From: Eubacteriales bacterium
GTDB taxonomy: Bacteria; Bacillota; Clostridia; Oscillospirales; QAKW01
Assembly: GCA_045546995.1 (NCBI GenBank)
Contig: JAZQDW010000001.1
Coordinates: forward strand, 4,156-68,155
Direction: 5' to 3'
Length of the DNA stretch: 64,000 nucleotides
Program-made: the position numbers and the translations under genes
Notes under the pieces: model-generated
Seen by the model: only the letters and a program-made list of their open reading frames with translations
What the model was told of the DNA's origin: nothing
The model's database searches: none
Shown here: piece after piece, positions 1 through 64,000 of the stretch
Numbering within the stretch: the stretch's first letter is position 1
How the letters are laid out: each line of letters starts with the position of its first letter

Positions 1-5
1 TCGAC

Positions 6-34
6 TTGCGTTTTTGGGAAAAGTGTGGTATACT
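6..34 (+). promoter_or_regulatory. sigma-A-type promoter (TTGCGT-17-TATACT, TGn extended -10)
   Basis: -35 TTGCGT at 6-11, 17-nt spacer, -10 TATACT at 29-34 preceded by TG at 26-27. Lies 31 nt upstream of ORF 66..425. Confidence 0.5.
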
Positions 35-65
35 ATTGCCATAAAATTCCTTTGGAGGAAACTGT

Positions 66-425
66 ATGAAACGGAAACGACTGAATATTTTGGGTCTGGT
101 CTACCTTGCCGCTGCGCTGATCAGCCTGATCATTTGTGTATGGGACGTGATCATTCTGGGTCTGCTTGCCCCGGCAGTGGACATCACCGGCGGCATCGGC
201 GTTGCAATGGTCTGCACCCTGGCAGAGTTGGCGATATGTGTACTGATGGTCATTATCGGTGTGGATATGCGTAAAAAGTTTACGGCCAAAACTTTTAAGA
301 TGAGCCTGCTGTTGGCAGCCTCCTCCATCTTCTGTCTGATCTTTTGTCTGATCGGCGCCTACGTGGTCGTGCCCCCCATCCTCGGCCTGCTGTTGCCCAT
401 CGCCACCATTCTGATCATTCGTTAA
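66..425 (+). CDS. small integral membrane protein, unknown function
   Basis: GGAGG at 54-58 sits 7 nt before the ATG. The 119-aa product has about three hydrophobic helices (LVYLAAALISLIICVW, VCTLAELAICVLMVIIGV, LLLAASSIFCLIFCLIGAYVV). A terminator follows. No family recognised. Confidence 0.6.
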   Translation: MKRKRLNILGLVYLAAALISLIICVWDVIILGLLAPAVDITGGIGVAMVCTLAELAICVLMVIIGVDMRKKFTAKTFKMSLLLAASSIFCLIFCLIGAYVVVPPILGLLLPIATILIIR

Positions 426-431
426 ACACAC

Positions 432-464
432 AAACGACCTCCCCGGGGAGGTCGTTTCTTTTCA
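432..464 (+). terminator. Rho-independent terminator
   Basis: AAACGACCTCCCC/GGGGAGGTCGTTT perfect 13-bp stem followed by a CTTTTC T-rich tail. Confidence 0.7.
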
Positions 465-513
465 TTTTTCAAAACGTATGGCACGTTCCCGCTTTTTTCG
501 ACCTTTTGTGCGA

Positions 514-542
514 TTGACAGAGAAAAAAGATTGTTGTATACT
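514..542 (+). promoter_or_regulatory. sigma-A-type promoter (TTGACA-17-TATACT)
   Basis: TTGACA at 514-519, 17-nt spacer, TATACT at 537-542. Confidence 0.6.
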
Positions 543-575
543 TTAGAAAAACAGAAAATAAAGGTGAATAAAGAC

Positions 576-761
576 GTGCAACGAATGAAAAATTTACGCA
601 GGCTGCTCCGCCTGACGCAGGTAGACGTCAGCCGTGCCACGGAGATTCCCCGTCCATTGTATGCGCTGATGGAGCAGGGCAAGCTGACCCCCAACGAGGC
701 CCAATACAAGGCATTGGCCGAGCTGTTTAACGTATCGGTACAATATCTTCAAAAACCGTAA
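576..761 (+). CDS. XRE-family helix-turn-helix transcriptional regulator (small)
   Basis: HTH_XRE-like sequence LRRLLRLTQVDVSRATEIPRPLYALMEQGK. The start is ambiguous: GTG 576 (AAGGTGA 8 nt upstream) or ATG 585. The track start at 531 lies inside the promoter. Confidence 0.65.
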   Translation: MQRMKNLRRLLRLTQVDVSRATEIPRPLYALMEQGKLTPNEAQYKALAELFNVSVQYLQKP

Positions 762-775
762 AGGATGTTTTAAAA

Positions 776-1615
776 ATGATCAAACTCAATTACAAGCAAT
801 TTACCGCCGAGCTTGACCCCTTGGGCGCCGAACTGATCGCGCTGTACAAGGACGGCAAAAATCTGATCTGGTGCCGAGATCCGGAAGTCTGGGGCAGCAG
901 CGCTCCCCTGCTCTTTCCCATTTGCGGCCGCCTGCGGGAGGGCAAATATTCCCACAACGGAAGCACCTACGAGCTGGCGCCTCACGGCTTTGCCAAAAGT
1001 TCCCGTTTCCGTGTGACGGAGCAGACGTCCCACCGCGCCGTATTCGAGCTGTGTGACAGTCCCGAAACGCGAGAAGTATATCCCTTTGCCTTTAAACTGC
1101 AAGCGGTATACGAGCTTAATGAGCAGGGGCTTACCTTTACCTTTATCGTGGACAACCCCGCCGACACGCCGCTGTATTTTTCGGTGGGCGGCCATTGGAG
1201 CTTTGCGCTGGCGGAAACGCTGGAGGCCTACAACCTGCGCTTTGACGCCCCCGTCACCCTGGCGCGGGAGGTACTGGACGGCGCCTATTTATCCGGCAAA
1301 CAGGAGCCGGTCATCGACGGACAGAGCGTGTTGCCCCTGGGTTATCACATCTGTGACAATGACACCTACGTTTTCAAAAACGCGCCCCCGGCCTGCACCC
1401 TGTTGCACGGAGAGACGCCGGTGGCCCGTCTGGAGTATCCCGACACGCCCCATCTGCTGTTGTGGACCCAACCGGGGCAGAAATATCTGTGCATCGAGCC
1501 GTGGAACGGTATGCCTGACGGCGAAAACAGCGGACCGCTGTTGCAAAAGGACGCCATTTGCGCGTTGGACGGTGGCAAGCAAAAACGCTTTACACACAAA
1601 ATCATCTTTTATTAA
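776..1615 (+). CDS. aldose 1-epimerase (galactose mutarotase-like) family protein
   Basis: 279 aa. The N-terminal pattern LDPLGAELIALYKDGKNLIW...PLLFPICGRL and overall length resemble the LacX/aldose-epimerase family. Confidence 0.7.
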   Translation: MIKLNYKQFTAELDPLGAELIALYKDGKNLIWCRDPEVWGSSAPLLFPICGRLREGKYSHNGSTYELAPHGFAKSSRFRVTEQTSHRAVFELCDSPETREVYPFAFKLQAVYELNEQGLTFTFIVDNPADTPLYFSVGGHWSFALAETLEAYNLRFDAPVTLAREVLDGAYLSGKQEPVIDGQSVLPLGYHICDNDTYVFKNAPPACTLLHGETPVARLEYPDTPHLLLWTQPGQKYLCIEPWNGMPDGENSGPLLQKDAICALDGGKQKRFTHKIIFY

Positions 1616-1626
1616 GGAGCAGGACG

Positions 1627-2709
1627 ATGAAAAAACTGGGATTTGGATTGATGCGCCTACCCAAGCAAGACGAGGCCATTGACATTCAACGCACCGCCGC
1701 CATGGCAGACCGCTTTTTGGCGGCCGGATACACCTATTTGGATACCGCCTACGTTTACAACGGCTCGGAGGCCGCCTTTCGTCAGGCCATCGGCGCCCGC
1801 CACGACCGAAACGAATATCTGCTGGCAGACAAACTACCCGTATGGGCGCTGGAGAACAAGGAGGACTGTGAAAAGGTATTTTCCACCTCGCTGGAGCGTT
1901 GCGGTGTAGACTATTTTGACTACTATATGGTCCATTCCATCACCGATGACAAGCTGGAACAGATCAAGCAGTTTGAAATGTTCGAGTTTTGCCGGCAAAA
2001 AAAGGCGGAGGGCAAGGTAAAACGGTTTGGTTTTTCCTTCCACGGCAGTAATGCGGCGCTTGAGCAGCTGCTCAACGAGCATCCCGACGTAGATTTCGTC
2101 CAGCTGCAGATCAATTATCTGGACTGGGACAACGGCATCATCGCCGCCGGCAAAAACTATGAAACGGTGCGTCGGCACAACAAGGATATCATCATTATGG
2201 AGCCGGTCAAGGGCGGAGCGCTTGCCTCTCTCAAGCAGGAGGCCATGGACGTATTTGCGCAGATAGATCCATCGGCCAGCGCCGCCTCCTTTGCCCTGCG
2301 GTACGCCGCCACACTGCCCGGTGTCATCATGGTCCTCAGCGGTATGAGCGACGAGGCGCAGTTGGAGGATAATATCGCCACCTTTGATGATCTTAAAGAG
2401 CTTACGCCTGCCGAGCGGGAGGCCATTGACAAGGTACGGCGCATTACACTGGATTCCCCCGTCATTTCCTGTACCGCCTGCGGCTATTGCGTGGAGGGCT
2501 GTCCCCAAAACATTCCCATCCCCGATATCTTCAAGGCCTACAACCGTCAACTACTGTCGGCAGACGGTATGGAACGGTACCGTAAAGTAACCGAGGGGAA
2601 GGGCACGGCCGCCGACTGTATCGGCTGTGGCGCCTGCGAAGGGGTCTGCCCCCAGCATCTGCCCATCGTGGACACCCTGGGCGCCGCCGCCAAAGTATTT
2701 AACAAATAA
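1627..2709 (+). CDS. aldo/keto reductase with C-terminal 4Fe-4S dicluster domain
   Basis: AAGGAG at 1614-1619 precedes ATG 1627. AKR N-terminus MKKLGFGLMRLP. Two CxxCxxCxxxCP motifs (CTACGYCVEGCP, CIGCGACEGVCP). Confidence 0.8.
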   Translation: MKKLGFGLMRLPKQDEAIDIQRTAAMADRFLAAGYTYLDTAYVYNGSEAAFRQAIGARHDRNEYLLADKLPVWALENKEDCEKVFSTSLERCGVDYFDYYMVHSITDDKLEQIKQFEMFEFCRQKKAEGKVKRFGFSFHGSNAALEQLLNEHPDVDFVQLQINYLDWDNGIIAAGKNYETVRRHNKDIIIMEPVKGGALASLKQEAMDVFAQIDPSASAASFALRYAATLPGVIMVLSGMSDEAQLEDNIATFDDLKELTPAEREAIDKVRRITLDSPVISCTACGYCVEGCPQNIPIPDIFKAYNRQLLSADGMERYRKVTEGKGTAADCIGCGACEGVCPQHLPIVDTLGAAAKVFNK

Positions 2710-2715
2710 CCTAAA

Positions 2716-2756
2716 ACGGTCATAGCATCACAAACGGTGCTATGGCCGTTTTTTTT
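2716..2756 (+). terminator. Rho-independent terminator
   Basis: ACGGTCATAGCA...TGCTATGGCCGT stem (one G.T pair) followed by T8. Confidence 0.75.
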
Positions 2757-2758
2757 GC

Positions 2759-2823
2759 TTTCCCACCCCTGTTTCCCACCCCTCCTTATTGCTTTTCCCA
2801 CCCCTAAATGAGGGTAGGGGTAG
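2759..2823. repeat. three perfect TTTCCCACCCCT direct repeats plus a G-rich partner
   Basis: 12-mers at 2759-2770, 2772-2783 and 2794-2805. AGGGTAGGGGTAG lies at 2811-2823. Confidence 0.8.
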
Positions 2824-2865
2824 TGCCAAGCGACACAGAATGTTTTATAATAAAAGCAGAAATTA

Positions 2866-2874
2866 TGATATAAT
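2866..2874 (+). promoter_or_regulatory. extended -10 element (TGaTATAAT) upstream of the SLH gene
   Basis: TG at 2866-2867 and TATAAT at 2869-2874. No good -35 element. Confidence 0.4.
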
Positions 2875-2903
2875 TTCAAAATATATACAAAGGAGATAAA
2901 ATT

Positions 2904-4115
2904 ATGAACGCTAAAAGATTTCAAAAAACCTTGATCGGTATTTTGCTGTGTCTTTGTTTGCTGATCGGCTGTCTGCCCGCCGTGGCCGCCACCCCGTTTA
3001 CCGACGTAAAAAAGAACGCCTATTATGCCGAAGCAGTCGAGTGGGCTGTGGCCGGTAATATTACCGCCGGTGTCTCCCCCACCACCTTTGCCCCCGACGC
3101 CTCCTGTACCCGCGGGCAGATCGTATCCTTTTTGTGGCGCAACGCCTCCTGCCCCGAGCCCAAAACCTCTGCCAATCCCTTTACTGACATCAAGAAAGGC
3201 GCCTATTACTACAAAGCCGTACTGTGGGCCGTGGAAAACGGCATTACTGCCGGTGCCACCCCCACCACCTTTGCTCCCGACGCCCCCTGCACCCGCGGAC
3301 AGATCGTGGCATTTTTGTGGCGCAGTGCCTCCTGCCCCACTCCCCCCACCTCCGGTAATCCCTTTACCGACGTAAAGAAGAGCGCCTATTATTACAAGGC
3401 AGTATTGTGGGCCGTTGAGCAAGCCATCACCGCCGGCACCACGGCCACCACCTTCTCCCCCGAAGCGCCCTGCACCCGCGGACAGATCGTTACCTTTCTG
3501 TACCGCTATATGAATCCGCTGGATATCCTGGTCAATCCAACGGACCATTTTATGACTTCCTCTATGGAGACCGCCTCCTTTACCGTCACCGTCACCGGCG
3601 GCATCGCACCCTACACCTATCGCTGGTACGTGAGCTATGACGACGAAACGGTCCCCCAGAACTCTTTCACCACCAGAGACACACATCACACGCTGAACGT
3701 TACCGTTTCCGATTATGATTTTGACGAATATAATGCCATCTACGTTTACTGTGTCATCACCGATGCCGCAGGCAAGCAGGTGCGCAGCAACTTTGCCGAC
3801 GTAGTTCCCTACGTTTCAATGCGGATCACCGCACAGCCTGCCAATTACAATATGGCATCCTCTATGGAAACGGCCAACTTTACCGTACAGCTGACCGGCG
3901 GCACCGCCCCCTACACCTACAAATGGTATGCCAGCTATGACGGCCGGGAAGAACTTAAAAAGAGCGAGCTATCCATGCTGCCCACCAATTTCGCCGACAT
4001 CTCCTTCTCCGATTACGATTTTGATGACTACAACGTTATTTACGTTTATTGCGCCATCACCGATGCGGCAGGTCACACCGTCAACACCAACAACGCTTAC
4101 GTTTATCCCCATTAA
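2904..4115 (+). CDS. SLH-domain cell-surface protein with two Ig-like repeats
   Basis: Signal peptide MNAKRFQKTLIGILLCLCLLIGCLPAVAA. Three tandem SLH-type repeats (FTD.KK.AYY..AV.WAV...ITAG..PTTFAPD..CTRGQIV.FLWR). Two repeats of about 95 aa follow (SSMETA.FTV..TGG.APYTY.WY...DYDFD.YN.IYVYC.ITDAAG). Confidence 0.85.
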   Translation: MNAKRFQKTLIGILLCLCLLIGCLPAVAATPFTDVKKNAYYAEAVEWAVAGNITAGVSPTTFAPDASCTRGQIVSFLWRNASCPEPKTSANPFTDIKKGAYYYKAVLWAVENGITAGATPTTFAPDAPCTRGQIVAFLWRSASCPTPPTSGNPFTDVKKSAYYYKAVLWAVEQAITAGTTATTFSPEAPCTRGQIVTFLYRYMNPLDILVNPTDHFMTSSMETASFTVTVTGGIAPYTYRWYVSYDDETVPQNSFTTRDTHHTLNVTVSDYDFDEYNAIYVYCVITDAAGKQVRSNFADVVPYVSMRITAQPANYNMASSMETANFTVQLTGGTAPYTYKWYASYDGREELKKSELSMLPTNFADISFSDYDFDDYNVIYVYCAITDAAGHTVNTNNAYVYPH

Positions 4116-4137
4116 CGAGCGTTTCTTTTAGCAAAAC

Positions 4138-4171
4138 AAAAGGAGAGAGCCATGCTCTCTCCTTTTATTTT
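4138..4171. terminator. bidirectional terminator between convergent genes
   Basis: AAGGAGAGAGC-cat-GCTCTCTCCTT stem flanked by an A-run and TTTTATTTT. Confidence 0.7.
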
Positions 4172-5088
4172 GGTATCACGGTTGTGATAAATTCGGTAAC
4201 GCACTGTCTGTAACGGTCGAAGTCCTCAATAAAGCTCAGGCCGTGACCGGCAGACGGAAATGTCTCCAATCGGATGCGCTGCGGGGCGGCCGCATAAATC
4301 TCACGACTCATTTCACAGGGAACAAAACGGTCGGCCTCCCCGTGCAAGATCAAGATCGGCACCTTTGCCTTCTGCACGGCGGCGCACACGTCCGCATCCA
4401 GACGCAAGCCGCCGAAAATGCGTGCGCCGGTGATAATAAACGGCATTACCGCTCGTGACGGAAAGCCCATATCCCTTGCCACCTTGGCGATGATCCCCCG
4501 GGAGGAGGAATAGGGACAATCGGCGATGATACCGACGATATTGGCATGGATCTCCATCCCGGCGCATAACAGCACTGTAGCCGCCCCCATAGATACCCCG
4601 GACAGTATGATGGGAGTGTCCCGTCCCAAACGCTGCGCCATCCATTCGGCCCACCGTTTGACGTCCTGACATTCCCGCTCGCCGAAGCCGATGGTACGTC
4701 CCTTGCTTCTGCCGTGGGCGCGTTGATCGATCACCAGGGTATTGTGCCCAGCCTCCCTTGCCAGCTTGTTCCCGCCGCAAAAGTCCCGTGGTCCGCAGCC
4801 CTTATAGCCGTGCACCTGAATTTGCAACGGCGCGCCGTCCCGCTGATGCAGATATCTGGCCCACAGACCGTCCAGCTCCAGCCACTGCCAGGGCAACGGC
4901 TCCATCTCGTCGATCAGCTCGTCCATTCGTTGACGGGCGTGCTCGTATTGATCGCCCCGCGGCATCTCACGGGGCGTCTCTTCTTTTTTAAGGTTAAAAA
5001 ATGCCATACAGTAGCAAACAAAGCTGATCCCCAGCCACAAAAGCGCCAGGCCGACAACCACCCATACGGCGATCCACCAACCGTTCAT
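4165..5088 (-). CDS. membrane-anchored alpha/beta hydrolase
   Basis: N-terminal TM helix (WWIAVWVVVGLALLWLGISFVCYCMAFF), nucleophile elbow GVSMGA, and ILHGEADRFVP / SAGHGLSF motifs. Confidence 0.75.
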   Translation of the reverse strand: MNGWWIAVWVVVGLALLWLGISFVCYCMAFFNLKKEETPREMPRGDQYEHARQRMDELIDEMEPLPWQWLELDGLWARYLHQRDGAPLQIQVHGYKGCGPRDFCGGNKLAREAGHNTLVIDQRAHGRSKGRTIGFGERECQDVKRWAEWMAQRLGRDTPIILSGVSMGAATVLLCAGMEIHANIVGIIADCPYSSSRGIIAKVARDMGFPSRAVMPFIITGARIFGGLRLDADVCAAVQKAKVPILILHGEADRFVPCEMSREIYAAAPQRIRLETFPSAGHGLSFIEDFDRYRQCVTEFITTVIPK

Positions 5089-5104
5089 AAACTCACTCTT
5101 TTCG

Positions 5105-5133
5105 TTGACGATAACATTTAATTATAGTATAAT
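5105..5133 (+). promoter_or_regulatory. sigma-A-type promoter (TTGACG-17-TATAAT)
   Basis: TTGACG at 5105-5110, TATAAT at 5128-5133. Confidence 0.6.
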
Positions 5134-5171
5134 TATATCGCTATTGTGTTAAAAGTCAAGGAGATGACCCC

Positions 5172-6566
5172 GTGATGAAACCCGACCTGCTGTTGGCCCT
5201 GCGACAGGGAAAGCCCCTGTCCCTGCGACAGCAATTATTGTTGATCTGGCAGTTGAGTCTGCCCGCCATTATGGCACAGCTGTCCAGCATTGTAATGCAA
5301 TATATCGACGCCGCCATGGTGGGACGTTTGGGCGCAAACGAGTCCGCCGCCATCGGTCTGGTGGCCAGTAGTACCTGGCTGTTCGGTGGCTTGTGTTCGG
5401 CCGCCGTGGTGGGCTTTACCGTACGGGTAGCGCAGGCCATCGGCGCCGAGGAGCAACGTCGAGCCAGAGAGATCATGCACAGTTGCTTTGTTGCCTGTTC
5501 GGCATTTTTTCTGCTGCTTGCATTGCTCGGCGCCGGTATCAGTTACGGCCTGCCCCACTGGCTGGGCGGCAATGCGGAGGTCTGCGGCGGCGCTACCGGC
5601 TATTTTTTGGTATACGCCCTGTCCTTGCCCTTCGTGGGGCTGAACAACGTTTCCGGCGGAATGCTGCAGGCCAGCGGCAATATGAAATTGCCGGGACTGA
5701 TGCACGTCATCATGTGTCTTTTGGACGTTGTATTCAATTTCTTTTTCATCTATCCCACCCGTACGGTAAGCGGTATGACCGTTCCGGGCGCCGGATTGGG
5801 ACTGGTGGGCGCATCGCTGGGCACCGCCCTTTCCCAGGTGGTGATCAGTCTGGCGCTGACCTGGTTTTTACTGCGGAAAAGTCCGATGTTGCGGTGGCGG
5901 CGGAAAGAACGCTTTACCCTCTCTCTGCAGGATCTGGGCAAAAGCATCCGTATCTCCGTCCCCGTAGCCATCGAGCAGACCGTCTCCTGCGGGGCGCATA
6001 TTCTCTTTACCGGCATCGTCTCCCCTTTGGGCAATATTGCCATTGCCGCCAACAGCTTTGCCATCACGGCGGAGAGTCTGTGCTATATGCCGGGATACGG
6101 CATCGGACGGGCCGCCACCACCCTCATCGGGCAAAGTGTGGGGGCCGGACGTAAGGATCTGACCAAAAAGCTGGGATGGCTGACCACCCTGCTCGGCACG
6201 GTCATTATGGGTCTTTCCGGCGTACTGCTTTATCTGTTGGCTCCGTGGATGATGGCCCTGCTGACCCCCAACCCGGACGTGATCTCGCTGGGCGTACAGG
6301 TACTACGGATCGAGGCCGTTGCCGAAGGCTTTTACGGCGCTTCCATCGTGGCGTTGGGCGTTTTTCAAGGTGCCGGCGACACGCTGATCCCCAGCCTGAT
6401 GAACTTTTTCAGTATGTGGGCCGTCCGTTTGCCGCTGGCCGCCGTTTTGGCCACCCGTTACGGTCTGCCGGGTGTGTGGGTTGCCATGTGTCTGGAACTG
6501 TGTTTCCGCGGCGTGATCTTTCTGATCCGACTGGCAGGAAAGGGATGGCGAAAACAAGCAGATTAA
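5172..6566 (+). CDS. MATE family efflux transporter
   Basis: 464 aa with about 12 TM helices. The N-terminal pattern LPAIMAQLSSIVMQYIDAAMVGRLG is typical of MATE. AAGGAG at 5158-5163. Start is GTG 5172 or ATG 5175. Confidence 0.85.
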   Translation: MMKPDLLLALRQGKPLSLRQQLLLIWQLSLPAIMAQLSSIVMQYIDAAMVGRLGANESAAIGLVASSTWLFGGLCSAAVVGFTVRVAQAIGAEEQRRAREIMHSCFVACSAFFLLLALLGAGISYGLPHWLGGNAEVCGGATGYFLVYALSLPFVGLNNVSGGMLQASGNMKLPGLMHVIMCLLDVVFNFFFIYPTRTVSGMTVPGAGLGLVGASLGTALSQVVISLALTWFLLRKSPMLRWRRKERFTLSLQDLGKSIRISVPVAIEQTVSCGAHILFTGIVSPLGNIAIAANSFAITAESLCYMPGYGIGRAATTLIGQSVGAGRKDLTKKLGWLTTLLGTVIMGLSGVLLYLLAPWMMALLTPNPDVISLGVQVLRIEAVAEGFYGASIVALGVFQGAGDTLIPSLMNFFSMWAVRLPLAAVLATRYGLPGVWVAMCLELCFRGVIFLIRLAGKGWRKQAD

Positions 6567-6569
6567 GTA

Positions 6570-6598
6570 TTGCTTTTTATATTCTTTGATGTTATAAT
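6570..6598 (+). promoter_or_regulatory. sigma-A-type promoter (TTGCTT-17-TATAAT, TGt extended -10)
   Basis: TTGCTT at 6570-6575, TATAAT at 6593-6598. Confidence 0.55.
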
Positions 6599-6648
6599 AT
6601 CCGTGTATGTAATACACATTTCTCAAATACAGAAAGGGATGTTCGATT

Positions 6649-7923
6649 ATGGTAAAAGCAGTCGTCGGCGCCAACTGGGGCGACGAAGGAAAGGGTAAGA
6701 TCACAGACGTACTGGCTAAGGATGCGGATATCGTCGTCCGTTTTCAGGGCGGTGCCAACGCCGGTCATACCATCAAAAACAAATACGGCAAGTTTGCATT
6801 GCACACTCTGCCCAGCGGCGTGTTCAATGACGGTGTCATCAACTGCATCGGTAACGGTGTAGCCTTGGATGCCGAAAAGCTGATCAATGAATATAACAGC
6901 GTCGTGCAGGCCGGTGTTCCTGCTCCGCGCCTGATGGTTTCCGAGCGGGCACAGCTGGTAATGCCCTACCACGTACTGCAGGACGTATATGAAGAGGAGC
7001 GCCTCGGTAAGGCCAGTTTTGGTTCCACCAAGAGCGGCATTGCCCCCTTCTATTCCGACAAATATGCAAAAATCGGTTTTCAGGTTTGCGAGCTCTATGA
7101 CGAGGAACGCCTGAAGGAAAAACTGATTCGGGTTTTGGAGGTCAAAAACATCCTCTTTAAAAATCTTTACGGTAAAGAACCACTGGATGCAGATGAGATC
7201 TTTGCCACAATGATGAAATGGAGAGAGGGACTGACTCCCTTTGTCGGCGACGTTAGAAAGCTGCTGTGGGAGGCTGAAAAAGCAGGCAAGACCGTATTGC
7301 TGGAAGGTCAGCTCGGATCTTTGAAAGATACCGATCACGGCATCTATCCCATGGTTACCTCCTCCTCCACCGTGGCCGGCTTCGGCGCCATCGGCGCAGG
7401 CGTTGCCCCCTACGCCATTAAAGAGATCTATACCGTTATCAAGGCATATTCCTCCGCCGTCGGCGCAGGCGCCTTCGTTTCCGAGATCTTTGGTGACGAG
7501 GCACAGCAGATGCGTCTTAACGGCGGTGACGGCGGCGAATTCGGCGCTACCACCGGTCGTCCCCGCAGAATGGGTTGGTTTGACTGTGTGGCCACCCGCT
7601 ACGGTTGTGAAGTACAGGGTACCACGCACGGTGTACTGACCGTCATCGATGCCCTGGGCTATCTGGATGAGATCAAGGTTTGCGTCGGTTATGAGATCGA
7701 CGGCAAGGTCACCAAGGACTTCCCTGTCACTCCTCTGCTGGAAAAGGCCAAGCCCGTGCTGGTCACCCTGCCCGGTTGGAAATGCGATGTAACCGGCATC
7801 ACCAAGTACGAGGATCTGCCCGAAAACTGCCGCAACTACGTGGAGTTTATTGAGAAAGAGATCGGTTTCCCCATTAAGATCGTTTCCAACGGTCCCGCCC
7901 GTGAGGACATCATCTACAGATAA
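6649..7923 (+). CDS. purA: adenylosuccinate synthase
   Basis: N-terminus MVKAVVGANWGDEGKGKITD with GGANAGHT. The 424-aa length is typical. Confidence 0.95.
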   Translation: MVKAVVGANWGDEGKGKITDVLAKDADIVVRFQGGANAGHTIKNKYGKFALHTLPSGVFNDGVINCIGNGVALDAEKLINEYNSVVQAGVPAPRLMVSERAQLVMPYHVLQDVYEEERLGKASFGSTKSGIAPFYSDKYAKIGFQVCELYDEERLKEKLIRVLEVKNILFKNLYGKEPLDADEIFATMMKWREGLTPFVGDVRKLLWEAEKAGKTVLLEGQLGSLKDTDHGIYPMVTSSSTVAGFGAIGAGVAPYAIKEIYTVIKAYSSAVGAGAFVSEIFGDEAQQMRLNGGDGGEFGATTGRPRRMGWFDCVATRYGCEVQGTTHGVLTVIDALGYLDEIKVCVGYEIDGKVTKDFPVTPLLEKAKPVLVTLPGWKCDVTGITKYEDLPENCRNYVEFIEKEIGFPIKIVSNGPAREDIIYR

Positions 7924-7936
7924 AAACGATAAAATA

Positions 7937-7972
7937 AATGAGCTACCGTTTTCATACGGTAGCTCATTTTTT
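7937..7972 (+). terminator. Rho-independent terminator of purA
   Basis: AATGAGCTACCGT/ACGGTAGCTCATT 13-bp stem followed by T6. Confidence 0.8.
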
Positions 7973-8119
7973 ATTGATTTCAGGAACGTCCGTCCGACAC
8001 AAAATATAATCTATGCTCACGTTATAAAAGTCGGCCAGGCGGAGCAACGTTTCCGTAGGCGGGATCCGATCTCCGTTTTCAAATTTGGAGAGCAACGCCT
8101 GCTCGATGCCGGTTTTGTT
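7964..8119 (-). pseudogene. XRE-family HTH gene remnant (C-terminal two thirds only, no start codon)
   Basis: Open frame NKTGIEQALLSKFENGDRIPPTETLLRLADFYNVSIDYILCRTDVPEINKK matches the ..G.S...IS..E.G...P....L..LA....VS.DYLL part of HTH_3. It lacks helices 1-2 and an initiator. It lies in frame directly after the GNAT TAA stop. Confidence 0.45.
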
Positions 8120-8587
8120 TTACAGTATTTCTTCCATGCCGAGTTTTTGGGGTCTCAGACCCAGCTTCTCGTAAAATCTCTGCGCCGACGGATTGCAGGC
8201 CCAGACGTTGAGGGTAATATTATAAAACCCCTGCTCTTTTGCCCATTGCTTGATAAAGGCGTACATTTGTTGTCCCACGCCTTTTCCGCGATAGTTTTCA
8301 TCCACGCACAGATCATCAATATACAGCGTGCGACGATCGCACAGACAAGGGCTATCCTTGACCTCCTCGACCACACAAAACAAATGGCACAGCAGTTTAC
8401 CGTTTTCCTCCCCTACAAATACCGGACGGCTCTCGTCCTTCAGCAGAGAAAGCAATTGGTCATCCGTATACTTTTTGGAGGCCGCGCGGAATAGATCGGG
8501 GCGCCCCTCGTGATGCACCGCCGCCACCTGATACAGTAGGCCGCTAAGTTGTTTTAGATCTGCCGATACGGCACGACGAATCAACAT
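8120..8587 (-). CDS. GNAT family N-acetyltransferase
   Basis: 155 aa with acetyl-CoA motif YRGKGVGQQMY and the C-terminal NPSAQRFYEKLG typical of GNAT. Confidence 0.85.
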   Translation of the reverse strand: MLIRRAVSADLKQLSGLLYQVAAVHHEGRPDLFRAASKKYTDDQLLSLLKDESRPVFVGEENGKLLCHLFCVVEEVKDSPCLCDRRTLYIDDLCVDENYRGKGVGQQMYAFIKQWAKEQGFYNITLNVWACNPSAQRFYEKLGLRPQKLGMEEIL

Positions 8588-8600
8588 ACTATCAATCTTC

Positions 8601-9148
8601 CTATCGTTTAATCATATATTTGATGGCGGAAATAAACTTCCCCTTATAATTTCTGCTTCTGAACTGGGCGGCAGAACTTACGTGCGGAAATTCAAATAAC
8701 GCCGCGTGATATCCGAGATAATGGGTGGCATAGGCACTTAAATACCCGCCGCTGCCCATCGGTGTCGGTTGAACCGACGGAAAATAGGTGAGAAACGCAT
8801 TGCGCAACAACGTTTCATGCGAATGGGAAATGATCTGATTAAACCAACCGTGCACGTCCACCAAATAGCGCGTACTGTGCTTTTTTGCCACGTCCTTTAA
8901 AAACGTATCCAACGCACGGGCCTCCGGCGACGACAGCGCACGAGGACCATTATAGTTCCGACTGTCCGTATGCAACGTGTAGCCGCTGGGGAAAGAACGA
9001 TTGAGATCAATGCCTTTTTTAATCAGGTTGCCGTTGGCATCATAGCTCCATACGGTGCGTCTGCCCGGACCGTTGCAGCAAAAGCCGGCAACGACATCAA
9101 AAGCGCCAGCAATGTCAGCCATAGAACAATCCTTTGAATTTTACGCAT
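8601..9148 (-). pseudogene. M14-like peptidase fragment; signal-peptide exon is frameshifted relative to the domain ORF
   Basis: ATG 9148 has an AAGGAGAAGG RBS and encodes MRKIQRIVLWLTLLALLMSLPAFAATVRA. That frame stops at 9023. The domain ORF (9122..8601) lies in another frame and carries DLNRSFP, VDVHGW and LFEFP motifs but no HxxE zinc motif. Confidence 0.55.
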
Positions 9149-9226
9149 TCATTCCTTCTCCTTTATATACGATACGGCGATTATATCACAAACGCCATAT
9201 TTTGACAATTGTTTTTTCGCTTTTTC

Positions 9227-9255
9227 TTGACTTGTTTATTATAAAAAAATATAAT
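9227..9255 (+). promoter_or_regulatory. sigma-A-type promoter (TTGACT-17-TATAAT)
   Basis: TTGACT at 9227-9232, TATAAT at 9250-9255. Confidence 0.6.
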
Positions 9256-9287
9256 AGAACTATAAAAAGAATCGGGAGGCTGTATTT

Positions 9288-10115
9288 ATGAAATTGCAAT
9301 TTTTAGGCACTGCTGCCGCAGAAGGAATCCCCGCCATTTTCTGCACCTGTGAAACCTGTCGCATCGCCCGCCAAAAAGGCGGCAAAAATATTCGTTCCCG
9401 CTGTCAATCATTGGTGGACGACCGTCTGCTGATCGATTTCGGGCCGGACACCTACTATCACAGTATGCGGGACGGCATTGATCTGACCTACGTTTTCAAC
9501 GTGCTGATCACCCACGTTCACGAGGATCATCTCTATCCCAAAGAGCTCAACTATTATTGCAAAGGTTTTGCCAACCTGCCGGAGGATCACCCAAAATTTC
9601 ATTTTTGGGGCAGTGGCGAAATGGTCAAACAGCTGACTCCCATCGTCGAAAATCCCAAAATGCTCGGTCGGGTGGAGTTGCACGAACTTGCGCCGTTCAC
9701 CCCCACCGTCATTGACAAGTACACAGTCACTGCCCTGCCTGCCTATCACGGTACCGAATCTCCCTATTTTTACATCATCGAGGGAGAGGACAAGACCATT
9801 TTGTACGCCCATGATACCGGCGCCTTCAAGCAGGAGGTATGGGAGTATTTTGCAAAGGCCAAGCCCCATTTTGATCTCATCACCTTTGACTGCACCATGG
9901 GCAATCGCCCCGTCAAGCCCTGCAGCCATCTGGGCTTTGTGGACATCAAGGCCCTGCGGGAAAAGCTGGTGACCGCCGGCTATTCCGACGACAAAACCGT
10001 ATACGTCGCCAACCACTTCTCCCACAATTCTCCCGACGTCAACTACGAGGATCGGGGCGTGTACGAAAAAGAGGGCTACGTGATGAGTCACGACAGCCTT
10101 GTGCTGGAGTTTTAA
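9288..10115 (+). CDS. MBL-fold metallo-hydrolase
   Basis: HxHxDH motif (ITHVHEDHLY), 275 aa, PhnP/beta-lactamase-fold-like. Confidence 0.8.
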   Translation: MKLQFLGTAAAEGIPAIFCTCETCRIARQKGGKNIRSRCQSLVDDRLLIDFGPDTYYHSMRDGIDLTYVFNVLITHVHEDHLYPKELNYYCKGFANLPEDHPKFHFWGSGEMVKQLTPIVENPKMLGRVELHELAPFTPTVIDKYTVTALPAYHGTESPYFYIIEGEDKTILYAHDTGAFKQEVWEYFAKAKPHFDLITFDCTMGNRPVKPCSHLGFVDIKALREKLVTAGYSDDKTVYVANHFSHNSPDVNYEDRGVYEKEGYVMSHDSLVLEF

Positions 10116-12020
10116 ATGAGACCCGGTTACGGCGCACCACCCGGCGCCAAAATGCGGGATAAGCTACGGGCCAAGCCGCCCAAAAATTTACGGGACGTCC
10201 CCCGCTTTTTAAAAGAAACGGTGGGCGGCACCCTGTATCGACTGTTTTACATTTTCCGACTGGTGTGGGAAACCAAGCCCGGGCTGTTGCTCTTCATGGT
10301 CTTTATGTCCATCTACGAGGGCCTGATTCCCTCGGTTACCACGCTGGTTACCTCCAATCTGCTCTACAAGCTGACCCTCAGCTTTACCACGCCGGTCAAC
10401 CTCATCCCGCCGCTGTGCTGGATGTTCGGCATTATCTTTCTCAACTCCATGACCGGCGGCATCAACACCATGGTCACCGAGATCTCCGGCGAGGCAGTGG
10501 CCAATCACATTAAGGTCAAAATTATGAACAAGGCAAAAACGGTGGACGTTGCCTCCTTTGATATGCCCGACTTTTACGAACGGTTGGAAAACGCCAACCG
10601 CGAGGCAGGAATGCGCCCCATCCACATTTTGCGTTCCGCCTTTTCCCTGGTCAGCAAGATCATTTCGATCATCGCCTATCTGGGAATATTAGCCGGATTT
10701 ACCGGACGGTTGCCCAATGAGAGCTATTGGTTTTTTGCCCTGTTTTTGCTGGTCTCCCTGGCCAGCGCAACGGTCAGCTTTTATTTCCGCCGCAAAAAAC
10801 ACGATTATATGTTCCGCCGTTCCAAGGACCGTCGACAGCTGAGCTATTACAGCGATATGATGGTATCCAAGGATCTGGTCAAAGAGGTTCGTCTGTTTGA
10901 CCTGTCCGATCTGCTGATCGGCCGCTATCGCCACGTTTTTAAGGGATATTACAAGGGACTCAAGCGTATCATTGTCGGAGAAGGGGCGTGGAATATTTTT
11001 CTCTCCCTGCTGTCCGCCGTGCTCAACGGCATCCTGTTTTATTTGGTAGCCACCAACATCTCCCGTATTGACGATTACAACAACTATACCGGCGCTCTCA
11101 ACGCCATTTCCTCCGGACTGACGGCATTGATCAGCACCACCGCCGGTATTTATGAAGGCTCGTTGTTCATTGACAATCTCATTCTGTTTATGAAGGAAAA
11201 ACAGACGGTTGTTTCCACGCTGGACACCCCACGTCTGCCCGAGACACGCAAAGGGCATACCATTGAACTGCGAAACGTCTCCTTCCGTTATCCCGGCACC
11301 CAAAAGGACGTGCTGAAAAACCTGAACTTTACCTTCCACGCCGGTGATACCGCCGTACTGGTCGGTCTCAACGGCGCCGGTAAGACCACCCTTATCAAGC
11401 TGATCACCCGTCTGTACGATCCCACCGAGGGACAAATTTTACTGGACGGACACGATATCAGAGAATATGATCTGCAAGCATTATACCGTCTGTACGGCAT
11501 CATCTTCCAGGATTTCGGTAAGTATGCCGAAACGGCGGGTACCAACATTTCCTTCGGTCAGGTAGATCTGCCGCCGGAGGAACAGCGGATCGTGGAGGCG
11601 GCCACCGCCAGCGGCGCAGATGAGTATATCACCGCCCTGCCCCTGCAATATGACACCCCGTTGACCCGTTATTTTGAGGAAACAGGCATCGAGCTATCCA
11701 TCGGTCAATGGCAAAAGTTGTCCATTGCCCGCGCCTTTTATTCCGAGGCGGATATTTTGATCCTGGACGAGCCAACCGCCTCGCTGGACCCCCTTGCCGA
11801 GCAGGAGATCTACAACCAGTTTGACCGCCTGCGGGCAGACAAGACCAGCGTGTTCGTTTCCCACCGTCTTTCCTCTGCCACCACCGCCGACGTCATCGTC
11901 GTGCTGGAAAACGGTGAGATCGTAGAAAGCGGTACCCATCAACAGCTGATGGAGCAAGGCGGTAAATACCATCATTTGTTCACCACCCAGGCTGCCCGCT
12001 ATCAGCAGGGCGCAAAATAA
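10116..12020 (+). CDS. ABC transporter, fused permease/ATP-binding protein (exporter type)
   Basis: The ATG directly abuts the upstream TAA. Six-TM N-terminal half. Walker A GLNGAGKTT, Walker B ILILDEPTASLD, H-loop VSHRL. The signature is the variant LSIGQWQK. Confidence 0.9.
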   Translation: MRPGYGAPPGAKMRDKLRAKPPKNLRDVPRFLKETVGGTLYRLFYIFRLVWETKPGLLLFMVFMSIYEGLIPSVTTLVTSNLLYKLTLSFTTPVNLIPPLCWMFGIIFLNSMTGGINTMVTEISGEAVANHIKVKIMNKAKTVDVASFDMPDFYERLENANREAGMRPIHILRSAFSLVSKIISIIAYLGILAGFTGRLPNESYWFFALFLLVSLASATVSFYFRRKKHDYMFRRSKDRRQLSYYSDMMVSKDLVKEVRLFDLSDLLIGRYRHVFKGYYKGLKRIIVGEGAWNIFLSLLSAVLNGILFYLVATNISRIDDYNNYTGALNAISSGLTALISTTAGIYEGSLFIDNLILFMKEKQTVVSTLDTPRLPETRKGHTIELRNVSFRYPGTQKDVLKNLNFTFHAGDTAVLVGLNGAGKTTLIKLITRLYDPTEGQILLDGHDIREYDLQALYRLYGIIFQDFGKYAETAGTNISFGQVDLPPEEQRIVEAATASGADEYITALPLQYDTPLTRYFEETGIELSIGQWQKLSIARAFYSEADILILDEPTASLDPLAEQEIYNQFDRLRADKTSVFVSHRLSSATTADVIVVLENGEIVESGTHQQLMEQGGKYHHLFTTQAARYQQGAK

Positions 12021-12039
12021 CCTTTTTTAAGGAGGCCAT

Positions 12040-12861
12040 ATGAAGCTTAAGATCACTCTATTTGTTTTGATCCTCATATTGGTATTGACCGCAGCAGGTG
12101 TGGGAATGTACTATTCCCTGCCCTATCGGTATGACAATGCAGACGAATATATCTGCGGCGATGCAGAAGTCACCGCCGAGGATATCACGGCCGTACGCAT
12201 CCACTGGCTGTTCGGTCATATCACCATGGAGCAGTATGACGGCGACACCATTTCGCTGAAGGAAGAAAAGGCGCCCGAAGCCGAGGGTGAAAAGATGTGG
12301 TACCGTACCGCCGACGGGGTGCTGGACATTCGTTTTTGCAAAAGCGGCACCATGGCCCGGGGCGCGCAAAAGCAGCTGACCCTGATGATCCCCCGACAAC
12401 TGAAACCGGATCTGACCGTGTTTACCCGCACAGCCAATATTATGGTACGGAGCGGCAGTTTCCGCAACGTCACCGTCTTTAACGACACCGGCCTGACCCG
12501 TATGCTCAGCGCCTCAGCCGACCGCATCACCTGCAAGACCGACAGTGGCAGTGTCAATTTCCACGGTACCATGAACAGCGGCAAGTTTGAGACTGTCAGC
12601 GGCAATCACGCTCTGACCTATCTCAACACTCCCGAAAAGCTGGAATTTTATTCCGTCGACGGGCTGATGCAATTGGCCCTGCCCCCCGAGGCCACCTTCC
12701 GCGCCGCTTTCTACACCAAGGACGGCAGCCTGACCTCCGGCTTTAAGGGCACGGTGGAGGAAAACATCCTGACCGTGGGTGACAAGCCCACCGCCAAGAT
12801 GGACATCGTCACCGTCAGCGGCGATCTGGAGATCAACAAAACCAAGGTTCGCGGGAAATAA
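12040..12861 (+). CDS. DUF4097-like beta-strand-repeat protein with N-terminal membrane anchor
   Basis: TM helix ITLFVLILILVLTAAGVGMYY followed by a repetitive beta-rich region. Family assignment is from memory. Confidence 0.55.
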   Translation: MKLKITLFVLILILVLTAAGVGMYYSLPYRYDNADEYICGDAEVTAEDITAVRIHWLFGHITMEQYDGDTISLKEEKAPEAEGEKMWYRTADGVLDIRFCKSGTMARGAQKQLTLMIPRQLKPDLTVFTRTANIMVRSGSFRNVTVFNDTGLTRMLSASADRITCKTDSGSVNFHGTMNSGKFETVSGNHALTYLNTPEKLEFYSVDGLMQLALPPEATFRAAFYTKDGSLTSGFKGTVEENILTVGDKPTAKMDIVTVSGDLEINKTKVRGK

Positions 12862-12872
12862 ACGTTCCATCT

Positions 12873-12910
12873 AAAACGGTCGTCACTGTATTAGTGACGG
12901 CCGTTTTTTG
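12873..12910 (+). terminator. Rho-independent terminator
   Basis: ACGGTCGTCACT-gtatt-AGTGACGGCCGT stem followed by T6. Confidence 0.75.
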
Positions 12911-12916
12911 TTCTAC

Positions 12917-12956
12917 TTGCAATAAAAAAAGCTTTGTGGTATAATCGATACAAAGC
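12917..12956 (+). promoter_or_regulatory. promoter (TTGCAA-17-TATAAT, TGg) with the -10 element inside a 7-bp inverted repeat
   Basis: TTGCAA at 12917-12922, TATAAT at 12940-12945. GCTTTGT (12931-12937) and ACAAAGC (12950-12956) flank the -10. Confidence 0.55.
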
Positions 12957-13008
12957 AGATCCCCACGTTGGGTTTGCCTTTATTTTTGTATTAAGGGAGG
13001 GGTAATTT

Positions 13009-13374
13009 ATGCATTTACTGGAATCGGGCGAAATGTATCTGGAGACTATTTGGGTCCTCTCCCGTAAGCAGCCCCGTGTTCGTTCCATCGACGTCAGTGA
13101 ACATATGGGATTTTCCAAGCCCAGCGTCAGCCGCGCCATCGGCATCCTGAAAAAGGGCGAATATATCACCGTGGCCGAGGATGGCGGCATCCGCCTGACC
13201 GAGGCGGGAAAAGCCGTGGCGGAAAAAATTTACGAGCGGCATACGGTGTTGACAAACTTGCTCATCAAGTTAGGCGTGGACGAGGCCACTGCCGCCGAGG
13301 ACGCCTGCAAAATGGAGCACGATATTTCCGATCAAACGCTGGCCGCCATTAAGGCCTTTGTAACAGAAAAATAA
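13009..13374 (+). CDS. DtxR/MntR-family metal-dependent transcriptional repressor (short form)
   Basis: MHLLESGEMYLETIWVL...SKPSVSRAIGILKKGEYI winged HTH plus the ERHTVLTNLLIKLGVDEATAAEDACKMEH dimerisation/metal region. 121 aa. Confidence 0.85.
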   Translation: MHLLESGEMYLETIWVLSRKQPRVRSIDVSEHMGFSKPSVSRAIGILKKGEYITVAEDGGIRLTEAGKAVAEKIYERHTVLTNLLIKLGVDEATAAEDACKMEHDISDQTLAAIKAFVTEK

Positions 13375-13379
13375 ATACG

Positions 13380-13414
13380 AAAACGGCATCTCCCAAAAGG
13401 GAGATGCCGTTTTT
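13380..13414. terminator. bidirectional terminator
   Basis: CGGCATCTCCC-aaaa-GGGAGATGCCG stem flanked by an A-run and T5. Confidence 0.75.
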
Positions 13415-13471
13415 AAGCGGTTTTTTCGTTGCGGAGCACTGTCCGATGCCGTTTTTCGTTATAAAATTCGT

Positions 13472-15688
13472 TTACATCATAAGTTGGCCATCAATATGCT
13501 CGTAATGAAGCATATAAGGATAATTGCGTACAAAGTTGTAAATAATGGTGGCAACCTCCGCACGGGTAGCGTTGCCCTGCGGATTAAAGACGTAGCCGCT
13601 ACCGCTCTTCACACCGTTGATGATGCCGCCCTGCTGGCAGGCCGCAACGGAAGATTTTGCCCATTTCGAAATCTTACTTGCATCCTTAAATTTCACAGCG
13701 GGGGTATCGTTGCGCAGACCCAGGCCGATGTACTGAATGAATTTTTCCATCATCACGCAGATCTGTTCGCGGGTGATATTGGCATTGGGAGCAAAACTGT
13801 TGGCAGTGACACCACTGACAATACCCACCTTGTTGGCCCAACGTACGTAACCGGTGTAGTATTGATTCTTCTTAACGTCTTTAAACTTGGTAGCCGTCTT
13901 GTGATCCACGTCAACGCCGCCAAGTCTGCCCAAAACGGTCACGAACATACCGCGGGTCATACTTTCGTTGGGAGAAAACTTGGTATCGGAGGTGCCGGCG
14001 AAGAGCTTGCTGTTAAAGGCAAAGTTGACCTCGTCGTAATACCAGTCTTTTTTCTTGATATCAGTAAACTGTTTGGTAACGTCCTTTTGGACGGGCAGTT
14101 TATCAACAACAGTCCAATCTGTTTCACCACACTTGGTGCAAATCACATAGATCTCACCGGGGGTGATGGTGGTGGGGGCAAGAATGCCGTCCTTTTTCCA
14201 CTCATGCTGATCGGGAGCGCAAGGAGCTGCATAGCCCGGTCCCTCGTTGGAAATCGTAAAGGAATAATTTCCGCCAATGGCGCCGGAGGCCTCAATGGTA
14301 TAGGTCTGGCCGGCGATCAGGGAATACCCGTAGCCGTCAGCGCTCGGCATATTGATCCAAGCGCCGGAGTAGGCGACGTTCTCTACCTCAATATAATAAA
14401 CGCCGCTGGTTTCAGGCGTGAAATCAAACAAAAAGGTGTCTTGTGCCGCCGTGGGACTGAATTTGTGCGGACCGGGACCGGTGATCTCGGGAACATCCAC
14501 TACACGAACGGTAAAGGTACATTTCATTCCCTGGGGATTCTCAGCGGTAATGGTGGCAGTACCTTTTTTCAGCAGACGCAGTTCATCATCGGCTACCTCC
14601 ACGACCGTTTCATCGGAAGAGGTATACGTAATGTTTTTGAAATCCACCGAAGCGTTGACTTGGCTGGGCTCAATACCGGGATAGATTTCCGTATGCGCAT
14701 ATCCCACGTATTCGTTTACCTCCGGCTTAATGCCGCCGGTGGTAACACCTTCCAGCAGGCCAACCTCTAACATACCGGGACCAAAGTATCCCTGCATCAC
14801 AATATAAACCAGATCGTTCTTTTGCAGTTCCATATAGCAGATCTTTGTATCAGCGGTATACCAAGATCTACCGACGTCATCGCCATTTTCGGGATCGTAC
14901 ACAATGAAGTCAACCGGTGCTCCGATTTGCATATCGACTTTCATATAAAAAACGTAGTTGCCGTCGGCAGGGGCCTTAAAGGCATAGGTGGGAAGCGTTC
15001 TGTTGGTCAAGGAAATCTTAAAGGTGTCCCCCACCTTGATGGATGTGGTGGGAACGACGGTAATCTTAACGCTGTCTCTCAACCCGTTTTCGGAAGTTGC
15101 CGTCAGGGTGGCGGTGCCGGGAGCCATGGCAAAGCAACTCCAACCATCCGTATCAACCACGTCTTTATTGGAGGAGGAATAGGTTACGTCCACCTCATAG
15201 CTTTTTTCCGGAAAAAAGACCGGCTCGAAACCGAAATTGGCGCCCACGTTGACCTGCAAATTGGTTTTTTCTTCAAAGGCCTCCATTCCGGTGGGTTCTA
15301 CCATCTTGTAGAGGGTTACTTTCATGCTGCCGGTGCCGGCGCTGTAACATCTGGCGCGCAGCGTATACTGAACACCGGCGGTAAGCTCGGCGCTGGCGAG
15401 GAAATTATTGTCTTCGCTATCATCGTCACTGCGTACCAGTTCTTCTGAACCTTCATAAATATAACCCAAGGGATCACCTGAATTATCAAAGGACTCAAAA
15501 CCATAATAGCCCGTTTGGGTAGGCGTGAAATAAAAGTCCACATACTCGCCGGAAGCGGTAATATTTACGTCCTTGGTGTCCCCCGGCGCGATGGTGTCCG
15601 GCTGCGCAGCGTTTGCCGCCAAGGGCAACATGCCACAGAGCATCACCAGCGCCATACACAACGTAAGGATTCTCCATCTTTTCTTCAT
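13472..15688 (-). CDS. SLH-domain cell-surface protein with Big_2 and PPC-like modules
   Basis: Signal peptide MKKRWRILTLCMALVMLCGMLPLAANA. Big_2-like segments (YSSSNKDVVDTDG..GTATLTATSENG, YTSSDETVVEV..GTATITAEN). Three C-terminal SLH repeats (FTDIKKKDWYYDEVNFA.., FKDVKKNQYYTGYVRWA.., FKDASKISKWAKSSVAA..). Confidence 0.85.
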   Translation of the reverse strand: MKKRWRILTLCMALVMLCGMLPLAANAAQPDTIAPGDTKDVNITASGEYVDFYFTPTQTGYYGFESFDNSGDPLGYIYEGSEELVRSDDDSEDNNFLASAELTAGVQYTLRARCYSAGTGSMKVTLYKMVEPTGMEAFEEKTNLQVNVGANFGFEPVFFPEKSYEVDVTYSSSNKDVVDTDGWSCFAMAPGTATLTATSENGLRDSVKITVVPTTSIKVGDTFKISLTNRTLPTYAFKAPADGNYVFYMKVDMQIGAPVDFIVYDPENGDDVGRSWYTADTKICYMELQKNDLVYIVMQGYFGPGMLEVGLLEGVTTGGIKPEVNEYVGYAHTEIYPGIEPSQVNASVDFKNITYTSSDETVVEVADDELRLLKKGTATITAENPQGMKCTFTVRVVDVPEITGPGPHKFSPTAAQDTFLFDFTPETSGVYYIEVENVAYSGAWINMPSADGYGYSLIAGQTYTIEASGAIGGNYSFTISNEGPGYAAPCAPDQHEWKKDGILAPTTITPGEIYVICTKCGETDWTVVDKLPVQKDVTKQFTDIKKKDWYYDEVNFAFNSKLFAGTSDTKFSPNESMTRGMFVTVLGRLGGVDVDHKTATKFKDVKKNQYYTGYVRWANKVGIVSGVTANSFAPNANITREQICVMMEKFIQYIGLGLRNDTPAVKFKDASKISKWAKSSVAACQQGGIINGVKSGSGYVFNPQGNATRAEVATIIYNFVRNYPYMLHYEHIDGQLMM

Positions 15689-15724
15689 AAACTTCTCTCC
15701 TTTACTAATAGTTTTGTTAATTTA

Positions 15725-15754
15725 ATTATAAATGCAATTAGTAACAATTGTCAA
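15725..15754 (-). promoter_or_regulatory. sigma-A-type promoter (TTGACA-18-TATAAT) for 13472..15688
   Basis: On the minus strand, TTGACA at 15754-15749 and TATAAT at 15730-15725. Confidence 0.55.
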
Positions 15755-15764
15755 TAATTTTTTA

Positions 15765-15801
15765 TGAAAAAATTACTCCGCGACAAGATTTGCCGCGGAG
15801 T
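15765..15801 (-). terminator. Rho-independent terminator
   Basis: ACTCCGCG/CGCGGAGT stem followed on the minus strand by AATTTTTTC. Confidence 0.6.
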
Positions 15802-15809
15802 CAGATGCC

Positions 15810-17861
15810 TTAGAATTTTAAGAGATTGATGAACAGACCGCCCTGCACCGTTCTGGCCTGGAAGCCGCGATGCACGGGAAGAGAGGTGAAATACCAATCG
15901 GTAAAGGGTACGCGATCCTCGGTTTCGGTAAGGAAGGCCGCCATTTCTTTACAGATCTGATCAAAATATTCTTTGTCATCAAAGAGCATGGTGGACCACA
16001 TCTGCCAGTCACTCTTGGTGTAATCCGAGCGATTGTCCAGCGGCAGGCCGTAGCCGTTGAATTTGGTCTTATAATAGGCCAATTCCGTATCGTAAACCTT
16101 TTGGGGGAAGAGACCCAGTCGGAATATCTTATCCCATACCATATTATATTTTACGCTCCAGGTGTCCTCCTGATCAAAGGCCAGGCGGTAATGATCGCCA
16201 TTATCCGCAGCCTTGACCCATTTGGCGGCAAACTCTTCCGCCTTTTGACGGTAGAAGGCGCCGTCCTTGCCCACGGCCTTACACATCTCAGCAAAAAGCG
16301 CCAGACCCACGATGCCCTTAACAGACAGGTTACAGTTGTGCGCCAGATGACCGGCAAAGTCGTCGGTGCAGAGCTGATTGTCAGGATCGTAATCCACCTT
16401 TACAAGATAATCCGCCCACTGCTTGAGAATATCAAAATGCTTAACAAAATAGCTGTGATCCTTGCGCTTGGCGCACATAGTGGCCACGCAGATGAGCATA
16501 TTGCCGCATTCCTCTACAGGCATCTGCTTGGCCAGCGGATCGCTGTCTTTGGACTTAAAACCGTAGATCTGCTTGTTGGCCAAGGGATACTGACCCACGT
16601 CGTGAGGCGCAAATTCGTAATCCCACAAGCCCTTTTCCACCAGCTTGAAGATGGGATTGAGCATACCCTCCACCAGATCAGGATTGTAGATCAGGAACAA
16701 CGGAATGGACGGATAGGTCACGTCCACCGTACCAATACAGCCGTTGGAATAGTTTTCCTTGGAGAAGAACTGAATCTCCCCATTGTGCCAGGTACATTTA
16801 TGACCGGCGATGGTTTGACGATAAGCGGCGCAAAGGATGTTTTTATAATCCTCGCCCAGCGCCAGCGCCTTTTGACACAGATCGGCATCAAAGGCATCCG
16901 CCTTTTCTTTCAGCAGATCGTGCTCGGCTACGGCTTTGGCGGCGATCTCGTCAAAGGTCTCGCCGTCCTTGCGCCAATAGGCCTCAATATTCTCACCGAA
17001 ATACTGAATGGATTTTACGTCGTCATAGCCGACGCACAAAAAGCCGCTCTCACTATCTGTAAGGGTGATCGCCTTGTCAGCGCAAAGCAAGGGGTCATTG
17101 TCCCAAATGGCCATTTTACTGCCAACGGGAATGGGCTGATTTGCCTCGGGGCGCAGACGCTCGCCACCATTTTCTCTTCTGTAAGCGCCGGGATAGTCCA
17201 TAGGAACGCCCACGGTATATTTGCGGTCTCCCACATAGTCCTTACGGATATTGTCACTTCTGCCGGAGAAGAGATAGGCGTCCGTTTCAAATCCGGGAGC
17301 GATGAGATGAAGGGTACCCCACTCGATACGGTGATCGTCACCGCTGCGCTTGAGCATCATATCAGTACCCATCGAGGCGGTCACGGAATAATCGGTACGA
17401 CCCAGCGTAACCTCCTGATCGTAGGTGTTGACGGCCAGTTCGGCAGCCACGTCAAAGAACAGTTTGATCTCGTGCGTTTTACCGTCCATCGCAGTCAGGG
17501 TATAATCAATATAGGAAATGGGACGGCTCATCACTTTTAAGTCGTCCATCAGCAGGGGCGTCATAAAGGACAGCTTAAGCTGTACACCCGCCGCCTCGAA
17601 AACGTAGTTGGTGGTCAGGGGCAAAATCTCCATACTCTTTTGCTCCATGGGCGGAAATTGCGTCTGATAGCGGTTGCCGGTTTGCATCTTACCCATAAAA
17701 CGGTACAACTTACCGTCGATGGCTATGGTGCCGCTCATATAGTGACGTTGATTGGTCCAATGATAGGTGGTATCGTCATACAGACGATCACTGTTGGACC
17801 AAACGCTGAAATAGGGATCAACGGCAATCAACGGGATTGCAGGGGCTCTGAAGTTTTTCAT
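15810..17861 (-). CDS. glutaminase-like DUF4965/DUF1793 family protein (probable glycoside hydrolase)
   Basis: 683 aa. N-terminus MKNFRAPAIPLIAVDPYFSVWS and overall pattern match the fungal-glutaminase-like family from memory. GGAGGT sits 7 nt before ATG 17861. The track start at 17876 lies inside the RBS. Confidence 0.7.
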   Translation of the reverse strand: MKNFRAPAIPLIAVDPYFSVWSNSDRLYDDTTYHWTNQRHYMSGTIAIDGKLYRFMGKMQTGNRYQTQFPPMEQKSMEILPLTTNYVFEAAGVQLKLSFMTPLLMDDLKVMSRPISYIDYTLTAMDGKTHEIKLFFDVAAELAVNTYDQEVTLGRTDYSVTASMGTDMMLKRSGDDHRIEWGTLHLIAPGFETDAYLFSGRSDNIRKDYVGDRKYTVGVPMDYPGAYRRENGGERLRPEANQPIPVGSKMAIWDNDPLLCADKAITLTDSESGFLCVGYDDVKSIQYFGENIEAYWRKDGETFDEIAAKAVAEHDLLKEKADAFDADLCQKALALGEDYKNILCAAYRQTIAGHKCTWHNGEIQFFSKENYSNGCIGTVDVTYPSIPLFLIYNPDLVEGMLNPIFKLVEKGLWDYEFAPHDVGQYPLANKQIYGFKSKDSDPLAKQMPVEECGNMLICVATMCAKRKDHSYFVKHFDILKQWADYLVKVDYDPDNQLCTDDFAGHLAHNCNLSVKGIVGLALFAEMCKAVGKDGAFYRQKAEEFAAKWVKAADNGDHYRLAFDQEDTWSVKYNMVWDKIFRLGLFPQKVYDTELAYYKTKFNGYGLPLDNRSDYTKSDWQMWSTMLFDDKEYFDQICKEMAAFLTETEDRVPFTDWYFTSLPVHRGFQARTVQGGLFINLLKF

Positions 17862-17948
17862 TGCGGTTACCTCCATTATTTTTTACAATTTGATCTTACC
17901 ACAGAAAGATAAAAAATGCCATACTTTTTGCATTTTTTCGGCTGTTTC

Positions 17949-17977
17949 TTGACATTTTCGGGTCAGGATGTTAGAAT
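17949..17977 (+). promoter_or_regulatory. sigma-A-type promoter (TTGACA-17-TAGAAT) for birA-proBAC
   Basis: TTGACA at 17949-17954, TAGAAT at 17972-17977. The leader to ATG 18102 is about 120 nt. Confidence 0.6.
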
Positions 17978-18101
17978 CACTTTATTATATAATATATAAT
18001 ACGCCCGCACAGCCTCTCTCATTGTACCCAAACCGACGAAAAAATAAAATACCCGTTTATCCTTCGGAATTGACCTTTTCTACTGTTTTAAGGAGTGCGT
18101 T

Positions 18102-18854
18102 ATGGAGTTTTACCAAGAAAAAAACATTGCCGTTCCCCACGGTTTTTCCCTAACCGTAGTGGAGCAGACCGATTCCACCAACGCCCATCTGTTGCGTTTG
18201 GCCAAGGAAGGGGCGCCCCACGGGCAGGTATTATTGGCCCGCAAGCAGACCGCCGGTAAGGGCAGCCGCGGCCGTAGCTTTTTCTCCCCAACGGGAGGGA
18301 TCTATCTTTCCCTGCTGTTGCGGGACGTTCCCATAGAGGCGCTTCCCCGCTTGACCCCCATGGCCGCCGTGGCCGTACTGGAAGCGCTGACCCCCTTTGC
18401 AAAAAAGCCGCTTGCCATCAAATGGGTCAACGACGTTTATCTTGACGGCAAAAAGGTATGCGGCATATTGTGTGAGACCGCCTTTATGGAAAAAACACGG
18501 GCCACGGTAATCGGCATCGGCATCAATCTGTTGCCGCCGAAGGACGGATTTCCCGAAGGATTCCGTCATCCTGCCACCGCCCTGCTGGACGCTCCCGATC
18601 CGGCGGCAACGGAACAGATCATCAGTATCCTGCTACATCGTTTACAGCAGTTATACCAAGAGGGAGAATATATGCAAAAATACAAGGCTCATTGCTGTAC
18701 GCTGGGCAAGACCGTGACCCTACAGCAAGGTGAGAATACTGTGCGCGGGCCGGCCGTTGACCTTACCGCCGACGGCGGACTGATCGTAAGGCTGGCTGAC
18801 GGAACGCAAAAAGTTTTCGCCTCGGGAGAGGTTACGTCACAAATGGAGGAGTAA
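18102..18854 (+). CDS. birA: biotin--[acetyl-CoA-carboxylase] ligase (class I, no N-terminal HTH)
   Basis: GKGSRGRSFFSP biotin-binding loop and KWVNDVYLDGKKVCGIL. 250 aa. Confidence 0.85.
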   Translation: MEFYQEKNIAVPHGFSLTVVEQTDSTNAHLLRLAKEGAPHGQVLLARKQTAGKGSRGRSFFSPTGGIYLSLLLRDVPIEALPRLTPMAAVAVLEALTPFAKKPLAIKWVNDVYLDGKKVCGILCETAFMEKTRATVIGIGINLLPPKDGFPEGFRHPATALLDAPDPAATEQIISILLHRLQQLYQEGEYMQKYKAHCCTLGKTVTLQQGENTVRGPAVDLTADGGLIVRLADGTQKVFASGEVTSQMEE

Positions 18855-18857
18855 AAA

Positions 18858-19625
18858 ATGAGAATCGTTATTAAAATCGGCACCAGCACGTTGGCGCATC
18901 CCACAGGACATCTCAACATTCGCCGTGTAGAGGAGATCTGCAAGGTCCTTTCTGACATCAAAAACGCCGGCAACGAGGTCATTATGGTCTCCTCCGGCGC
19001 TATCGGTATGGGCGTTGGCAAGCTGGGGCTGGCCACCCGTCCCACCGACATTCCCACCAAGCAGGCGGCGGCCGCCGTGGGCCAGTGCGAACTGATGTAT
19101 ATTTATGACAAGCTGTTTGGCGAATACAACCACACCGTGGGTCAATTGCTGATCACCGGCGCCGACGTCGAGCACGAAGGCCGCCATCAAAACTTCAGCA
19201 ACACCCTTAACCGTTTGATCGAAATGGGCGCCATTCCCATCATCAATGAAAACGATACCGTCGCCACCGAGGAAATCGTCATCGGTGACAACGATACTCT
19301 GGCCGCCATTGTAGCCGAGAGTGTGCAGGCAGACCTGCTGATCCTGCTTTCCGATATTCAAGGACTGTACACCGCCGACCCGCACAAAGATCCCGCGGCA
19401 CAACTGATCCAACGGGTTACCAAAATCGACGAAGAGTTGTATGCTTTGGCCGGTGGCGGCGGCAAACAAGGCACCGGCGGTATGGTCACTAAACTGGATG
19501 CCGCCAAGATCTGTCTGGCCTGCGGCTGTGATATGATCATCACCGACGGCGGTGAGCCTGCCGCCCTGTACGATATACTCAACGGCGCACCCATCGGCAC
19601 CCGCTTCACCGCAAAGGAGAACTGA
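18858..19625 (+). CDS. proB: glutamate 5-kinase (no PUA domain)
   Basis: [29 protein letters not shown]. 255 aa. Confidence 0.9.
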
Positions 19626-19626
19626 T

Positions 19627-20868
19627 ATGCAAAAAATGCTACAACGTGCCGCCGCCGCCAAAACAGCGGTGGCAACCCTTACTACAAAACAGAAAAACGA
19701 TGCGCTGATCGCCATGGCAACAGCGCTGGTGCGTCACACCGACACCATTCTGGCGGCCAATGCCCTGGATATGGAAAAGGCAAAGGGCGTCATCAGCGAC
19801 GTGATGCTGGACCGTCTGATGCTGACTCCCCAACGGATCGAGGCCATGGCAGAGGGCATACGACAGGTTGCCGACCTGCCCGACCCGGTAGGCCGCGTAT
19901 TGGAAAGCCACACCCGCGCCGACGGGCTGATCATTGAAAAAACAGCCGTTCCCGTCGGCGTGATCGCCATCATTTATGAGAGTCGACCCAACGTGACCTC
20001 GGATGCGGCGGCGCTGGCGCTGAAAAGCGGTAACGTTTGCGTGTTGCGTGGCGGTAAGGAGGCCTTTTTGTCGGCCAACGCCATTGTCACCGCCCTGAAG
20101 GACGGTCTGGTGAACGCCGGCATCACCGAAGATGCGGTGCATCTGGTGCAGGACATCACCAGAGAAAGCGCCAATCAGCTGATGAAAGCGGACAAATACG
20201 TAGATCTGCTGATCCCTCGCGGCGGCGCCGGACTGATCAACGCCTGCGTGCAAAACGCCACGGTTCCCTGCATCGCCACCGGCACCGGCATTTGCCACCT
20301 GTACGTCGAGCAAAGCGCCGACCTCGAAATGGCGCTGAACATCATTGAAAACGCCAAAACCAGCCGTCCCAGCGTGTGTAACGCCGCCGAGGTGTTACTG
20401 GTGGATAAGGCCATCGCCCCCACCCTGCTGCCCCTGTTGCAGCAACGCTTGGTAACGGAACGGAAGGAAAATCCCGTACAGCTCCGTCTGGACGAATACG
20501 CCGCCACACTGATCGACGGCACGCCCGCCACGCAAGCGGATTTTGATACCGAATTTCTGGATTACATCCTGGCTGTACGCTGCGTGGATGGCACGGCACA
20601 AGCCATCGAGCATATTGCCGCCCATTCCACCGGTCACAGCGAGGCCATTCTGTCCCGAAATGATGCTGCCATCGCCGCCTTTACGGCTGCCGTGGACAGC
20701 GCCGCAGTCTACGTCAATGCTTCCACCCGGTTTACCGACGGTGGCGAGTTCGGACTGGGATGCGAGATGGGCATCTCCACCCAAAAACTGCACGCCAGAG
20801 GCCCGATGGGGCTACGGGAGCTTTGCACCTATAAATACATCATTCGTGGCAACGGCCACGTAAGATAG
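19627..20868 (+). CDS. proA: glutamate-5-semialdehyde dehydrogenase
   Basis: ATG at 19627 lies 1 nt after the proB stop. Catalytic-Cys region [14 protein letters not shown]. 413 aa. Confidence 0.9.
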
Positions 20869-20880
20869 GAGTATGGTTAT

Positions 20881-21669
20881 ATGAAATACGGTTTTATCGG
20901 ATGCGGCAATATGGGCGGTGCCATTGCAACGGCCCTTGCCAAACAAACCACGGATATTTTGCTGGCAGACCACGATCAAAAAAAGGCCTCAGCGCTGGCA
21001 AAAGCGCTGAACTGCAACGTGGGTAACAATCAGCAGGCCGCCGCTTGTGAACGGCTGTTTTTGGCCGTCAAGCCCCAAATGATGGGCGCTATGCTGGAGG
21101 ACATCCGTCCCACCCTACAGCAATACCGTCCCCTGTTAATTACCATGGCCGCCGGACTGACGATGGATCGCATCAACGAAATGGCCGGCGGTGATCTGCC
21201 GGTGATCCGCATTATGCCCAACACCCCCGTAGGTGTGGGCAAAGGAATGATCTTATACTGCTGTAACGACAAGGTTACGGCAGAAATGGAACAAAGCTTT
21301 ACCGCGGATCTGGCCGCCGCCGGAATGCTCGATCCCCTGGAGGAAAAACTCATTGATGCAGGCTGTGCCCTGCAGGGCTGTGGCCCCGCCTATATGTACG
21401 TCTTTCTGGAGGCGTTGGCGGACGGCGCCGTTGCCTGCGGCCTGCCCCGTGACAAGGCGCTGACCTATGCCGCCGCCACGATGGCAGGCGCCGCCGAACT
21501 GGCGCTGAACAGCGGCAAACACCCGGGGCAGCTCAAGGACGAGGTATGCTCCCCCGGCGGCAGTACTATTATGGGTGTCAAGGCGTTGGAAGATGGCGGG
21601 TTGCGCGCCGCCGCCATTGCCGCCGTGCAAGCCGCTTTCAAAAAAAACAAAGAGCTTGCCAACAACTAA
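20881..21669 (+). CDS. proC: pyrroline-5-carboxylate reductase
   Basis: GFIGCGNMGGAI Rossmann motif and the C-terminal SPGGSTIMG signature. Confidence 0.9.
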   Translation: MKYGFIGCGNMGGAIATALAKQTTDILLADHDQKKASALAKALNCNVGNNQQAAACERLFLAVKPQMMGAMLEDIRPTLQQYRPLLITMAAGLTMDRINEMAGGDLPVIRIMPNTPVGVGKGMILYCCNDKVTAEMEQSFTADLAAAGMLDPLEEKLIDAGCALQGCGPAYMYVFLEALADGAVACGLPRDKALTYAAATMAGAAELALNSGKHPGQLKDEVCSPGGSTIMGVKALEDGGLRAAAIAAVQAAFKKNKELANN

Positions 21670-21671
21670 AT

Positions 21672-21707
21672 AAAAAATGAGGTAAAATTATTTTACCTCA
21701 TTTTTTT
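21672..21707. terminator. bidirectional terminator
   Basis: AAAAAATGAGGTAAAA-tta-TTTTACCTCATTTTTTT. Confidence 0.8.
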
Positions 21708-21710
21708 ATT

Positions 21711-24784
<3,074 letters not shown>

Positions 24785-24792
24785 AAGTGAAT

Positions 24793-27700
24793 TTATCTTA
24801 CGTAGCTTTTGGCACCGACCATGATCGTTACGATCTCGGCACGGGTGATGGGTTTGGTGGGATTGAGGTTGCCCTTATCATCACCGTTTACCAATCCGTA
24901 TGCTACGGCGGTAGCAACGTCTACCTTAGCCCAGGAGGCAATAGCGCCCTTGTCCTTAAAGCGTTTCAGAACGGAGGTAGCACCCTTACTGGTATCCAGC
25001 GCAGCAGCACGTACCATAACTGCCATAAACTCCTGACGGCTGATGTTTGCCTTGGGATTAAACTTGCTGCCGTCACCCTGCATGATCTTCATTGCGGTGA
25101 TGGCCTTAACAGCGTTCGTTGCCCATTTGGAAATGTCCTTGCTGTCAGCAAAGGTCAGTTTCTGACCGGAATAGCTGGCAGTATCAACACCCATCAGATT
25201 GCAAACGAAGATGGCAACCTGCTCACGGGTGGCGTTATCCTGCGGATTGAAGGAGAAGGAACCGTCTGCATTGGCAGAACCGCTGGTCACACCCATCTGA
25301 TAGGCGCTCATGATCTTTTCGCGCGCCCAGTGCTTTTCAATATCGTTAAAGGTGCGGCTAAACATACCGGCGGTCAGCTTCACCTCATAACTGCTGGTGA
25401 TACCGGTCTGAGAGGTGACGTCAACGTACATTACCATATAAGTCTGCGGCATGGGAGCGTTCAACTTACAGTTGGTGAAGGTCTCCTTGGTTTCGGTAAC
25501 GGTGTAAGAGGTCATCGTGGAAGCGATTTCAACCGTCTTTTTGCGGTCGGCATATACCTTGGCGGTCGCATTCTCACTGACGAAGATGTCGATCTGGGGA
25601 TTGTCAGTGGATGCAGTACCGGTCAGGACGTTGCCCTCACGCTTGATATCAAAACCGTTGACGGTGATGATGTCACTGCTTACATTCTTGATCTCATTGA
25701 TTACCACGATGGTAAATACAGCCATGCTACCGTTGGAAGCATTGACACGAACGTAGAAGGTGTTGGTGCCTTCTGCCAACTTCAGGGTATTCTTCTCACT
25801 GCTGGAGCTGAGCTTACCGCTGAATTTGTTTTCGATGATATCGTAGTTCTTAAAGATCTCATAGGATGCTCCTTCGGAAACTACGATGGAATCCTCGAGA
25901 GAAGCAATGTAGCCCTTGGGCTGCAGATAAACAACCTGAGAGTTGTTATCAATTCTCTTCATACCGATGAATTTAGCCTCGACGTCGGCGTCGATCTCAT
26001 CCTGAGAGGTGGCAAATTCGGGGAAGGAATCACCCAGAATTCTCTTCTCGGCAGATTTATCCAGTCGTTCTACGATGATGGTGTAGACCTCGAAGGTTTC
26101 GCCATCCTCGGCAATGACCTTGGCAAAGAACTTGTTGTCGCCAACCTTCAGATTCATCGCATCTTCCAGATAAATGTTACAGCCGATGTCCTGATACAGC
26201 TCGTAGGTTGCGCCGTCACAGACAATCACCTCGGGCAGCAGGCTGGTTACGTCGTTTTCAACTGCGATCTTGGCAGTCTTACCGTCAACAACGGCGGCAT
26301 CAATACCACCCTTAACGTCGACCAATTCGGTAGTCGTGCTTCTGGAACGGGTGAAGGTTACGTCAAAGACGTTTTCGTTTTCGCCGTCTTCGGAAACGAC
26401 CTTGATGATATAGGCGGTTTTGCCGACCGGCATATACTGATCCATGTTGTAAACGATGGGGTTGGCCATTTCGGTATCATCACCGCGGTATACAAATACG
26501 CTTGCACCACCGGAAACGATGGGCAGGATGGGACCGTTGACATAGTCGTTGGGCAGTACGCAGTTGAATTTACCACCCTGATCGACCCAGGTGCTGCCTG
26601 CGATGTCCATACCCAACAGCTGAGCATTGCTGTTAATGGGCTGCTTGATGGTTACGGTGTATACTTTACTGGTTACGCCGTCCTCAGCAGTAGTCTTGAT
26701 ATAGCATACCGTCTCTACACCCTTCAGTGCGATGGTATCCTCTGCGCACTCAACGGTGCACAGCTCATCCGCATATACCTTATAGCTCGAGCCTTCGCTG
26801 ACCAGAACGTTAAAGGTCATAAAGTCGGCGGGAGTAGTGCCAACATACTCGATGGTATGATTTTTAGCATCCAGTACGGCACCGGCGGGGCTGATCACCT
26901 CTTCGATGTCATAAGCGCCGGCCAGCTTGGTCATAGCCTCATCTATATAATAAGGAACATATTTTGCAGGACCGGTAATTGCAGTAGCAGCGCCCTTGGC
27001 AAAATAGTTGTAAGAGCAATCTGCAACGGTGTTCGGCAGGTTGTTCTGCAGAACCGAGGTCATGGAAGGACCGAAATAGTTTTCATGAATGTCGATGGTA
27101 TGACCGGTGTAACCATCATAGCAGTTGACGGAGAACTTACCGGTAGAGGAGCCTTCAAAACGGTTGCCGGTGACCGTCAGCTTGTTACCGGCGGTCCAAC
27201 GATCCAGATACATCAGCGTAGCTTTGCTGAAGTTGATCACCTTGTTGTCAACGAAAGAAATACTGTTCTTAACTCTGGCGCCAATATCGTTGGTACCGTT
27301 GGTGCTCTGACCGATGTAGAAGAAGTTGTTACAATCAACGTTGTTAAGGATGTTACCCTTGAACATCAGCACGTCAGTGCTACTGCCGTCGGTACCACCC
27401 ATATAGATGTTTTTGGTACATCCGTCAAAAACGTTCTCCTCAAAGATACCGTTGGAGATATTGGGCAAACGCATTACGTAGTTGCTACCATTGCCCTCAA
27501 AACGGCTGGTAGCGATGCGGAAGTTGGAGAAGGTGTTCTTACCGTTGTCCGCACGACCACGATACATCAGTGCGTCGGTGTTGGTGGAACCGGTAACCAA
27601 CAAATTATCAAAGTGGAAACTGTCAATAGAGAAGGAGCCGGTATACTTGAACATTGCCTGCTCGCTGAAGGTAATGCCGTCGAAGGAAAGACCGTTGATA

Positions 27701-29724
27701 CCGGGCTTCAGCATAATTTCTGCAGTAAAGACCGTCTCTTCGTTCAGGTTGGAACGCGCATCACTTCTGGAGTAATCGCTCATATTGTTGGGGTTGATGC
27801 CGGCCTTGGCGCCACGGATCTTAACGCCCTTACCCTCGATGGTCATAGCGTTGGAATATACGCCGGCAGTCATATTGATGACGTCGCCGCTCATTGCCTT
27901 ATCCATGGCCAAACCCAGATCGGAGAAGGCGGAGTGGCCGGTAACGGCACGACGCCATGCACCATCAACTTCAACGTAAATGGTTTGTCCGGCAGGATAC
28001 TGTGCAAATTCCGGTCCCACAATATATTCAGAAGCATCCAGGTAATCGGAATAAACAGGTTTGCTGGTCAGCAAAATAGCGTATACGATAGAATAATCAC
28101 TGTACTGAACCTTTGCGTAAGCATTGCTGACCTTACCTTCGGTCAACGCAACGGTATTGTTGGTCAGCGGAACGTTACAAGCCTTATCGGCATACAGCGT
28201 GTAATAAGCGCCTTCCTTCACTTCCAGAGAAAGAGTGACCTCATCCAATTTGGCGGGGATGGTGGTGGCGATGGTACAGCCGGGAGCCGTCTCGATGGCC
28301 GCGCCGGCAAAGGAAACGCCGTTGCTGTTGGAAATGGAGAGAACGTCCAGAAGAGAGGACGGATCGGTCATTGCCTCGTTGAGCCAATACTCACCAAAAT
28401 CAAAGGCTGCGGTAGCATCACTGGAATCGATGGTGCAAATGTCTTTGGGGTTAGCACCACCGGTATAGTTATTGTACACAGGGGGAGCATAGGTACCATC
28501 ATTATAACTCATATGAATGAAGGTACAGTCGGCTGTGGTGACCGGAATAAAGGTGTTCTCAAAGAACTGGGCGCCGGCGGGAATAGAGTTGATCGGAGCA
28601 TCACTCTGACGCAGACGACCGTACAGACGAATGGCCTTGCCCAGATTCTTAAAGGTATTGCCGGAAACTACAACGTGCTCGGTATCTACCATCCAAACGC
28701 TAGAATAGTTGTTGGTGCTCGCATCGGTGTACAGACCGAATGCATATTGACCGGAAGCGGTAGTGCCGCCGACAGCATCAAAGGTGTTGCCGGTGATCTC
28801 AACAAACCCTCTTATGTAATCATGAACACGGGTCTTACCGGCGTTCTTGATATAGTTGTCACTAATGATGGTGCTGGTACCCAGCTGACAAACGTCAAAG
28901 CCATCACCGGTAACATTGGAGATATAGTTGGAAGAGATGGTAAGATCGGTAGCCCAAGCGGTATGAATACCGTTGGTATTTGCCAATCCACTACCGGCTG
29001 AAGCAACCTTCTCAATGCGGTTGTAGGTGATGGAAACGTTGGCCGGAACATAGCTGAAACCGGCAGCCACACCAACGTATACGGCGCTGAAGCTGTCATC
29101 GTTGATACCGATGTTGCCGTAAGCCTTTTCATTTACCAGATCAAACACATTGTATGCAATGTTGATCCGGGAATTCTGCAAACGGGTATCCTGCAGACGG
29201 ATACAGCTGTCACCGACGACGGCAAAGCCGTTCATGGTCAGGTTGTAGGAGCCCTGCGGATCTTCACCCAAAACAACACCGGCATAGCTGATCTGCATAT
29301 CCTGCAAAATCGTCTCGTTCTTGCCGGTAACGGCACGGCCGCCGGCCACAACGGAAAGATCGTTTGGGTTATTGGGTTCGACGTTCTTCATATTGCCGTA
29401 CAGCGTAATGCTCTTGTTCAGCGGCAATGCACCGGCATAAACGCCGGCAGCAACGTACAGTTCGCCGTTGATCGCAACTGCGTCATAGGCCTCCTGGATC
29501 GTTGCAAATGCGGTCGTACCCTTGACGCCCTTGTACGTAGTACCGGCGACGACGGCGGATACATCCTCACCCTTTGCCACATTGGCAAAGTCGTCATCGA
29601 CAACGATCAGTTTGTCAGTGCAGGTCACACTGCTTGCAGCCGAAACCATAAAGGAGCTGCCCAACAGTGTAAAGACCATTGCCAACATCAATGCCGTTGC
29701 CAAAATACGCTTGATGCTTTTCAT
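24793..29724 (-). CDS. giant SLH-anchored surface protein with two parallel beta-helix regions and multiple cadherin-like/Ig-like modules
   Basis: 1643 aa. Signal peptide MKSIKRILATALMLAMVFTLLGSSFMVSAA. PbH1-like turns (ISSNYISNVTGDGFD, IISDNYIKNAG, FEENVFDGC, FKGNILNNV, VTGNRFEGS). Repeated modules of about 90 aa (..YTLYADKACNVPL..NTVALTEG.., ..YKVYADELCTVE..DTIALKG.., ..YELYQDIGCNIYL..). Three C-terminal SLH repeats (FNDIEKHWAREKIMSAY.., FADSKDISKWATNAVKA.., FKDKGAIASWAKVDVAT..). Confidence 0.9.
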   Translation of the reverse strand: MKSIKRILATALMLAMVFTLLGSSFMVSAASSVTCTDKLIVVDDDFANVAKGEDVSAVVAGTTYKGVKGTTAFATIQEAYDAVAINGELYVAAGVYAGALPLNKSITLYGNMKNVEPNNPNDLSVVAGGRAVTGKNETILQDMQISYAGVVLGEDPQGSYNLTMNGFAVVGDSCIRLQDTRLQNSRINIAYNVFDLVNEKAYGNIGINDDSFSAVYVGVAAGFSYVPANVSITYNRIEKVASAGSGLANTNGIHTAWATDLTISSNYISNVTGDGFDVCQLGTSTIISDNYIKNAGKTRVHDYIRGFVEITGNTFDAVGGTTASGQYAFGLYTDASTNNYSSVWMVDTEHVVVSGNTFKNLGKAIRLYGRLRQSDAPINSIPAGAQFFENTFIPVTTADCTFIHMSYNDGTYAPPVYNNYTGGANPKDICTIDSSDATAAFDFGEYWLNEAMTDPSSLLDVLSISNSNGVSFAGAAIETAPGCTIATTIPAKLDEVTLSLEVKEGAYYTLYADKACNVPLTNNTVALTEGKVSNAYAKVQYSDYSIVYAILLTSKPVYSDYLDASEYIVGPEFAQYPAGQTIYVEVDGAWRRAVTGHSAFSDLGLAMDKAMSGDVINMTAGVYSNAMTIEGKGVKIRGAKAGINPNNMSDYSRSDARSNLNEETVFTAEIMLKPGINGLSFDGITFSEQAMFKYTGSFSIDSFHFDNLLVTGSTNTDALMYRGRADNGKNTFSNFRIATSRFEGNGSNYVMRLPNISNGIFEENVFDGCTKNIYMGGTDGSSTDVLMFKGNILNNVDCNNFFYIGQSTNGTNDIGARVKNSISFVDNKVINFSKATLMYLDRWTAGNKLTVTGNRFEGSSTGKFSVNCYDGYTGHTIDIHENYFGPSMTSVLQNNLPNTVADCSYNYFAKGAATAITGPAKYVPYYIDEAMTKLAGAYDIEEVISPAGAVLDAKNHTIEYVGTTPADFMTFNVLVSEGSSYKVYADELCTVECAEDTIALKGVETVCYIKTTAEDGVTSKVYTVTIKQPINSNAQLLGMDIAGSTWVDQGGKFNCVLPNDYVNGPILPIVSGGASVFVYRGDDTEMANPIVYNMDQYMPVGKTAYIIKVVSEDGENENVFDVTFTRSRSTTTELVDVKGGIDAAVVDGKTAKIAVENDVTSLLPEVIVCDGATYELYQDIGCNIYLEDAMNLKVGDNKFFAKVIAEDGETFEVYTIIVERLDKSAEKRILGDSFPEFATSQDEIDADVEAKFIGMKRIDNNSQVVYLQPKGYIASLEDSIVVSEGASYEIFKNYDIIENKFSGKLSSSSEKNTLKLAEGTNTFYVRVNASNGSMAVFTIVVINEIKNVSSDIITVNGFDIKREGNVLTGTASTDNPQIDIFVSENATAKVYADRKKTVEIASTMTSYTVTETKETFTNCKLNAPMPQTYMVMYVDVTSQTGITSSYEVKLTAGMFSRTFNDIEKHWAREKIMSAYQMGVTSGSANADGSFSFNPQDNATREQVAIFVCNLMGVDTASYSGQKLTFADSKDISKWATNAVKAITAMKIMQGDGSKFNPKANISRQEFMAVMVRAAALDTSKGATSVLKRFKDKGAIASWAKVDVATAVAYGLVNGDDKGNLNPTKPITRAEIVTIMVGAKSYVR

Positions 29725-29778
29725 GATTATTACCTCCTGGTATGCGTTTGATTATAATATCGCATAATACTTAATAAA

Positions 29779-29807
29779 ATTATATATAAATCTAATACAA
29801 AAGTCAA
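29779..29807 (-). promoter_or_regulatory. sigma-A-type promoter (TTGACT-17-TATAAT) for the giant SLH gene
   Basis: On the minus strand, TTGACT at 29807-29802 and TATAAT at 29784-29779. Confidence 0.55.
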
Positions 29808-29900
29808 TGACAACATTTCAGTGTTTTTTTGTTTTGTTGATATTGCATAATTTTTTCGGCGTTAAATTGTATATAATACCAATAGGAGGGTGTCTGCCAC

Positions 29901-29929
29901 TTGCATTTTTCGGTAATCTATGGTAAAAT
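29901..29929 (+). promoter_or_regulatory. sigma-A-type promoter (TTGCAT-17-TAAAAT) for the glmU-like/glmS/glmM/rsmA operon
   Basis: TTGCAT at 29901-29906, TAAAAT at 29924-29929. Confidence 0.55.
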
Positions 29930-29995
29930 ACAGCCGTCTTTGCTCGGAAAGACATCTTTAGGGAAAATTTTTAAGGAAAATGGAGAAAATCGAAT

Positions 29996-31039
29996 ATGAA
30001 AAAAACGGCTTACATCTTACGGGATGGCGGTCCTTTTTGTGCTGCGATCATTGCGGCCATGCAGCTGGAGGAGTTTGTCACAGATCAACTTCGCTGCGCC
30101 GGCCTGCAGGTCGCCGCGTACGACAAGGACGTTACGCCTCCGGCAGAAGGTGCTGTTTTCTTGCGCGCTGATGCCGATTTTGCGCCCGACGAATTGCGCA
30201 CGGCCATCTGTAGCAACGAAAACGTACGCCTGACTGACCCAAACGGTGATGTACTGGCCCTGGTACTGGATGCAAGGCACGCCCAAACGCCCGACTTTGC
30301 GGCGAATACGGCGTTGCCCTGTATTCCCTTGCGCCACGCCTGCCGCATCACCGCCGCCAACTGCAGCGAGATCCTCGCCGCACGGCAAAAACGCCTTCTT
30401 ACGCGTTATAAAGACGCAGGTGTTTTGATCGAAAACGATCGTGTAACCCTTTCCCCCTTGTACACCGTCGGCTCCGGCACGTTCATTGCCGCCGGCACCA
30501 CCCTGAGTGGCACGGGCCGCATCGGCAAAGACTGTCTGCTGCGCGGCGGACGGTTACACAACGTAACGTTGGGAGATGGGATCACCATCGAACAAAGCGT
30601 GCTGACGGACTGCCGTGTGGACAGTTTTACCACCGTCGGTCCCTTCGCCTATTTGCGTCCCGGCACCGTCATCGGCGAGCGGGCACGCATCGGCGACTTT
30701 GTGGAGATCAAAAACGCTGAGATCGGCAACGGAACCAAGGTTTCCCACCTGACCTACGTCGGCGACTGCGACGTGGGCAGTGGGGTCAACTTCGGCTGTG
30801 GCACCGTCGTTTCCAATTACGACGGTCTGCACAAATACCGCACCGTGATCGGCGACAACGCCTTTATCGGTTGCAACACCAATCTGGTTGCGCCCGTCAC
30901 CGTGGGCAACAACGCCTATATCGCCGCCGGCAGTACGGTTACCGAGCCCGTGCCCGACGGCGCGCTGGCCATTGCCCGCCAACGACAGACCAACAAAGAA
31001 AACTGGGTACAACAAAATAAACCTGAGCTCATCAAGTAA
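29996..31039 (+). CDS. GlmU-like left-handed beta-helix acetyltransferase with shortened, degenerate N-terminal domain
   Basis: The C-terminal 220 aa or so align with the GlmU LbH domain (GPFAYLRPG, GDFVEIKN, SHLTYVGDCDVG, VNFGCGTVVSNYDG, VAPVTVG..AYIAAGSTVT, ALAIARQRQ). The N-terminus is about 125 aa against about 228 aa in B. subtilis GlmU, and it lacks the LAAGxGTRM loop. Confidence 0.75.
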   Translation: MKKTAYILRDGGPFCAAIIAAMQLEEFVTDQLRCAGLQVAAYDKDVTPPAEGAVFLRADADFAPDELRTAICSNENVRLTDPNGDVLALVLDARHAQTPDFAANTALPCIPLRHACRITAANCSEILAARQKRLLTRYKDAGVLIENDRVTLSPLYTVGSGTFIAAGTTLSGTGRIGKDCLLRGGRLHNVTLGDGITIEQSVLTDCRVDSFTTVGPFAYLRPGTVIGERARIGDFVEIKNAEIGNGTKVSHLTYVGDCDVGSGVNFGCGTVVSNYDGLHKYRTVIGDNAFIGCNTNLVAPVTVGNNAYIAAGSTVTEPVPDGALAIARQRQTNKENWVQQNKPELIK

Positions 31040-31051
31040 GGAGGAATCGCT

Positions 31052-32842
31052 ATGTGCGGTATCATCGGATACGTCGGTGAGCGTCAGGCTCCCGATATTT
31101 TAATTGACGGCCTGCAAAAGCTGGAATACCGTGGCTATGATTCGGCCGGTATCGCCGTCTTTCAACAACAACACGTAGAAATCATTAAAACGGCGGGTAA
31201 GGTGGACACCCTGGCCCGCAAACTTGCCGCGGCGCGACCGAAAAACGTCTGTTGCGGCATCGGTCACACCCGTTGGGCCACCCACGGTGAGCCGGATGAC
31301 GTCAACGCCCATCCCCATCGGGTGGGACGGGTCACCCTGGTCCATAACGGTATCATTGAAAACTACAACGAATTGCGACAGCGGTATCATCCGCACCCCC
31401 GTTCCCGCACCGATACCGAAATCGCGGCGGCGGTGATCAACGCCTGCTATGACGGAGCGCCCGAGCAAGCTATTTTCAAGGCGGTCGCTCAATTTCACGG
31501 CACCTTTGCGCTGTGTATTTTATTTGAGGATCATCCGGATACGATCTACGCCATCCGACACGGCTCGCCGCTGATCGTGGCGCCGGGAGACGGCGAGAGC
31601 TTTCTGGCCTCGGACATCCCTGCCATTCTGGCGCACACACGACAGTATTATCTGCCCGAAAGCGAAGAGTTGACCATCGTAGACCGTGGCGGCATCCGCT
31701 TTGTCGACCGCGATCTGCAGCCGGTGGAAAAACAGCTAAAAACCGCCGACTGGGACGAAAGCGCCGCCCGCAAAAACGGCTATGATCACTATATGCTCAA
31801 AGAGATCTTCGAGCAGCCCGCCGTATTGGAGCAGACCATTCTGCGCTATAAAAACGACTTTTCTATCTTTGAGGAAGAGGAATTTGATTTCCGCGTCAAG
31901 GGCAACGTTCATATCGTCGCCTGCGGCAGCGCCTATCACGCCGGTCTGATGGGGAAATACGCCATTGAAAAATTGGCGCGCATCCCCGTTTTGGTCCACG
32001 TTGCCAGCGAGTTCCGCTATGACGATCCCATCCTGCGTAAGGAGGATCTGGTCATTGCCGTTTCCCAATCGGGTGAAACGGCGGATACCCTTGCGGCCGT
32101 AAGGCTTGCGCGGGAACGCAACGTGCGCACGTTGGCCATCGTCAACGTACGCGCCTCCTCGCTGTCACGGTTGGCCGATCACACGCTGTACACCCTGGCC
32201 GGCCCGGAAATTGCCGTGGCCACCACCAAGGCCTATCTGTGCCAGGTCTGTCTGCTGCAATTGCTGGCCGTCCGCCTGGCAGACAAGCGGCTGAGTATGC
32301 AGGAATATAAAGATATGATGGTAGCCTTTGAGGCGTTGCCCGAACAAATTAAGCAGGCGCTCACCTTTCGGGAGGAGGCCAAACAGCTGGCCCTTCGCTT
32401 TAAGGATGCAGAGCATATTTTCTTTATGGGGCGCGGACAGGACAGCTGTCTTGCCATGGAGGCCTCTTTGAAATTGAAGGAGATATCATATATCCATTCC
32501 GAGGCCTATGCCGCCGGAGAGCTCAAGCACGGCACCATCTCGCTGATTACCGAAAACACCCCCGTCATCGCCATCATGACCGATCGGGAACGGTTGCCCA
32601 AAACCGTTTCCAACCTCAAAGAAACAGACGCAAGAGGCGCCGCCGTCACGGTGGTGACCTATGCGGACGTGTCCACGGAAGGCTTTGCCGCTCAATGCAT
32701 TCCTCTACCGCCTATGGCCGCCATCACGGCGCCGCTGGCGGCCGCCGTCAAGCTGCAACTGTTGGCATATTACGTGGCGCTGGAAAAGGGCTGTGATATC
32801 GATCGCCCCCGCAATCTGGCCAAAAGCGTTACGGTGGAATAG
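31052..32842 (+). CDS. glmS: glutamine--fructose-6-phosphate aminotransferase
   Basis: MCGIIGY (Cys2 nucleophile), two SIS domains, and C-terminal PRNLAKSVTVE. Confidence 0.95.
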   Translation: MCGIIGYVGERQAPDILIDGLQKLEYRGYDSAGIAVFQQQHVEIIKTAGKVDTLARKLAAARPKNVCCGIGHTRWATHGEPDDVNAHPHRVGRVTLVHNGIIENYNELRQRYHPHPRSRTDTEIAAAVINACYDGAPEQAIFKAVAQFHGTFALCILFEDHPDTIYAIRHGSPLIVAPGDGESFLASDIPAILAHTRQYYLPESEELTIVDRGGIRFVDRDLQPVEKQLKTADWDESAARKNGYDHYMLKEIFEQPAVLEQTILRYKNDFSIFEEEEFDFRVKGNVHIVACGSAYHAGLMGKYAIEKLARIPVLVHVASEFRYDDPILRKEDLVIAVSQSGETADTLAAVRLARERNVRTLAIVNVRASSLSRLADHTLYTLAGPEIAVATTKAYLCQVCLLQLLAVRLADKRLSMQEYKDMMVAFEALPEQIKQALTFREEAKQLALRFKDAEHIFFMGRGQDSCLAMEASLKLKEISYIHSEAYAAGELKHGTISLITENTPVIAIMTDRERLPKTVSNLKETDARGAAVTVVTYADVSTEGFAAQCIPLPPMAAITAPLAAAVKLQLLAYYVALEKGCDIDRPRNLAKSVTVE

Positions 32843-32854
32843 GGGGGTGACGAT

Positions 32855-34201
32855 ATGAGAAAATATTTTGGAACCGACGGCATCCGCGGCATTGTGGAAA
32901 AGGCGCTGGATCACGATCTGGCCTTTCGTTGCGCTGCCGCCTGCGGTTATTTACTCAAACAGCAAAACCCGAAAGCAAAGGTCATCATCGGCAGTGATAC
33001 CCGCATTTCCCGCGGGATGCTGACCGGCGTAATGACCGGCGGCTTTTGCTACAGCGGCGTCAACGTCATCAACATCGGCGTGTTACCCACCCCCGCGCTG
33101 GCCTTTCTTATCGATCGGATGGGGGCGGACGCCGGCGTAATGATCTCCGCCTCCCACAATCCCTACGAATATAACGGCATCAAGATCCTCACCCGGGGCG
33201 GCATCAAATTGCCGGACGAAACGGAAGAACAGATTGAGGCATTGATGGAGGATTTTGAGCAGATCCCCTACTGCCCCACACCGGGCAATGCCGGCTATAA
33301 TATGCAGGCAAAGGATTTTTACGTGGAGCACATCAAGCAGGCCTGTGAGCAACCCTTGCAAGGCTTTCGGGTGCTGCTGGACTGTTCCAACGGCGCCGCC
33401 TGCGAGACGGCCGGAGAGATCTTCGGCGGGCTGGACGTCAGCTATACGTTGCACGGTCATCACCCCGACGGACAAAACATCAACCGACAATGCGGGTCCA
33501 CCCACATGGAACATCTGGCCGCATTGATGCAGGAGAGCGACGCCCACATCGGCTTTGCCTTTGACGGGGATGCCGACCGCTGTCTGGCGGTGGATCGCAA
33601 AGGACGGATCATTGAAGGAGACAAGATCATGGCCGTCATCGCCCTGTATCTTAAAGCACAGGGGCGTCTGCCCCACAATGCAATGGTTGCCACCGTAATG
33701 AGCAATCTCGGCCTGATTGAGACCATGAATCAAAAAGGGATCAACGTCCCCTGCACCAAGGTGGGTGACCGATACGTGCTGGAGGAAATGCTGGACAAAA
33801 ACTACGTTTTGGGTGGCGAAAATTCCGGGCACATCATTTTCAGAGAAAAGGCCACCACCGGCGACGGACAACTGACAGCCATTATGCTGCTGTGCGCCAT
33901 GAAATACTTTGATATGGACAGCACGCAAGTATATGATATTTTTACACCCTATCCCCAATATTTGTTTAACGTCACCGCCAACGACCTGCAAAAACGCAAG
34001 TTGATGGCAGACGACGTATTTACCGAAAACGTGCGACAGGCCGAAAAGGTCTTCGGCGGCAAAGGACGGATCTTGGTACGTCCCTCCGGCACCGAGCCCT
34101 ATATCCGTATTCTGGTAGAGGGCAAGGATGCGACAGAGGTGCGTTCCGCCGCCCTGCAGCTGAAGGAGGCTACCGAGATCCGCCTGGGTCAGATCTTTTA
34201 A
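32855..34201 (+). CDS. glmM: phosphoglucosamine mutase
   Basis: YFGTDGIRG and the SASHNPYEYNGIK phosphoserine loop. 448 aa. Confidence 0.95.
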   Translation: MRKYFGTDGIRGIVEKALDHDLAFRCAAACGYLLKQQNPKAKVIIGSDTRISRGMLTGVMTGGFCYSGVNVINIGVLPTPALAFLIDRMGADAGVMISASHNPYEYNGIKILTRGGIKLPDETEEQIEALMEDFEQIPYCPTPGNAGYNMQAKDFYVEHIKQACEQPLQGFRVLLDCSNGAACETAGEIFGGLDVSYTLHGHHPDGQNINRQCGSTHMEHLAALMQESDAHIGFAFDGDADRCLAVDRKGRIIEGDKIMAVIALYLKAQGRLPHNAMVATVMSNLGLIETMNQKGINVPCTKVGDRYVLEEMLDKNYVLGGENSGHIIFREKATTGDGQLTAIMLLCAMKYFDMDSTQVYDIFTPYPQYLFNVTANDLQKRKLMADDVFTENVRQAEKVFGGKGRILVRPSGTEPYIRILVEGKDATEVRSAALQLKEATEIRLGQIF

Positions 34202-34217
34202 AAGACAGGAGAAAGCA

Positions 34218-35054
34218 ATGAAGTACAGCGCCGAATTTATCCGTGATATTCTTGCCGAAAACGGCAAGATCCTCAAAAAATCCCTGGGGCAGAACTTTTT
34301 GTACGACGAAAAGATCCTGCATCAGATCGTCGACGCCGCAGTGGAGAAAAAAGGTGAAAACATCATAGAAATCGGCGCAGGTGTGGGATTGTTAACCGAT
34401 TTGTTGTGCCAAAGCGCAAAGAAAGTGGTGACGATCGAAATTGACGAGAGCCTACCGCCGCTGTTGGAAAACACCGTCCCTCACCCCAATTTTTCCTTGC
34501 ATCTGCAGGATATTTTAAAGGCAGACCTGCCCGCCCTTGCCGACCGATATTTCGGCGGCGAGCGTTTTGTAATCGTAGGAAATCTACCCTATTATATCAC
34601 TGCAAAAATCCTGGATCTGCTGGCACTGCATCAACCGCTGTTTGACCGCAGTGTTATCATGGTACAAAAGGAAGTGGCCCATCGGCTGCAAAGCGGCAGG
34701 GGGAGCAAGGAATATCGGGCCGCCACGGTGGTAATGCAGGCGCTTTTCGAGATCCGTTACGTCTGCACCGTGCCGCCCCACTGCTTTGTTCCGGCCCCTC
34801 ACGTGGAAAGCGCCGTCCTCTGTCTGACCCCTAAAGCAGACAGCGGCGTTGACGACGTAGCTGCCTTTCTTTCCTTTGTACGGCAAGCCTTTGCCGCCCG
34901 TCGCAAACAGCTGAAAAGCGTGGCCAAAAACCTGCGTGTCACCGCCGAGCAGATGACACAGGGGCTTGCCGCCGTGGGGGCTGAACCCGCCGCGCGAGCG
35001 GAGGACCTGACTCCAACACAAATGGTACAGCTGTTTGGAATATTGCACAAATAA
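34218..35054 (+). CDS. rsmA: 16S rRNA (adenine1518/1519-N6)-dimethyltransferase
   Basis: LGQNFL and the EIGAGVGLLT SAM motif. 278 aa. Confidence 0.9.
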   Translation: MKYSAEFIRDILAENGKILKKSLGQNFLYDEKILHQIVDAAVEKKGENIIEIGAGVGLLTDLLCQSAKKVVTIEIDESLPPLLENTVPHPNFSLHLQDILKADLPALADRYFGGERFVIVGNLPYYITAKILDLLALHQPLFDRSVIMVQKEVAHRLQSGRGSKEYRAATVVMQALFEIRYVCTVPPHCFVPAPHVESAVLCLTPKADSGVDDVAAFLSFVRQAFAARRKQLKSVAKNLRVTAEQMTQGLAAVGAEPAARAEDLTPTQMVQLFGILHK

Positions 35055-35080
35055 AATCAAAAAATCGCTTGCCGAGGCAA
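35049..35080. terminator. bidirectional terminator
   Basis: AAAAAATCGCTTGCC-GGCAAGCGATTTTTG between convergent genes. Confidence 0.7.
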
Positions 35081-35091
35081 GCGATTTTTGT

Positions 35092-35865
35092 TTATTCTGC
35101 CAAGACGACCCGCACGTTTTGACTGCGGATCAACTCCACGATTTCCGGTTGCACGCCGCTGTCGGTCACCAGCGTGTGGATCTCTGCGGGGGAACAGGTG
35201 GTTACGGCGGCGGTTTTGCCGATCTTCGTGCTGTCCAACACGGCGATCAATCTTCCCGTTTTGGCCAAAATGCTCTTTTTCAGCAGCGCCACCTCCATGG
35301 AATATTCCATCAACCCGCGCCCGGGCAAAAAGCCATCTGCCGAAAACACGGCAATATCCACCTGCGGAAACAGGCTCATGCTCTCATTGGCCAGCATTCC
35401 GAGGGTGACCAACATATCTGCCTTGACGTTGCCGCCGATGCAATACACCTGCAGATCCTTTTCCATACCCAGCAAGGAGGCGATCCGCAGGGAATTGGTG
35501 ATCACCGTCAGGTTTTTTCTGCCCACCAAACATTTGGCCACCTCGTACAACGTCGTGCCGCTGTCCAGATAAATGGTGCAGTTATCCGGGATCATCTCCA
35601 CCGCCCGTGCCGCCACAGCCTCTTTTTCACTCAAGCCCTCTCTGCGGCGGCGCTCCCAACGGGGGATCTCCTCCGTTTCCCGGGCCGGCCGCATCGGAAC
35701 GGCGCCGCCGTAAATGCGCGTAATCGTTCCCTCCGCCTCCAGAATGTCCAGATCGCGGCGCACGGTGGCCATGGAAATACCAAACCGCGCGCACAAATCG
35801 GTGTTGAGCACCCTGCCCTCACGCAGTAGAATTTGTTTGATTTGCATCAGTCGATCGGATTTCAT
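35092..35865 (-). CDS. DeoR/GlpR-family transcriptional regulator
   Basis: HTH LCARFGISMATVRRDLDILEAEG plus a DeoR C-terminal sensor domain. ATG 35865 gives the typical 257 aa. Confidence 0.85.
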   Translation of the reverse strand: MKSDRLMQIKQILLREGRVLNTDLCARFGISMATVRRDLDILEAEGTITRIYGGAVPMRPARETEEIPRWERRRREGLSEKEAVAARAVEMIPDNCTIYLDSGTTLYEVAKCLVGRKNLTVITNSLRIASLLGMEKDLQVYCIGGNVKADMLVTLGMLANESMSLFPQVDIAVFSADGFLPGRGLMEYSMEVALLKKSILAKTGRLIAVLDSTKIGKTAAVTTCSPAEIHTLVTDSGVQPEIVELIRSQNVRVVLAE

Positions 35866-35964
35866 ACAAATGCCCCCAAAATGATTGTTTTGATCGTTTT
35901 TCATTGTAAATCATTTGCCCTCAAATGTCAATCCTTCATTTTTTGATTGCTTTTCTGTGAATTG

Positions 35965-35993
35965 TTGACAGATAAAAAATTTAGATTTATACT
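35965..35993 (+). promoter_or_regulatory. sigma-A-type promoter (TTGACA-17-TATACT)
   Basis: TTGACA at 35965-35970, TATACT at 35988-35993. Confidence 0.6.
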
Positions 35994-36032
35994 GAAATCA
36001 TCCGAATAAAAAATATAAAAGGAGCGTTTTTT

Positions 36033-37112
36033 ATGAAAAAAGTTGCAATTATCGGCGGTGGTAACGGTGCCATCACCATGGCCGCTGACCTGAACAGCCG
36101 CGGCTATCAGATCAACATGTACGAGCAGCCCGAATTCATCGGCAAGCTGGCAAATCTGAAGGAGCACAAAACCATTCGTGTTACCGGCGTCATTGACGTG
36201 ACCGCCAAGATTGAGCTGCTGACCGACAATATGGCCGAGGCCATTGACGGTGTAAAATACATTTTGATCGTTACCCCCTCTTACGCTCACGAGGCCATTG
36301 CAGAAAAGCTGAAGGGTGTTGTCAAGAAAGATCAGGTACTGGTCCTGTATCCCGGTGCCTTCGGCGCATTGGTATTCCGCAACCTGCTGGGTGACGAGTG
36401 CCCCGTAATCGCCGAGGCCAACAACCTGCCCTACGACACCCGTCTGAAGGGCGAAGCCATTGCCTTCTGCTCCGGCATCAACCCCATCAATATGTCCTTC
36501 TTCCCTGCGGATGCCAAGGACGAATATTTTGACGACATCAACGATTTTATTCCGATCCAGTATTGCTACCGCGACGTGCTGGAATGCGGTCTGTCTCTGG
36601 TCAATCCCGCCCTGCACTCCGGCGCCTGCGTCATCAATATCGGCATGATCGAGCAGCCCTGCCGCGGCGGTTATCATATGTACGAGCATTTCACCCCCGG
36701 CTGCGCCAAGTTGGAGATCGCGCTGGATCAGGAAAGAAAGGCTATCGGCCGCGCTCTGGGCTATGAGCTGCGTCCCATCGAGGACTTCGCCGGTAAGCCC
36801 GAGGGTCATCAGATCACCTGGAAAGAACTGTATATGCAGATGCATGGCGACGTTTCCCTGACTGCCATCTCCGGCCCCAACGATATTTGGAACAGATATC
36901 TCACCGAGGACTGCCCCAACGGTCTGGTGCCGTGGGTCGCCATTGCCGAGTTGGTAGGTGTTGAGGCTCCCACTATGAAGGCTATCATCACCATCTACAG
37001 CCACATCCACGAAAGAGATTGGTGGGCTGTGGGCCGCAAGCTGGACAGACTGGGTCTGGACGGTATGACCAAAGAGCAAGTACTTGAATACGTAAAAACC
37101 GGTAAGAAATAA
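36033..37112 (+). CDS. NAD(P)-dependent octopine/nopaline (opine) dehydrogenase family protein
   Basis: Rossmann motif MKKVAIIGGGNGAITMA. The 359-aa length and overall pattern recall the NAD_Gly3P_dh_N + Octopine_DH architecture. Family assignment is from memory. Confidence 0.65.
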   Translation: MKKVAIIGGGNGAITMAADLNSRGYQINMYEQPEFIGKLANLKEHKTIRVTGVIDVTAKIELLTDNMAEAIDGVKYILIVTPSYAHEAIAEKLKGVVKKDQVLVLYPGAFGALVFRNLLGDECPVIAEANNLPYDTRLKGEAIAFCSGINPINMSFFPADAKDEYFDDINDFIPIQYCYRDVLECGLSLVNPALHSGACVINIGMIEQPCRGGYHMYEHFTPGCAKLEIALDQERKAIGRALGYELRPIEDFAGKPEGHQITWKELYMQMHGDVSLTAISGPNDIWNRYLTEDCPNGLVPWVAIAELVGVEAPTMKAIITIYSHIHERDWWAVGRKLDRLGLDGMTKEQVLEYVKTGKK

Positions 37113-37804
37113 TGATCAAGGCTGTAATTTTTGACTTCGATCATACGTTGTATGACCGTTGGCTGACCTATGAAAAATTTTACGACGGATTTGTGGCGGA
37201 GTTCGGTGACATCCTGGCGCCCCTGCCCCGGGAAGAAATGATCGCTAAGATGCATCTCTCCGACCAGCAAGGTCTGTACGTAAACGAATGGCCCGGTATC
37301 TACGACAAATACGTGGAAAACGGCGTATTTATCAAAGCGCCCGGCTTTGAAAACTTCTTCCCCTACGTCAAAAAGCATTATCCCGAGGCCATCGTGGTGC
37401 ACACCGATGCGGTAGAAACCATGGATGCCCTGCATGCGCTGGGAATCAAAACCGGTATCCTCACCAACTGTGAAAAGGGTGCGCCGGAATATCAGCACGA
37501 TAAGATCGACCGTACCCCGCTGCGTCAATACATGGACGCCATTCTGACCAGCGCCGAGGCCGGTTATGAAAAGCCGGATGCCCGCGCCTTTGTGCAGATC
37601 TGCGATCTGCTGGACGTACGGCCGGAGGAGGCCATTTACGTGGGCGACAACCCCGTCAAGGACGTTTGCGGCGCCCGCGGCGTCGGTATGACTCCCGTCT
37701 GGATGCGGTTTTATCCCGTCTGGCCCGAAGCGCTGCCACGCGGCCCCTACGAGATCGATCACCTCATCGAAGTGGTGGACATCGTAAAAGAAATCAACAA
37801 ATGA
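37112..37804 (+). CDS. HAD-superfamily hydrolase (paralog 1)
   Basis: Motif I FDFDHTLYD, motif IV-like VGDNPVKDVCGARGVGM. TAATG overlap with the upstream gene. Confidence 0.8.
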   Translation: MIKAVIFDFDHTLYDRWLTYEKFYDGFVAEFGDILAPLPREEMIAKMHLSDQQGLYVNEWPGIYDKYVENGVFIKAPGFENFFPYVKKHYPEAIVVHTDAVETMDALHALGIKTGILTNCEKGAPEYQHDKIDRTPLRQYMDAILTSAEAGYEKPDARAFVQICDLLDVRPEEAIYVGDNPVKDVCGARGVGMTPVWMRFYPVWPEALPRGPYEIDHLIEVVDIVKEINK

Positions 37805-37808
37805 GTAT

Positions 37809-37839
37809 AAAGACAGCCCCGCGGGGCTGTCTTTATTTC
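37809..37839 (+). terminator. Rho-independent terminator
   Basis: AAAGACAGCCCC/GGGGCTGTCTTT stem followed by ATTTCT. Confidence 0.65.
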
Positions 37840-37868
37840 TTGACAATATTCCCGAAATTTTATACAAT
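37840..37868 (+). promoter_or_regulatory. sigma-A-type promoter (TTGACA-17-TACAAT)
   Basis: TTGACA at 37840-37845, TACAAT at 37863-37868. A second TTGACA-17-TTAAAT lies about 60 nt downstream. Confidence 0.55.
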
Positions 37869-37952
37869 GATATATGATATTTATTTGGCCTGTTTTGAGG
37901 AATTATATTGACATTTGTTGAGTATTTTGGTTAAATAGAAAAGGAGTTCAAA

Positions 37953-38651
37953 ATGATTAAAGCGGTTATTTTTGACTTTGACCACACGCTGTACGATCGG
38001 AAGATCAGTCTGATAAAGACCGTTCCCTTCCTGATGAGTGGGCTAAAGAAATACCTGCGCAAGGATCTGACGACGGATGAATTTACCGCCGCCCTGCTGG
38101 AGGCGGAAACCTCCGAGGCAGGCTATTATACCAACGGTTACCCCGGTGTTTGCGCCGAACTGAACCGATTGGGCGTATTTACCGAGAAGCCTGCCGACGA
38201 CGACTATCGGGCAATCTTTTACCCCGCCTTCAACAACGGTATCACCCCCTTTCCCGACGCCTACGACACGTTGGCCACACTGCGGGAGATGGGCTATAAG
38301 GTAGCATTACTGACCAATGGTTTTACCAAAATCCAACACGAAAAGCTATCCTTTACCAAGGTACCCGAATATATGGACGAGATCGTAGTCAGCGAGCAGG
38401 TAGGAAAGAGCAAACCTCATCCCCTACCCTTTATCACCATCTGCCGCGCGCTGGGCATTCGTACAGACGAGGCCGTATACGTGGGCGACAACATTTTCTG
38501 CGACGTTTGCGGCGCCAGAGGCGCAGGTATGAAAACCGTGTGGAAGCCCTTTGCCCGTGTGTGGCCAAACGATATCACCCCACCCGATTTTATCATTCAA
38601 AATTTAAGTGAACTCCCCGCCATTTTACAAAAAATCGCACAGGAGAACTGA
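37953..38651 (+). CDS. HAD-superfamily hydrolase (paralog 2)
   Basis: Shares the N-terminus MIKAVIFDFDHTLYDR with paralog 1. Also carries VGDNIFCDVCGARGAGM. Confidence 0.8.
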   Translation: MIKAVIFDFDHTLYDRKISLIKTVPFLMSGLKKYLRKDLTTDEFTAALLEAETSEAGYYTNGYPGVCAELNRLGVFTEKPADDDYRAIFYPAFNNGITPFPDAYDTLATLREMGYKVALLTNGFTKIQHEKLSFTKVPEYMDEIVVSEQVGKSKPHPLPFITICRALGIRTDEAVYVGDNIFCDVCGARGAGMKTVWKPFARVWPNDITPPDFIIQNLSELPAILQKIAQEN

Positions 38652-38652
38652 A

Positions 38653-40140
38653 ATGCACAACAAATACTACCTGGGAATAGACCAGGGTACCACCGGCACC
38701 ACTGCCATTTTATTTGACAAAAACTTTGCCTGCGTTGGCCGCGGTTATTGCGAAACGCCCCGTTATTTTCCCGCCTCTGACCGTGTGGAACATCAGGCAG
38801 AAGAAATTTTAGACAGCATCCGCCGCGCGGTAAAGGCAGCGCTGAAGTTTGCCGATGCCGTCGCCGGTGAGATCATCGGTATCGGTATTGACCACGAAGG
38901 CGAAAGCGTGGTTATGTGGGACAGCGAAAGCGGCAATGCCGTTTCTCCCGTCATCACCTGGCAGGACGGCCGCACCGTAGCGGCGGCTGCCGCCTTGAAG
39001 AAAAGCCACGGCAAACTGATCTACGAGCGCACCGCCCTGGAATCGGATTGCTATTTTTCCGCCACCAAACTGCAATGGATCGTCGAGAACGTTCCCGAAG
39101 CACAACAACTGCGAAAGCAAGGCCGTTTGATGGCCGGCAATCTGGACGCCTGGATCTTATGGAATTTTACCGGCGGCAAAAGCTTTGCCACCGATGCCTC
39201 CACCGCCTCCCGCACGCAGCTGTGCAACATCCGTACCGGTACGTGGGACGCAGAGCTACTGGAGCTATATGGGCTGAACGGTGTTCGTCTGCCGCAAATT
39301 ATGGACAGCGGCACCCTTTTCGGTGAAACCGACCCCGATCGGTTTTTCGGCATCCGTGTTCCCATTGCCGCCCTGATGTGCGACCAACAGGCCGCGCTGT
39401 TGGGGCAAGGCTGTTTGCAGCCCGGTATGCTGAAAACCACCTATGGCACCGGTTGCTTTATGCTGATGAATGCCGGCGACACCCCGGTCTTGTCCAAAAG
39501 CGGTCTGCTGACCACCATTGCCTGGCAGTTGAACGGCAAACGCACCTATGCGCTGGACGGCGGCATTCACATTGCCGGCGCCGCTACCCAATGGTTACGG
39601 GACGGATTGGGCATCATTCACGCCCCCCACGAAACCCAACTGCTGGCTGAAAGCGTCAAGGATAACGGCGACGTTTATTTCGTTCCCGCCTTCACCGGTC
39701 TGGGCGCCCCTCACCGTGACAATTCCGCCACCGGCATCATCGTCGGCCTAACGGGCGGTATCACCAAGGCGCATATCGCCCGCGCCACGCTGGAATCCAC
39801 CGCCTATCAGATGTGTGATCTGCTGAACGCCGTTGCCGCCGACCTACCCGAACCCATTTCTCTGATGCGGTGCGACGGCGGCGCTACCGCCAACAGCTTT
39901 TTGATGCAATTTCAGGCTGACATCTCCGGCATCCCGTTGGAGATCCCCCAGCAAAAAGATACCACCGCCTTGGGCACCGCCTATCTGGCTGCCAATACCC
40001 TGGGACTGGCAGATCTGCAAAGCATCTCTGCCCTGCACAATAAATGCCGCCGTTTCGACCCGCAAATGAGCGAGGATCAACGGCAATCCCTGCTGGCCCG
40101 CTGGCGGCAGGCGGTACAGCGTTGCAGAGGCTGGAACTAA
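38653..40140 (+). CDS. glpK: FGGY-family kinase, glycerol-kinase-like
   Basis: GIDQGTTGTT, CDQQAALLGQGC, TYGTGCFMLMN, FVPAFTGLGAPHRD, RATLESTAYQ and DGGATANSFLMQFQADI parallel GlpK motifs. The ATG lies 1 nt after the upstream stop. Confidence 0.7.
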   Translation: MHNKYYLGIDQGTTGTTAILFDKNFACVGRGYCETPRYFPASDRVEHQAEEILDSIRRAVKAALKFADAVAGEIIGIGIDHEGESVVMWDSESGNAVSPVITWQDGRTVAAAAALKKSHGKLIYERTALESDCYFSATKLQWIVENVPEAQQLRKQGRLMAGNLDAWILWNFTGGKSFATDASTASRTQLCNIRTGTWDAELLELYGLNGVRLPQIMDSGTLFGETDPDRFFGIRVPIAALMCDQQAALLGQGCLQPGMLKTTYGTGCFMLMNAGDTPVLSKSGLLTTIAWQLNGKRTYALDGGIHIAGAATQWLRDGLGIIHAPHETQLLAESVKDNGDVYFVPAFTGLGAPHRDNSATGIIVGLTGGITKAHIARATLESTAYQMCDLLNAVAADLPEPISLMRCDGGATANSFLMQFQADISGIPLEIPQQKDTTALGTAYLAANTLGLADLQSISALHNKCRRFDPQMSEDQRQSLLARWRQAVQRCRGWN

Positions 40141-40146
40141 AAAATA

Positions 40147-40179
40147 AAAGGAGATCATTGGGCAGTGATCTCCTTTTTT
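40147..40179 (+). terminator. Rho-independent terminator
   Basis: GGAGATCA/TGATCTCC stem followed by T6. Confidence 0.7.
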
Positions 40180-40185
40180 GCAAAA

Positions 40186-40218
40186 GAAAAAACCGTCCCA
40201 TCGGGACGGTTTTATTTT
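40186..40218 (-). terminator. terminator of secG (bidirectional shape)
   Basis: ACCGTCCC-atc-GGGACGGT stem flanked by A6 and TTTTATTTT. Confidence 0.7.
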
Positions 40219-40221
40219 ATT

Positions 40222-40470
40222 TTAGCCGACCAGGTTCATTGCAATGATCACGCCCACCAAAATGATGGCAACCACGATGGTAATCTTAGCCAGGATGGCA
40301 TCACGACCGGTATTTTTGTTTTTGTTGAAAAAGCTTTCAGCGTCGGAAGCGTTTCCACCGGCCATTGCGCCCAGACCGTCATTCTTGCCCTGCTGAATCA
40401 TAATAACGATCATGATCACAACGCTCAAAACAATGGCGGAAGCGCCCAAAATAATCTGTGCAATACTCAT
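40222..40470 (-). CDS. secG: preprotein translocase subunit SecG
   Basis: 82 aa with two TM helices and a central QQGKNDGLGAMAGG loop. AAAGGTGA sits 5 nt before ATG 40470. Confidence 0.85.
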   Translation of the reverse strand: MSIAQIILGASAIVLSVVIMIVIMIQQGKNDGLGAMAGGNASDAESFFNKNKNTGRDAILAKITIVVAIILVGVIIAMNLVG

Positions 40471-40521
40471 TTTTATCACCTTTCTATTTTAAAAAACAAA
40501 ATTTTACAATAACGCACGACT

Positions 40522-40550
40522 ATCATACCATACCCCGCACCAGAATGCAA
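40522..40550 (-). promoter_or_regulatory. sigma-A-type promoter (TTGCAT-17-TATGAT, TGg) for secG
   Basis: On the minus strand, TTGCAT at 40550-40545 and TATGAT at 40527-40522. Confidence 0.55.
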
Positions 40551-40595
40551 GTTTTTTTTAAACTTTGGTATCAGAATAATTTTATGCACCTGCGT

Positions 40596-40720
40596 TTTTC
40601 CACAGTGAAAAGGTCGATTTTATGGGGTTTTGGGCGATTTTGGCCCGGGTTTTACACATTATCCACCGACTTTTCCACAGAATTTATGTAAACCAAATTT
40701 TCTACAATTTGTAGAAAATT
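40596..40720. promoter_or_regulatory. cluster of DnaA-box-like 9-mers, phased T-tracts and a 25-bp perfect palindrome
   Basis: TTTTCCACA at 40596-40604, TTTTACACA at 40650-40658, TTATCCACC at 40659-40667, TTTTCCACA at 40671-40679. Palindrome AATTTTCTACAA-T-TTGTAGAAAATT at 40696-40720. Confidence 0.4.
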
Positions 40721-40754
40721 AAATTTTTCTGCCAAAAGCATTGACAAAATACGG

Positions 40755-41513
40755 TCAGCCGATCACCTTAATCTGCCGCAAAATACGCAGCGTGATATAC
40801 CACAGCGCCAGCACGCCGGCGCCGATTAACGTAACCAAAAATCCGGTGCCCCATTTCATCTGCAGCACGCCCCAGTACGCGGCGAAGATGGCCACCGTAC
40901 CCAGCTGTTTCCAACAGGAGATCTTTTTTCGCCAGCCGAAATATGCGATCACTGCCGCCGCCAGTCCGATGATCACCCAACCGACGGTAAAGGCAGTTTT
41001 TTGCGGGAAAAACTGGGTAGAAATGATCTGCTGGGCGGTATTGTAGTAGGTCTGATAGTTGCCCATCATTCCCAGTCCTGCCGCAGCGCTCAAAAAGCCG
41101 AACCAGCAGAAATTGCGTCCCTGATCCATGGCTGAAACGTACAAAACGTAATGCAAAATCAGCATCACGTACACCATCGGTACCATATAGGTCCACAGAT
41201 CCATGGTATGGCTGATGACCAGTAAGGCGTGGGCGCTCAGACCGCTAACCGACAAGTACAGCCAATAATCCATGCCCCACACCCGCGTGGACAGATCGGC
41301 GCCCCCCTTCTTTTGCAGGTGAGCAACCACTGCCGTCACCGCCGTCAGCACCAGAAACAGACCGGCAAAGACGTACAACAGCACGCTCATATCCCGATGC
41401 ATTCTGCGTACCAGCCATACGCTGGCCAGCATCGCCATATAGATAAACAGCGCCACCACACTTCGGGTGATATGCACCTCGCTTGCATTGTATTTGATCG
41501 TTTTTTTATTCAT
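40755..41513 (-). CDS. polytopic membrane protein, unknown function
   Basis: 252 aa with about 7 hydrophobic helices. Starts 1 nt after the rsmE stop, so it is probably co-transcribed with prmA-rsmE. Confidence 0.65.
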   Translation of the reverse strand: MNKKTIKYNASEVHITRSVVALFIYMAMLASVWLVRRMHRDMSVLLYVFAGLFLVLTAVTAVVAHLQKKGGADLSTRVWGMDYWLYLSVSGLSAHALLVISHTMDLWTYMVPMVYVMLILHYVLYVSAMDQGRNFCWFGFLSAAAGLGMMGNYQTYYNTAQQIISTQFFPQKTAFTVGWVIIGLAAAVIAYFGWRKKISCWKQLGTVAIFAAYWGVLQMKWGTGFLVTLIGAGVLALWYITLRILRQIKVIG

Positions 41514-41514
41514 A

Positions 41515-42243
41515 TCATTTCACCTCGGTTTGAGCTTTATAAAACAACACGGGCATAACGTAGGCGGCGGCATTTTCCGTCCGCAGGATGCGTGTGCCCA
41601 GCGAAACGGCAGGAATACCCCGTTGCTGCCAGAGGGCGCATTCTTCCTCTGCCAGACCGCCCTCCGAGCCGATGAGAAAGGCGATCTCTTCCGCGGGCGG
41701 CAAAGTATTCAACCCCCGTTGCTGTTCCCGTTCATAACAAACAAAGGCCTGCTCGGCCTCAGCCATCTGTGCAATTGCCTCCGCAATGGGAAGAATGGGG
41801 GCGATTTCCGGCACGATCCCCCTGCCGCTTTGTTTGGCGGCAGCCAGAGCGATCTTGCGCCAACGCTCCAGCTTTTTCTCTCCCTGTTCCGGCCGTGCCA
41901 CACAAAAACGGGAGAGCACCGGTACGATCCGATACACGCCCATCTCTACACAACGGGTAATGATCTGTTCCATCTTCTCCCCTTTGGCAATGCACTGATA
42001 CAGGGTGATCCTCGGTCCCCTCTCCGCAGGACTGGGAACGCACTGCCGAATCTGCAGCGTGGCCGTTTCCTTATCAAATGCGGAACAAATGCAGTGATAA
42101 TCCGTTCCTTTGCCGTCACAGACCTCCACTGCTTCGCCCACACGGGCACGCAGTACCCGGGATAAATGATGCAGATTTTCTCCCCGCAGGCAAATTTCGC
42201 CCTCGGTCAAGCTGTCCTCTTGGGTCAAAAAGAATCGACTCAC
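41515..42243 (-). CDS. rsmE: 16S rRNA (uracil1498-N3)-methyltransferase
   Basis: RsmE-like N-terminus VSRFFL... and the C-terminal IGSEGGL..EE region. The GTG start forms a GTGA overlap with the prmA stop. The track start at 42276 lies inside prmA. Confidence 0.8.
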   Translation of the reverse strand: MSRFFLTQEDSLTEGEICLRGENLHHLSRVLRARVGEAVEVCDGKGTDYHCICSAFDKETATLQIRQCVPSPAERGPRITLYQCIAKGEKMEQIITRCVEMGVYRIVPVLSRFCVARPEQGEKKLERWRKIALAAAKQSGRGIVPEIAPILPIAEAIAQMAEAEQAFVCYEREQQRGLNTLPPAEEIAFLIGSEGGLAEEECALWQQRGIPAVSLGTRILRTENAAAYVMPVLFYKAQTEVK

Positions 42244-43193
42244 GCCTCGTCCTTTCCGCAAAGCAAGGCAGTCCAACCCCGCTTCGTCTGCTCGTCAAGA
42301 ATGCAAAAGCCGTTTTCCTTGGCCGCCTGCCGGATCTCGCCGGCGCGTTCCTCAATAATGCCCGACAGGATCAGCTTTGCATCCTCTTTCATAAATTTTC
42401 CGATGTCACCCAACAGCATTTTGATCACGTCTGCCACAATGTTGGCGCAGACCACGTCATACTGTCCGCTGACCTTTTCTACCAGATCGCCGGCCACAAA
42501 GGCAGATCGATCCGCAACGCCGTTGCGCTCGGCATTCTCGCTGCCTGCCTTGACCGCCAGTTCGTCAATATCCACACCCAGATTGTGCTCCGCGCCCAAC
42601 AGCAGGGCGGCAATACCCAAAATACCGCTGCCGCAACCCACGTCCAGCACCTGTTTTCCCTCCAGCCGCATATCGCTGAGATACTGCAGGCAAAGGGCGG
42701 TGGTCTCGTGACTGCCGGTGCCAAATGCGGCGCCGGGATCCATCCACAAAATCTGCTGATCGGGGGCCGCCTCAAACTGCTCCCATACGGGGACCACGGC
42801 CAACCGATCGCTGATAACGATGGGCTTGTAATATTGTTTCCAGGTATCCGTCCATTGACTGTCGTCCCGCTCCACCAGCGTGATCTGCAACGAGCCGTAC
42901 AGCCCGGTAGAATCACTCTCCGCCAGTTCTGCCATACCGTTGCGGATCAACTCAAAGGAGGCAATGCCCTGATCGTTATCCGGCAGATAAACCCGAATCA
43001 CACTTTCTGCATCCCGCAGTTTGAGCAGTTCGTCATCCACGTAATCCCAATGGGGCGTGGTGCTTTCCAAAAACTCCTCAAAATCACGGCTGTCCACCAC
43101 CTCAAAACCGCCGACACCCAAAACGATCAAAACGTTGCTGACCGCCTCCACACCGGCAGGGGTGGTGTGAATGGTAATTTCTCTGTATTTCAT
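42240..43193 (-). CDS. prmA: ribosomal protein L11 methyltransferase
   Basis: MKYREITIHT..., SAM motif VLDVGCGSGILGIAA. GGAG sits 7 nt before ATG 43193. Confidence 0.9.
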   Translation of the reverse strand: MKYREITIHTTPAGVEAVSNVLIVLGVGGFEVVDSRDFEEFLESTTPHWDYVDDELLKLRDAESVIRVYLPDNDQGIASFELIRNGMAELAESDSTGLYGSLQITLVERDDSQWTDTWKQYYKPIVISDRLAVVPVWEQFEAAPDQQILWMDPGAAFGTGSHETTALCLQYLSDMRLEGKQVLDVGCGSGILGIAALLLGAEHNLGVDIDELAVKAGSENAERNGVADRSAFVAGDLVEKVSGQYDVVCANIVADVIKMLLGDIGKFMKEDAKLILSGIIEERAGEIRQAAKENGFCILDEQTKRGWTALLCGKDEA

Positions 43194-43203
43194 AGTATTT
43201 CTC

Positions 43204-43252
43204 CAAAACAAAATATCTACTGCAGGGCGTTTTGCCCATACAGTAGATATTT
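43204..43252 (-). terminator. Rho-independent terminator of the ABC importer operon
   Basis: AAATATCTACTG...CAGTAGATATTT 12-bp stem followed on the minus strand by TTTTGTTTTGG. Confidence 0.7.
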
Positions 43253-43284
43253 TACCACATTTTTTTCAAACTTACAAGACCCTA

Positions 43285-44124
43285 TCATCCCTTTACTGCT
43301 CCTGCCATCACTCCTTTGATGATATATTTTTGGCAGGAGAAATAAAAGATGATGATGGGCAGAATGCTCAGGGCAATCAACGCCATGATGGCCCCCATAT
43401 CCCGCTGTCCGTAACTGCCATTGAGATACTGGATGTGAATGGGGATGGTTTTGTACGCGCCCATATCCAGTACCAGATACGGCAACAGATAATCGTTCCA
43501 GATCCACATAGTCTGCAAGATCGCCACCGAGATCAACGTCGGCCGCATTATGGGCAGCACCACCCCGAAAAACATCCGCGGCACACTGCAGCCGTCAATA
43601 GAGGCAGCTTCCTCCAGTTCTCGCGGCATACTCCGCACGAACCCCGAAAACATAAACACCGCCAGCCCCGCCCCAAAGCCGAGGTAAATAATGGGAATGG
43701 TCCACGGCGTATTCAGCGACAGCTCGTCCGCCGTTTTGGACAGGGTGTACATCACCATCTGAAAGGGAACGATCATAGAAAATACAAACAAAAGATACAG
43801 CCCCTTGCACCACCATCGATCCCTGCGGGATAAAAACCAGGCGCACATCGAGGTGCACAGCAAAATCAGTCCTACCGACAGCACCGTAATGACAAAGCTG
43901 TACAGCACCGAAAGATAAAAGGGATAATTGCCAAAGGTCATCCCGCGGATAAAATTCTCAAGACCTACGAAGCTGGAATCATCCGGCAGGGCAAAGGGCG
44001 CTGCCGAGATACCCGTTTTATTCTTAAATGCGTTGATCAGCACCAATATCAGCGGCCATAGATACAAAACGCCGACCACCGCCAATACCAGACCAAGCAA
44101 CGCTTTTCTCGCTTTTCGCATCAT
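43285..44124 (-). CDS. carbohydrate ABC transporter permease (MalG-type)
   Basis: EAA loop EEAASIDGCSVPRMFFGVVLPIMRP. ATGA overlap with the upstream permease. Confidence 0.9.
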   Translation of the reverse strand: MMRKARKALLGLVLAVVGVLYLWPLILVLINAFKNKTGISAAPFALPDDSSFVGLENFIRGMTFGNYPFYLSVLYSFVITVLSVGLILLCTSMCAWFLSRRDRWWCKGLYLLFVFSMIVPFQMVMYTLSKTADELSLNTPWTIPIIYLGFGAGLAVFMFSGFVRSMPRELEEAASIDGCSVPRMFFGVVLPIMRPTLISVAILQTMWIWNDYLLPYLVLDMGAYKTIPIHIQYLNGSYGQRDMGAIMALIALSILPIIIFYFSCQKYIIKGVMAGAVKG

Positions 44125-44990
44125 TGCTGCACCTCCCGTTTCCGTGTCCAGCGCAATTGCAGCAGGGCAATGATGGCCACCAGAGCGGAAAAGAGTACCG
44201 CCTTGGCCTGCCCCACGCCACGCGCGGCAGAGGTACTGTAAAATGTGTTGTAAATATTCAGCGCCAACAGCTCGGTAAGATACGTGGTACTGCCATCAGC
44301 CATCAGTCTGCCCGGCGCGCCGCCCGTCAGGGCAAGATTTTGATCAAACAACTTAAAGGAACCGGTCAGGGTAAGAAAGGTACAAATGGTAATGGCGGGC
44401 ATGATCATAGGCAACGTGATCTTAAACAGGATCTGCCGTCCGGAGGCGCCGTCGATCTTCGCCGCCTCATACAAACTGTCCGGCACGCCCTGCAGGCCGG
44501 CAATATAAATGATCATCATATAACCGATCTGTTGCCACGCTGTCAACAGCACCAACCCCCAAAAACCGTATTTGGCCTCCAACGCCAAAGCGGTTCCGTA
44601 CCGTTGCAAAATACCGTTGAGCAGCAATTGCCAGATATATCCCAGCACGATGCCGCCAATGAGATTGGGGCTAAAAAACACCGTCCGCAGGGCATTGCGC
44701 CCGGGAATACGAAACGTCAACAACCGCGCCAACAAAAACGCCAGCACGTTGATGACTGCCACGCTGACCAGCGCAAAGGCTGTCGTCAGCAAAAAGGAAT
44801 AGATAAAGGAGGGATCCCGCAGGGCGGCGGTATAATTATCCGGACCCACCCATTGGGCATCCCCCACCGTCACAAAACGGCAAAAGGAAAGATACAGACC
44901 CCTGCAAAACGGCCAGACAAACCCGATCAGAAAGGCCGCCAGCGTTGGCCAAACGAAAAGCGGCGTCCAGCGTCGCAGTTGTTTTTCCAT
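44121..44990 (-). CDS. carbohydrate ABC transporter permease (MalF-type)
   Basis: EAA loop YEAAKIDGASGRQILFKITLPMIMP. 289 aa. Confidence 0.9.
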   Translation of the reverse strand: MEKQLRRWTPLFVWPTLAAFLIGFVWPFCRGLYLSFCRFVTVGDAQWVGPDNYTAALRDPSFIYSFLLTTAFALVSVAVINVLAFLLARLLTFRIPGRNALRTVFFSPNLIGGIVLGYIWQLLLNGILQRYGTALALEAKYGFWGLVLLTAWQQIGYMMIIYIAGLQGVPDSLYEAAKIDGASGRQILFKITLPMIMPAITICTFLTLTGSFKLFDQNLALTGGAPGRLMADGSTTYLTELLALNIYNTFYSTSAARGVGQAKAVLFSALVAIIALLQLRWTRKREVQQ

Positions 44991-44993
44991 TGC

Positions 44994-46298
44994 CTATGCG
45001 TGCGCCTTTTTATATTCGCTTTCCCAGCCGTCTACAAACGCCTTTTGCACCGCTTCCCAACTACCCTTGCCGGCAGCATACTGGGTCAATGCCGTGCCGA
45101 TGCCGCTTTTCCACTGATCCGACGGAATGGTCGAGAAGCTCCAGCTGACCGGCTTTTTGCCGGCGGCGATATAATTTTCTGCCAATTGTACCAAAGGATT
45201 GTCTGCCTTTTTGGCTTTACGGAAGGGAATGACAAAACCCATATCCCGTGCCAGCGCAGACGTACCATCTTCATCGGTGACCAGCCATTCCAAAAAGTCC
45301 AGCGTGGCCTGCTGATCCTTTTTACTTGCCTTGTTGCTGACGCACCAATAATTCTCCGAGCCGGTACACAGTCCCTGCTTTTCCTCCCCCGGCACGCCGA
45401 TATAGATGGGCAACATTCCAAACTCGTCATCCTCCAGGCCGACGCCGTCCTCTTCCTTCAAACCGCCGTACTCCCAGGTGCCGTTTTGATAAAACACCGC
45501 TTGTCCCGTTTTAAATTCGGTTTGCGCATCACTGCCCGTTTTGCCCGACAGAGTGGCAGGCTCCACCGTGGCGTTGTTGATATACAGATCCCATATCTTT
45601 TTGTAATTATCCAGATAAGTGCCCTCGATCTTATCTGTAGAGCTGATGCCCTTATCGGCATATTCGTAATAGATGGGCAGATTGGCCAGATGGTTTTTAA
45701 ACCGCCAGTCCGAGCTGGCATCCATCCCGGACGAAGTGAAAGCGCCCTTGACACCCAGTTCCTCCTTATGATTCTGGATCTCACGCACCACCTTTGAAAA
45801 GCTGTCAAAATTGTTGATATCTTCAATCTTTTTCACCGTGGCAAAATCCGACTGAAAATATTTGTTGAGCAAGGTTTTGTTGTAAATGATGCCATAGCTT
45901 TCCACCGCGTAAGCGACGCCATATACCTTGCCATCCTCCTTCAGAGCAAAGCTGTCGTCGGTCAGTTCCTTATATACCGCCGTCTCCGACAGATCGATGC
46001 AATAGTTCTTCCAGTTTTTCAGCCCCACCGGCCCGTTTACCTGAAAGAGGGTGGGGGCCTGCCGTTTATCCATTTCCGAGGTCAGCGTCTGCTCGTACTG
46101 TCCTTCCGCCGCCGTCAGCACCTTGACCTCCACGCCCGTTTTTTCGGTGTACTTTTTGGCCAGTTCCTGCCAGGCCGCATCCTGCTCGGGCTTAAAGTTG
46201 AGATAATACACCATTCCCTTATCCTCTTTTTTCATACAGCCGGCAAACAGAGAGCACAGCAATATGAGTATACAGCAAAATATCAGTTTTCGTTTCAT
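44994..46298 (-). CDS. extracellular solute-binding lipoprotein (sugar ABC transporter)
   Basis: Lipobox LCSLFAGC. 434 aa, family-1 SBP-like. GGAGGA RBS. Confidence 0.85.
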   Translation of the reverse strand: MKRKLIFCCILILLCSLFAGCMKKEDKGMVYYLNFKPEQDAAWQELAKKYTEKTGVEVKVLTAAEGQYEQTLTSEMDKRQAPTLFQVNGPVGLKNWKNYCIDLSETAVYKELTDDSFALKEDGKVYGVAYAVESYGIIYNKTLLNKYFQSDFATVKKIEDINNFDSFSKVVREIQNHKEELGVKGAFTSSGMDASSDWRFKNHLANLPIYYEYADKGISSTDKIEGTYLDNYKKIWDLYINNATVEPATLSGKTGSDAQTEFKTGQAVFYQNGTWEYGGLKEEDGVGLEDDEFGMLPIYIGVPGEEKQGLCTGSENYWCVSNKASKKDQQATLDFLEWLVTDEDGTSALARDMGFVIPFRKAKKADNPLVQLAENYIAAGKKPVSWSFSTIPSDQWKSGIGTALTQYAAGKGSWEAVQKAFVDGWESEYKKAHA

Positions 46299-46395
46299 CT
46301 TTCATTCCTCCGACTTAAATTTCACCGTTAGTTTTTACCCAAAACACAAAACTATACACTTGCTTTTTGACCAATACAAAACGCCGGCCGCTTTC

Positions 46396-46424
46396 TTGAC
46401 ATTTTAATACAAAACGAGTATAAT
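46396..46424 (+). promoter_or_regulatory. sigma-A-type promoter (TTGACA-17-TATAAT)
   Basis: TTGACA at 46396-46401, TATAAT at 46419-46424. Confidence 0.65.
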
Positions 46425-46464
46425 TTTTTCTGTTTGTTTCGTTTTTTTAAAAAAGGAAGTCGTT

Positions 46465-47802
46465 ATGAAAAATCAATCCAATTTTACCGAGGGAAAAATT
46501 TTGCTCCCTCTGCTGAAATTTTCATTTCCCGTGTTGCTTGCTCTGCTTTTGCAGGCGATGTACGGAGCGGTGGATATGATCATCGTGGGCAAGTTTGCCC
46601 ACACCGCCGACATCTCTGCCGTAGCGACGGGCAGTATGCTGATGCAGTCCATCACCTGTGTCATCACGGGGCTTTCCATGGGCATCACCGTGATTTTGGG
46701 GCAACAGATCGGCGCCTCTCACAAAGAAGAGGCAGGTAAGGTGGTTGGCAGCGGCATCTGGCTGTTCGCCATTCTCACACTGGCGCTGACGCTGGGCATC
46801 ACCCTCTTTACCGATCCGCTGTGCGCCCTGATGCAGGCGCCGCAGGATGCCTTTGCTCCCACGGTGGATTATGTGTTCATTTGTGGACTCGGCACCGTCT
46901 TTATCGTCGCATTCAACGTTCTGGGCAGTGTATTCAGAGGCTTGGGTGACTCCAAAATGCCGCTGATCACCGTGGCCATCGCTTGCGTTGTCAACGTTGC
47001 GGGCGATCTGCTGCTGGTGGCGGCGTTAGATATGGGGGCGGCCGGCGCGGCCATTGCAACGGTGGCAGCGCAAGGGGTCAGCGTGCTGATCTCCCTGCTG
47101 GTGATCCGCCGACGGGGCGTACCTTTTCCCTTTTCCCTGCGGGATATCCGTATGCACCCTGCTTTTTCCAAAAAGATTTTGGGTATCGGTATCCCTATGG
47201 CCCTACAGGATCTGCTGGTGTCCCTGTCCTTTCTGGTCATTCTGGCCATCATCAACGCTTTGGGGCTGACCGCTTCGGCCGGTGTCGGCGTGGCGGAAAA
47301 GATCTGTATGTTCATTATGCTCATCCCCTCCGCCTATATGCAATCCATGTCCGCCTTCGTGGCGCAAAACGTGGGCGCCGGCAAACCCCATCGAGCGCGC
47401 AAAGCGCTGTTATACGGCATCCTCACCTCCCTGGTGGCGGGCATCATCACCGGCTATCTTTCTTTTTTTCACGGAGATATGCTGTGCCGTATCTTTGCCG
47501 ACGATCCGCAAGTCATCGCCGCCGGCTTTTCCTATCTCAAATCCTACGGGATCGATTGCCTTTTGACGGTGTTTTTGTTCTGTTTTATCGGTTTTTTCAG
47601 CGGCACGGGAAATTCGGTGTTTGTCATGACACAAGGGCTGACAGGTGCCTTTTTGGTCCGTATTCCGATATCCTTTCTCATCAGTCGTATCCCCGACGTT
47701 CCCCTGTTTTACATTGGGTTGGCCACCCCCTGCTCCACGCTGGTACAGATCGTGATGTGCGTTCTGTTTTTTCTTTATCAGCGGCGCAAAAAACGAATAT
47801 AA
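46465..47802 (+). CDS. MATE family efflux transporter
   Basis: 445 aa, 12 TM helices. N-terminal LLKFSFPVLLALLLQAMYGAVDMIIVGKF. Confidence 0.85.
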   Translation: MKNQSNFTEGKILLPLLKFSFPVLLALLLQAMYGAVDMIIVGKFAHTADISAVATGSMLMQSITCVITGLSMGITVILGQQIGASHKEEAGKVVGSGIWLFAILTLALTLGITLFTDPLCALMQAPQDAFAPTVDYVFICGLGTVFIVAFNVLGSVFRGLGDSKMPLITVAIACVVNVAGDLLLVAALDMGAAGAAIATVAAQGVSVLISLLVIRRRGVPFPFSLRDIRMHPAFSKKILGIGIPMALQDLLVSLSFLVILAIINALGLTASAGVGVAEKICMFIMLIPSAYMQSMSAFVAQNVGAGKPHRARKALLYGILTSLVAGIITGYLSFFHGDMLCRIFADDPQVIAAGFSYLKSYGIDCLLTVFLFCFIGFFSGTGNSVFVMTQGLTGAFLVRIPISFLISRIPDVPLFYIGLATPCSTLVQIVMCVLFFLYQRRKKRI

Positions 47803-47803
47803 T

Positions 47804-47830
47804 GAGGTGCCTGCGGGCGCCTCTTTTTTT
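47804..47830 (+). terminator. Rho-independent terminator
   Basis: GAGGTGCC-tgcg-GGCGCCTC stem followed by T7. Confidence 0.75.
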
Positions 47831-47906
47831 ACACAATCTTAATTTTTCAATCGTTGACAGCCGCATCGATTTATAATACAATAAAATTACAGAGAGGAGG
47901 ATCATT

Positions 47907-49175
47907 ATGTTATCCATTGTTTTATTGGTATTGTGGCTGGTTCTGCAGACCGTTATGGTGGTTGCCGCCGTTTTTCTGTGCATCCGCAAGCATTTACTGC
48001 TCTCCAAAATCATCATCACGGTGGGCGGTGCCATCAACTGGAGCATATTCAGCGTATACGGCTATCTGCTGCTGGCGCTGTTCACCGGAATGGGAACTGA
48101 TTTTTCCGGTATCGTCTTTTTCTCTCTCAGCGGACTGCTGTTTTTAACGTTGATATTTCTGTTATGGGGGCTACTGCGGAAAAAGCCGTGCTGGATTCCC
48201 CTGGTTTGTATCACCGTCGTATTGTGTTTGGGCGCCGGCGGTCATATCGGTTACGGCATGTATCTGGACAGCATCCCCACGTTGGATGAAAATGCAGATC
48301 TGTTGCCCGGCTACGCCCCCTACGGTGAAAACACCAAAGTAGCCGTACCGGACGAGCCCGCCACCCTGCAGCTCACCGACGATCTGCCCCGTATGGACGG
48401 CGCCACCGCCCTGTTCCCCGTGTATTCTTCCTTTGCCCGCGCCGTTTATCCCAAGGCAAAGCTCAACAACTGGAGCGACGCTTACAACCACGATACCCTG
48501 CTGTGCACCAAAACCAACGGCGCCTACGACAATCTCATCGCCGGTGAGGTTGACATCATTTTTGTCAGCGGCCCCTCCGCCCAGCAGGAAACCTGGGCCA
48601 AGGAATGCGGCGTCGAGCTGGTCTACACCCCCATTGGAAAAGAAGCCTTTGTATTTTTTGTCAACGCCCAAAACCCATTGACGGATATCACCGTGGACGA
48701 GATCAAGGGCATCTACTCCGGACAAATCACCCAGTGGACCGAGCTGGGTGTGCCGGATCTGGGCAAAATCCGCGCCTTCCAACGGCCGGAAAACAGCGGC
48801 TCCCAGACCCGCCTGCAAAAATTGATGGGCGAGACACCGTTGATGGACCCGCCCACCAGTGACGTGGTTTCCGGAATGGGCGGTATCATCAAAGAAACAG
48901 CCGACTATAAAAATCACAAAAACGCCATCGGCTATTCTTTCCGATTTTATTCCACCGAAATGGTACAAAATCAACAGATCCGTCATCTGTCGGTGGACGG
49001 CGTCGCCCCCACGCCGGAAAACATTGAAAACAACACCTATCCGTTGGGTGGCACCTTCTATGCCGTTACCCGCAGTGACGCAGACGAAAACACCAAAAAA
49101 CTGCTGGAGTGGGTCACCGGCCCCCAAGGGCAGGCCATCATCAAAAAGGTAGGCTATACGCCACTGCATCCTTAA
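47907..49175 (+). CDS. PstS-family (PBP-like) substrate-binding domain protein with N-terminal 4-TM region
   Basis: Four hydrophobic helices in the first 120 aa or so. Then DGATALFPVY, FVSGPS, YTPIGKEAFVFFVN, IKGIYSGQITQWTELG and RPENSGSQ. Confidence 0.7.
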   Translation: MLSIVLLVLWLVLQTVMVVAAVFLCIRKHLLLSKIIITVGGAINWSIFSVYGYLLLALFTGMGTDFSGIVFFSLSGLLFLTLIFLLWGLLRKKPCWIPLVCITVVLCLGAGGHIGYGMYLDSIPTLDENADLLPGYAPYGENTKVAVPDEPATLQLTDDLPRMDGATALFPVYSSFARAVYPKAKLNNWSDAYNHDTLLCTKTNGAYDNLIAGEVDIIFVSGPSAQQETWAKECGVELVYTPIGKEAFVFFVNAQNPLTDITVDEIKGIYSGQITQWTELGVPDLGKIRAFQRPENSGSQTRLQKLMGETPLMDPPTSDVVSGMGGIIKETADYKNHKNAIGYSFRFYSTEMVQNQQIRHLSVDGVAPTPENIENNTYPLGGTFYAVTRSDADENTKKLLEWVTGPQGQAIIKKVGYTPLHP

Positions 49176-49183
49176 ACGCAAAC

Positions 49184-49219
49184 AAAAAAAAGCTTGAAGC
49201 AAAGCTTCAAGCGTTTTTT
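49184..49219. terminator. bidirectional terminator
   Basis: A8-GCTTGAAGC-aaa-GCTTCAAGC-GTTTTTT. Confidence 0.8.
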
Positions 49220-49241
49220 ATAGTTTTTTGCAATAAAACGA

Positions 49242-49335
49242 CTTTTGACACGTTAATAGGTTGCCAAAAAGGAAGTTGCATTTCGTCAACAAAGTTCCGT
49301 CGGCGTAGGTGGCTACGACAGGAGATTTGTTGGCG
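49242..49335. repeat. structured repeat element, copy A (52-nt three-helix hairpin at 49284-49335)
   Basis: Aligns with the reverse complement of 51623-51731. The hairpin reads CGTCAACA-AAG-TTCC-GTCGG-CGTAG-GTGG-CTACG-ACA-GGAG-ATT-TGTTGGCG. Confidence 0.7.
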
Positions 49336-49339
49336 GCCG

Positions 49340-49807
49340 TCACTTTTGTTTTGCCCATTGCTGTAACAAAGCAAATCCGATCATCTCCGGCACAAATTCC
49401 GCCTTTTTGTCCCCAAAATGCAAAATCAGCTTTTGCCCTTCGGTACGTTGTTGTCCTTGCAGGCGCACGCCGTCCAGTTGACTGCGTTGCAAACGCCGCT
49501 TGATAAACAGCAGGCGGCACACGGTAATTCCCGTTTCATCCACCGTGGCCCGCCATAACAGCCAATCCAGCATCAACAACAGCAACAGCCCACCCAAAAC
49601 GTAACACAGCACGGCGGGCCACACCGCATCGATTACCTGCAGCAACACCGCGATGGCCACGATCAGCACGCACCACGGCAACGCCGACAGGGAAAACAAC
49701 GGATGATACCGCATCACAAAGTTCCGCCCATCCATTACCCGTTCCGCCGCGCGAGCCGCCGTAACGGCGCGCCGTTCCAGCACGTTTAACACTTTATCCG
49801 ATTTCAT
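49340..49807 (-). CDS. membrane protein, unknown function
   Basis: 155 aa with two central TM helices (LPWCVLIVAIAVLLQVI, VLCYVLGGLLLLLMLDWLLW). No family recognised. Confidence 0.6.
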   Translation of the reverse strand: MKSDKVLNVLERRAVTAARAAERVMDGRNFVMRYHPLFSLSALPWCVLIVAIAVLLQVIDAVWPAVLCYVLGGLLLLLMLDWLLWRATVDETGITVCRLLFIKRRLQRSQLDGVRLQGQQRTEGQKLILHFGDKKAEFVPEMIGFALLQQWAKQK

Positions 49808-49823
49808 ACACAGCGTCGTCCTT

Positions 49824-50717
49824 TCATCTCAGATGGGCAAGGCCGTGTCGCACGTCCTCCATCGTTGGAATGGAGGGAGCCGCCCCCTGCCGCATCACCG
49901 ACAGGGCCGAAGCCGCCGTTGCATGCAGAATCGCCTCCTGCGGGGTGCTGTTTTGTGAAAGAAGCGCCACGAAATATCCGGTGAAGGTATCCCCTGCCGC
50001 CGTGGTATCCACCGCCTTGACGTTAAATGCTTTTTGCGTGAAACGAATGTCCTGATCGGCATAAATGCAACCCTTGGAGCCCAGCGTCACCACCAGATGC
50101 AATGACGGATATTTCTCCAACAGCAGCTCAATGGCCGTTTCCGGCTGATCGCTGTGGGCAAAACCGGCGGCCTCCGTCTCATTGACCAACAGATAGGCCA
50201 CTTTGCTCAGATCGATCTTTTCCATGGCCGGCGTAAAGGGAGAGGGATTAAACACCACCTGCAACCCCTTGGCATACGCCTTGTCAATGATATATTCCAC
50301 ACAGGACGTCTCATTTTGCAGCATCAGCATATCTCCCGGCGCAAACTGCGCCAGCACCTCATCCACGTAGGCCTTGGTAATCATACCGTTGGTACCGGGA
50401 TATACGATGATACAGTTGTTGCCATTACGATTAACCTGAATGATCGCATGGCCGTTTTTGGCTTTTGCTGTCTGCAAAAGGGACACGTTGGCGCCGCTTT
50501 CCTGCAGCATTTCCTTCAGAAACGCACCATCCTCACCGATCAAACCGGCGTGCCAGATATCACCACCGGCACGGGCCGCCGCCACCGTCTGATTCAGGCC
50601 CTTGCCGCCGGCAAAAACCTCCATTTTCTGCGCATCGATGGTCTCCCCCGTCTGCACGGCGTGATCCACGCTGTAAACGTAATCTATATTGCACGAGCCG
50701 AAATTTAAAATTTTCAT
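49824..50717 (-). CDS. rbsK: ribokinase / PfkB-family sugar kinase
   Basis: GGKGLNQ and DTTAAGDTFTG motifs. 297 aa. Confidence 0.8.
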   Translation of the reverse strand: MKILNFGSCNIDYVYSVDHAVQTGETIDAQKMEVFAGGKGLNQTVAAARAGGDIWHAGLIGEDGAFLKEMLQESGANVSLLQTAKAKNGHAIIQVNRNGNNCIIVYPGTNGMITKAYVDEVLAQFAPGDMLMLQNETSCVEYIIDKAYAKGLQVVFNPSPFTPAMEKIDLSKVAYLLVNETEAAGFAHSDQPETAIELLLEKYPSLHLVVTLGSKGCIYADQDIRFTQKAFNVKAVDTTAAGDTFTGYFVALLSQNSTPQEAILHATAASALSVMRQGAAPSIPTMEDVRHGLAHLR

Positions 50718-50731
50718 ATTGATCCTCTCCG

Positions 50732-51373
50732 TTATTTCATTTTCTCATCAAATCCGGTTTGCATTCCCTGCAAGTGTTCATCCAGACTGTTTTGCTGTAA
50801 CCGTAGCCGTCCATCCTCCCACGTCAGCACCGTGACCGAGGCATTGGTAGCCCAGGGCACCCGATCGACGGTAGCCAGCGTGGGATCCAGACAATAAGCG
50901 CTCAGCAGGCGTACCGGCGTGGCGTGAGCGGCCAACACCACCGTTTGTCCCGAATGGCGGTGCGCGATCTCCTCCAATGCCTGCAGTAAACGCTGTTGCA
51001 GTTGCCGCACCGACTCCCCTTCCGGACAGTAGGCGTTGGCAAAATCGTGGATCCACAAATCCCACAATCGGGGTTCCTCCTTGAGGCTGTCAAACACCTT
51101 GGCCTCCCATCGGCCTCCGTTGATCTCCCGCAGGCCGGGATGCGCAAAAAAGGGCGCGGCGCAGGCGGCCGCAATCTCCTGCCCGGTGACGTAAGCGCGC
51201 TTAAGGTCGCTGGCGTATACCGCCGCAACGTCATAATGCTCCGCAATAAACGCCGCCGTTTTTCTTGCCTGCTCTCTGCCCAGGGGCGTCAGCGGAAAAT
51301 CACTGAACCCGGCAAACAGATCCTGCAGATTGGCCTCGCTTTGTCCGTGACGCACCAGAAGAAAGGTTGTCAT
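50732..51373 (-). CDS. histidine phosphatase (phosphoglycerate mutase) family protein
   Basis: LVRHGQSEAN (RHG motif). AAGGTGGTGA RBS before ATG 51373. The track GTG at 51388 lies inside the RBS. Confidence 0.85.
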   Translation of the reverse strand: MTTFLLVRHGQSEANLQDLFAGFSDFPLTPLGREQARKTAAFIAEHYDVAAVYASDLKRAYVTGQEIAAACAAPFFAHPGLREINGGRWEAKVFDSLKEEPRLWDLWIHDFANAYCPEGESVRQLQQRLLQALEEIAHRHSGQTVVLAAHATPVRLLSAYCLDPTLATVDRVPWATNASVTVLTWEDGRLRLQQNSLDEHLQGMQTGFDEKMK

Positions 51374-51395
51374 TGTCCCGCTCACCACCTTATTT

Positions 51396-51424
51396 TTGTG
51401 TTTTTATTATACCATCACCGTATT
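51396..51424 (-). promoter_or_regulatory. sigma-A-type promoter (TTGACG-17-TATAAT)
   Basis: On the minus strand, TTGACG at 51424-51419 and TATAAT at 51401-51396. Confidence 0.65.
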
Positions 51425-51427
51425 TTT

Positions 51428-51458
51428 TCGTCAACAGAAAAAGGTTGGATCAAGATCC
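51428..51458. terminator. terminator-like hairpin (GGTTGGATC stem), copy 1
   Basis: AAAAAGGTTGGATC-aa-GATCCAACCCTTTTT. Confidence 0.65.
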
Positions 51459-51622
51459 AACCCTTTTTAGAGTGTAAAAAAAGTCGTTTCACCACAGAGA
51501 AACGATCAAAACAAATATATTTATTTGTGTATAACAGTAGATATAAATTGCTATATAGGTATACCGATCACTTAAATTTAAACATCAGGCGCCCTTGCAA
51601 CGCAAGGGATTGCTCTGTTTTC

Positions 51623-51731
51623 CGCGAACAAATCTCCTACCGTACCCACGTACGCTGACGGAGCTCTGTTCGCGAAATGCAACTTCCTTTTTTGCACTCC
51701 ACAGCGTGTCAAAGAAACTTCTTTGACACGC
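51623..51731. repeat. structured repeat element, copy B (hairpin 51623-51674, plus a 13-bp-stem hairpin at 51704-51731)
   Basis: The reverse complement reads CGCGAACA-GAG-CTCC-GTCAG-CGTAC-GTGG-GTACG-GTA-GGAG-ATT-TGTTCGCG. It is flanked by CGAAATGCAACTTCCTTTTTTGCA. Confidence 0.7.
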
Positions 51732-51733
51732 TG

Positions 51734-51763
51734 AAAAGGTTGGATCTTCCGATCCAACCTTTT
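51734..51763. terminator. terminator-like hairpin (GGTTGGATC stem), copy 2; terminator of MATE gene 51765..53168
   Basis: AAAAGGTTGGATC-ttcc-GATCCAACCTTTT, 1 nt from the MATE stop codon. Confidence 0.7.
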
Positions 51764-51764
51764 A

Positions 51765-53168
51765 TTATCGAATTGCTTTGGTTTTCCATTTACCCAGCTT
51801 GTAAAAGATAATGGTCAATACGGCGCCCAGCACCCAGGAGGACAGCAGAGAGATGGAGATACATTCAAACCGTCCGTAGGGCAGTTCTGCCGTGCGGGTC
51901 AGCCAAGAAATACCGTAGGCCAGCGGTACACGGATCAACACGGTAGTGATCAACGAGATCCACATCGGCGTCATGGTATCGCCGGCGCCGCGCATAATAC
52001 CCGAAAGACTTTGCGTTACGGCCATAGCGATATATCCCACTGCCAAAATGGTCATCAGATAATAACTCAGATCGACCAGCGCATCGGTCTCGGTAAAAAT
52101 ACCCATCAGCCATTTGCCGAACAGCAAAATGATCAACGTGATGGCCGCCGAACAGCCCACCGCCATACCGGTGCCCTGTTTGGCGCCCTTCATTACACGG
52201 TCATAGCGACCGGCGCCCACGTTTTGCCCCGCATAGGTGGTCAGCGCCGTACCAAAGGAAAAGTTGGGCATCATGGCAAAGCCGTCCACACGCATAACGA
52301 TCACGTTGGCGGCAATCAATTGCTCGCCGAAGGAGTTGGTCAGTGATTGCACGGTCAGCATCGCCGCCGAAAAGATGGCCTGTGTGGCGCCGGCGGGCAG
52401 ACCCAGTTTCACAATGGTCTTAACGTACGACTTTTTAGGGCGCATAAAACGCAGACCAAAATCAAAATGCTGACGCATTCTGGCCAATTTGATGCCGCAC
52501 AACAGGGACGAAATAATCTGAGCAATGACGGTGGCCAACGCCACGCCGGCTACACCCATATCAAGAAAAGCGACAAAATAAATGTCCAGCACGATGTTGA
52601 TCACCGTGGCAACGAGCAAATACAGCAGTGCCGAAAAGGAATCACCCAGTCCGCGCAACACGCCGCTGAGAATGTTGTAATAGGCCATACCGGCTCCGCC
52701 GAGCAGGGAGATCATCAAATAGTCGGTGCACCAGGGTAAAATGCTTTCCGGAGTGTTAAGCAATACCAGCACCGGACGGATCAACGGCGCGCAGATCAGC
52801 ATTAACGCCAGACAGGCAATGGCCGTCACGGTGATACAATTGCCCACGGTATAAGATAAGCCTTCTCGATTTTTGGCGCCAAAATACTGGCTGACCATAA
52901 TATTTACGCCCGCCGAAATGCCGATAAACAGCACCAACAGCAAATTGAGGATCGGCGCCGCACTGCCGACGGCGGCCAGCGCATTATCCCCCACGTAACG
53001 GCCCACCACAATGCTGTCCACTGTGGAATACAGCTGTTGGGCAATGTTGCCGATCAGCATCGGTACGGTAAACCACAGGATATTTTTCCAGGGTTTACCC
53101 TTGGTCATATCCTGCGGAGCGTATAATTTTTTAAAAACTCCGTTTACTGTTTTAAGCAAAATATTCAA
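51765..53168 (-). CDS. MATE family efflux transporter
   Basis: 467 aa, 12 TM helices. WFTVPMLIGNIAQQLYSTVDSIVVGRYVG. Confidence 0.85.
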   Translation of the reverse strand: MNILLKTVNGVFKKLYAPQDMTKGKPWKNILWFTVPMLIGNIAQQLYSTVDSIVVGRYVGDNALAAVGSAAPILNLLLVLFIGISAGVNIMVSQYFGAKNREGLSYTVGNCITVTAIACLALMLICAPLIRPVLVLLNTPESILPWCTDYLMISLLGGAGMAYYNILSGVLRGLGDSFSALLYLLVATVINIVLDIYFVAFLDMGVAGVALATVIAQIISSLLCGIKLARMRQHFDFGLRFMRPKKSYVKTIVKLGLPAGATQAIFSAAMLTVQSLTNSFGEQLIAANVIVMRVDGFAMMPNFSFGTALTTYAGQNVGAGRYDRVMKGAKQGTGMAVGCSAAITLIILLFGKWLMGIFTETDALVDLSYYLMTILAVGYIAMAVTQSLSGIMRGAGDTMTPMWISLITTVLIRVPLAYGISWLTRTAELPYGRFECISISLLSSWVLGAVLTIIFYKLGKWKTKAIR

Positions 53169-53231
53169 CCTCTTTTCAAAACTACAGCGGGTATTATATC
53201 ACATTTAAAGCGGTTGTACAATACGTTTTTG

Positions 53232-53264
53232 CAAAAAAGAATCGGTCCCCAACAGACCGATTCT
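53232..53264 (-). terminator. Rho-independent terminator
   Basis: AGAATCGGTC/GACCGATTCT stem followed on the minus strand by T6. Confidence 0.75.
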
Positions 53265-53266
53265 GC

Positions 53267-53671
53267 TTATTTTTTCTCCCGTGTGTCCTCCTGTCCGCGA
53301 TAGACCACCCATTTGCAAAACAGAAATTCCAGCACGAAGTTGGAGATCATGGTCACCGCCAGCACGATATACTCGTTGACGCCGCTCTGCTCTGCCAAAT
53401 GTCCCAGCCACGTAGACAACGGCGTAAACACCACGTAAAAGCCAAACACCTTGGCCATTGCAACCGGAACGTTAGCGGCAGACTGGAAGGTATAGCGACG
53501 GTTGAGGGTGAAATTCCACAACACTGAAAGCACCAGCGAGGTCAGATACGCCGGCCAATATTGCCAGCGGCACAGCTCATTGAGCAAGGTAAACGAAAGA
53601 ACCTGAATAATACCCGCCGAAGCGGAAAAGAGGGTAAATTTGATCATTTGCCAGGTAATTTTTCGATTCAT
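53267..53671 (-). CDS. GtrA-family membrane protein
   Basis: 134 aa, 4 TM helices. FTLFSASAGIIQVLSFTLL...WNFTLNRRYTF is typical of GtrA-like proteins. Confidence 0.8.
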   Translation of the reverse strand: MNRKITWQMIKFTLFSASAGIIQVLSFTLLNELCRWQYWPAYLTSLVLSVLWNFTLNRRYTFQSAANVPVAMAKVFGFYVVFTPLSTWLGHLAEQSGVNEYIVLAVTMISNFVLEFLFCKWVVYRGQEDTREKK

Positions 53672-53685
53672 ACCGGTTTCTCCTT

Positions 53686-54162
53686 TCAGTGATTACTGCG
53701 AGAGCATTTTTCCGCATCGATGGCAATGACCAGCGCCAAGGCGCACAGAGCATCCTGCGGATCCGCCACGTCAATGACGTAGGTATCCGTCCAATGCAGC
53801 AGTTCTTTCCCTACCGTCGCGACCACTGCTCCCGTCGGCCCTATGATACGGTAATTCCATTCAAAGAAATCTCCCTGCACCTGCCAACCGTTGAGGTCGA
53901 TATGAAACCGCGGCGTAAATAGACTGAATTCCTTATAAATACATCCCTGACGACCGGGACCGAAATAGATCTCGAATTTCGGAAAGAAGGAAAATATCCT
54001 TTCCTTCACCATTCCCACCTCACGACCCACCGCATCAAAGATCTTCAGACAGTGCCCCCAGGCAAGCTGTCCCTTGACGGTGTACAGGGTCTCCCCTGCC
54101 TCGGAATAAACGTCATAGCTGTCCAGCCAGGAAAAAAAGCGTTGTTTAAATAACAATTTCAT
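53686..54162 (-). CDS. LURP-one-related (tubby C-terminal-like, DUF567) family protein
   Basis: MKLLFKQRFFSWLDSYDVY...PKFEIY...WTDTYVIDVADPQDALCALALVIAIDAEK matches the bacterial LURP-one-related pattern from memory. Confidence 0.7.
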   Translation of the reverse strand: MKLLFKQRFFSWLDSYDVYSEAGETLYTVKGQLAWGHCLKIFDAVGREVGMVKERIFSFFPKFEIYFGPGRQGCIYKEFSLFTPRFHIDLNGWQVQGDFFEWNYRIIGPTGAVVATVGKELLHWTDTYVIDVADPQDALCALALVIAIDAEKCSRSNH

Positions 54163-55207
54163 CTTTTTGTCCTTTCATTGTAAAAAAGAATTTGGGAGCG
54201 CTCAGCCCGTCGGCCGCTCCCGGCACCCGGCGAAGGTGGCACTGCAGCCGCCCCTCTTCGTTCAAGGCCTGCAACACCTCATAGCAAAGCTGACTGCCGC
54301 ATACGCAGGCCGCCTCCCCAAACAGGGGCCGCATCGCCTTGATCAGCGTGGAGCAGGTTTGTTCCCCTTCGGCCAACAATTGCTCCGCCACCGCATACGC
54401 CTGCCCATAGATGCGGGCGTCGGGTGCGGTGACCGCCACGGGCGGCGCCGTCATAGGCGCAATTTCCAGATGATCCCGATACACCGCGCCGTAGGACAGG
54501 GGCGGCATGGTTTGCGGAGCGCCCGCATCCTCGGGGAATGCCAGCGCCGCAGAAGCCAGATAAGCTCCGTGCTCGGCAAAGGCCACCGACAACGGAAAGT
54601 TGATCCGTGCCCAGGCAATGGCGTCGGGGCGCTCTCGGTCCAGCAACAGACCCACGATCTCCGAGGGAAGCTGACAAAAGGCGTCGGCCATGGCCCGCCG
54701 GAAGGGGGTACCGCCCTCCAGCTTGTGGGTGATCAACTGGCACATCAGATCGCTCATATGCACCACCGAGCCATCGGACAGGGTGGGATATCGCCCATTG
54801 GGCTCTTTACTGCGGGAGGTCATCTCATAGCCTTCGGCCACCAAGGCCTCTGCCAATGCTGCGCCCTCTGCGACTCTATGGGCAAAGCAGCCCGCCGTGC
54901 CGTTGGCAATATAAGCCGCACGGGCCTCCCCGTTTTTTCCCCCGATAAAGGGATGGGCATAGTTATCCCCGCCGCCGGAATTGGAGCGGGAATGAAGAAT
55001 GCCGATATTCCCCGGAAGCTTTGCCGCCTCGGTAAGGGCAACCAAACGGTCCAAATCCCCCGTCAACTTTGCATAATGCAATTTCCCGTTATGAATGGTG
55101 GCAATGCCGGTAAAATAACCGCCGGCCAAGCCCTCCTGCCGACGAATAAGTTCCATCAAAATGGGAGCCGCCGGACGGTTACCCACGTAGCCTGCAATAT
55201 TACACAT
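54146..55207 (-). CDS. class-II (Ntn) glutamine amidotransferase-like domain protein without SIS/synthase domain
   Basis: MCNIAGYVG (Cys2) and GILHSRSNSGG resemble the GlmS/PurF N-domain. The last 100 aa or so are unassigned. 17-nt overlap with the downstream gene. Confidence 0.65.
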   Translation of the reverse strand: MCNIAGYVGNRPAAPILMELIRRQEGLAGGYFTGIATIHNGKLHYAKLTGDLDRLVALTEAAKLPGNIGILHSRSNSGGGDNYAHPFIGGKNGEARAAYIANGTAGCFAHRVAEGAALAEALVAEGYEMTSRSKEPNGRYPTLSDGSVVHMSDLMCQLITHKLEGGTPFRRAMADAFCQLPSEIVGLLLDRERPDAIAWARINFPLSVAFAEHGAYLASAALAFPEDAGAPQTMPPLSYGAVYRDHLEIAPMTAPPVAVTAPDARIYGQAYAVAEQLLAEGEQTCSTLIKAMRPLFGEAACVCGSQLCYEVLQALNEEGRLQCHLRRVPGAADGLSAPKFFFTMKGQKDEIVI

Positions 55208-55215
55208 TAGAATTT

Positions 55216-56037
55216 CTATCCTTTAAGTTTTTTAATATTCATATGGATATCGTGCATCTCGTCGTAGCTATGGGCGCGGGTGGTGATCCCCCGTTTTTCA
55301 AAGGCGCCAAAGTCCACCTCATACATAAATACGCCGCTATAATCGGCGCTTTCCAATAATTCAACCAGCGCCTTCCAATCGATTTTTCCCACACCGGGAA
55401 CAAAATGGCATTCATCCCCGAAATCATAATCAGAGATATGCAGGGTGACGATCTTGTCCCCCAACTCTCTCACAAACTCCTCATGGGAACCGCGCAACAG
55501 ATGATTGACGTCAAAGCAGACCCGCAGTCGTTCATCGGCCGACAGCAGTTCTTTCATATCCGCCACGTCACGGCCCAGACAGGTACGGGGCAGATCCTCC
55601 ACCGCAACGATGACTCCCAACTGTTCTGCCGCGTCAGCCAATGCTTTTAAGGATTTTTGACTTTGGGCCATCTGCAAAGGACGCGCCTCCTCTTCAATGG
55701 GCTCGGTGGAGGGGTGAACGACCATATATTGGGCCCCCGCCTTTGCGGCCAGACCCATCAAACGGATATTGTTGGCCACCACTTCCAACCGCTTTTGCTC
55801 ATCAAGGTCGGATATAGTATACCATCTTTTAAACGGCAGATGGTAGGAATTGATCGTGATTCCCGTGCGCTCTGCCTCTGCCTGAATGGCGGCCCAGTCC
55901 AGTTTTTCCTCCTCGCCGAATCCCGGCGAGAGTTCCACGGCATCCACTCCGGCCGCTTTAAATTTTTCAAAATCCAGATGACTATACTGCCGGAAATCAA
56001 TGGAAATCCCCGTCAACCAATTTCTAAAATCCGTCAT
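55216..56037 (-). CDS. sugar phosphate isomerase/epimerase (xylose-isomerase-like TIM barrel)
   Basis: 273 aa. GGGGAGG RBS 6 nt before ATG 56037 (MTDFRNW). AVELSP..., MVVHPS, VAVEDL, LHISDY pattern of the AP-endonuclease-2 TIM-barrel family. Confidence 0.75.
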   Translation of the reverse strand: MTDFRNWLTGISIDFRQYSHLDFEKFKAAGVDAVELSPGFGEEEKLDWAAIQAEAERTGITINSYHLPFKRWYTISDLDEQKRLEVVANNIRLMGLAAKAGAQYMVVHPSTEPIEEEARPLQMAQSQKSLKALADAAEQLGVIVAVEDLPRTCLGRDVADMKELLSADERLRVCFDVNHLLRGSHEEFVRELGDKIVTLHISDYDFGDECHFVPGVGKIDWKALVELLESADYSGVFMYEVDFGAFEKRGITTRAHSYDEMHDIHMNIKKLKG

Positions 56038-56062
56038 TTCTGTCCTCCCCTTTCTTTTTTCC

Positions 56063-56091
56063 ATTTTATCATAGGAGCCCGGCAAATACAA
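56063..56091 (-). promoter_or_regulatory. sigma-A-type promoter (TTGTAT-17-TAAAAT, TGa) for the 56037..53267 operon
   Basis: On the minus strand, TTGTAT at 56091-56086 and TAAAAT at 56068-56063. Confidence 0.55.
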
Positions 56092-56124
56092 CAAAAACCT
56101 TCTGCAAAACCATTTTGCAGAAGG
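56092..56124 (-). terminator. Rho-independent terminator of the XRE gene
   Basis: CCTTCTGCAAAA-tgg-TTTTGCAGAAGG stem followed by TTTTTG on the minus strand. Confidence 0.75.
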
Positions 56125-56137
56125 CTCTATCAAAAAA

Positions 56138-56395
56138 TCAATCTTTTTTTGGCTCACACAGCAGTAAATCATCACAGGTGATATCAAACACCCGTGTAAA
56201 TGCGATCAATTCTATATCCGTCACAAAACGTTTGCCACATTCAATTCGTTGTATGGCGTTTTTGTCGACGTCCAAACCGATCAACTGCAAGCGATCCGCC
56301 AACTCCCTTTGTGACCATTTTCTTTTCGTTCGCTGCCTCGCAATATTTCTTCCACTTATATTATTCCATCCGTTCGTAGCTTTATTGATAAACAT
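56138..56395 (-). CDS. XRE-family helix-turn-helix transcriptional regulator
   Basis: IARQRTKRKWSQRELADRLQLIGLDVDKNAIQRIECGKRFVTDIELIAFTRVFDITCDDLL. GAGGG sits 4 nt before ATG 56395. Confidence 0.8.
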   Translation of the reverse strand: MFINKATNGWNNISGRNIARQRTKRKWSQRELADRLQLIGLDVDKNAIQRIECGKRFVTDIELIAFTRVFDITCDDLLLCEPKKD

Positions 56396-56406
56396 AATAC
56401 CCTCAC

Positions 56407-56479
56407 TTGACATTTAGTGCTTGTCATTATGGAGATTATATGTTATAATGGTGCATAAATTGACATTTAGTGAATGTCA
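56407..56479. promoter_or_regulatory. two copies of a 20-bp operator-like site flanking back-to-back -10 elements
   Basis: TTGACATTTAGTGCTTGTCA at 56407-56426 and TTGACATTTAGTGAATGTCA at 56460-56479. Plus-strand TTGTCA(56421-56426)-17-TATAAT(56444-56449). Minus-strand TATAAT at 56440-56435. Confidence 0.6.
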
Positions 56480-56510
56480 GTCGATTAACAACATAAAGGA
56501 AGTATGTTTT

Positions 56511-57794
56511 ATGAAAAAGAATAGGTTGTCCAAAATCATTACTGTCTTGCTGATGATATGCATTCTGTCCGTTACGGCCGGCGCTCATCCCGGCAGATTG
56601 GACAAAAACGGCGGCCACTATAATCGAAAAACCGGAGAATACCATTATCACAACGGTGGCGGCTCTTCTTCAGGTTCCGGTTCTTCTTCAAGTTCCAGTT
56701 CCTCCTCAAGTTCCGGCTCTTCCTCCGGATCTGCCTCCACGAAACCGACCACGCCAAAGGTAATCTACGCAAATAAAGTCACCGTTTCTGCCACAGGCAA
56801 GGAAATTTTTATCGGAGAGACGCTCACCGCAACGGCAACCGTCTCCCCCTCAAATGCAAAAGACAAAACCCTCACCTGGAAATCTTCCGATGAAAAGATC
56901 GCAACGGTGGATGACGATGGCGTAATCACCGGAAAAGCTGCAGGTACAGTTACGATCACTGCACAAACCAATCGGGGAACAAAAGGCCAAATCGAAGTCA
57001 CGGTCAAAGAGATCAAGGCAGAAAAATTAAGCATTTCCGCAAATCATACAGACGATTTGCACGTTGGTGATACCGTACAGTTAAACGCCGACTTTTTGCC
57101 CAAAAATACGACCAATCAAACGATCACCTGGCAATCTTCCGACCCAAGCATTGCCAAAACCAACCAAAAAGGAAAGGTGACCTGTCTGGCCGTTGGTGAA
57201 GCCACTATCACCGCTGTCGGTAAAGACGTCAGTGCCAAGTTCACCATCGTTGTTAACTCAATTCCTGTTGAAGAGATCAGTATATCTCTGATAAACACGT
57301 CCATCAATTCACCGTTGAGCGGTAATTCCTTTGAAGTGGATACCCCCATCCAATTATCTGCCGTTGTTTCTCCCGCAAACGCAACCGATGCAACCATAGT
57401 TTGGTCTGTCAGCGATGAAACTATTGCAAAAATCGAAAATGATACTCTGATAGGATTAAAAGAGGGCGACTTTACGCTCACCGCCACTGCCGCCGACGGA
57501 TTCACCGAAAGTATTCAACTAAGCGTTTACAAAACAAACTGGTTGCTGATACTGCTCATTTTAGGTGTTATTATGATGATGGGTGCCGGCGTTCTTGCCT
57601 TGATCATCGTTGCAATCTATAAACTTGCAAAAAGAAAGAAACCCAACAGCGTCGTTTTTCCCACAGCGACGGTAACGTCCAACACTCCCGCCGCCGTTGA
57701 CCCCGTTTCCAACATGATCAACAACGCCCGTCAAAAGATCAATTCCATCCGTAAAAACATCCAAGAAATTATCAATCGATTCACTTCAAAATAA
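56511..57794 (+). CDS. YHYH-domain / Big_2-repeat surface protein with C-terminal membrane anchor
   Basis: Signal peptide MKKNRLSKIITVLLMICILSVTAGA. HPGRLDKNGGHYNRKTGEYHYH (YHYH motif). Ser/Gly linker. Four Big_2-like modules (TWKSSDEKIATVDDDG..GTVTITAQ and similar). TM helix LLILLILGVIMMMGAGVLALIIVAIY. Confidence 0.8.
   Translation: MKKNRLSKIITVLLMICILSVTAGAHPGRLDKNGGHYNRKTGEYHYHNGGGSSSGSGSSSSSSSSSSSGSSSGSASTKPTTPKVIYANKVTVSATGKEIFIGETLTATATVSPSNAKDKTLTWKSSDEKIATVDDDGVITGKAAGTVTITAQTNRGTKGQIEVTVKEIKAEKLSISANHTDDLHVGDTVQLNADFLPKNTTNQTITWQSSDPSIAKTNQKGKVTCLAVGEATITAVGKDVSAKFTIVVNSIPVEEISISLINTSINSPLSGNSFEVDTPIQLSAVVSPANATDATIVWSVSDETIAKIENDTLIGLKEGDFTLTATAADGFTESIQLSVYKTNWLLILLILGVIMMMGAGVLALIIVAIYKLAKRKKPNSVVFPTATVTSNTPAAVDPVSNMINNARQKINSIRKNIQEIINRFTSK
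56655..56738 (+). repeat. Ser/Gly low-complexity codon tract (GGGSSSGSGSSSSSSSSSSSGSSSGSAS)
   Basis: 28 codons of TCN/AGY/GGN within CDS 56511..57794. Confidence 0.8.
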
Positions 57795-57806
57795 TAACGC
57801 GCCTTC

Positions 57807-57842
57807 AAAAAACCCGACGAAACAACGTTTCGTCGGGTTTTT
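57807..57842. terminator. bidirectional terminator
   Basis: AAAAAACCCGACGAAAC-aa-CGTTTCGTCGGGTTTTT. Confidence 0.8.
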
Positions 57843-57845
57843 ATC

Positions 57846-58610
57846 TCACAGTGGCTTTCGGGTCAAATACAATACGTAGGTGTCCTCAAACACGAGCTTG
57901 TCCCCCGCCGCCTTGACGGCGTTATACAGCCCATCAAAAAACTTGGTTTTATAGGGTTCGGGGATGGTTATATGATCGCTGTGGGTGCCGCAATAGGCCA
58001 CGTACTCCTCGGCATTCATCTCCCGTTTGCCGTAAAACTCCCGCTTTTCCACCGCAGAAAAGCCGTAGGCGGGGGCGCCGGTATAACCAAAGGGTTTGAT
58101 GGTCTGACGGTAATCGGTTTGAGGCCTGAAATAGGCGTCATACACCTTTTGGATCTCGTCGTACAAGACCTCGTTGGTGCTTTTATATTCCCCTTGGGTC
58201 AGCATCATCGCCAGCACACCGCCGGGCTTTAAGAGCTCAAAGCATTTGGGATAGGCGATCTCCTCACCGATCCATTGGATGGTGGCCGCCGAATAGATGA
58301 GATCAAATTGTTGCATTCCGAAATCGTAGGTGATAAAATCGTCGTTGACCAAGTGAAAATTGGGATGCTTTTCAAACTTGTTTTGCATAAATGCGGCCAG
58401 ATGCTCTCCCAGTTCAATGGCCAAATAGTCACAACCCGTTTCAATGATGGGGCCGCTGGCCTGTCCCGTACCGGGGCCGATCTCCAGCGCCGTTTTGCTT
58501 TCATCCAGTCCCACATAGTCGATCAAAGACCGAAACAGTTCTGCACAATAGCGGGGACGAAACGCATCAAATTGCTCGGGGATAGTATCAAATACTTTTC
58601 TGTATTCCAT
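57846..58610 (-). CDS. class I SAM-dependent methyltransferase
   Basis: Motif I ALEIGPGTGQAS. GGAGGTGA RBS before ATG 58610. Confidence 0.8.
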   Translation of the reverse strand: MEYRKVFDTIPEQFDAFRPRYCAELFRSLIDYVGLDESKTALEIGPGTGQASGPIIETGCDYLAIELGEHLAAFMQNKFEKHPNFHLVNDDFITYDFGMQQFDLIYSAATIQWIGEEIAYPKCFELLKPGGVLAMMLTQGEYKSTNEVLYDEIQKVYDAYFRPQTDYRQTIKPFGYTGAPAYGFSAVEKREFYGKREMNAEEYVAYCGTHSDHITIPEPYKTKFFDGLYNAVKAAGDKLVFEDTYVLYLTRKPL

Positions 58611-58630
58611 ACACGTCACCTCCAATTATA

Positions 58631-60814
58631 TTATTCTACTGCAAAATGACTCAATTGACCGTTCTGCCAGGTCATACAAACCGTTTTGCCGCCGATGCGC
58701 AGACCCTTGATACTGCCGTTTTTCCACAGGGAGGGCAGGGCGGGAAGGAGATGCAATTCTCCCCCTTTTTCCTGCGCCAGCATTTCGTGCACGGCGGCAA
58801 GAAAACCGAAGTTTCCGTCAATTTGAAAGGGCGGGCAGGCACACAGCAGATTTTTGTATATGCCGCCACCCACGCTGCCCTCTTTGGTGTCTACCGCCAA
58901 ACGGGTAAGGGTATCCCCCACTTTCAGCGCCCGATCGCCGTCCCCCAACAGGGCCCATAAACACATTTTCCACACACTGCTCCAACCCGTTCCCTCATCC
59001 CCACGGGCTTCCAACGTTTTGGCGCAAGCCGCAAGTAAAGTCGGATCCTCTGTCAGCTTGGCGGGATAAAAGGCGTACAGATGGGAAAGATGACGGTGGT
59101 GGGGATCCTGCTCCTCTTTTTCCTCTTCCCATTCCAGTATACGACCGTCGGAGCCGATCTCCGGCAGAGCAATCCACGCAAGGCGTTCCGAAAGATAGGC
59201 GGCATACCCCCGCTCCCGTCCCGTGATCTCGCACACCTTGATGCAGATCTCAAAGGCATCCCGCACAATGGCCTGATACATAGCGGAGGCGGCGGTGAGA
59301 GAATGCTTTTCGCCATTCAACATATATTTGTTTTCGGGAGAATTGGCGGGGCAGAATACAAGCATTCCGCTCCTTTCCGTCAGCATACTGTCACAAAATC
59401 GGGCGGAGCCCAAAATGGCATCAAAGGCAGGCCCGTTTAAAAACTCCGAATCTTTTGTATCCAGATAATACTCATACAGATGCCGTGTCAGCCACGCGCC
59501 CGCCAAGGGGAAATAGCCGCAATGGACCATATTTCGGCTCCAATTGCCCACCACGTGGGTGAGGCGCCACAAATCCGTGTTATGTCCCACGCAAAAGCCA
59601 TCGGCGCCGTACATATTTTTTGCCGTCACCTGCCCCGCCTCTGACAGATCGAAGATCAGCGAATGCAACGGCTCACAGCACTCGGCAAGGCCTGCCCCAC
59701 AGGTACCCCAATAGTTCATTTGGGTATTAATATTCACGGTGTAATTACAGCTCCACGGCGGGTGGGGCAGAATATTCCAGATGCCCTGCAAATTGGTTGC
59801 TTGCGTGCCCTCACGGGAGGAGGCAATGGTCAGATACCGCCCAAATTGATACAACAAGGCATATAGTCCGGGATCGGGTTTGTCCATATGCGCCAGCAAG
59901 CGCTCGTCGGTGGGCAGATCCTCTCTGCCGCCCTCCAAGGTAAATTCCACACGGGTAAACAGACGACGATAATCCTCGGTATGACGACAAAGTAATTCTT
60001 CAAAGGTTCTCTCACTTGCCCGATCCAAGATCTCCCCAATGGCGCTCTTATAGTCCATTCCCTCCAAATAGGGATGTTTTTTATATCCCGCAAAGCTCGT
60101 TTTTACGGTAACAAGCATCTCAAGGGAGGTAGCTCCCGTCACCACCAGAGAGTCCTTTGCTTCCCGTAAATCCCCATCGGTACGGACCCGAACGCCGATG
60201 CCGTAGCCCATTCCTTTCTTTTCGGGCTCGTCGCTGTAAATATAACGTTGCTCGGTTTTTATATAAGAGGGAATACCGTTGCCGGGCGCCTCCCCCTCCA
60301 GCCAAAGAGTGCCGTCACTCACCGACACTTCGGGGCGCAACACACCGTCGAGACCAATGGTCAGCTCCGGCAATTTACCTCGGTAACAAATGACCAAAAC
60401 GTCATCGGGATAACTCACAAATGCCCGACGCTCAAAACCGTCAAAGGTCACCGTATGTACCGCCGTCTCAAGGGAAAGGGATCGTTTGTACCGCTTCACC
60501 GGCCCGTACTGCCCTTTAATCACCAGATTACCCGCCGGCAGATAGCACTGGCTATGCTCTCCTAACACCTCATCCGTCATTAACGCTTCAGCTTCGGCGA
60601 TCTTCCCCGCGCGCACCAATCGGGCGATCTCTTGCATCGTATCGGCGGTGTCCTGTGCCGATTGCCTCGGATAGCCTGACCACAATGTGTCATCGTTGAG
60701 GGCATATACGTCCTCTTCCACGCCGCCGTACACCGTGGCGCCCATGCGCCCGTTGCCCAGCACCAGCGCCTCAAAAAAATCTTTGGCGCTTTGATGATAA
60801 AACAACTCGTTCAT
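58631..60814 (-). CDS. GH95-family glycoside hydrolase (alpha-L-fucosidase-like)
   Basis: [31 protein letters not shown]...NDDTLWSG N-terminal GH95 pattern. 727 aa from ATG 60814 (GAAGGTGA RBS). Confidence 0.8.
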
Positions 60815-60891
60815 TTTGTCACCTTCTTTTCTAAAATCATATATCAAAACCCGCAAAATAGCAAGCAAAACAATGTGGACGAAGAAGTAAG

Positions 60892-60925
60892 ACAAAACCG
60901 AGTAAGTCATTTTTGACTTACTCGG
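60892..60925 (-). terminator. Rho-independent terminator of the PHP gene
   Basis: CCGAGTAAGTCA-aaaa-TGACTTACTCGG stem followed by TTTTG on the minus strand. Confidence 0.7.
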
Positions 60926-60932
60926 CTCTCTT

Positions 60933-61754
60933 TTATTTTTTGTTTCTGGCAAGGATCTCGTCCACCGTCAGCAGATCGGCATCGGTGATGCCGCAAAGAT
61001 CAAAGAAATTTTCCACCAAATGCAGTTTGCGATCTTCAGCGGTGTTGTGACTGTCCGAACCGTAGGTAAAGCGGCAACCGCACTCCTTGGCAATGGAATA
61101 AATACGGACGTACTGGCAATGGGGGATCTCTTCTTCAGGCAAATAGATCAAACAGCTTCCGTTCATCTCAATGGCAATGCCCTGCTCCTTGGCGGCGGAA
61201 AAGGCCTCCCGCAGATAGGAATCGGGGATATAGGACTGCACGTCGTTGTATTTAAAGTGGCTGGTACCGGCCACAAAGGGGTGAGCCACCGCCGTAATGC
61301 GGTGTGCCAGCGGATGGGTCACCAGTTGCATAAAACTCTTCATAATCAATTCCGCGTGGGAACGATCATCGGGAATCAGTTCCTTGGGGGCCACCAATCC
61401 CATATGGGTGTGAGAATGAGGAACAATGACGTAATCAAAATCCGCAAAGCCCTCCTCGCTCAAGGCCAGCTTGCCGCCGTAGGCAAATTCCGTTTCACAT
61501 CCAAACAACAGCTTGATGCCGTCCACCTCGCGGTCGGTGGGCAGTTGTTCTTTCAGTTTTAACACGTGGGGAATATTCTGCGGCTCGTACCAGCGGGAGG
61601 CGCCGAGTACGGCGCTGTCCCAAAGATGATCGGCAAAGCCCAGGGTTTTCAGCCCCGTTTTTTTCGCCGCCTCTACGTAGCCCATAAAGGTTGCCTCTTT
61701 ATCCGCGCAGGAAGATAAAGAGGTATGAATATGAATATCACTTGTAATTTTCAC
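60933..61754 (-). CDS. PHP-domain metal-dependent phosphoesterase
   Basis: [11 protein letters not shown] and [12 protein letters not shown] start with a GGGGAG RBS. Confidence 0.75.
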
Positions 61755-61884
61755 GGTCAGCTCCCCTTTGTCGCAAGATATGTTCTTATAAAAGTATAAA
61801 ATGGTTTGCGCCGTCTGTCAATCATAAGATGCAAAAATAAAGCATCTTACCGAGGGGGGCAAGACAGAGAGCCGTTCCCTTGTG

Positions 61885-62934
61885 TTATGTTTTATGATGG
61901 GTAAGATTGTCCTTAATGATGTTCTCACCATTGCCGTCGTATACAATGCTCTGTCTGATCGCGCTCTGGAACATCACGTTGCTCTGGATAACTACGGCGG
62001 TAGAGTTGACCATATAAACATCGTAATCGGGACTCCGCGTACCGCGTCCGTCATCGTTTACACCCCATTTGAAGGTGTTTCCGGTAAGCGTTACGTTCTG
62101 CGCATTGTCAAAATATACATGGGAATTTTCATATTCCGAGGCAAATTCCATACCGCCGGGACAACCGGAACGGCGGAAAATATTTCCTGTGATTGTAACA
62201 TCGCGGAACTGTCCGCCTCCGCCAAGTTTGACTGCGGGCCCGAAGGAACGGTCGAAGAAATTACCGGTGATATTGACAGAGTCACCGTTCCGGAACCAAA
62301 AGCCGGATTCGCGGTTCCATTCCACCCGGTTTCCGGTTGCGGTGACGGATGCGGTGAAGGGGCCGCCGAGAATACCGGAGTGTCGGTTGGCGGTAAACCA
62401 GTTATCAATAATAAATGCGTCCCATCCGTCAATATACAGGCCGGCGCCGCCGTTTCGATGGAGCATGGAATGGCGGACCGAGAAGCACCAGATATGTTCA
62501 AGATGTACGCCGTCACCGGAAAAATTACCGACGCGGCAATCGTCAATTGCAGGGGTATCCTCCTCGGAACCACCGTTGTACCGTTCCCAATACAGATAGA
62601 TACCGTGAATGTTTGTTCCGAGTTTTTGTCCGTCGAAACACATTCCGGAGATCGAACAGCCGAACGCGCCGGTGATATCCAGAAGACATACTGCTTCCGG
62701 ATCGTTCAGAAGGAAGACCGAGCTGCCGTCTGCGCGGAAATTCTATGCGGAATCTCCTTCAAGGCGGGTACGGATTCCCATTTTCAGACGTCCGGTCAGA
62801 TATCTTCCTGCCGGGACAACAACTTTTCCTTCCACCTTTGCCGCATCGTCCAGCGCCTGCTGGATTGCAGCGGTACAATCGGTCTTTCCGTCGCCGACGG
62901 CACCATAGGCGGTGATATCAAATACGTTTGTCAT
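61885..62934 (-). pseudogene. pectate-lyase-fold (right-handed beta-helix) protein interrupted by one in-frame TAG
   Basis: N-terminal ORF (62934..62746) MTNVFDITAYGAVGDGKTDCTAAIQQALDDA ends at TAG 62745-62743. The same frame stays open for 33 codons (NFRADGSSVFLLNDPEAVCLLDITGAFGCSISG) into the ORF that the track starts at ATG 62643. Beta-helix turns VTATGNRVEWN, VNITGNFFD, VTITGNIFR, VTLTGNTFK. Confidence 0.7.
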
Positions 62935-62987
62935 AATAACCTCCCGATAAATGTACTGTAGTTGTTTTAATCATTGCTGAAAACACA

Positions 62988-63076
62988 AGAACACAAGGGG
63001 ACGGTTCTCTTGTGTTCTTTGAATTTTCTCACACGGCCTGGGGCTGTCAACACAATAGAACCGTCCCCTTGTGTTG
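62988..63076. repeat. two hairpins with mutually complementary loops (19-bp inverted repeat AACACAAGGGGACGGTTCT / AGAACCGTCCCCTTGTGTT)
   Basis: Hairpin 1: AGAACACAAG(62988-62997)/CTTGTGTTCT(63009-63018). Hairpin 2: CAACACAA(63048-63055)/TTGTGTTG(63069-63076). A degenerate third copy AGAGCCGTTCCCTTGTGTT lies at 61868-61886. Confidence 0.75.
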
Positions 63077-63130
63077 TGGCTTTTGAGCCGTCCGCCTTAT
63101 CGCTTCCGTTTACAGAAACATAATAGATCA

Positions 63131-64000
63131 TTATAACGTCTCCGATTTACTAAATAGAATCTGATTTACGATACCATGCAAATATTCCTGTCTGCCGCTT
63201 GATGGAAGTGCAGGGGCGCCCATATCTTCGGCAATTTTTGCAAGCTCTGAAAGGGTCGTATTGCCATCCACAATTTTTTTGCCGATGCCTGTTTCAAAAC
63301 TTGAATATTTTTCTTTAACAAAGCTGTCAAGTCTGCCGTCTTCGATGATAGATGCTGCCTTAATAAGCCCAAGCGCAAAGGTGTCCATCCCCAAGATAAA
63401 CGCGTGGAACATATCTTCAGCGGTATAACTTGCACGACGTGTTTTTGAATCGAAATTAAAACCGCCCGTAAGACCGCCTGACTTTAGCACCTCGTACATA
63501 CACATCGTTGCATCGTATACGTTGGCAGGGAATTCATCGGTATCCCATCCAAGTAACAGATCTCCTTGATTAGCATCGATTGAACCCAGCATACCGTTCA
63601 TAGCCGAAACACGCAGTTCGTGTTGGAACGTGTGGCCTGCAAGGGTGGCGTGGTTGGCTTCAATATTCATTTTAAAATCTTTATCAAGATCGTATTGACG
63701 TAAAAAGCCGATTGCCGTTGCGGCATCAAAATCGTATTGATGCTTCATAGGCTCCTTCGGCTTGGGTTCAATGTAAAAATCACCCGTAAAGCCAATAGAA
63801 CGACCATAATCAACCGCCATCTTCATAAGCCGGGCAATGTTTTCCTGTTCAAACTTCATATCGGTATTAAGCAACGTTTCGTATCCCTCTCTGCCGCCCC
63901 AGAACACATAACCCTTACCACCAAGTTTTACCGTAAGATCAAGCGCCTTTTTAACCTGTGCCGCCGCGAAACAGAAAACGTCTGCCGAATTTGTGCTGCC
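63131..64000 (-). CDS. xylA: xylose isomerase (5' end beyond the window)
   Basis: [40 protein letters not shown] and GWDTDEFP signatures. The frame stays open to position 64000 (..[21 protein letters not shown]..). Confidence 0.95.

Follow-up and report, generated by a model that had tools for sequence, protein, structure and literature searches.

Two copies of a short structured repeat face each other across a three-gene operon in a 64,000-nucleotide stretch of DNA from a Eubacteriales genome (hereafter the window), which raises the question of whether the copies act together on the operon or arrived there separately. A preliminary description had proposed two inverted copies of an element of ~95 nt, with a hairpin under selection for pairing, that bracket the operon. 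The analysis presented here favors, with moderate confidence, the view that both repeats are members of one undescribed family of non-coding, MITE-like mobile elements of ~265 nt.

Results

The window repeats and their relatives

The inverted repeat first noted at this locus is real. A repeat search of the window returned one inverted pair, with arms of 75 nt (49262–49336 and 51622–51696) that are 85% complementary, in agreement with the earlier count of 63 identical positions in a 74-nt core. The 20-mer AAAAAGGAAGTTGCATTTCG is common to both copies and occurs in the window only at 49266–49285 (+ strand) and 51673–51692 (− strand), against a chance expectation of 0.01. The unit itself, in contrast, proved longer than the ~95 nt first given: it measures ~265 nt, ends in terminal inverted repeats and is flanked by duplications. 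A covariance model derived from family members other than the window copies matches exactly two window sites: the core of copy B (116 bits, E 2e-24) and copy A (65 bits, E 6e-13). The next best site scores 23 bits.

Beyond the window, ~50 copies are present in eight species-level MAGs of one Clostridia clade, to which the species of JAZQJG01, JAZROO01 and RGIG7681 belong, and the richest of these MAGs hold 10–17 copies. A scan of one genome per species with an 18-mer returned 65 loci, ~45 of them true members, from 8 MAGs; a profile search added further copies that lack the 18-mer; and a metagenome scan with the 3′ motif contributed one extra member (L081), while its other 25 loci matched by chance or belong to an unrelated repeat. 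Neither of the two conserved motifs occurs in the viral contigs, and no blastn match to the element was obtained in phages and plasmids. As far as the collections show, the family is confined to a small clade of uncultured gut Clostridia. Full copies are 231–271 nt long, and one copy of 368 nt holds a nested insert. In line with the earlier failure to match the element to a known RNA family, Rfam models at gathering score gave no element match in the whole window or in 14 family loci, and nothing relevant was found around either window copy at E values up to 10. The sole group II hit in the Rfam scan lies 6 kb from a copy.

A coding reading of the element was considered and rejected. From copy to copy, the longest open frames fall on different strands and in different frames, with no conserved ORF, and a 16-codon reverse-strand ORF (MQLPF...) that runs through the repeat motifs lacks a ribosome-binding site. 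The variable positions of the long hairpin (H2, below) change in pairs rather than in a synonymous pattern. Inserts at the H2 tip in L022 and L064, examined as a candidate for the missing ORF, are a separate non-coding element of 160 nt with 28-nt inverted repeats. No conserved −35/−10 pair that could serve as a promoter of the element was detected in either orientation.

Architecture and fold

A full copy consists of terminal inverted repeats (CAGnnTGTCAAA), a left-end hairpin formed from the same motif and a multi-helix body. The terminal repeat reads CAGCGTGTCAAAG at the 5′ end and CTTTTTTGACAGTCTG at the 3′ end, and a second left copy (CAGACTGTCAAAAAAG) lies inside the first. The outer left repeat folds with its own inverted copy to give hairpin H1, and the inner left repeat pairs with the right terminal repeat and closes the body. 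Within the body, a three-way junction bears hairpin H2, and a long-range helix, P4, encloses hairpin H3 and a variable AT-rich arm. Some copies, such as L022, begin at the inner repeat and lack H1.

In the window, the complete architecture is seen in copy B (51470..51733, − strand, 264 nt), which aligns with nhmmer profile positions 1–265 of 267 (E 1e-57). Read along the − strand, H1 (51702..51733, CAGCGTGTCAAAG-6 nt-CTTTGACACGCTG) is helix 1 of the family fold, and its 5′ arm is the outer left terminal repeat. The inner left repeat and an invariant stretch follow (51673..51701, ..GTGCAAAAAAGGAAGTTGCATTTCG) and provide the 5′ strand of the closing helices P1–P3. H2, the long hairpin of the preliminary description, spans 51621..51676 and comprises helices 4 and 5: a variable, covarying outer stem, an invariant internal loop (GUCGG/GUA) and the tip CGUAC-GUGG-GUACG. 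The 5′ strand of P4 (ACAGAG, 51613..51618) has its partner at 51494–51499, and H3 (51591..51609, TCCCTTGC GTT GCAAGGG) is helix 7. The variable AT-rich region (51500..51590) corresponds to poorly conserved alignment columns 150–247 and holds a small hairpin (51528–51511) followed by a T run. Finally, the right end (51470..51499, CTCTGTGGTGAAACGACTTTTTTTACACTC) contributes the 3′ strands of P4, P3 and P1 together with the right terminal repeat, which is degenerate at 3 positions relative to the consensus GACAGTCTG.

Both window copies fold into the hairpin as it was first drawn, and the proposal of selection on its pairing is borne out by the 29 full copies, in which the outer stem changes on both sides at 11 of 15 pairs. 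The preliminary description had allowed that further copies might lack structure-preserving variation; the opposite was found across the additional copies. Over the consensus fold, 98.2% of pair cells are standard pairs, compared with 41–49% when the partners are slid, and double-sided changes occur in 25 of 59 pairs. These values were reached by 0 of 500 shuffles, a count that is not a probability because the copies are kin by descent. Double-sided changes are seen in 8 of 12 pairs of H1 (98.8% of cells paired) and 3 of 8 pairs of H3, and one pair of P4 changes from A-U to U-A in 8 copies. The left and right ends covary as well, with a copy's own ends pairing better than cross-matched ends (0 of 5000 permutations). 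On the structured strand, wobble pairs are strongly asymmetric (98 G·U vs 6 A·C); the reverse strand's own predicted consensus fold, which is a different pair set, gives 39 vs 28. Compensatory changes thus maintain the fold on a single strand. The orientation favored previously, from the hairpin through GAAATGCAACTTCC to the terminator, is the complement of this pairing-preserving strand and is not supported.

Insertion at intrinsic terminators

The element sits at intrinsic-terminator palindromes, and the palindrome differs at every locus. In 30 of the 33 full copies that could be evaluated, the terminator is present as a direct repeat on both sides of the element. These flanking repeats are 19–44 nt long (median 33), 13 of the 30 are identical (L009, L020, L031, L040, L045, L046, L048 and L051 include such copies), and their ends lie mostly within about 2 nt of the hairpin feet. 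The two terminator copies differ in the 9 nt that follow the stem, where the upstream copy (T1) has 3.9 T vs 6.1 T in the downstream copy (T2; p 1e-5). In L062, a tandem T-E-T-E-T arrangement is observed.

Based on a crude gene call from a codon-usage score, 14 copies lie between convergent genes, 7 are in the sense orientation only and 4 are antisense only, so strict co-orientation with the upstream gene is not upheld. Since copies have no set orientation toward their flanking genes, it is not guaranteed that every copy has its structured strand read through. Several features expected of a MITE are present: small size, lack of coding content, terminal inverted repeats, target duplication and many dispersed copies whose presence or absence varies between relatives. 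What is unusual for a MITE is that the duplication takes in the terminator palindrome in its entirety.

Copy B is a complete insertion into the terminator of the MatE gene 51765..53168. The upstream copy of this palindrome (T1, 51734..51763, − strand, AAAAGGTTGGATCGGAAGATCCAACCTTTT) is directly repeated as T2 (51438..51468, − strand), where a terminator-like site is found on the + strand; in the same-species contig L066, T1 and T2 are identical (32/32). T2 is followed by a full T tract and then by the operon promoter (51434–51406, TTGACG-17-TATAAT on the − strand).

Copy A (49239..49336, + strand, 98 nt; nhmmer profile positions 16–113 of 267, E 3e-19) is a decayed insertion that follows the terminator of the PBP-like gene 47907..49175. 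This truncated relic retains the 3′ arm of H1, the invariant stretch and H2, and has lost H3, the right end and the second terminator copy. The same-species contigs L068 and L069 carry copy A truncated in the same way. Its insertion target is the terminator at 49184..49219, which is terminator-like on both strands and shared with the convergent operon. The hairpins first reported as strong terminators at 49184–49219 and 51734–51763 are indeed there, and their role is corrected to that of host-gene terminators hit by insertion. Likewise, a stop codon does lie close to the copy A hairpin, at 49340, 3 nt past it.

At a third site, 13379..13455, one terminator palindrome occurs twice, side by side, and no element separates the copies. 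The surrounding window sequence (13008–15731) is 90–92% identical to L016, in which a full element at 4137–4404 lies between the two palindrome copies. From this window site, at 13.4 kb, the element has been lost.

Discussion

The reading preferred here, held as somewhat better than an even proposition, is that the element is MITE-like, that a structure-dependent transposase moves it in trans, and that its fold is under selection in one single strand, either RNA or ssDNA. Such a transposase would attack the terminator stem-loop, probably in the form of an extruded cruciform, at both of its feet; repair would then duplicate the stem-loop in full, as in the 'pathway b' proposed for the structure-dependent transposition of IS1272 (IS1182 family). 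Part of the T tract is missing from the upstream terminator copy, so read-through would probably carry transcription across the element, as a 3′ UTR, to an end at the downstream copy. Selection on the fold may act in this read-through RNA or in a single-stranded DNA form during transposition.

IS1272 and TnSha1 target terminator hairpins without sequence specificity and in both orientations (PMC4923244; PMC5678879, Fig 13). The element resembles them in its stem-loop target, which is mostly a terminator just downstream of a gene, in its Firmicutes hosts, in its lack of primary-sequence specificity and insertion in either orientation, and in its ends, with ~16 bp terminal inverted repeats and variants that have an additional left-end repeat. 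The observed insertions of IS1272 and TnSha1 delete or replace the hairpin with no duplication (PMC5678879, PMC4923244), and the published model includes a pathway that duplicates the whole stem-loop ('pathway b', PMC5678879). As IS1272 deletes the hairpin and leaves no duplication, whole-hairpin duplication by its family is a published model, not an observation. In contrast, the element described here duplicates the hairpin in 30 of 33 copies, which only 'pathway b' fits; it carries no transposase gene, and it is likened to IS1272 by target and ends, not by IS1182-family sequence. In addition, no covarying internal fold is reported for IS1272. Whole-hairpin target duplication is drawn as a possible outcome and not documented in the cited literature; the family gives ~30 clean examples together with a collection of natural targets.

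A search of the window, of ~400 kb of family loci (in 8-kb blocks from fragmented MAGs), of plasmids and of phages brought up neither a transposase nor an autonomous partner that has these termini. Outside the known copies, the terminal motifs gave chance matches only, and no multi-copy protein was found among the family loci. A comparison of 20 window ORFs with Pfam (17 matched, 3 not) returned housekeeping or transport genes. In the partner search, the exact window ribokinase was absent from the records, and the gene beside the L056 copy gave only highly conserved homologues, with no record for its closest relative (P0122).

Among bacterial MITEs and small structured repeats, the Correia/NEMIS, ERIC, RUP and BOX elements are likewise small intergenic sequences that do not code for protein, occur in many copies and end in terminal inverted repeats; co-transcription with neighboring genes and folding as RNA are further traits that the element probably shares with them. 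Their duplications, however, are short and fixed (e.g. TA), whereas the target here is structure-defined and 19–44 nt long, and they mostly form one long end-to-end hairpin rather than a multi-helix junction with independently covarying helices and strand bias. Each insertion turns one terminator into two, the first weakened and the second full, with 265 nt of structured 3′ UTR between them, often where genes converge; such rewiring could alter read-through and mRNA stability genome-wide. The family also disrupts short-read assemblies of these gut Clostridia.

Against the preferred reading stand the negative partner search, the variable orientation of the copies and the fact that DDE cut-and-paste needs the termini only, which leaves the one-strand covariation of a 200-nt internal fold, long-range helices included, unexplained; through this feature the family offers a way to ask if selection on small bacterial repeats acts on RNA or on ssDNA. 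An alternative that is unlikely, yet carries some weight, is a strand-specific single-stranded intermediate, in which the fold of the element would be the transposition substrate and nicks at the two hairpin feet would give the duplication. The intermediate could be ssDNA, acted on by an HUH-type or other structure-specific nuclease, or RNA copied by a reverse transcriptase in trans, as for a SINE. The wobble asymmetry is consistent with this proposal, as are the covarying long-range helices that join both ends, which double-stranded cut-and-paste would not need. Subfamily-specific compensatory changes are common to copies in different genomes and must therefore have arisen in source copies that later spread. 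Further, the length of the duplication tracks hairpin size, with no fixed stagger, and one host genome (L020) contains a group II intron, hence a reverse transcriptase. However, target duplications are not a feature of known ssDNA transposons (IS200/IS605, IS91) or of group II introns, the termini of the element are inverted repeats of the classical kind, and the element shows no one-ended poly-A/poly-U tail signature and no ribozyme or intron model match; nor is an HUH or reverse-transcriptase gene linked to any copy.

Other known systems offer partial parallels. REP/REPIN-RAYT elements and IS200/IS605 PATEs, which rely on single-stranded DNA chemistry, are also extragenic, hairpin-rich and strand-specific and often lie beside terminators. 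They differ in having no target duplication, element-borne subterminal hairpins and a fixed 4–5 nt target, whereas the hairpins that flank the present element are host terminators, locus-specific and duplicated. Class C group II introns are structured RNA elements that home just past intrinsic terminator hairpins; the element, unlike these, has no group II domains by Rfam, is 265 nt long and has duplicated flanking hairpins and inverted-repeat ends. A related idea, held to be about as doubtful as the single-stranded intermediate, is that of a terminator parasite that needs its own folded strand in order to spread. It would insert at the hairpin foot, strip the upstream U tract, be read into by host transcription and spread via that RNA or an equivalent ssDNA strand with a structure-specific nicking enzyme or reverse transcriptase provided in trans. 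If true, the family would be a bacterial counterpart of SINEs, or a new strand-specific transposon class that duplicates whole hairpins.

It is less probable again that the element is primarily an RNA useful to the host, such as a 3′-UTR module or small RNA (e.g. a 3′-end stabilizer or protein-binding RNA), with spread and flanking repeats being secondary. The conserved unpaired stretches and invariant internal loop within a covarying scaffold would suit such a role, as would the placement right after coding genes with a weakened upstream terminator and a fold far more stable than shuffles (z = −10.6). These features are countered by the decay of copies, as copy A is truncated, the 13.4-kb site is emptied and the right end of copy B is mutated. 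Moreover, close relatives differ in presence or absence of the element while the neighboring genes are unchanged, some copies are antisense to the sole flanking transcription, the host genes are functionally unrelated, and the lack of a conserved promoter of its own also argues against this role.

Insertion by a Cas1-type (casposase-like) integrase is very improbable. In CRISPR spacer acquisition, a palindromic repeat of ~30 nt is duplicated by attacks at its borders, and Cas1-Cas2 off-target integration prefers cruciform borders. The outcome here is formally the same, as a palindromic unit of ~33 nt is duplicated around the insert, and the element would share with CRISPR spacer integration and casposons a staggered attack at the borders of the unit, which ends up on both sides. 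Casposon duplications, however, are fixed at 14–15 bp, unlike the variable lengths seen here. No cas1 gene was seen near any copy and no cas genes are linked to it, the target is not a dedicated repeat but any terminator, and the insert is 265 nt long with transposon-like inverted-repeat ends.

The operon between the copies

The weakest explanation is the one implied when this locus was first described, that the two inverted copies act jointly on the operon, as ends of a composite or invertible segment or as paired regulatory RNAs: the inversion of the copies around three co-directional genes would suit it, but it is hardly credible and appears already refuted as far as comparative data can do so, since copy A lacks its entire 3′ part and the second terminator copy, each copy follows, as copies do at other loci, the terminator of a gene that is not part of the operon (MatE, PBP-like), and the 2.5-kb segment as a whole has no flanking duplication. 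In the related contigs L070 and L071, the element is absent from both window sites, each of which holds a single terminator. A segment bounded by the two copies that varies as a unit is likewise not supported, as L070 has the operon in the same order without the elements. Because a related species shares the gene order but has only single terminators and lacks the element, the operon is not cargo and its bracketing reflects two independent insertions; the facing of copies A and B across it is a coincidence. Gene order in L070 is identical to that of the window (MatE, His_Phos, PfkB, a 157-aa protein and the convergent PBP gene), with a ribokinase 78% identical to the window ribokinase, and that in L071 is similar.

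A longer element underlies the inverted repeat

The inverted repeat reported around the operon was confirmed: its arms (49262-49336 and 51622-51696) span 75 nt and are 85% complementary, and a 20-mer common to both has no other occurrence in the window (chance expectation 0.01). Both copies are predicted to fold into the hairpin drawn in the preliminary description. No Rfam family matches at gathering score across the 64 kb, and permissive Rfam scans around each copy returned only weak matches, on the adjoining terminators; the element is absent from Rfam. A covariance-model search of the window (core model, filters off) found only the sites of copies A and B. A weak covariance-model match at 40127-40213 (plus strand; 23 bits, rough E 0.002) contains two terminator-like hairpins and is probably not a family member.

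The proposed unit of about 95 nt proved too short. Extension into the flanks revealed homology far past 95 nt, and copy B (51733..51470, minus strand) matches positions 1-265 of a 267-position profile made from full copies. Copy A (49239..49336, plus strand) matches positions 16-113 only. On the minus strand for B and the plus strand for A, the stop codon of the upstream gene is followed in a full copy by a terminator palindrome (T1), hairpin H1 (CAGCGTGTCAAAG-6 nt-CTTTGACACGCTG), (g)CAGACTGTCAAAAAAGGAAGTTGCATTTCG, the long hairpin H2, GGAAAACAGAGAAAA, hairpin H3 (GCCTTGC-nnn-GCAAGGC), a variable AT-rich stretch of ~100 nt that includes a small hairpin and a run of T, TTCTCTGTGGTGAAACGACTTTTTTGACAGTCTG, and a second terminator palindrome (T2) with its T tract. 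The outermost bases of the element, CAGCGTGTCAAAG and CTTTTTTGACAGTCTG, are mutual inverted repeats, and the left end contains two further occurrences of the terminal-repeat motif. In some copies (locus L022), H1 is missing and the element starts from the inner left repeat. On the reverse strand, all family copies carry a 16-codon open reading frame from ATGCAACTTCC (MQLPFLTPxSVSKRVL; window 51673-51720, plus reading), which crosses the repeat motifs, has no ribosome-binding site, and was judged a chance occurrence rather than a coding sequence.

Copy B has three mutated positions in its right terminal repeat (TACACTCTA versus the consensus GACAGTCTG), is otherwise complete, and may now be immobile. 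Of H1, copy A retains just the 3' arm; it also keeps the invariant stretch and H2, lacks the second terminator copy, and is separated by 3 nt from the stop codon of gene 49340..49807. The deletion stayed outside this gene, because the C-terminus of the protein aligns to the end of its homologue in the related locus L070.

Distribution of the family

A scan with the 18-mer AAAGGAAGTTGCATTTCG, using one genome per species, returned 65 loci. The hairpin core is present in ~45 of these, and the other 20 are chance matches within unrelated genes. The true members belong to eight MAGs labeled Eubacteriales, Clostridia, or Clostridiales bacterium (JAZQJG01, JAZROO01, JAFZEA01 (RGIG7681), LVAN01 (Firm_08), JAZNSU01, JAZNYQ01, JAZQIZ01, and JAZKZU01), with 10 to 17 copies in the richest. 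The profile identifies additional members without the 18-mer. A scan of JGI metagenomes added one member, and none was found in the viral contigs, phages, and plasmids scanned. Since positions 9.3-15.7 kb of the window share 82-92% identity with a contig of JAZQJG01, the window organism represents a ninth, related species.

Several other repeats and RNAs were observed in these sequences. JGI metagenome contigs L076, L079, L083-L086, and L094 contain a separate repeat family, unrelated to the element, in which an 18-mer common to both families (GTGGTGAAACGACTTTTT) precedes CCCCACAAG. The conserved flanks of this repeat amount to ~200 nt, and L084 contains two copies. In MAG RGIG7681, a group II intron (RF02001, 70.9 bits; L020 7600-7784, minus strand) is located 6 kb away from a copy of the element, which makes it likely that at least one host genome encodes a reverse transcriptase. 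In Clostridiales bacterium Firm_08, a Gut-1 RNA (RF01706, 64.7 bits; L009 3351-3528) lies directly 3' of a tRNA gene. The window also contains a 183-nt tandem repeat (3060-3490; 2.4 copies, 81% matches) within an S-layer homology domain gene (2904..4115).

The element lies between duplicated terminators

The element is always located at a terminator palindrome, and this palindrome is duplicated. Among the 33 full copies with enough flanking sequence, 30 have a locus-specific direct repeat of 19-44 nt (median 33) on both sides, identical in 13 of the 30. This repeat is the terminator palindrome, and in most copies it ends no more than ~2 nt from the predicted stem feet. Perfect palindromes are duplicated exactly in L009 (34 nt), L020 (31 nt), and L051 (40 nt). 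Copy B is flanked by AAAAGGTTGGATCGGAAGATCCAACCTTTT (51763-51734) and AAAAAGGGTTGGATCTTGATCCAACCTTTTT (51468-51438), and in a contig from the same species (L066) both terminator copies are identical across 32 nt. A T-E-T-E-T arrangement of terminators and elements in L062 is as expected if a second copy inserted into one of the duplicated hairpins. Over the 9 nt that follow the final G-C pair of the stem, T residues are fewer in the upstream terminator copy than in the downstream one (3.9 versus 6.1, p 1e-5), which suggests that T1 is probably weakened and T2 intact.

Comparison with relatives shows that the element, a short non-coding repeat bounded by inverted repeats, is present in some and absent from others. 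Locus L070, with a ribokinase 78% identical to that of the window, has the same gene order (MatE, His_Phos, PfkB, 157-aa protein, and a convergent PBP gene) and a single terminator without the element at each of the two sites, one preceding the operon promoter and the other following the last gene; L071 is similar. At the site in the window (13379-13455) orthologous to a full element between two terminator copies in L016 (4137-4404), both terminator copies are adjacent with no element between them. This site looks like an excision that retained the duplication, or an old deletion. Two species have the element at the same orthologous terminator (L012 3400-3700 and L056 213-475), after a small conserved ORF downstream of a decarboxylase beta-subunit gene. 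The terminator sequences are unrelated, which suggests that the insertions were independent events at one site or that both terminator copies changed in concert.

The reading of the two copies as a bracket around the operon is rejected. Copy A lies behind the terminator of the plus-strand PBP-like gene and copy B behind that of the minus-strand MatE gene; because each follows the terminator of an outside gene, the apparent bracketing reflects two independent insertions. More widely, neighboring genes were called by a codon-usage score, for which long ORFs from these loci served as the training set. Among 30 non-edge full copies, 14 have convergent genes on either side, 7 have a co-oriented upstream gene as their only such neighbor, 4 are oriented antisense to the single gene that ends at the site, and 5 are unclear. 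An initial impression of strict co-orientation with the upstream gene was not borne out by these calls. The flanking genes have housekeeping and transport functions and are mutually unrelated.

One strand carries a covarying fold

A closed structure was predicted by RNAalifold from 28-29 full copies. In this model, P1 joins the inner left repeat to the right end, and its stem is extended by two short invariant helices (P2 and P3). A three-way junction bears H2 together with P4, a long-range helix (ACAGAG with CUCUGU) that would enclose H3 and the variable arm. In alignment A1, standard pairs account for 98.2% of 1694 cells, versus 41-49% with the partners slid by 1-3 columns, and 25 of 59 pairs show changes on both sides. 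None of 500 shuffles matches any of the five observed pairing measures, values that are counts and not probabilities because the copies share ancestry; despite this, the direction and size of the covariation effect are clear. Double-sided changes affect 11 of 15 pairs in the outer stem of H2, 8 of 12 in H1, and 3 of 8 in H3, and one P4 pair changes from A-U to U-A in 8 copies. The duplex of left and right ends is also more stable for a copy's own ends than for cross-matched ends (-13.5 versus -11.7 kcal/mol; 0 of 5000 permutations as good).

Wobble pairs mark which strand is structured. This strand has 98 G.U versus 6 A.C cells or, tallied by pair position from the per-pair listing, G.U at 18 and A.C at 4. 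For the reverse strand, the consensus fold predicted for that strand itself comprises a different set of 55 pairs, with 39 G.U versus 28 A.C cells. The selection on structure claimed earlier is borne out and considerably extended, but the strand is opposite to the terminator-ward reading then favored.

Proposed structure-dependent insertion and its closest parallel

Because the length of the duplication tracks hairpin size and not a fixed stagger, target recognition appears to be structural. The simplest chemistry would be staggered attack at both feet of the stem-loop followed by repair, and a cruciform would juxtapose these feet. Direct repeats of the IS1182 family in ISfinder are 0-60 bp. 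The closest documented behavior is that of IS1272 and TnSha1 from this family, which insert in staphylococcal terminator hairpins in both orientations without sequence specificity (PMC4923244). In the cruciform model for these elements, attack at the 5' feet would leave the entire stem-loop duplicated (PMC5678879, Fig 13, pathway b). In contrast to the duplications described here, the observed IS1272 events delete the hairpin, and the present family is therefore not shown to be an IS1182 derivative. The element is MITE-like, with structure-dependent targeting, and the top-ranked reading, which we consider fairly probable, is a MITE mobilized in trans. No transposase or multi-copy protein was found in the sequence of the family loci examined.

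The strand-specific covarying fold is unexplained by structure-dependent insertion and points to a single-stranded form under selection. This form could be a read-through RNA, which is plausible for those copies with a co-oriented gene upstream (21 of the 25 informative ones); alternatively, selection could act on a single-stranded transposition intermediate, either DNA or RNA. Transposition through such an intermediate is the main rival to mobilization in trans and is judged improbable, with a real but minority chance that the element represents something new. No description of a family combining whole-terminator duplications with such a fold was found in the searchable literature.

Hairpin targeting in this clade is supported by inserts in four copies, located precisely at the tip of H2 between GCGTAC and CGGTAG. 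In L022 (748-907) and L064, the insert is an element in its own right, 160 nt long and bearing 28-nt inverted repeats; in L064, only its left part is present, from about 2472 to the locus end at 2525. The left end of a related insert is found in L056 (1-118), where the contig ends 118 nt later, and L025 contains a different structured insert of 130 nt (about 1139-1245). The 160-nt element replaces 7 nt of the H2 tip without duplication, an outcome that resembles that of IS1272.

Follow-up and report, generated by a model that had tools for sequence, protein, structure and literature searches.

Bacterial MITEs such as Correia/NEMIS, RUP, bcr1 and ERIC often lie near gene ends, where they can bear promoter or terminator signals, and the known MITEs generate short target duplications of fixed length (2-10 bp). 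In the IS1182 family, the target duplications recorded in ISfinder range from 0 to 60 bp. In addition, class C group II introns reportedly home just past intrinsic terminator stem-loops by means of DNA structure, as Robart, Seo and Zimmerly are said to have described in PNAS in 2007. Within the IS1182 family, IS1272 and TnSha1 target terminator hairpins by structure, with no sequence specificity and with a variable size of the stem-loop (PMC4923244; PMC5678879). In the model of Wan et al. for IS1272, one pathway duplicates the entire stem-loop. Members of the IS1202 family generate duplications that are fixed within each subgroup (5-6, 15-17 or 27-28 bp) and have ends that begin with TGT, and one subgroup targets imperfectly palindromic XerCD sites (10.1101/2022.12.17.520857). 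Finally, ssr9 of ISPpu9, from the IS110 family in Pseudomonas putida, is a short sRNA-bearing module with IS-like end boxes; at several palindromic REP sites it stands by itself, and it has been proposed to rely on a transposase encoded at another site (PMC12288879).

Here we describe a hairpin-rich spacer in a window of 64,000 nucleotides, the whole stretch of DNA that was analyzed, from an uncultured Eubacteriales bacterium. All data for the window and for the loci compared with it, which carry L numbers, are metagenome assemblies. The 376-bp region lies between a MATE gene (51765..53168, minus strand) and a histidine phosphatase gene (His_Phos; 50732..51373, minus strand) and, because both genes are on the minus strand, is a tandem-gene spacer. 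The right terminator copy (T1) begins 1 nt beyond the MATE stop codon (51767-51765) on the minus strand. A strong promoter for His_Phos follows directly past the left hairpin, read from 51467 to 51438, with the RBS AAGGTGGTG next and then the ATG at 51373. The same promoter stands after a lone terminator in L002 and after a T2-like hairpin in L001. We consider it probable, with a chance of roughly three in four, that this is an ordinary terminator-plus-promoter spacer invaded by a 266-bp non-autonomous MITE-like element in plus orientation (Table 1). The His_Phos promoter lies outside the element and is intact after the insertion.

Table 1. Features of the MATE-His_Phos spacer and of a second, partial copy, in window positions
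Feature	Position	Strand	Description
Left hairpin copy (T2)	51438..51467		AAAAAGGTTGGATC-AA-GATCCAACCCTTTT; last minus-strand terminator ahead of the His_Phos promoter
Right hairpin copy (T1)	51734..51763		AAAAGGTTGGATC-TTCC-GATCCAACCTTTT
Probable inserted 266-bp non-coding MITE-like element	51468..51733	+	Homologous 253-267-bp units between duplicated local hairpins in L003, L005 and L009
Left terminal inverted repeat	51468..51483	+	TAGAGTGTAAAAAAAG, degenerate here; family consensus CAGACTGTCAAAAAAG
Subterminal left-end hairpin	51484..51505	+	GTCGTTTCACCACAGAGAAACGA
AT-rich internal spacer	51506..51588	+	Poorly conserved, unalignable between genomes; houses the previously suggested putative promoter at about 51549-51578
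Core hairpin 1	51592..51608	+	CCCTTGC-aac-GCAAGGG, then conserved CTCTGTTTTCC
Core hairpin 2	51620..51677	+	Long interrupted stem with conserved apical part, TACCGTACCCACGTACGCYGAC
Linker CGAAATGCAACTTCCTTTTTT	51673..51693	+	CU-rich, mostly unpaired, nearly invariant in the 9-copy alignment
Hairpin 3, right end of the element	51702..51733	+	Perfect 15-bp palindrome CAGCGTGTCAAAGAA-ac-TTCTTTGACACGCTG
Copy B, truncated degenerate core	49224..49365	-	Begins 4 nt past the stop of a 155-aa gene
His_Phos sigma-70-type promoter	51406..51434	-	TTGACG-17-TATAAT, 11/12 match, TG upstream

The two hairpins that bracket the element share their stem. The 9-mer GGTTGGATC occurs four times in the window, in every case within the twin hairpins, compared with a mean of 0.68 in shuffled sequences, of which 0 of 100 reach four. 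An earlier, sequence-only reading of this DNA had recognized the twin hairpins and their common stem, and both indeed exist; its position for the first, 51428-51458, was about 10 nt too low, and the start-to-start spacing is 295 bp rather than 306 bp. Two of the smaller hairpins it described, TCGTTTC/GAAACGA and CCCTTGC-aac-GCAAGGG, are present exactly where it had placed them. The larger palindromes are also real and have to be redrawn. The big repeat hairpin, given as 52 nt at 51623-51674, has 18-nt arms at 51620-51637 and 51660-51677 that are 83% complementary, and the perfect palindrome has 15 bp per arm, at 51702-51716 and 51719-51733, instead of 13. The hairpin at the MATE-His_Phos site is the AAAAGGGTTGGATCGGAAGATCCAACCTTTT hairpin.

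Our comparison across loci provides the main evidence for insertion. Every complete copy of the element lies between two direct copies of an entire terminator-like hairpin, the sequence and length of which are specific to the locus. The duplicated hairpin measures 25 bp in L003 (AAGGCGCATCAAATTGATGCGCCTT), 38 bp in L005 (AAAACTCCCCATAAAGCATTCGCTTTATGGGGAGTTTG) and about 32 bp in L009, where it stands at three successive positions of an array. The duplication length follows the length of the palindrome within about 2 nt (25, 31, 32 and 38 bp). The hairpins flanking L004, L005 and L008, all from one MAG, are unrelated, yet the cores of L005 and L008 are 95% identical. The five unrelated flanking hairpins are situated directly past stop codons or between convergent genes.

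The site without the element is found in a related species, where L002 has the MATE stop, one terminator, TTGACG-17-TATAAT and His_Phos in a 120-bp spacer; in L023 the MATE-His_Phos spacer is 17 bp, and no empty site was found in the window species itself. The sequence-only reading had suggested that a block of about 300 bp was inserted at an existing terminator with duplication of its stem, and had proposed looking for presence or absence of the block in relatives. This suggestion is now strongly supported: L002 lacks the block and retains a single terminator, the block recurs at unrelated loci elsewhere, each time bracketed by a duplicated local hairpin, and the twin hairpins of the sister strains L018 and L019 are identical across 31 bp, loop included. 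The right-hand duplicate is missing, or the copy is truncated, in L004, L013 and copy B of the window, and the MITE reading therefore needs secondary deletions at these sites.

The element is bounded as CAGnnTGTCAAA...TTTGACAnnCTG, and both of its ends start with CAG. Its terminal inverted repeats are imperfect (CAGnnTGTCAAA): the left-end consensus, derived from an alignment of the window, L003, L004, L005, L009 and L013 copies, shares 12 of 16 positions with the reverse complement of the right end, CAGCGTGTCAAAGAGG, and the right terminal inverted repeat reads CTCTTTGACACGCTG. Next to the left end, the AAAAAGTCGTTTCACYRCAG of the subterminal hairpin is kept in every copy that retains this end, and on the minus strand (51505-51484) the hairpin is followed by T7 with the tail CTTTTTTTAC and was flagged as terminator-like. 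Hairpin 1 together with CTCTGTTTTC is terminator-like in the plus direction in L003, L005 and L009. At the other end, hairpin 3 supplies the right terminal inverted repeat with its 3′ arm, and its 5′ arm is similar to the left end. The L006/L007 variant differs both at the left end and in the hairpin 3 palindrome, in related ways. The element contains no ORF and no frame is conserved across its copies, as one frame that some copies keep open is closed in the window copy and in L013. A small protein gene was considered and rejected, given that a search of 5.8 billion proteins gave no homologue of the 59-aa minus-strand ORF and that frames are broken or shifted between copies. Consistent with a MITE, the unit is shorter than 500 bp, encodes no transposase, and has terminal inverted repeats, locus-specific duplications and dispersed copies. 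Its target duplications are atypically long for a MITE and are coextensive with the palindrome.

A covariance model of the family scores 156.9 bits (E = 8e-33) on 51587-51733, and the family comprises at least 11 copies in 5 organisms, namely the window and four other uncultured Clostridia/Eubacteriales assemblies from gut or rumen. A pattern scan returned 8 exact matches at 7 loci in 3 species-representative MAGs, and a left-end scan of JGI metagenomes returned 1 true copy and 7 apparent chance matches. The copy of the window species is also present in three further assemblies. The element adjoins unrelated housekeeping genes in either orientation; the genes flanking its copies include an AraC-family regulator, acetate kinase, a Clp-type AAA ATPase, aspartokinase, an ECF-transporter S component, peptidase U32 and an ICMT-family methyltransferase. 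The copies of L009 stand in tandem, with a period of 299 bp and 97% identity. Contigs end inside the element in L006, L007, L008, L009 and L020, as is expected because it is a multi-copy repeat. In addition to the complete copy, the window holds the degenerate copy B, which is 86% identical to the element across 71 nt by BLAST and scores 103.7 bits with the covariance model (E = 5e-21). Copy B is without the left part, hairpin 1, the second arm of hairpin 3 and the hairpin duplication, and its spacer measures 164 bp in the window versus 70 bp at the orthologous site of L002. The element is rare and confined to uncultured organisms.

The core of the element has a conserved fold, made up of four helices with compensatory changes. 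Both sides have changed in 20 of the 38 core pairs, whereas column shuffles give 5.5 +/- 1.7 (0 of 500 reach 20) and slid controls give 3-6. Helix 1 accounts for 2 changed pairs out of 8, and helices 2 and 3 for 8 out of the 11 pairs of the outer stems; in L013, the entire outer stem of hairpin 2 has been swapped with its pairing retained. The compensatory changes trace mostly to whole-stem swaps in single copies (L013; L006/L007), which could be en-bloc replacements of a palindrome rather than stepwise covariation. Folding of the plus strand at 51585-51775 gives -81.3 kcal/mol, with z = -9.7 versus shuffles, and the minus-strand fold of the spacer has z = -13.5. The counts of G:T and A:C in the stems, 5 versus 8, show no strand preference and are uninformative on the strand of action. 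Palindromic DNA would yield the same compensatory signal as RNA structure. The folded core, comprising hairpins 1-3 and the invariant linker, is most simply read as a cis-acting recognition and structure module of the element, acting as DNA or RNA.

The conserved fold raises the question of a small RNA. The sequence-only reading had proposed an independent plus-strand sRNA of about 180 nt that starts near 51585, a claim that is unsupported as stated. The promoter it named, TTGCTA-18-TTAAAT, falls below the sigma-70 scan threshold in the window, and no sigma-70-like promoter is predicted inside three other complete copies (L003, L005 and L009). A search of the whole window against Rfam at the gathering threshold gave no match, nor did L001, L018 and L021, and the best sub-threshold match was RsaE, with 23 bits versus a threshold of 79 (E = 0.49). 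In a broader form, the block would primarily be an sRNA gene with a plus-strand transcript of about 150-180 nt, comprising hairpins 1-3, a CU-rich seed and the T1 terminator, which we regard as unlikely. In such a transcript, the unpaired seed AACUUCCUUUUUU is predicted to be complementary to purine-rich ribosome-binding sites, and the spread over loci would reflect a mobile module that carries a selfish or sibling family of sRNAs, much as in the case of ssr9 of ISPpu9, an arrangement that fits a mobile element too. Its attraction lies in a fold that is strong and kept with compensatory changes, in the unpaired linker CGAAATGCAACTTCCTTTTT, which is invariant in 9 of 9 aligned copies, in the terminator-shaped hairpin after hairpin 3 in each complete copy, and in the precedent of an sRNA gene that uses an IS transposase to propagate itself (PMC12288879). 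The marks of an sRNA gene are divided, with a 3′ terminator and a conserved, covarying structure present and an own promoter at a conserved position absent. However, conservation within the element is lowest upstream of hairpin 1, hairpin 1 and its T-rich tail would stop transcripts begun upstream, and the duplicated terminators would block read-through from either side. The lack of strand preference in the stems and the absence of an Rfam family at gathering or E-value thresholds likewise speak against a dedicated sRNA gene.

For the insertion of a MITE-like element, we propose that a transposase encoded elsewhere would recognize terminator-like palindromes by their structure, as hairpin or cruciform, and not by their sequence. 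This enzyme would attack the feet of the hairpin or cruciform target, and the target-site duplication would therefore be the whole terminator. Gap repair would then copy the entire stem-loop to each side, producing twin terminators. Every insertion would leave two fresh target hairpins, and alternating terminator-element arrays (T-E-T-E, as in L009) could therefore form by re-insertion or unequal exchange. After the insertion, MATE transcription would still reach a terminator 1 nt past the stop codon, and read-through would then meet two further terminator-like hairpins. Because termination is kept and the His_Phos promoter is untouched, the insertion was probably nearly neutral and the element is probably insulated from outside transcription on both sides. 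With regard to an autonomous partner, no other CAGnnTGTCAAA ends were found in the window or the fetched loci, only those of the elements themselves; the window is free of IS-like inverted repeats, plasmid, phage and viral collections gave no matches, and no transposase is among the genes flanking other copies. The absence of a partner from these places counts against the proposal, as do the match of the terminal inverted repeats at no more than 12 of 16 positions and the hairpin deletion documented for IS1272. A relic transposase C-terminus was considered for one frame, which in L003, L005 and L008 stays open across the core until a TGA in the right inverted repeat. This candidate was rejected: the copy B peptide had three weak matches among 1.84 billion representatives (E = 6e-6 to 2e-5, at most 42 bits), which are without a transposase domain and look spurious.

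An origin without any transposase, in which template switching or illegitimate recombination at hairpins creates the terminator-element-terminator arrangement, appears quite improbable to us. In such a scheme, replication forks stalled at terminator palindromes would copy a nearby or ectopic segment and re-prime, and arrays would grow via slippage or unequal crossing-over. The tandem array of L009 would suit this scheme, as would copy B, which resembles a recombinant of the 5′ arm of hairpin 3 with a left end, and the fact that a transposase was not found in the window, fetched loci or flanking genes. However, both ends of the element are constant within a few nt beside unrelated hairpins, at unlinked loci and in different genomes, and this constancy is what end-specific cleavage and joining, rather than template switching, leaves behind. 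Template switching is further disfavored by the existence of terminal inverted repeats and by the related differences of the left end and right palindrome in L006/L007. A site-specific or RNA-guided recombinase, such as an IS110/IS1111 bridge-RNA system, a tyrosine recombinase or Xer, is highly improbable as the agent. The core would then be a guide RNA or recombination site. In favor of this, it forms over about 150 nt a conserved and structured module that is RNA-like and non-coding, IS110-family elements target palindromic REP and carry structured ncRNAs, and sRNA modules with a mobility of their own exist (PMC12288879). The loops of the core are invariant, whereas the target hairpins are unrelated in sequence, and the core therefore cannot encode complementarity to its targets; bridge-RNA or site-specific recombination was rejected on this ground. 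In addition, such a recombinase would leave a short shared core sequence and not a locus-specific palindrome duplicate of 25-38 bp, and no recombinase gene is adjacent at any locus.

The idea that the spacer is a minus-strand regulatory region, either the leader of His_Phos (a riboswitch or attenuator) or an element of the MATE 3′-UTR, draws on the minus-strand location of both genes and on the very stable minus-strand fold. However, the His_Phos promoter is downstream of the entire block, relatives have the same gene pair with spacers of 17 bp or 120 bp and no block, the block occurs beside unrelated genes elsewhere in either orientation, and it has no Rfam match. This idea has a negligible chance of being correct and seems effectively refuted by the comparative data. 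Two other classes of mobile DNA were also set aside. A group II intron beside the terminator of L021 was rejected, as the neighbor is a pyridine-nucleotide-disulphide oxidoreductase and no intron model matches; the group II intron models of Rfam had no match in the whole window, L001, L018 or L021. IS200/IS605-derived PATE or REPIN elements have subterminal hairpins, as the element does, but no terminal inverted repeats and no target duplication, whereas the element has both.

Insertion of a MITE-like element explains twin-terminator spacers that are otherwise liable to be annotated as sRNA genes or attenuators, and it accounts for MAG contig breaks in these Clostridia. Importantly, the family would offer natural, multi-locus evidence for duplication of a whole stem-loop by hairpin-targeted transposition, a process that in the literature found is drawn only as a hypothetical pathway of IS1272. 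Because termination and the neighboring promoter are both preserved, the element could insert at gene ends at almost no cost to the host. Once identified, the cognate transposase would permit a direct test of cruciform-directed integration. Taken together, the data also allow a bolder reading, which we put forward tentatively and would not expect to hold: that bacterial transposable elements which gauge their integration by DNA structure and not by a fixed stagger are documented here for the first time, in a family with an invariant folded core that is possibly a functional RNA (or single-stranded DNA) needed in trans. Under this structure-measured reading, the two 5′ feet of a cruciform-extruded terminator would be attacked, resulting in duplication of the entire 25-38 bp palindrome. 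If this were true, an insertion would always recreate two targets, repeated integration could extend arrays of palindromic repeat, insert and palindromic repeat, and a core functional in trans would make the element a selfish structured-RNA module.

Several known systems resemble this element in part. The repeat duplication that accompanies spacer integration in CRISPR is formally similar to the hairpin duplication under the structure-measured reading. Class C group II introns are ribozyme and reverse-transcriptase retroelements of about 2 kb that make no target duplication. The ssr9 module shares with the element its short, non-coding nature, its palindromic sites and a putative transposase acting in trans. 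In contrast, ISPpu9 uses one conserved REP sequence, DEDD-recombinase chemistry and a dinucleotide core, without hairpin duplication, and Ssr9 is a demonstrated transcript. One subgroup of the IS1202 family likewise has unusually long target duplications, of 27-28 bp; here they range from 25 to 38 bp and vary with the hairpin, the ends are CAG, and structure-based targeting of terminators is unreported for IS1202.

The closest known case appears to be the hairpin targeting of the IS1272/IS1182 family. As here, IS1272 and TnSha1 insert at palindromic stem-loops, frequently confirmed terminators just 3′ of a gene, and have terminal inverted repeats of about 16 bp; their cuts fall at the feet of the stem, as is proposed here. 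Furthermore, IS1272L has a duplicated left end, comparable to the left-end likeness of the 5′ arm of hairpin 3 in this element. No IS1182-type transposase is linked to the element. IS1272 is an autonomous IS of 1.9 kb with a DDE transposase, whereas the unit found here is about 266 bp and has no ORF; in IS1272 and TnSha1 the hairpin is deleted or replaced with no target duplication, whereas here the stem-loop is duplicated intact. In its general character the element is like a MITE, being small, non-coding, multi-copy and intergenic, with terminal inverted repeats, extensive secondary structure and a target duplication, but it differs in this duplication, which is 25-38 bp long depending on how large the target palindrome is.

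The 376-bp spacer between the MATE and histidine-phosphatase genes holds what is most likely a non-autonomous, MITE-like transposable element, one that inserts at palindromes resembling terminators and leaves the whole palindrome duplicated. Examination of the spacer region on both strands recovered every hairpin listed by the sequence-only reading, with two adjustments: the coordinates of the first twin hairpin had been set ~10 nt too low and the spacing of the pair is 295 bp rather than 306 bp, and the perfect hairpin described as having a 13-bp stem (51702-51733) has 15-bp arms. The 9-mer common to the twin hairpins has four matches in the window against 0.68 expected, all confined to these two hairpins. 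Plus-strand folding of the region is far more stable than that of shuffles (z = -9.7), and the block has no family match in Rfam. Directly after hairpin 51467-51438, a near-consensus promoter stands ahead of the histidine-phosphatase RBS and ATG.

Features of the spacer, of the element and of the hairpins duplicated around it (window positions; L003, L005 and L009 are comparison loci; T, terminator hairpin; E, element unit)
Feature	Position	Strand	Detail
MATE transporter gene	51765..53168	minus	stop codon 51767-51765
Histidine-phosphatase-family gene	50732..51373	minus	
Left twin hairpin	51438-51467		AAAAAGGTTGGATC-AA-GATCCAACCCTTTT
Right twin hairpin	51734-51763		AAAAGGTTGGATC-TTCC-GATCCAACCTTTT
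Near-consensus promoter	51434..51406	minus	TTGACG-17-TATAAT; sigma-70 scan
Element left end			conserved; CAGACTGTCAAAAAAGTCGTTTCACCACAG
Element spacer	between left end and core		AT-rich, poorly conserved
Element core			~150 nt, strongly conserved; hairpin 1, hairpin 2, invariant linker CGAAATGCAACTTCCTTTTT, hairpin 3
Element right end (hairpin 3)			...CTCTTTGACACGCTG
Copy A	51587-51733		157 bits
Copy B, truncated core	49224-49365	minus	104 bits; begins 4 nt past the stop of a 155-aa gene without Pfam match
Duplicated hairpin, L003			25 bp; AAGGCGCATCAAATTGATGCGCCTT
Duplicated hairpin, L005			38 bp; AAAACTCCCCATAAAGCATTCGCTTTATGGGGAGTTTG
Duplicated hairpin, L009			~32 bp; three occurrences in a T-E-T-E array, 299-bp period

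The element belongs to a repeat family. Self-BLAST of the window identified an inverted second copy of 51622-51692 at 49336-49266 (86% identity), and the differences between the two include compensatory changes in two stems. A degenerate pattern derived from these copies and scanned against one genome per GTDB species gave seven matching loci, several lying at contig ends, within three MAGs of uncultured Clostridia/Eubacteriales, and a left-end pattern added one copy from a JGI metagenome. The aligned copies define a single unit of 253-267 bp that spans from just past the first twin hairpin to just ahead of the second, in which the 3′ arm of hairpin 3 and the left end form an inverted repeat (12/16 positions). 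The element lacks coding capacity. Searching the window with a covariance model of the core returned exactly two copies, A and B. Beyond its core, copy B carries AACGTGTCAAAAGTCGTTTTATTGC, which is like the element left end and unlike hairpin 3; this configuration looks like a collapsed tandem E-T-E array, recombined between the hairpin 3 5′ arm and the left inverted repeat of the next unit. Five independent metagenome contigs (L006, L007, L008, L009 and L020) terminate inside the element, which suggests that its copy number in host genomes is higher than that visible in assemblies.

In all complete copies, the unit is flanked by a direct repeat of a whole stem-loop, the sequence of which is unrelated between loci. 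At every locus, the duplicated segment and the palindrome agree in extent to ~2 nt, indicating that the length of the duplication follows hairpin size. The L004, L005 and L008 copies come from a single MAG and are flanked by hairpins unrelated to one another, despite 95% identity between the cores of L005 and L008. The flanking hairpins lie directly past stop codons or between convergent genes, and the adjoining genes are ordinary housekeeping genes, never transposases. At L009 (1-590, JAZQJG010000089.1), the order is gene-T-E-T-E, with two tandem units 97% identical; the same terminator hairpin precedes and separates both, and the contig stops inside the second.

The insertion site itself can be followed among relatives. 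Three further assemblies encode a MATE protein 99% identical to that of the window; the two sister strains whose whole spacer is covered (L018 and L019) carry the same insertion between twins identical over 31 bp, loop included (AAAAGGGTTGGATCGGAAGATCCAACCTTTT), and in the third (L020) the contig breaks within the element. In the window, the loop of the left hairpin copy has mutated since. In a related species (L002; MATE 90%, phosphatase 71% identical), the site is empty: a 120-bp spacer runs from the MATE stop through one terminator and the same TTGACG-17-TATAAT promoter to the phosphatase. Together with the locus-specific hairpin duplication, this bears out the earlier proposal that a block of ~300 bp was inserted at a pre-existing terminator. 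No empty allele was found within the same species. All sequences are metagenome assemblies, and the arrangement recurs in independent ones. In a more distant relative (L023), the MATE-phosphatase gap is 17 bp (2165-2183), and in L024 (3895-3962) PfkB directly follows MATE, so that gene order near MATE varies among relatives. Another related species (L021 1526-1740 and L001 1-95; MATE 92%, phosphatase 74% identical) has in the same spacer a different hairpin-rich block of ~190 bp, bounded by two hairpins with the common outer stem GTCGAAAC...GTTTCGAC; this block has no similarity to the window element core and could represent a further insertion, again associated with hairpins, at that site.

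The insertion looks nearly neutral, because the terminator after the MATE stop is kept, further terminator-like hairpins follow and the phosphatase promoter is left intact. On the minus strand, MATE transcripts should still reach a terminator 1 nt past the stop codon, and read-through would next meet the left-end hairpin of the element, which has a T7 tail and was flagged as terminator-like on this strand, and then the second terminator copy. The element would likewise be shielded from outside transcription on both sides. Its right end (51702-51733) contains an outward-facing -35-like hexamer, TTGACA, within the inverted repeat, as do the L003, L005 and L009 copies, and the opposite strand of the left end (51468-51483 and the same three copies) contains an outward-facing TTGACA or TTTACA; the duplicated terminators lie directly outside both. 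Outward-facing promoter halves are common at the ends of insertion sequences. Elsewhere in the window, a 36-nt inverted repeat at 62981-63084 (86% complementary, 32-nt spacer, each arm partly palindromic) separates two convergent ORFs, 61882..62961 (+) and 63131..63907 (-), and is probably a large bidirectional terminator.

The independent plus-strand sRNA proposed from the sequence is unsupported: its suggested promoter, TTGCTA-18-TTAAAT, is absent from the sigma-70 scan output, and neither the window copy nor any of three further complete copies has a predicted promoter. An RNA borne by the element and transcribed from the core would be compatible with mobility. The core structure is conserved, with 20 of 38 pairs changed on both sides compared to 5.5 ± 1.7 in shuffles (none of 500 as high) and 3-6 in slid controls, it contains an invariant CU-rich unpaired stretch, a terminator-shaped hairpin directly follows it, and the ssr9 module of ISPpu9 provides a precedent (PMC12288879). 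However, swaps of whole stems in individual copies (L013, from the JGI metagenome; L006/L007) account for most of the compensatory changes, and palindromic DNA can yield such swaps too; the stems show no strand bias (G:T vs A:C, 5 vs 8). Moreover, the sequence upstream of the core is the least conserved part of the element, and hairpin 1 with CTCTGTTTTC is terminator-like in the plus direction. Weighing these points, we consider such an RNA possible, if rather unlikely. A leader or riboswitch was refuted by the position of the phosphatase promoter and by relatives without the block.

Two other routes of insertion are disfavoured. Transposase-free origin through template switching is at odds with the recurrence, from genome to genome, of the same end sequences beside hairpins that are unrelated. 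Recombination of the bridge-RNA or site-specific type fits poorly with core loops that are invariant while targets differ, and would not yield a 25-38 bp target duplication. Under transposition of a MITE-like element, a transposase encoded elsewhere would recognise the stem-loop or cruciform by structure, and repair would then copy the stem-loop to both sides of the element. Neither the window, the fetched loci nor plasmid, phage and viral collections yielded an autonomous partner. The core was also considered as a relic of a transposase C-terminus and rejected, as it gave only weak matches, to proteins without a transposase domain.

This MITE-like family is previously undescribed; its target duplication takes in whole terminators and is sized by structure. 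Target duplications of the IS1182 family span 0-60 bp in ISfinder. Within this family, IS1272 and TnSha1 target terminator hairpins of variable size without sequence specificity, and Siguier et al. 2015, as cited in the same papers, describe palindromes as targets of some members (PMC4923244; PMC5678879). Wan et al. drew the geometry proposed here as one hypothetical route for IS1272 (Fig. 13, pathway b; PMC5678879). The hairpin-targeting logic is therefore related, whereas the outcome differs: insertion of IS1272 or TnSha1 removes the hairpin, with no duplication left behind (PMC4923244; PMC5678879), and the element described here duplicates the hairpin as a whole.
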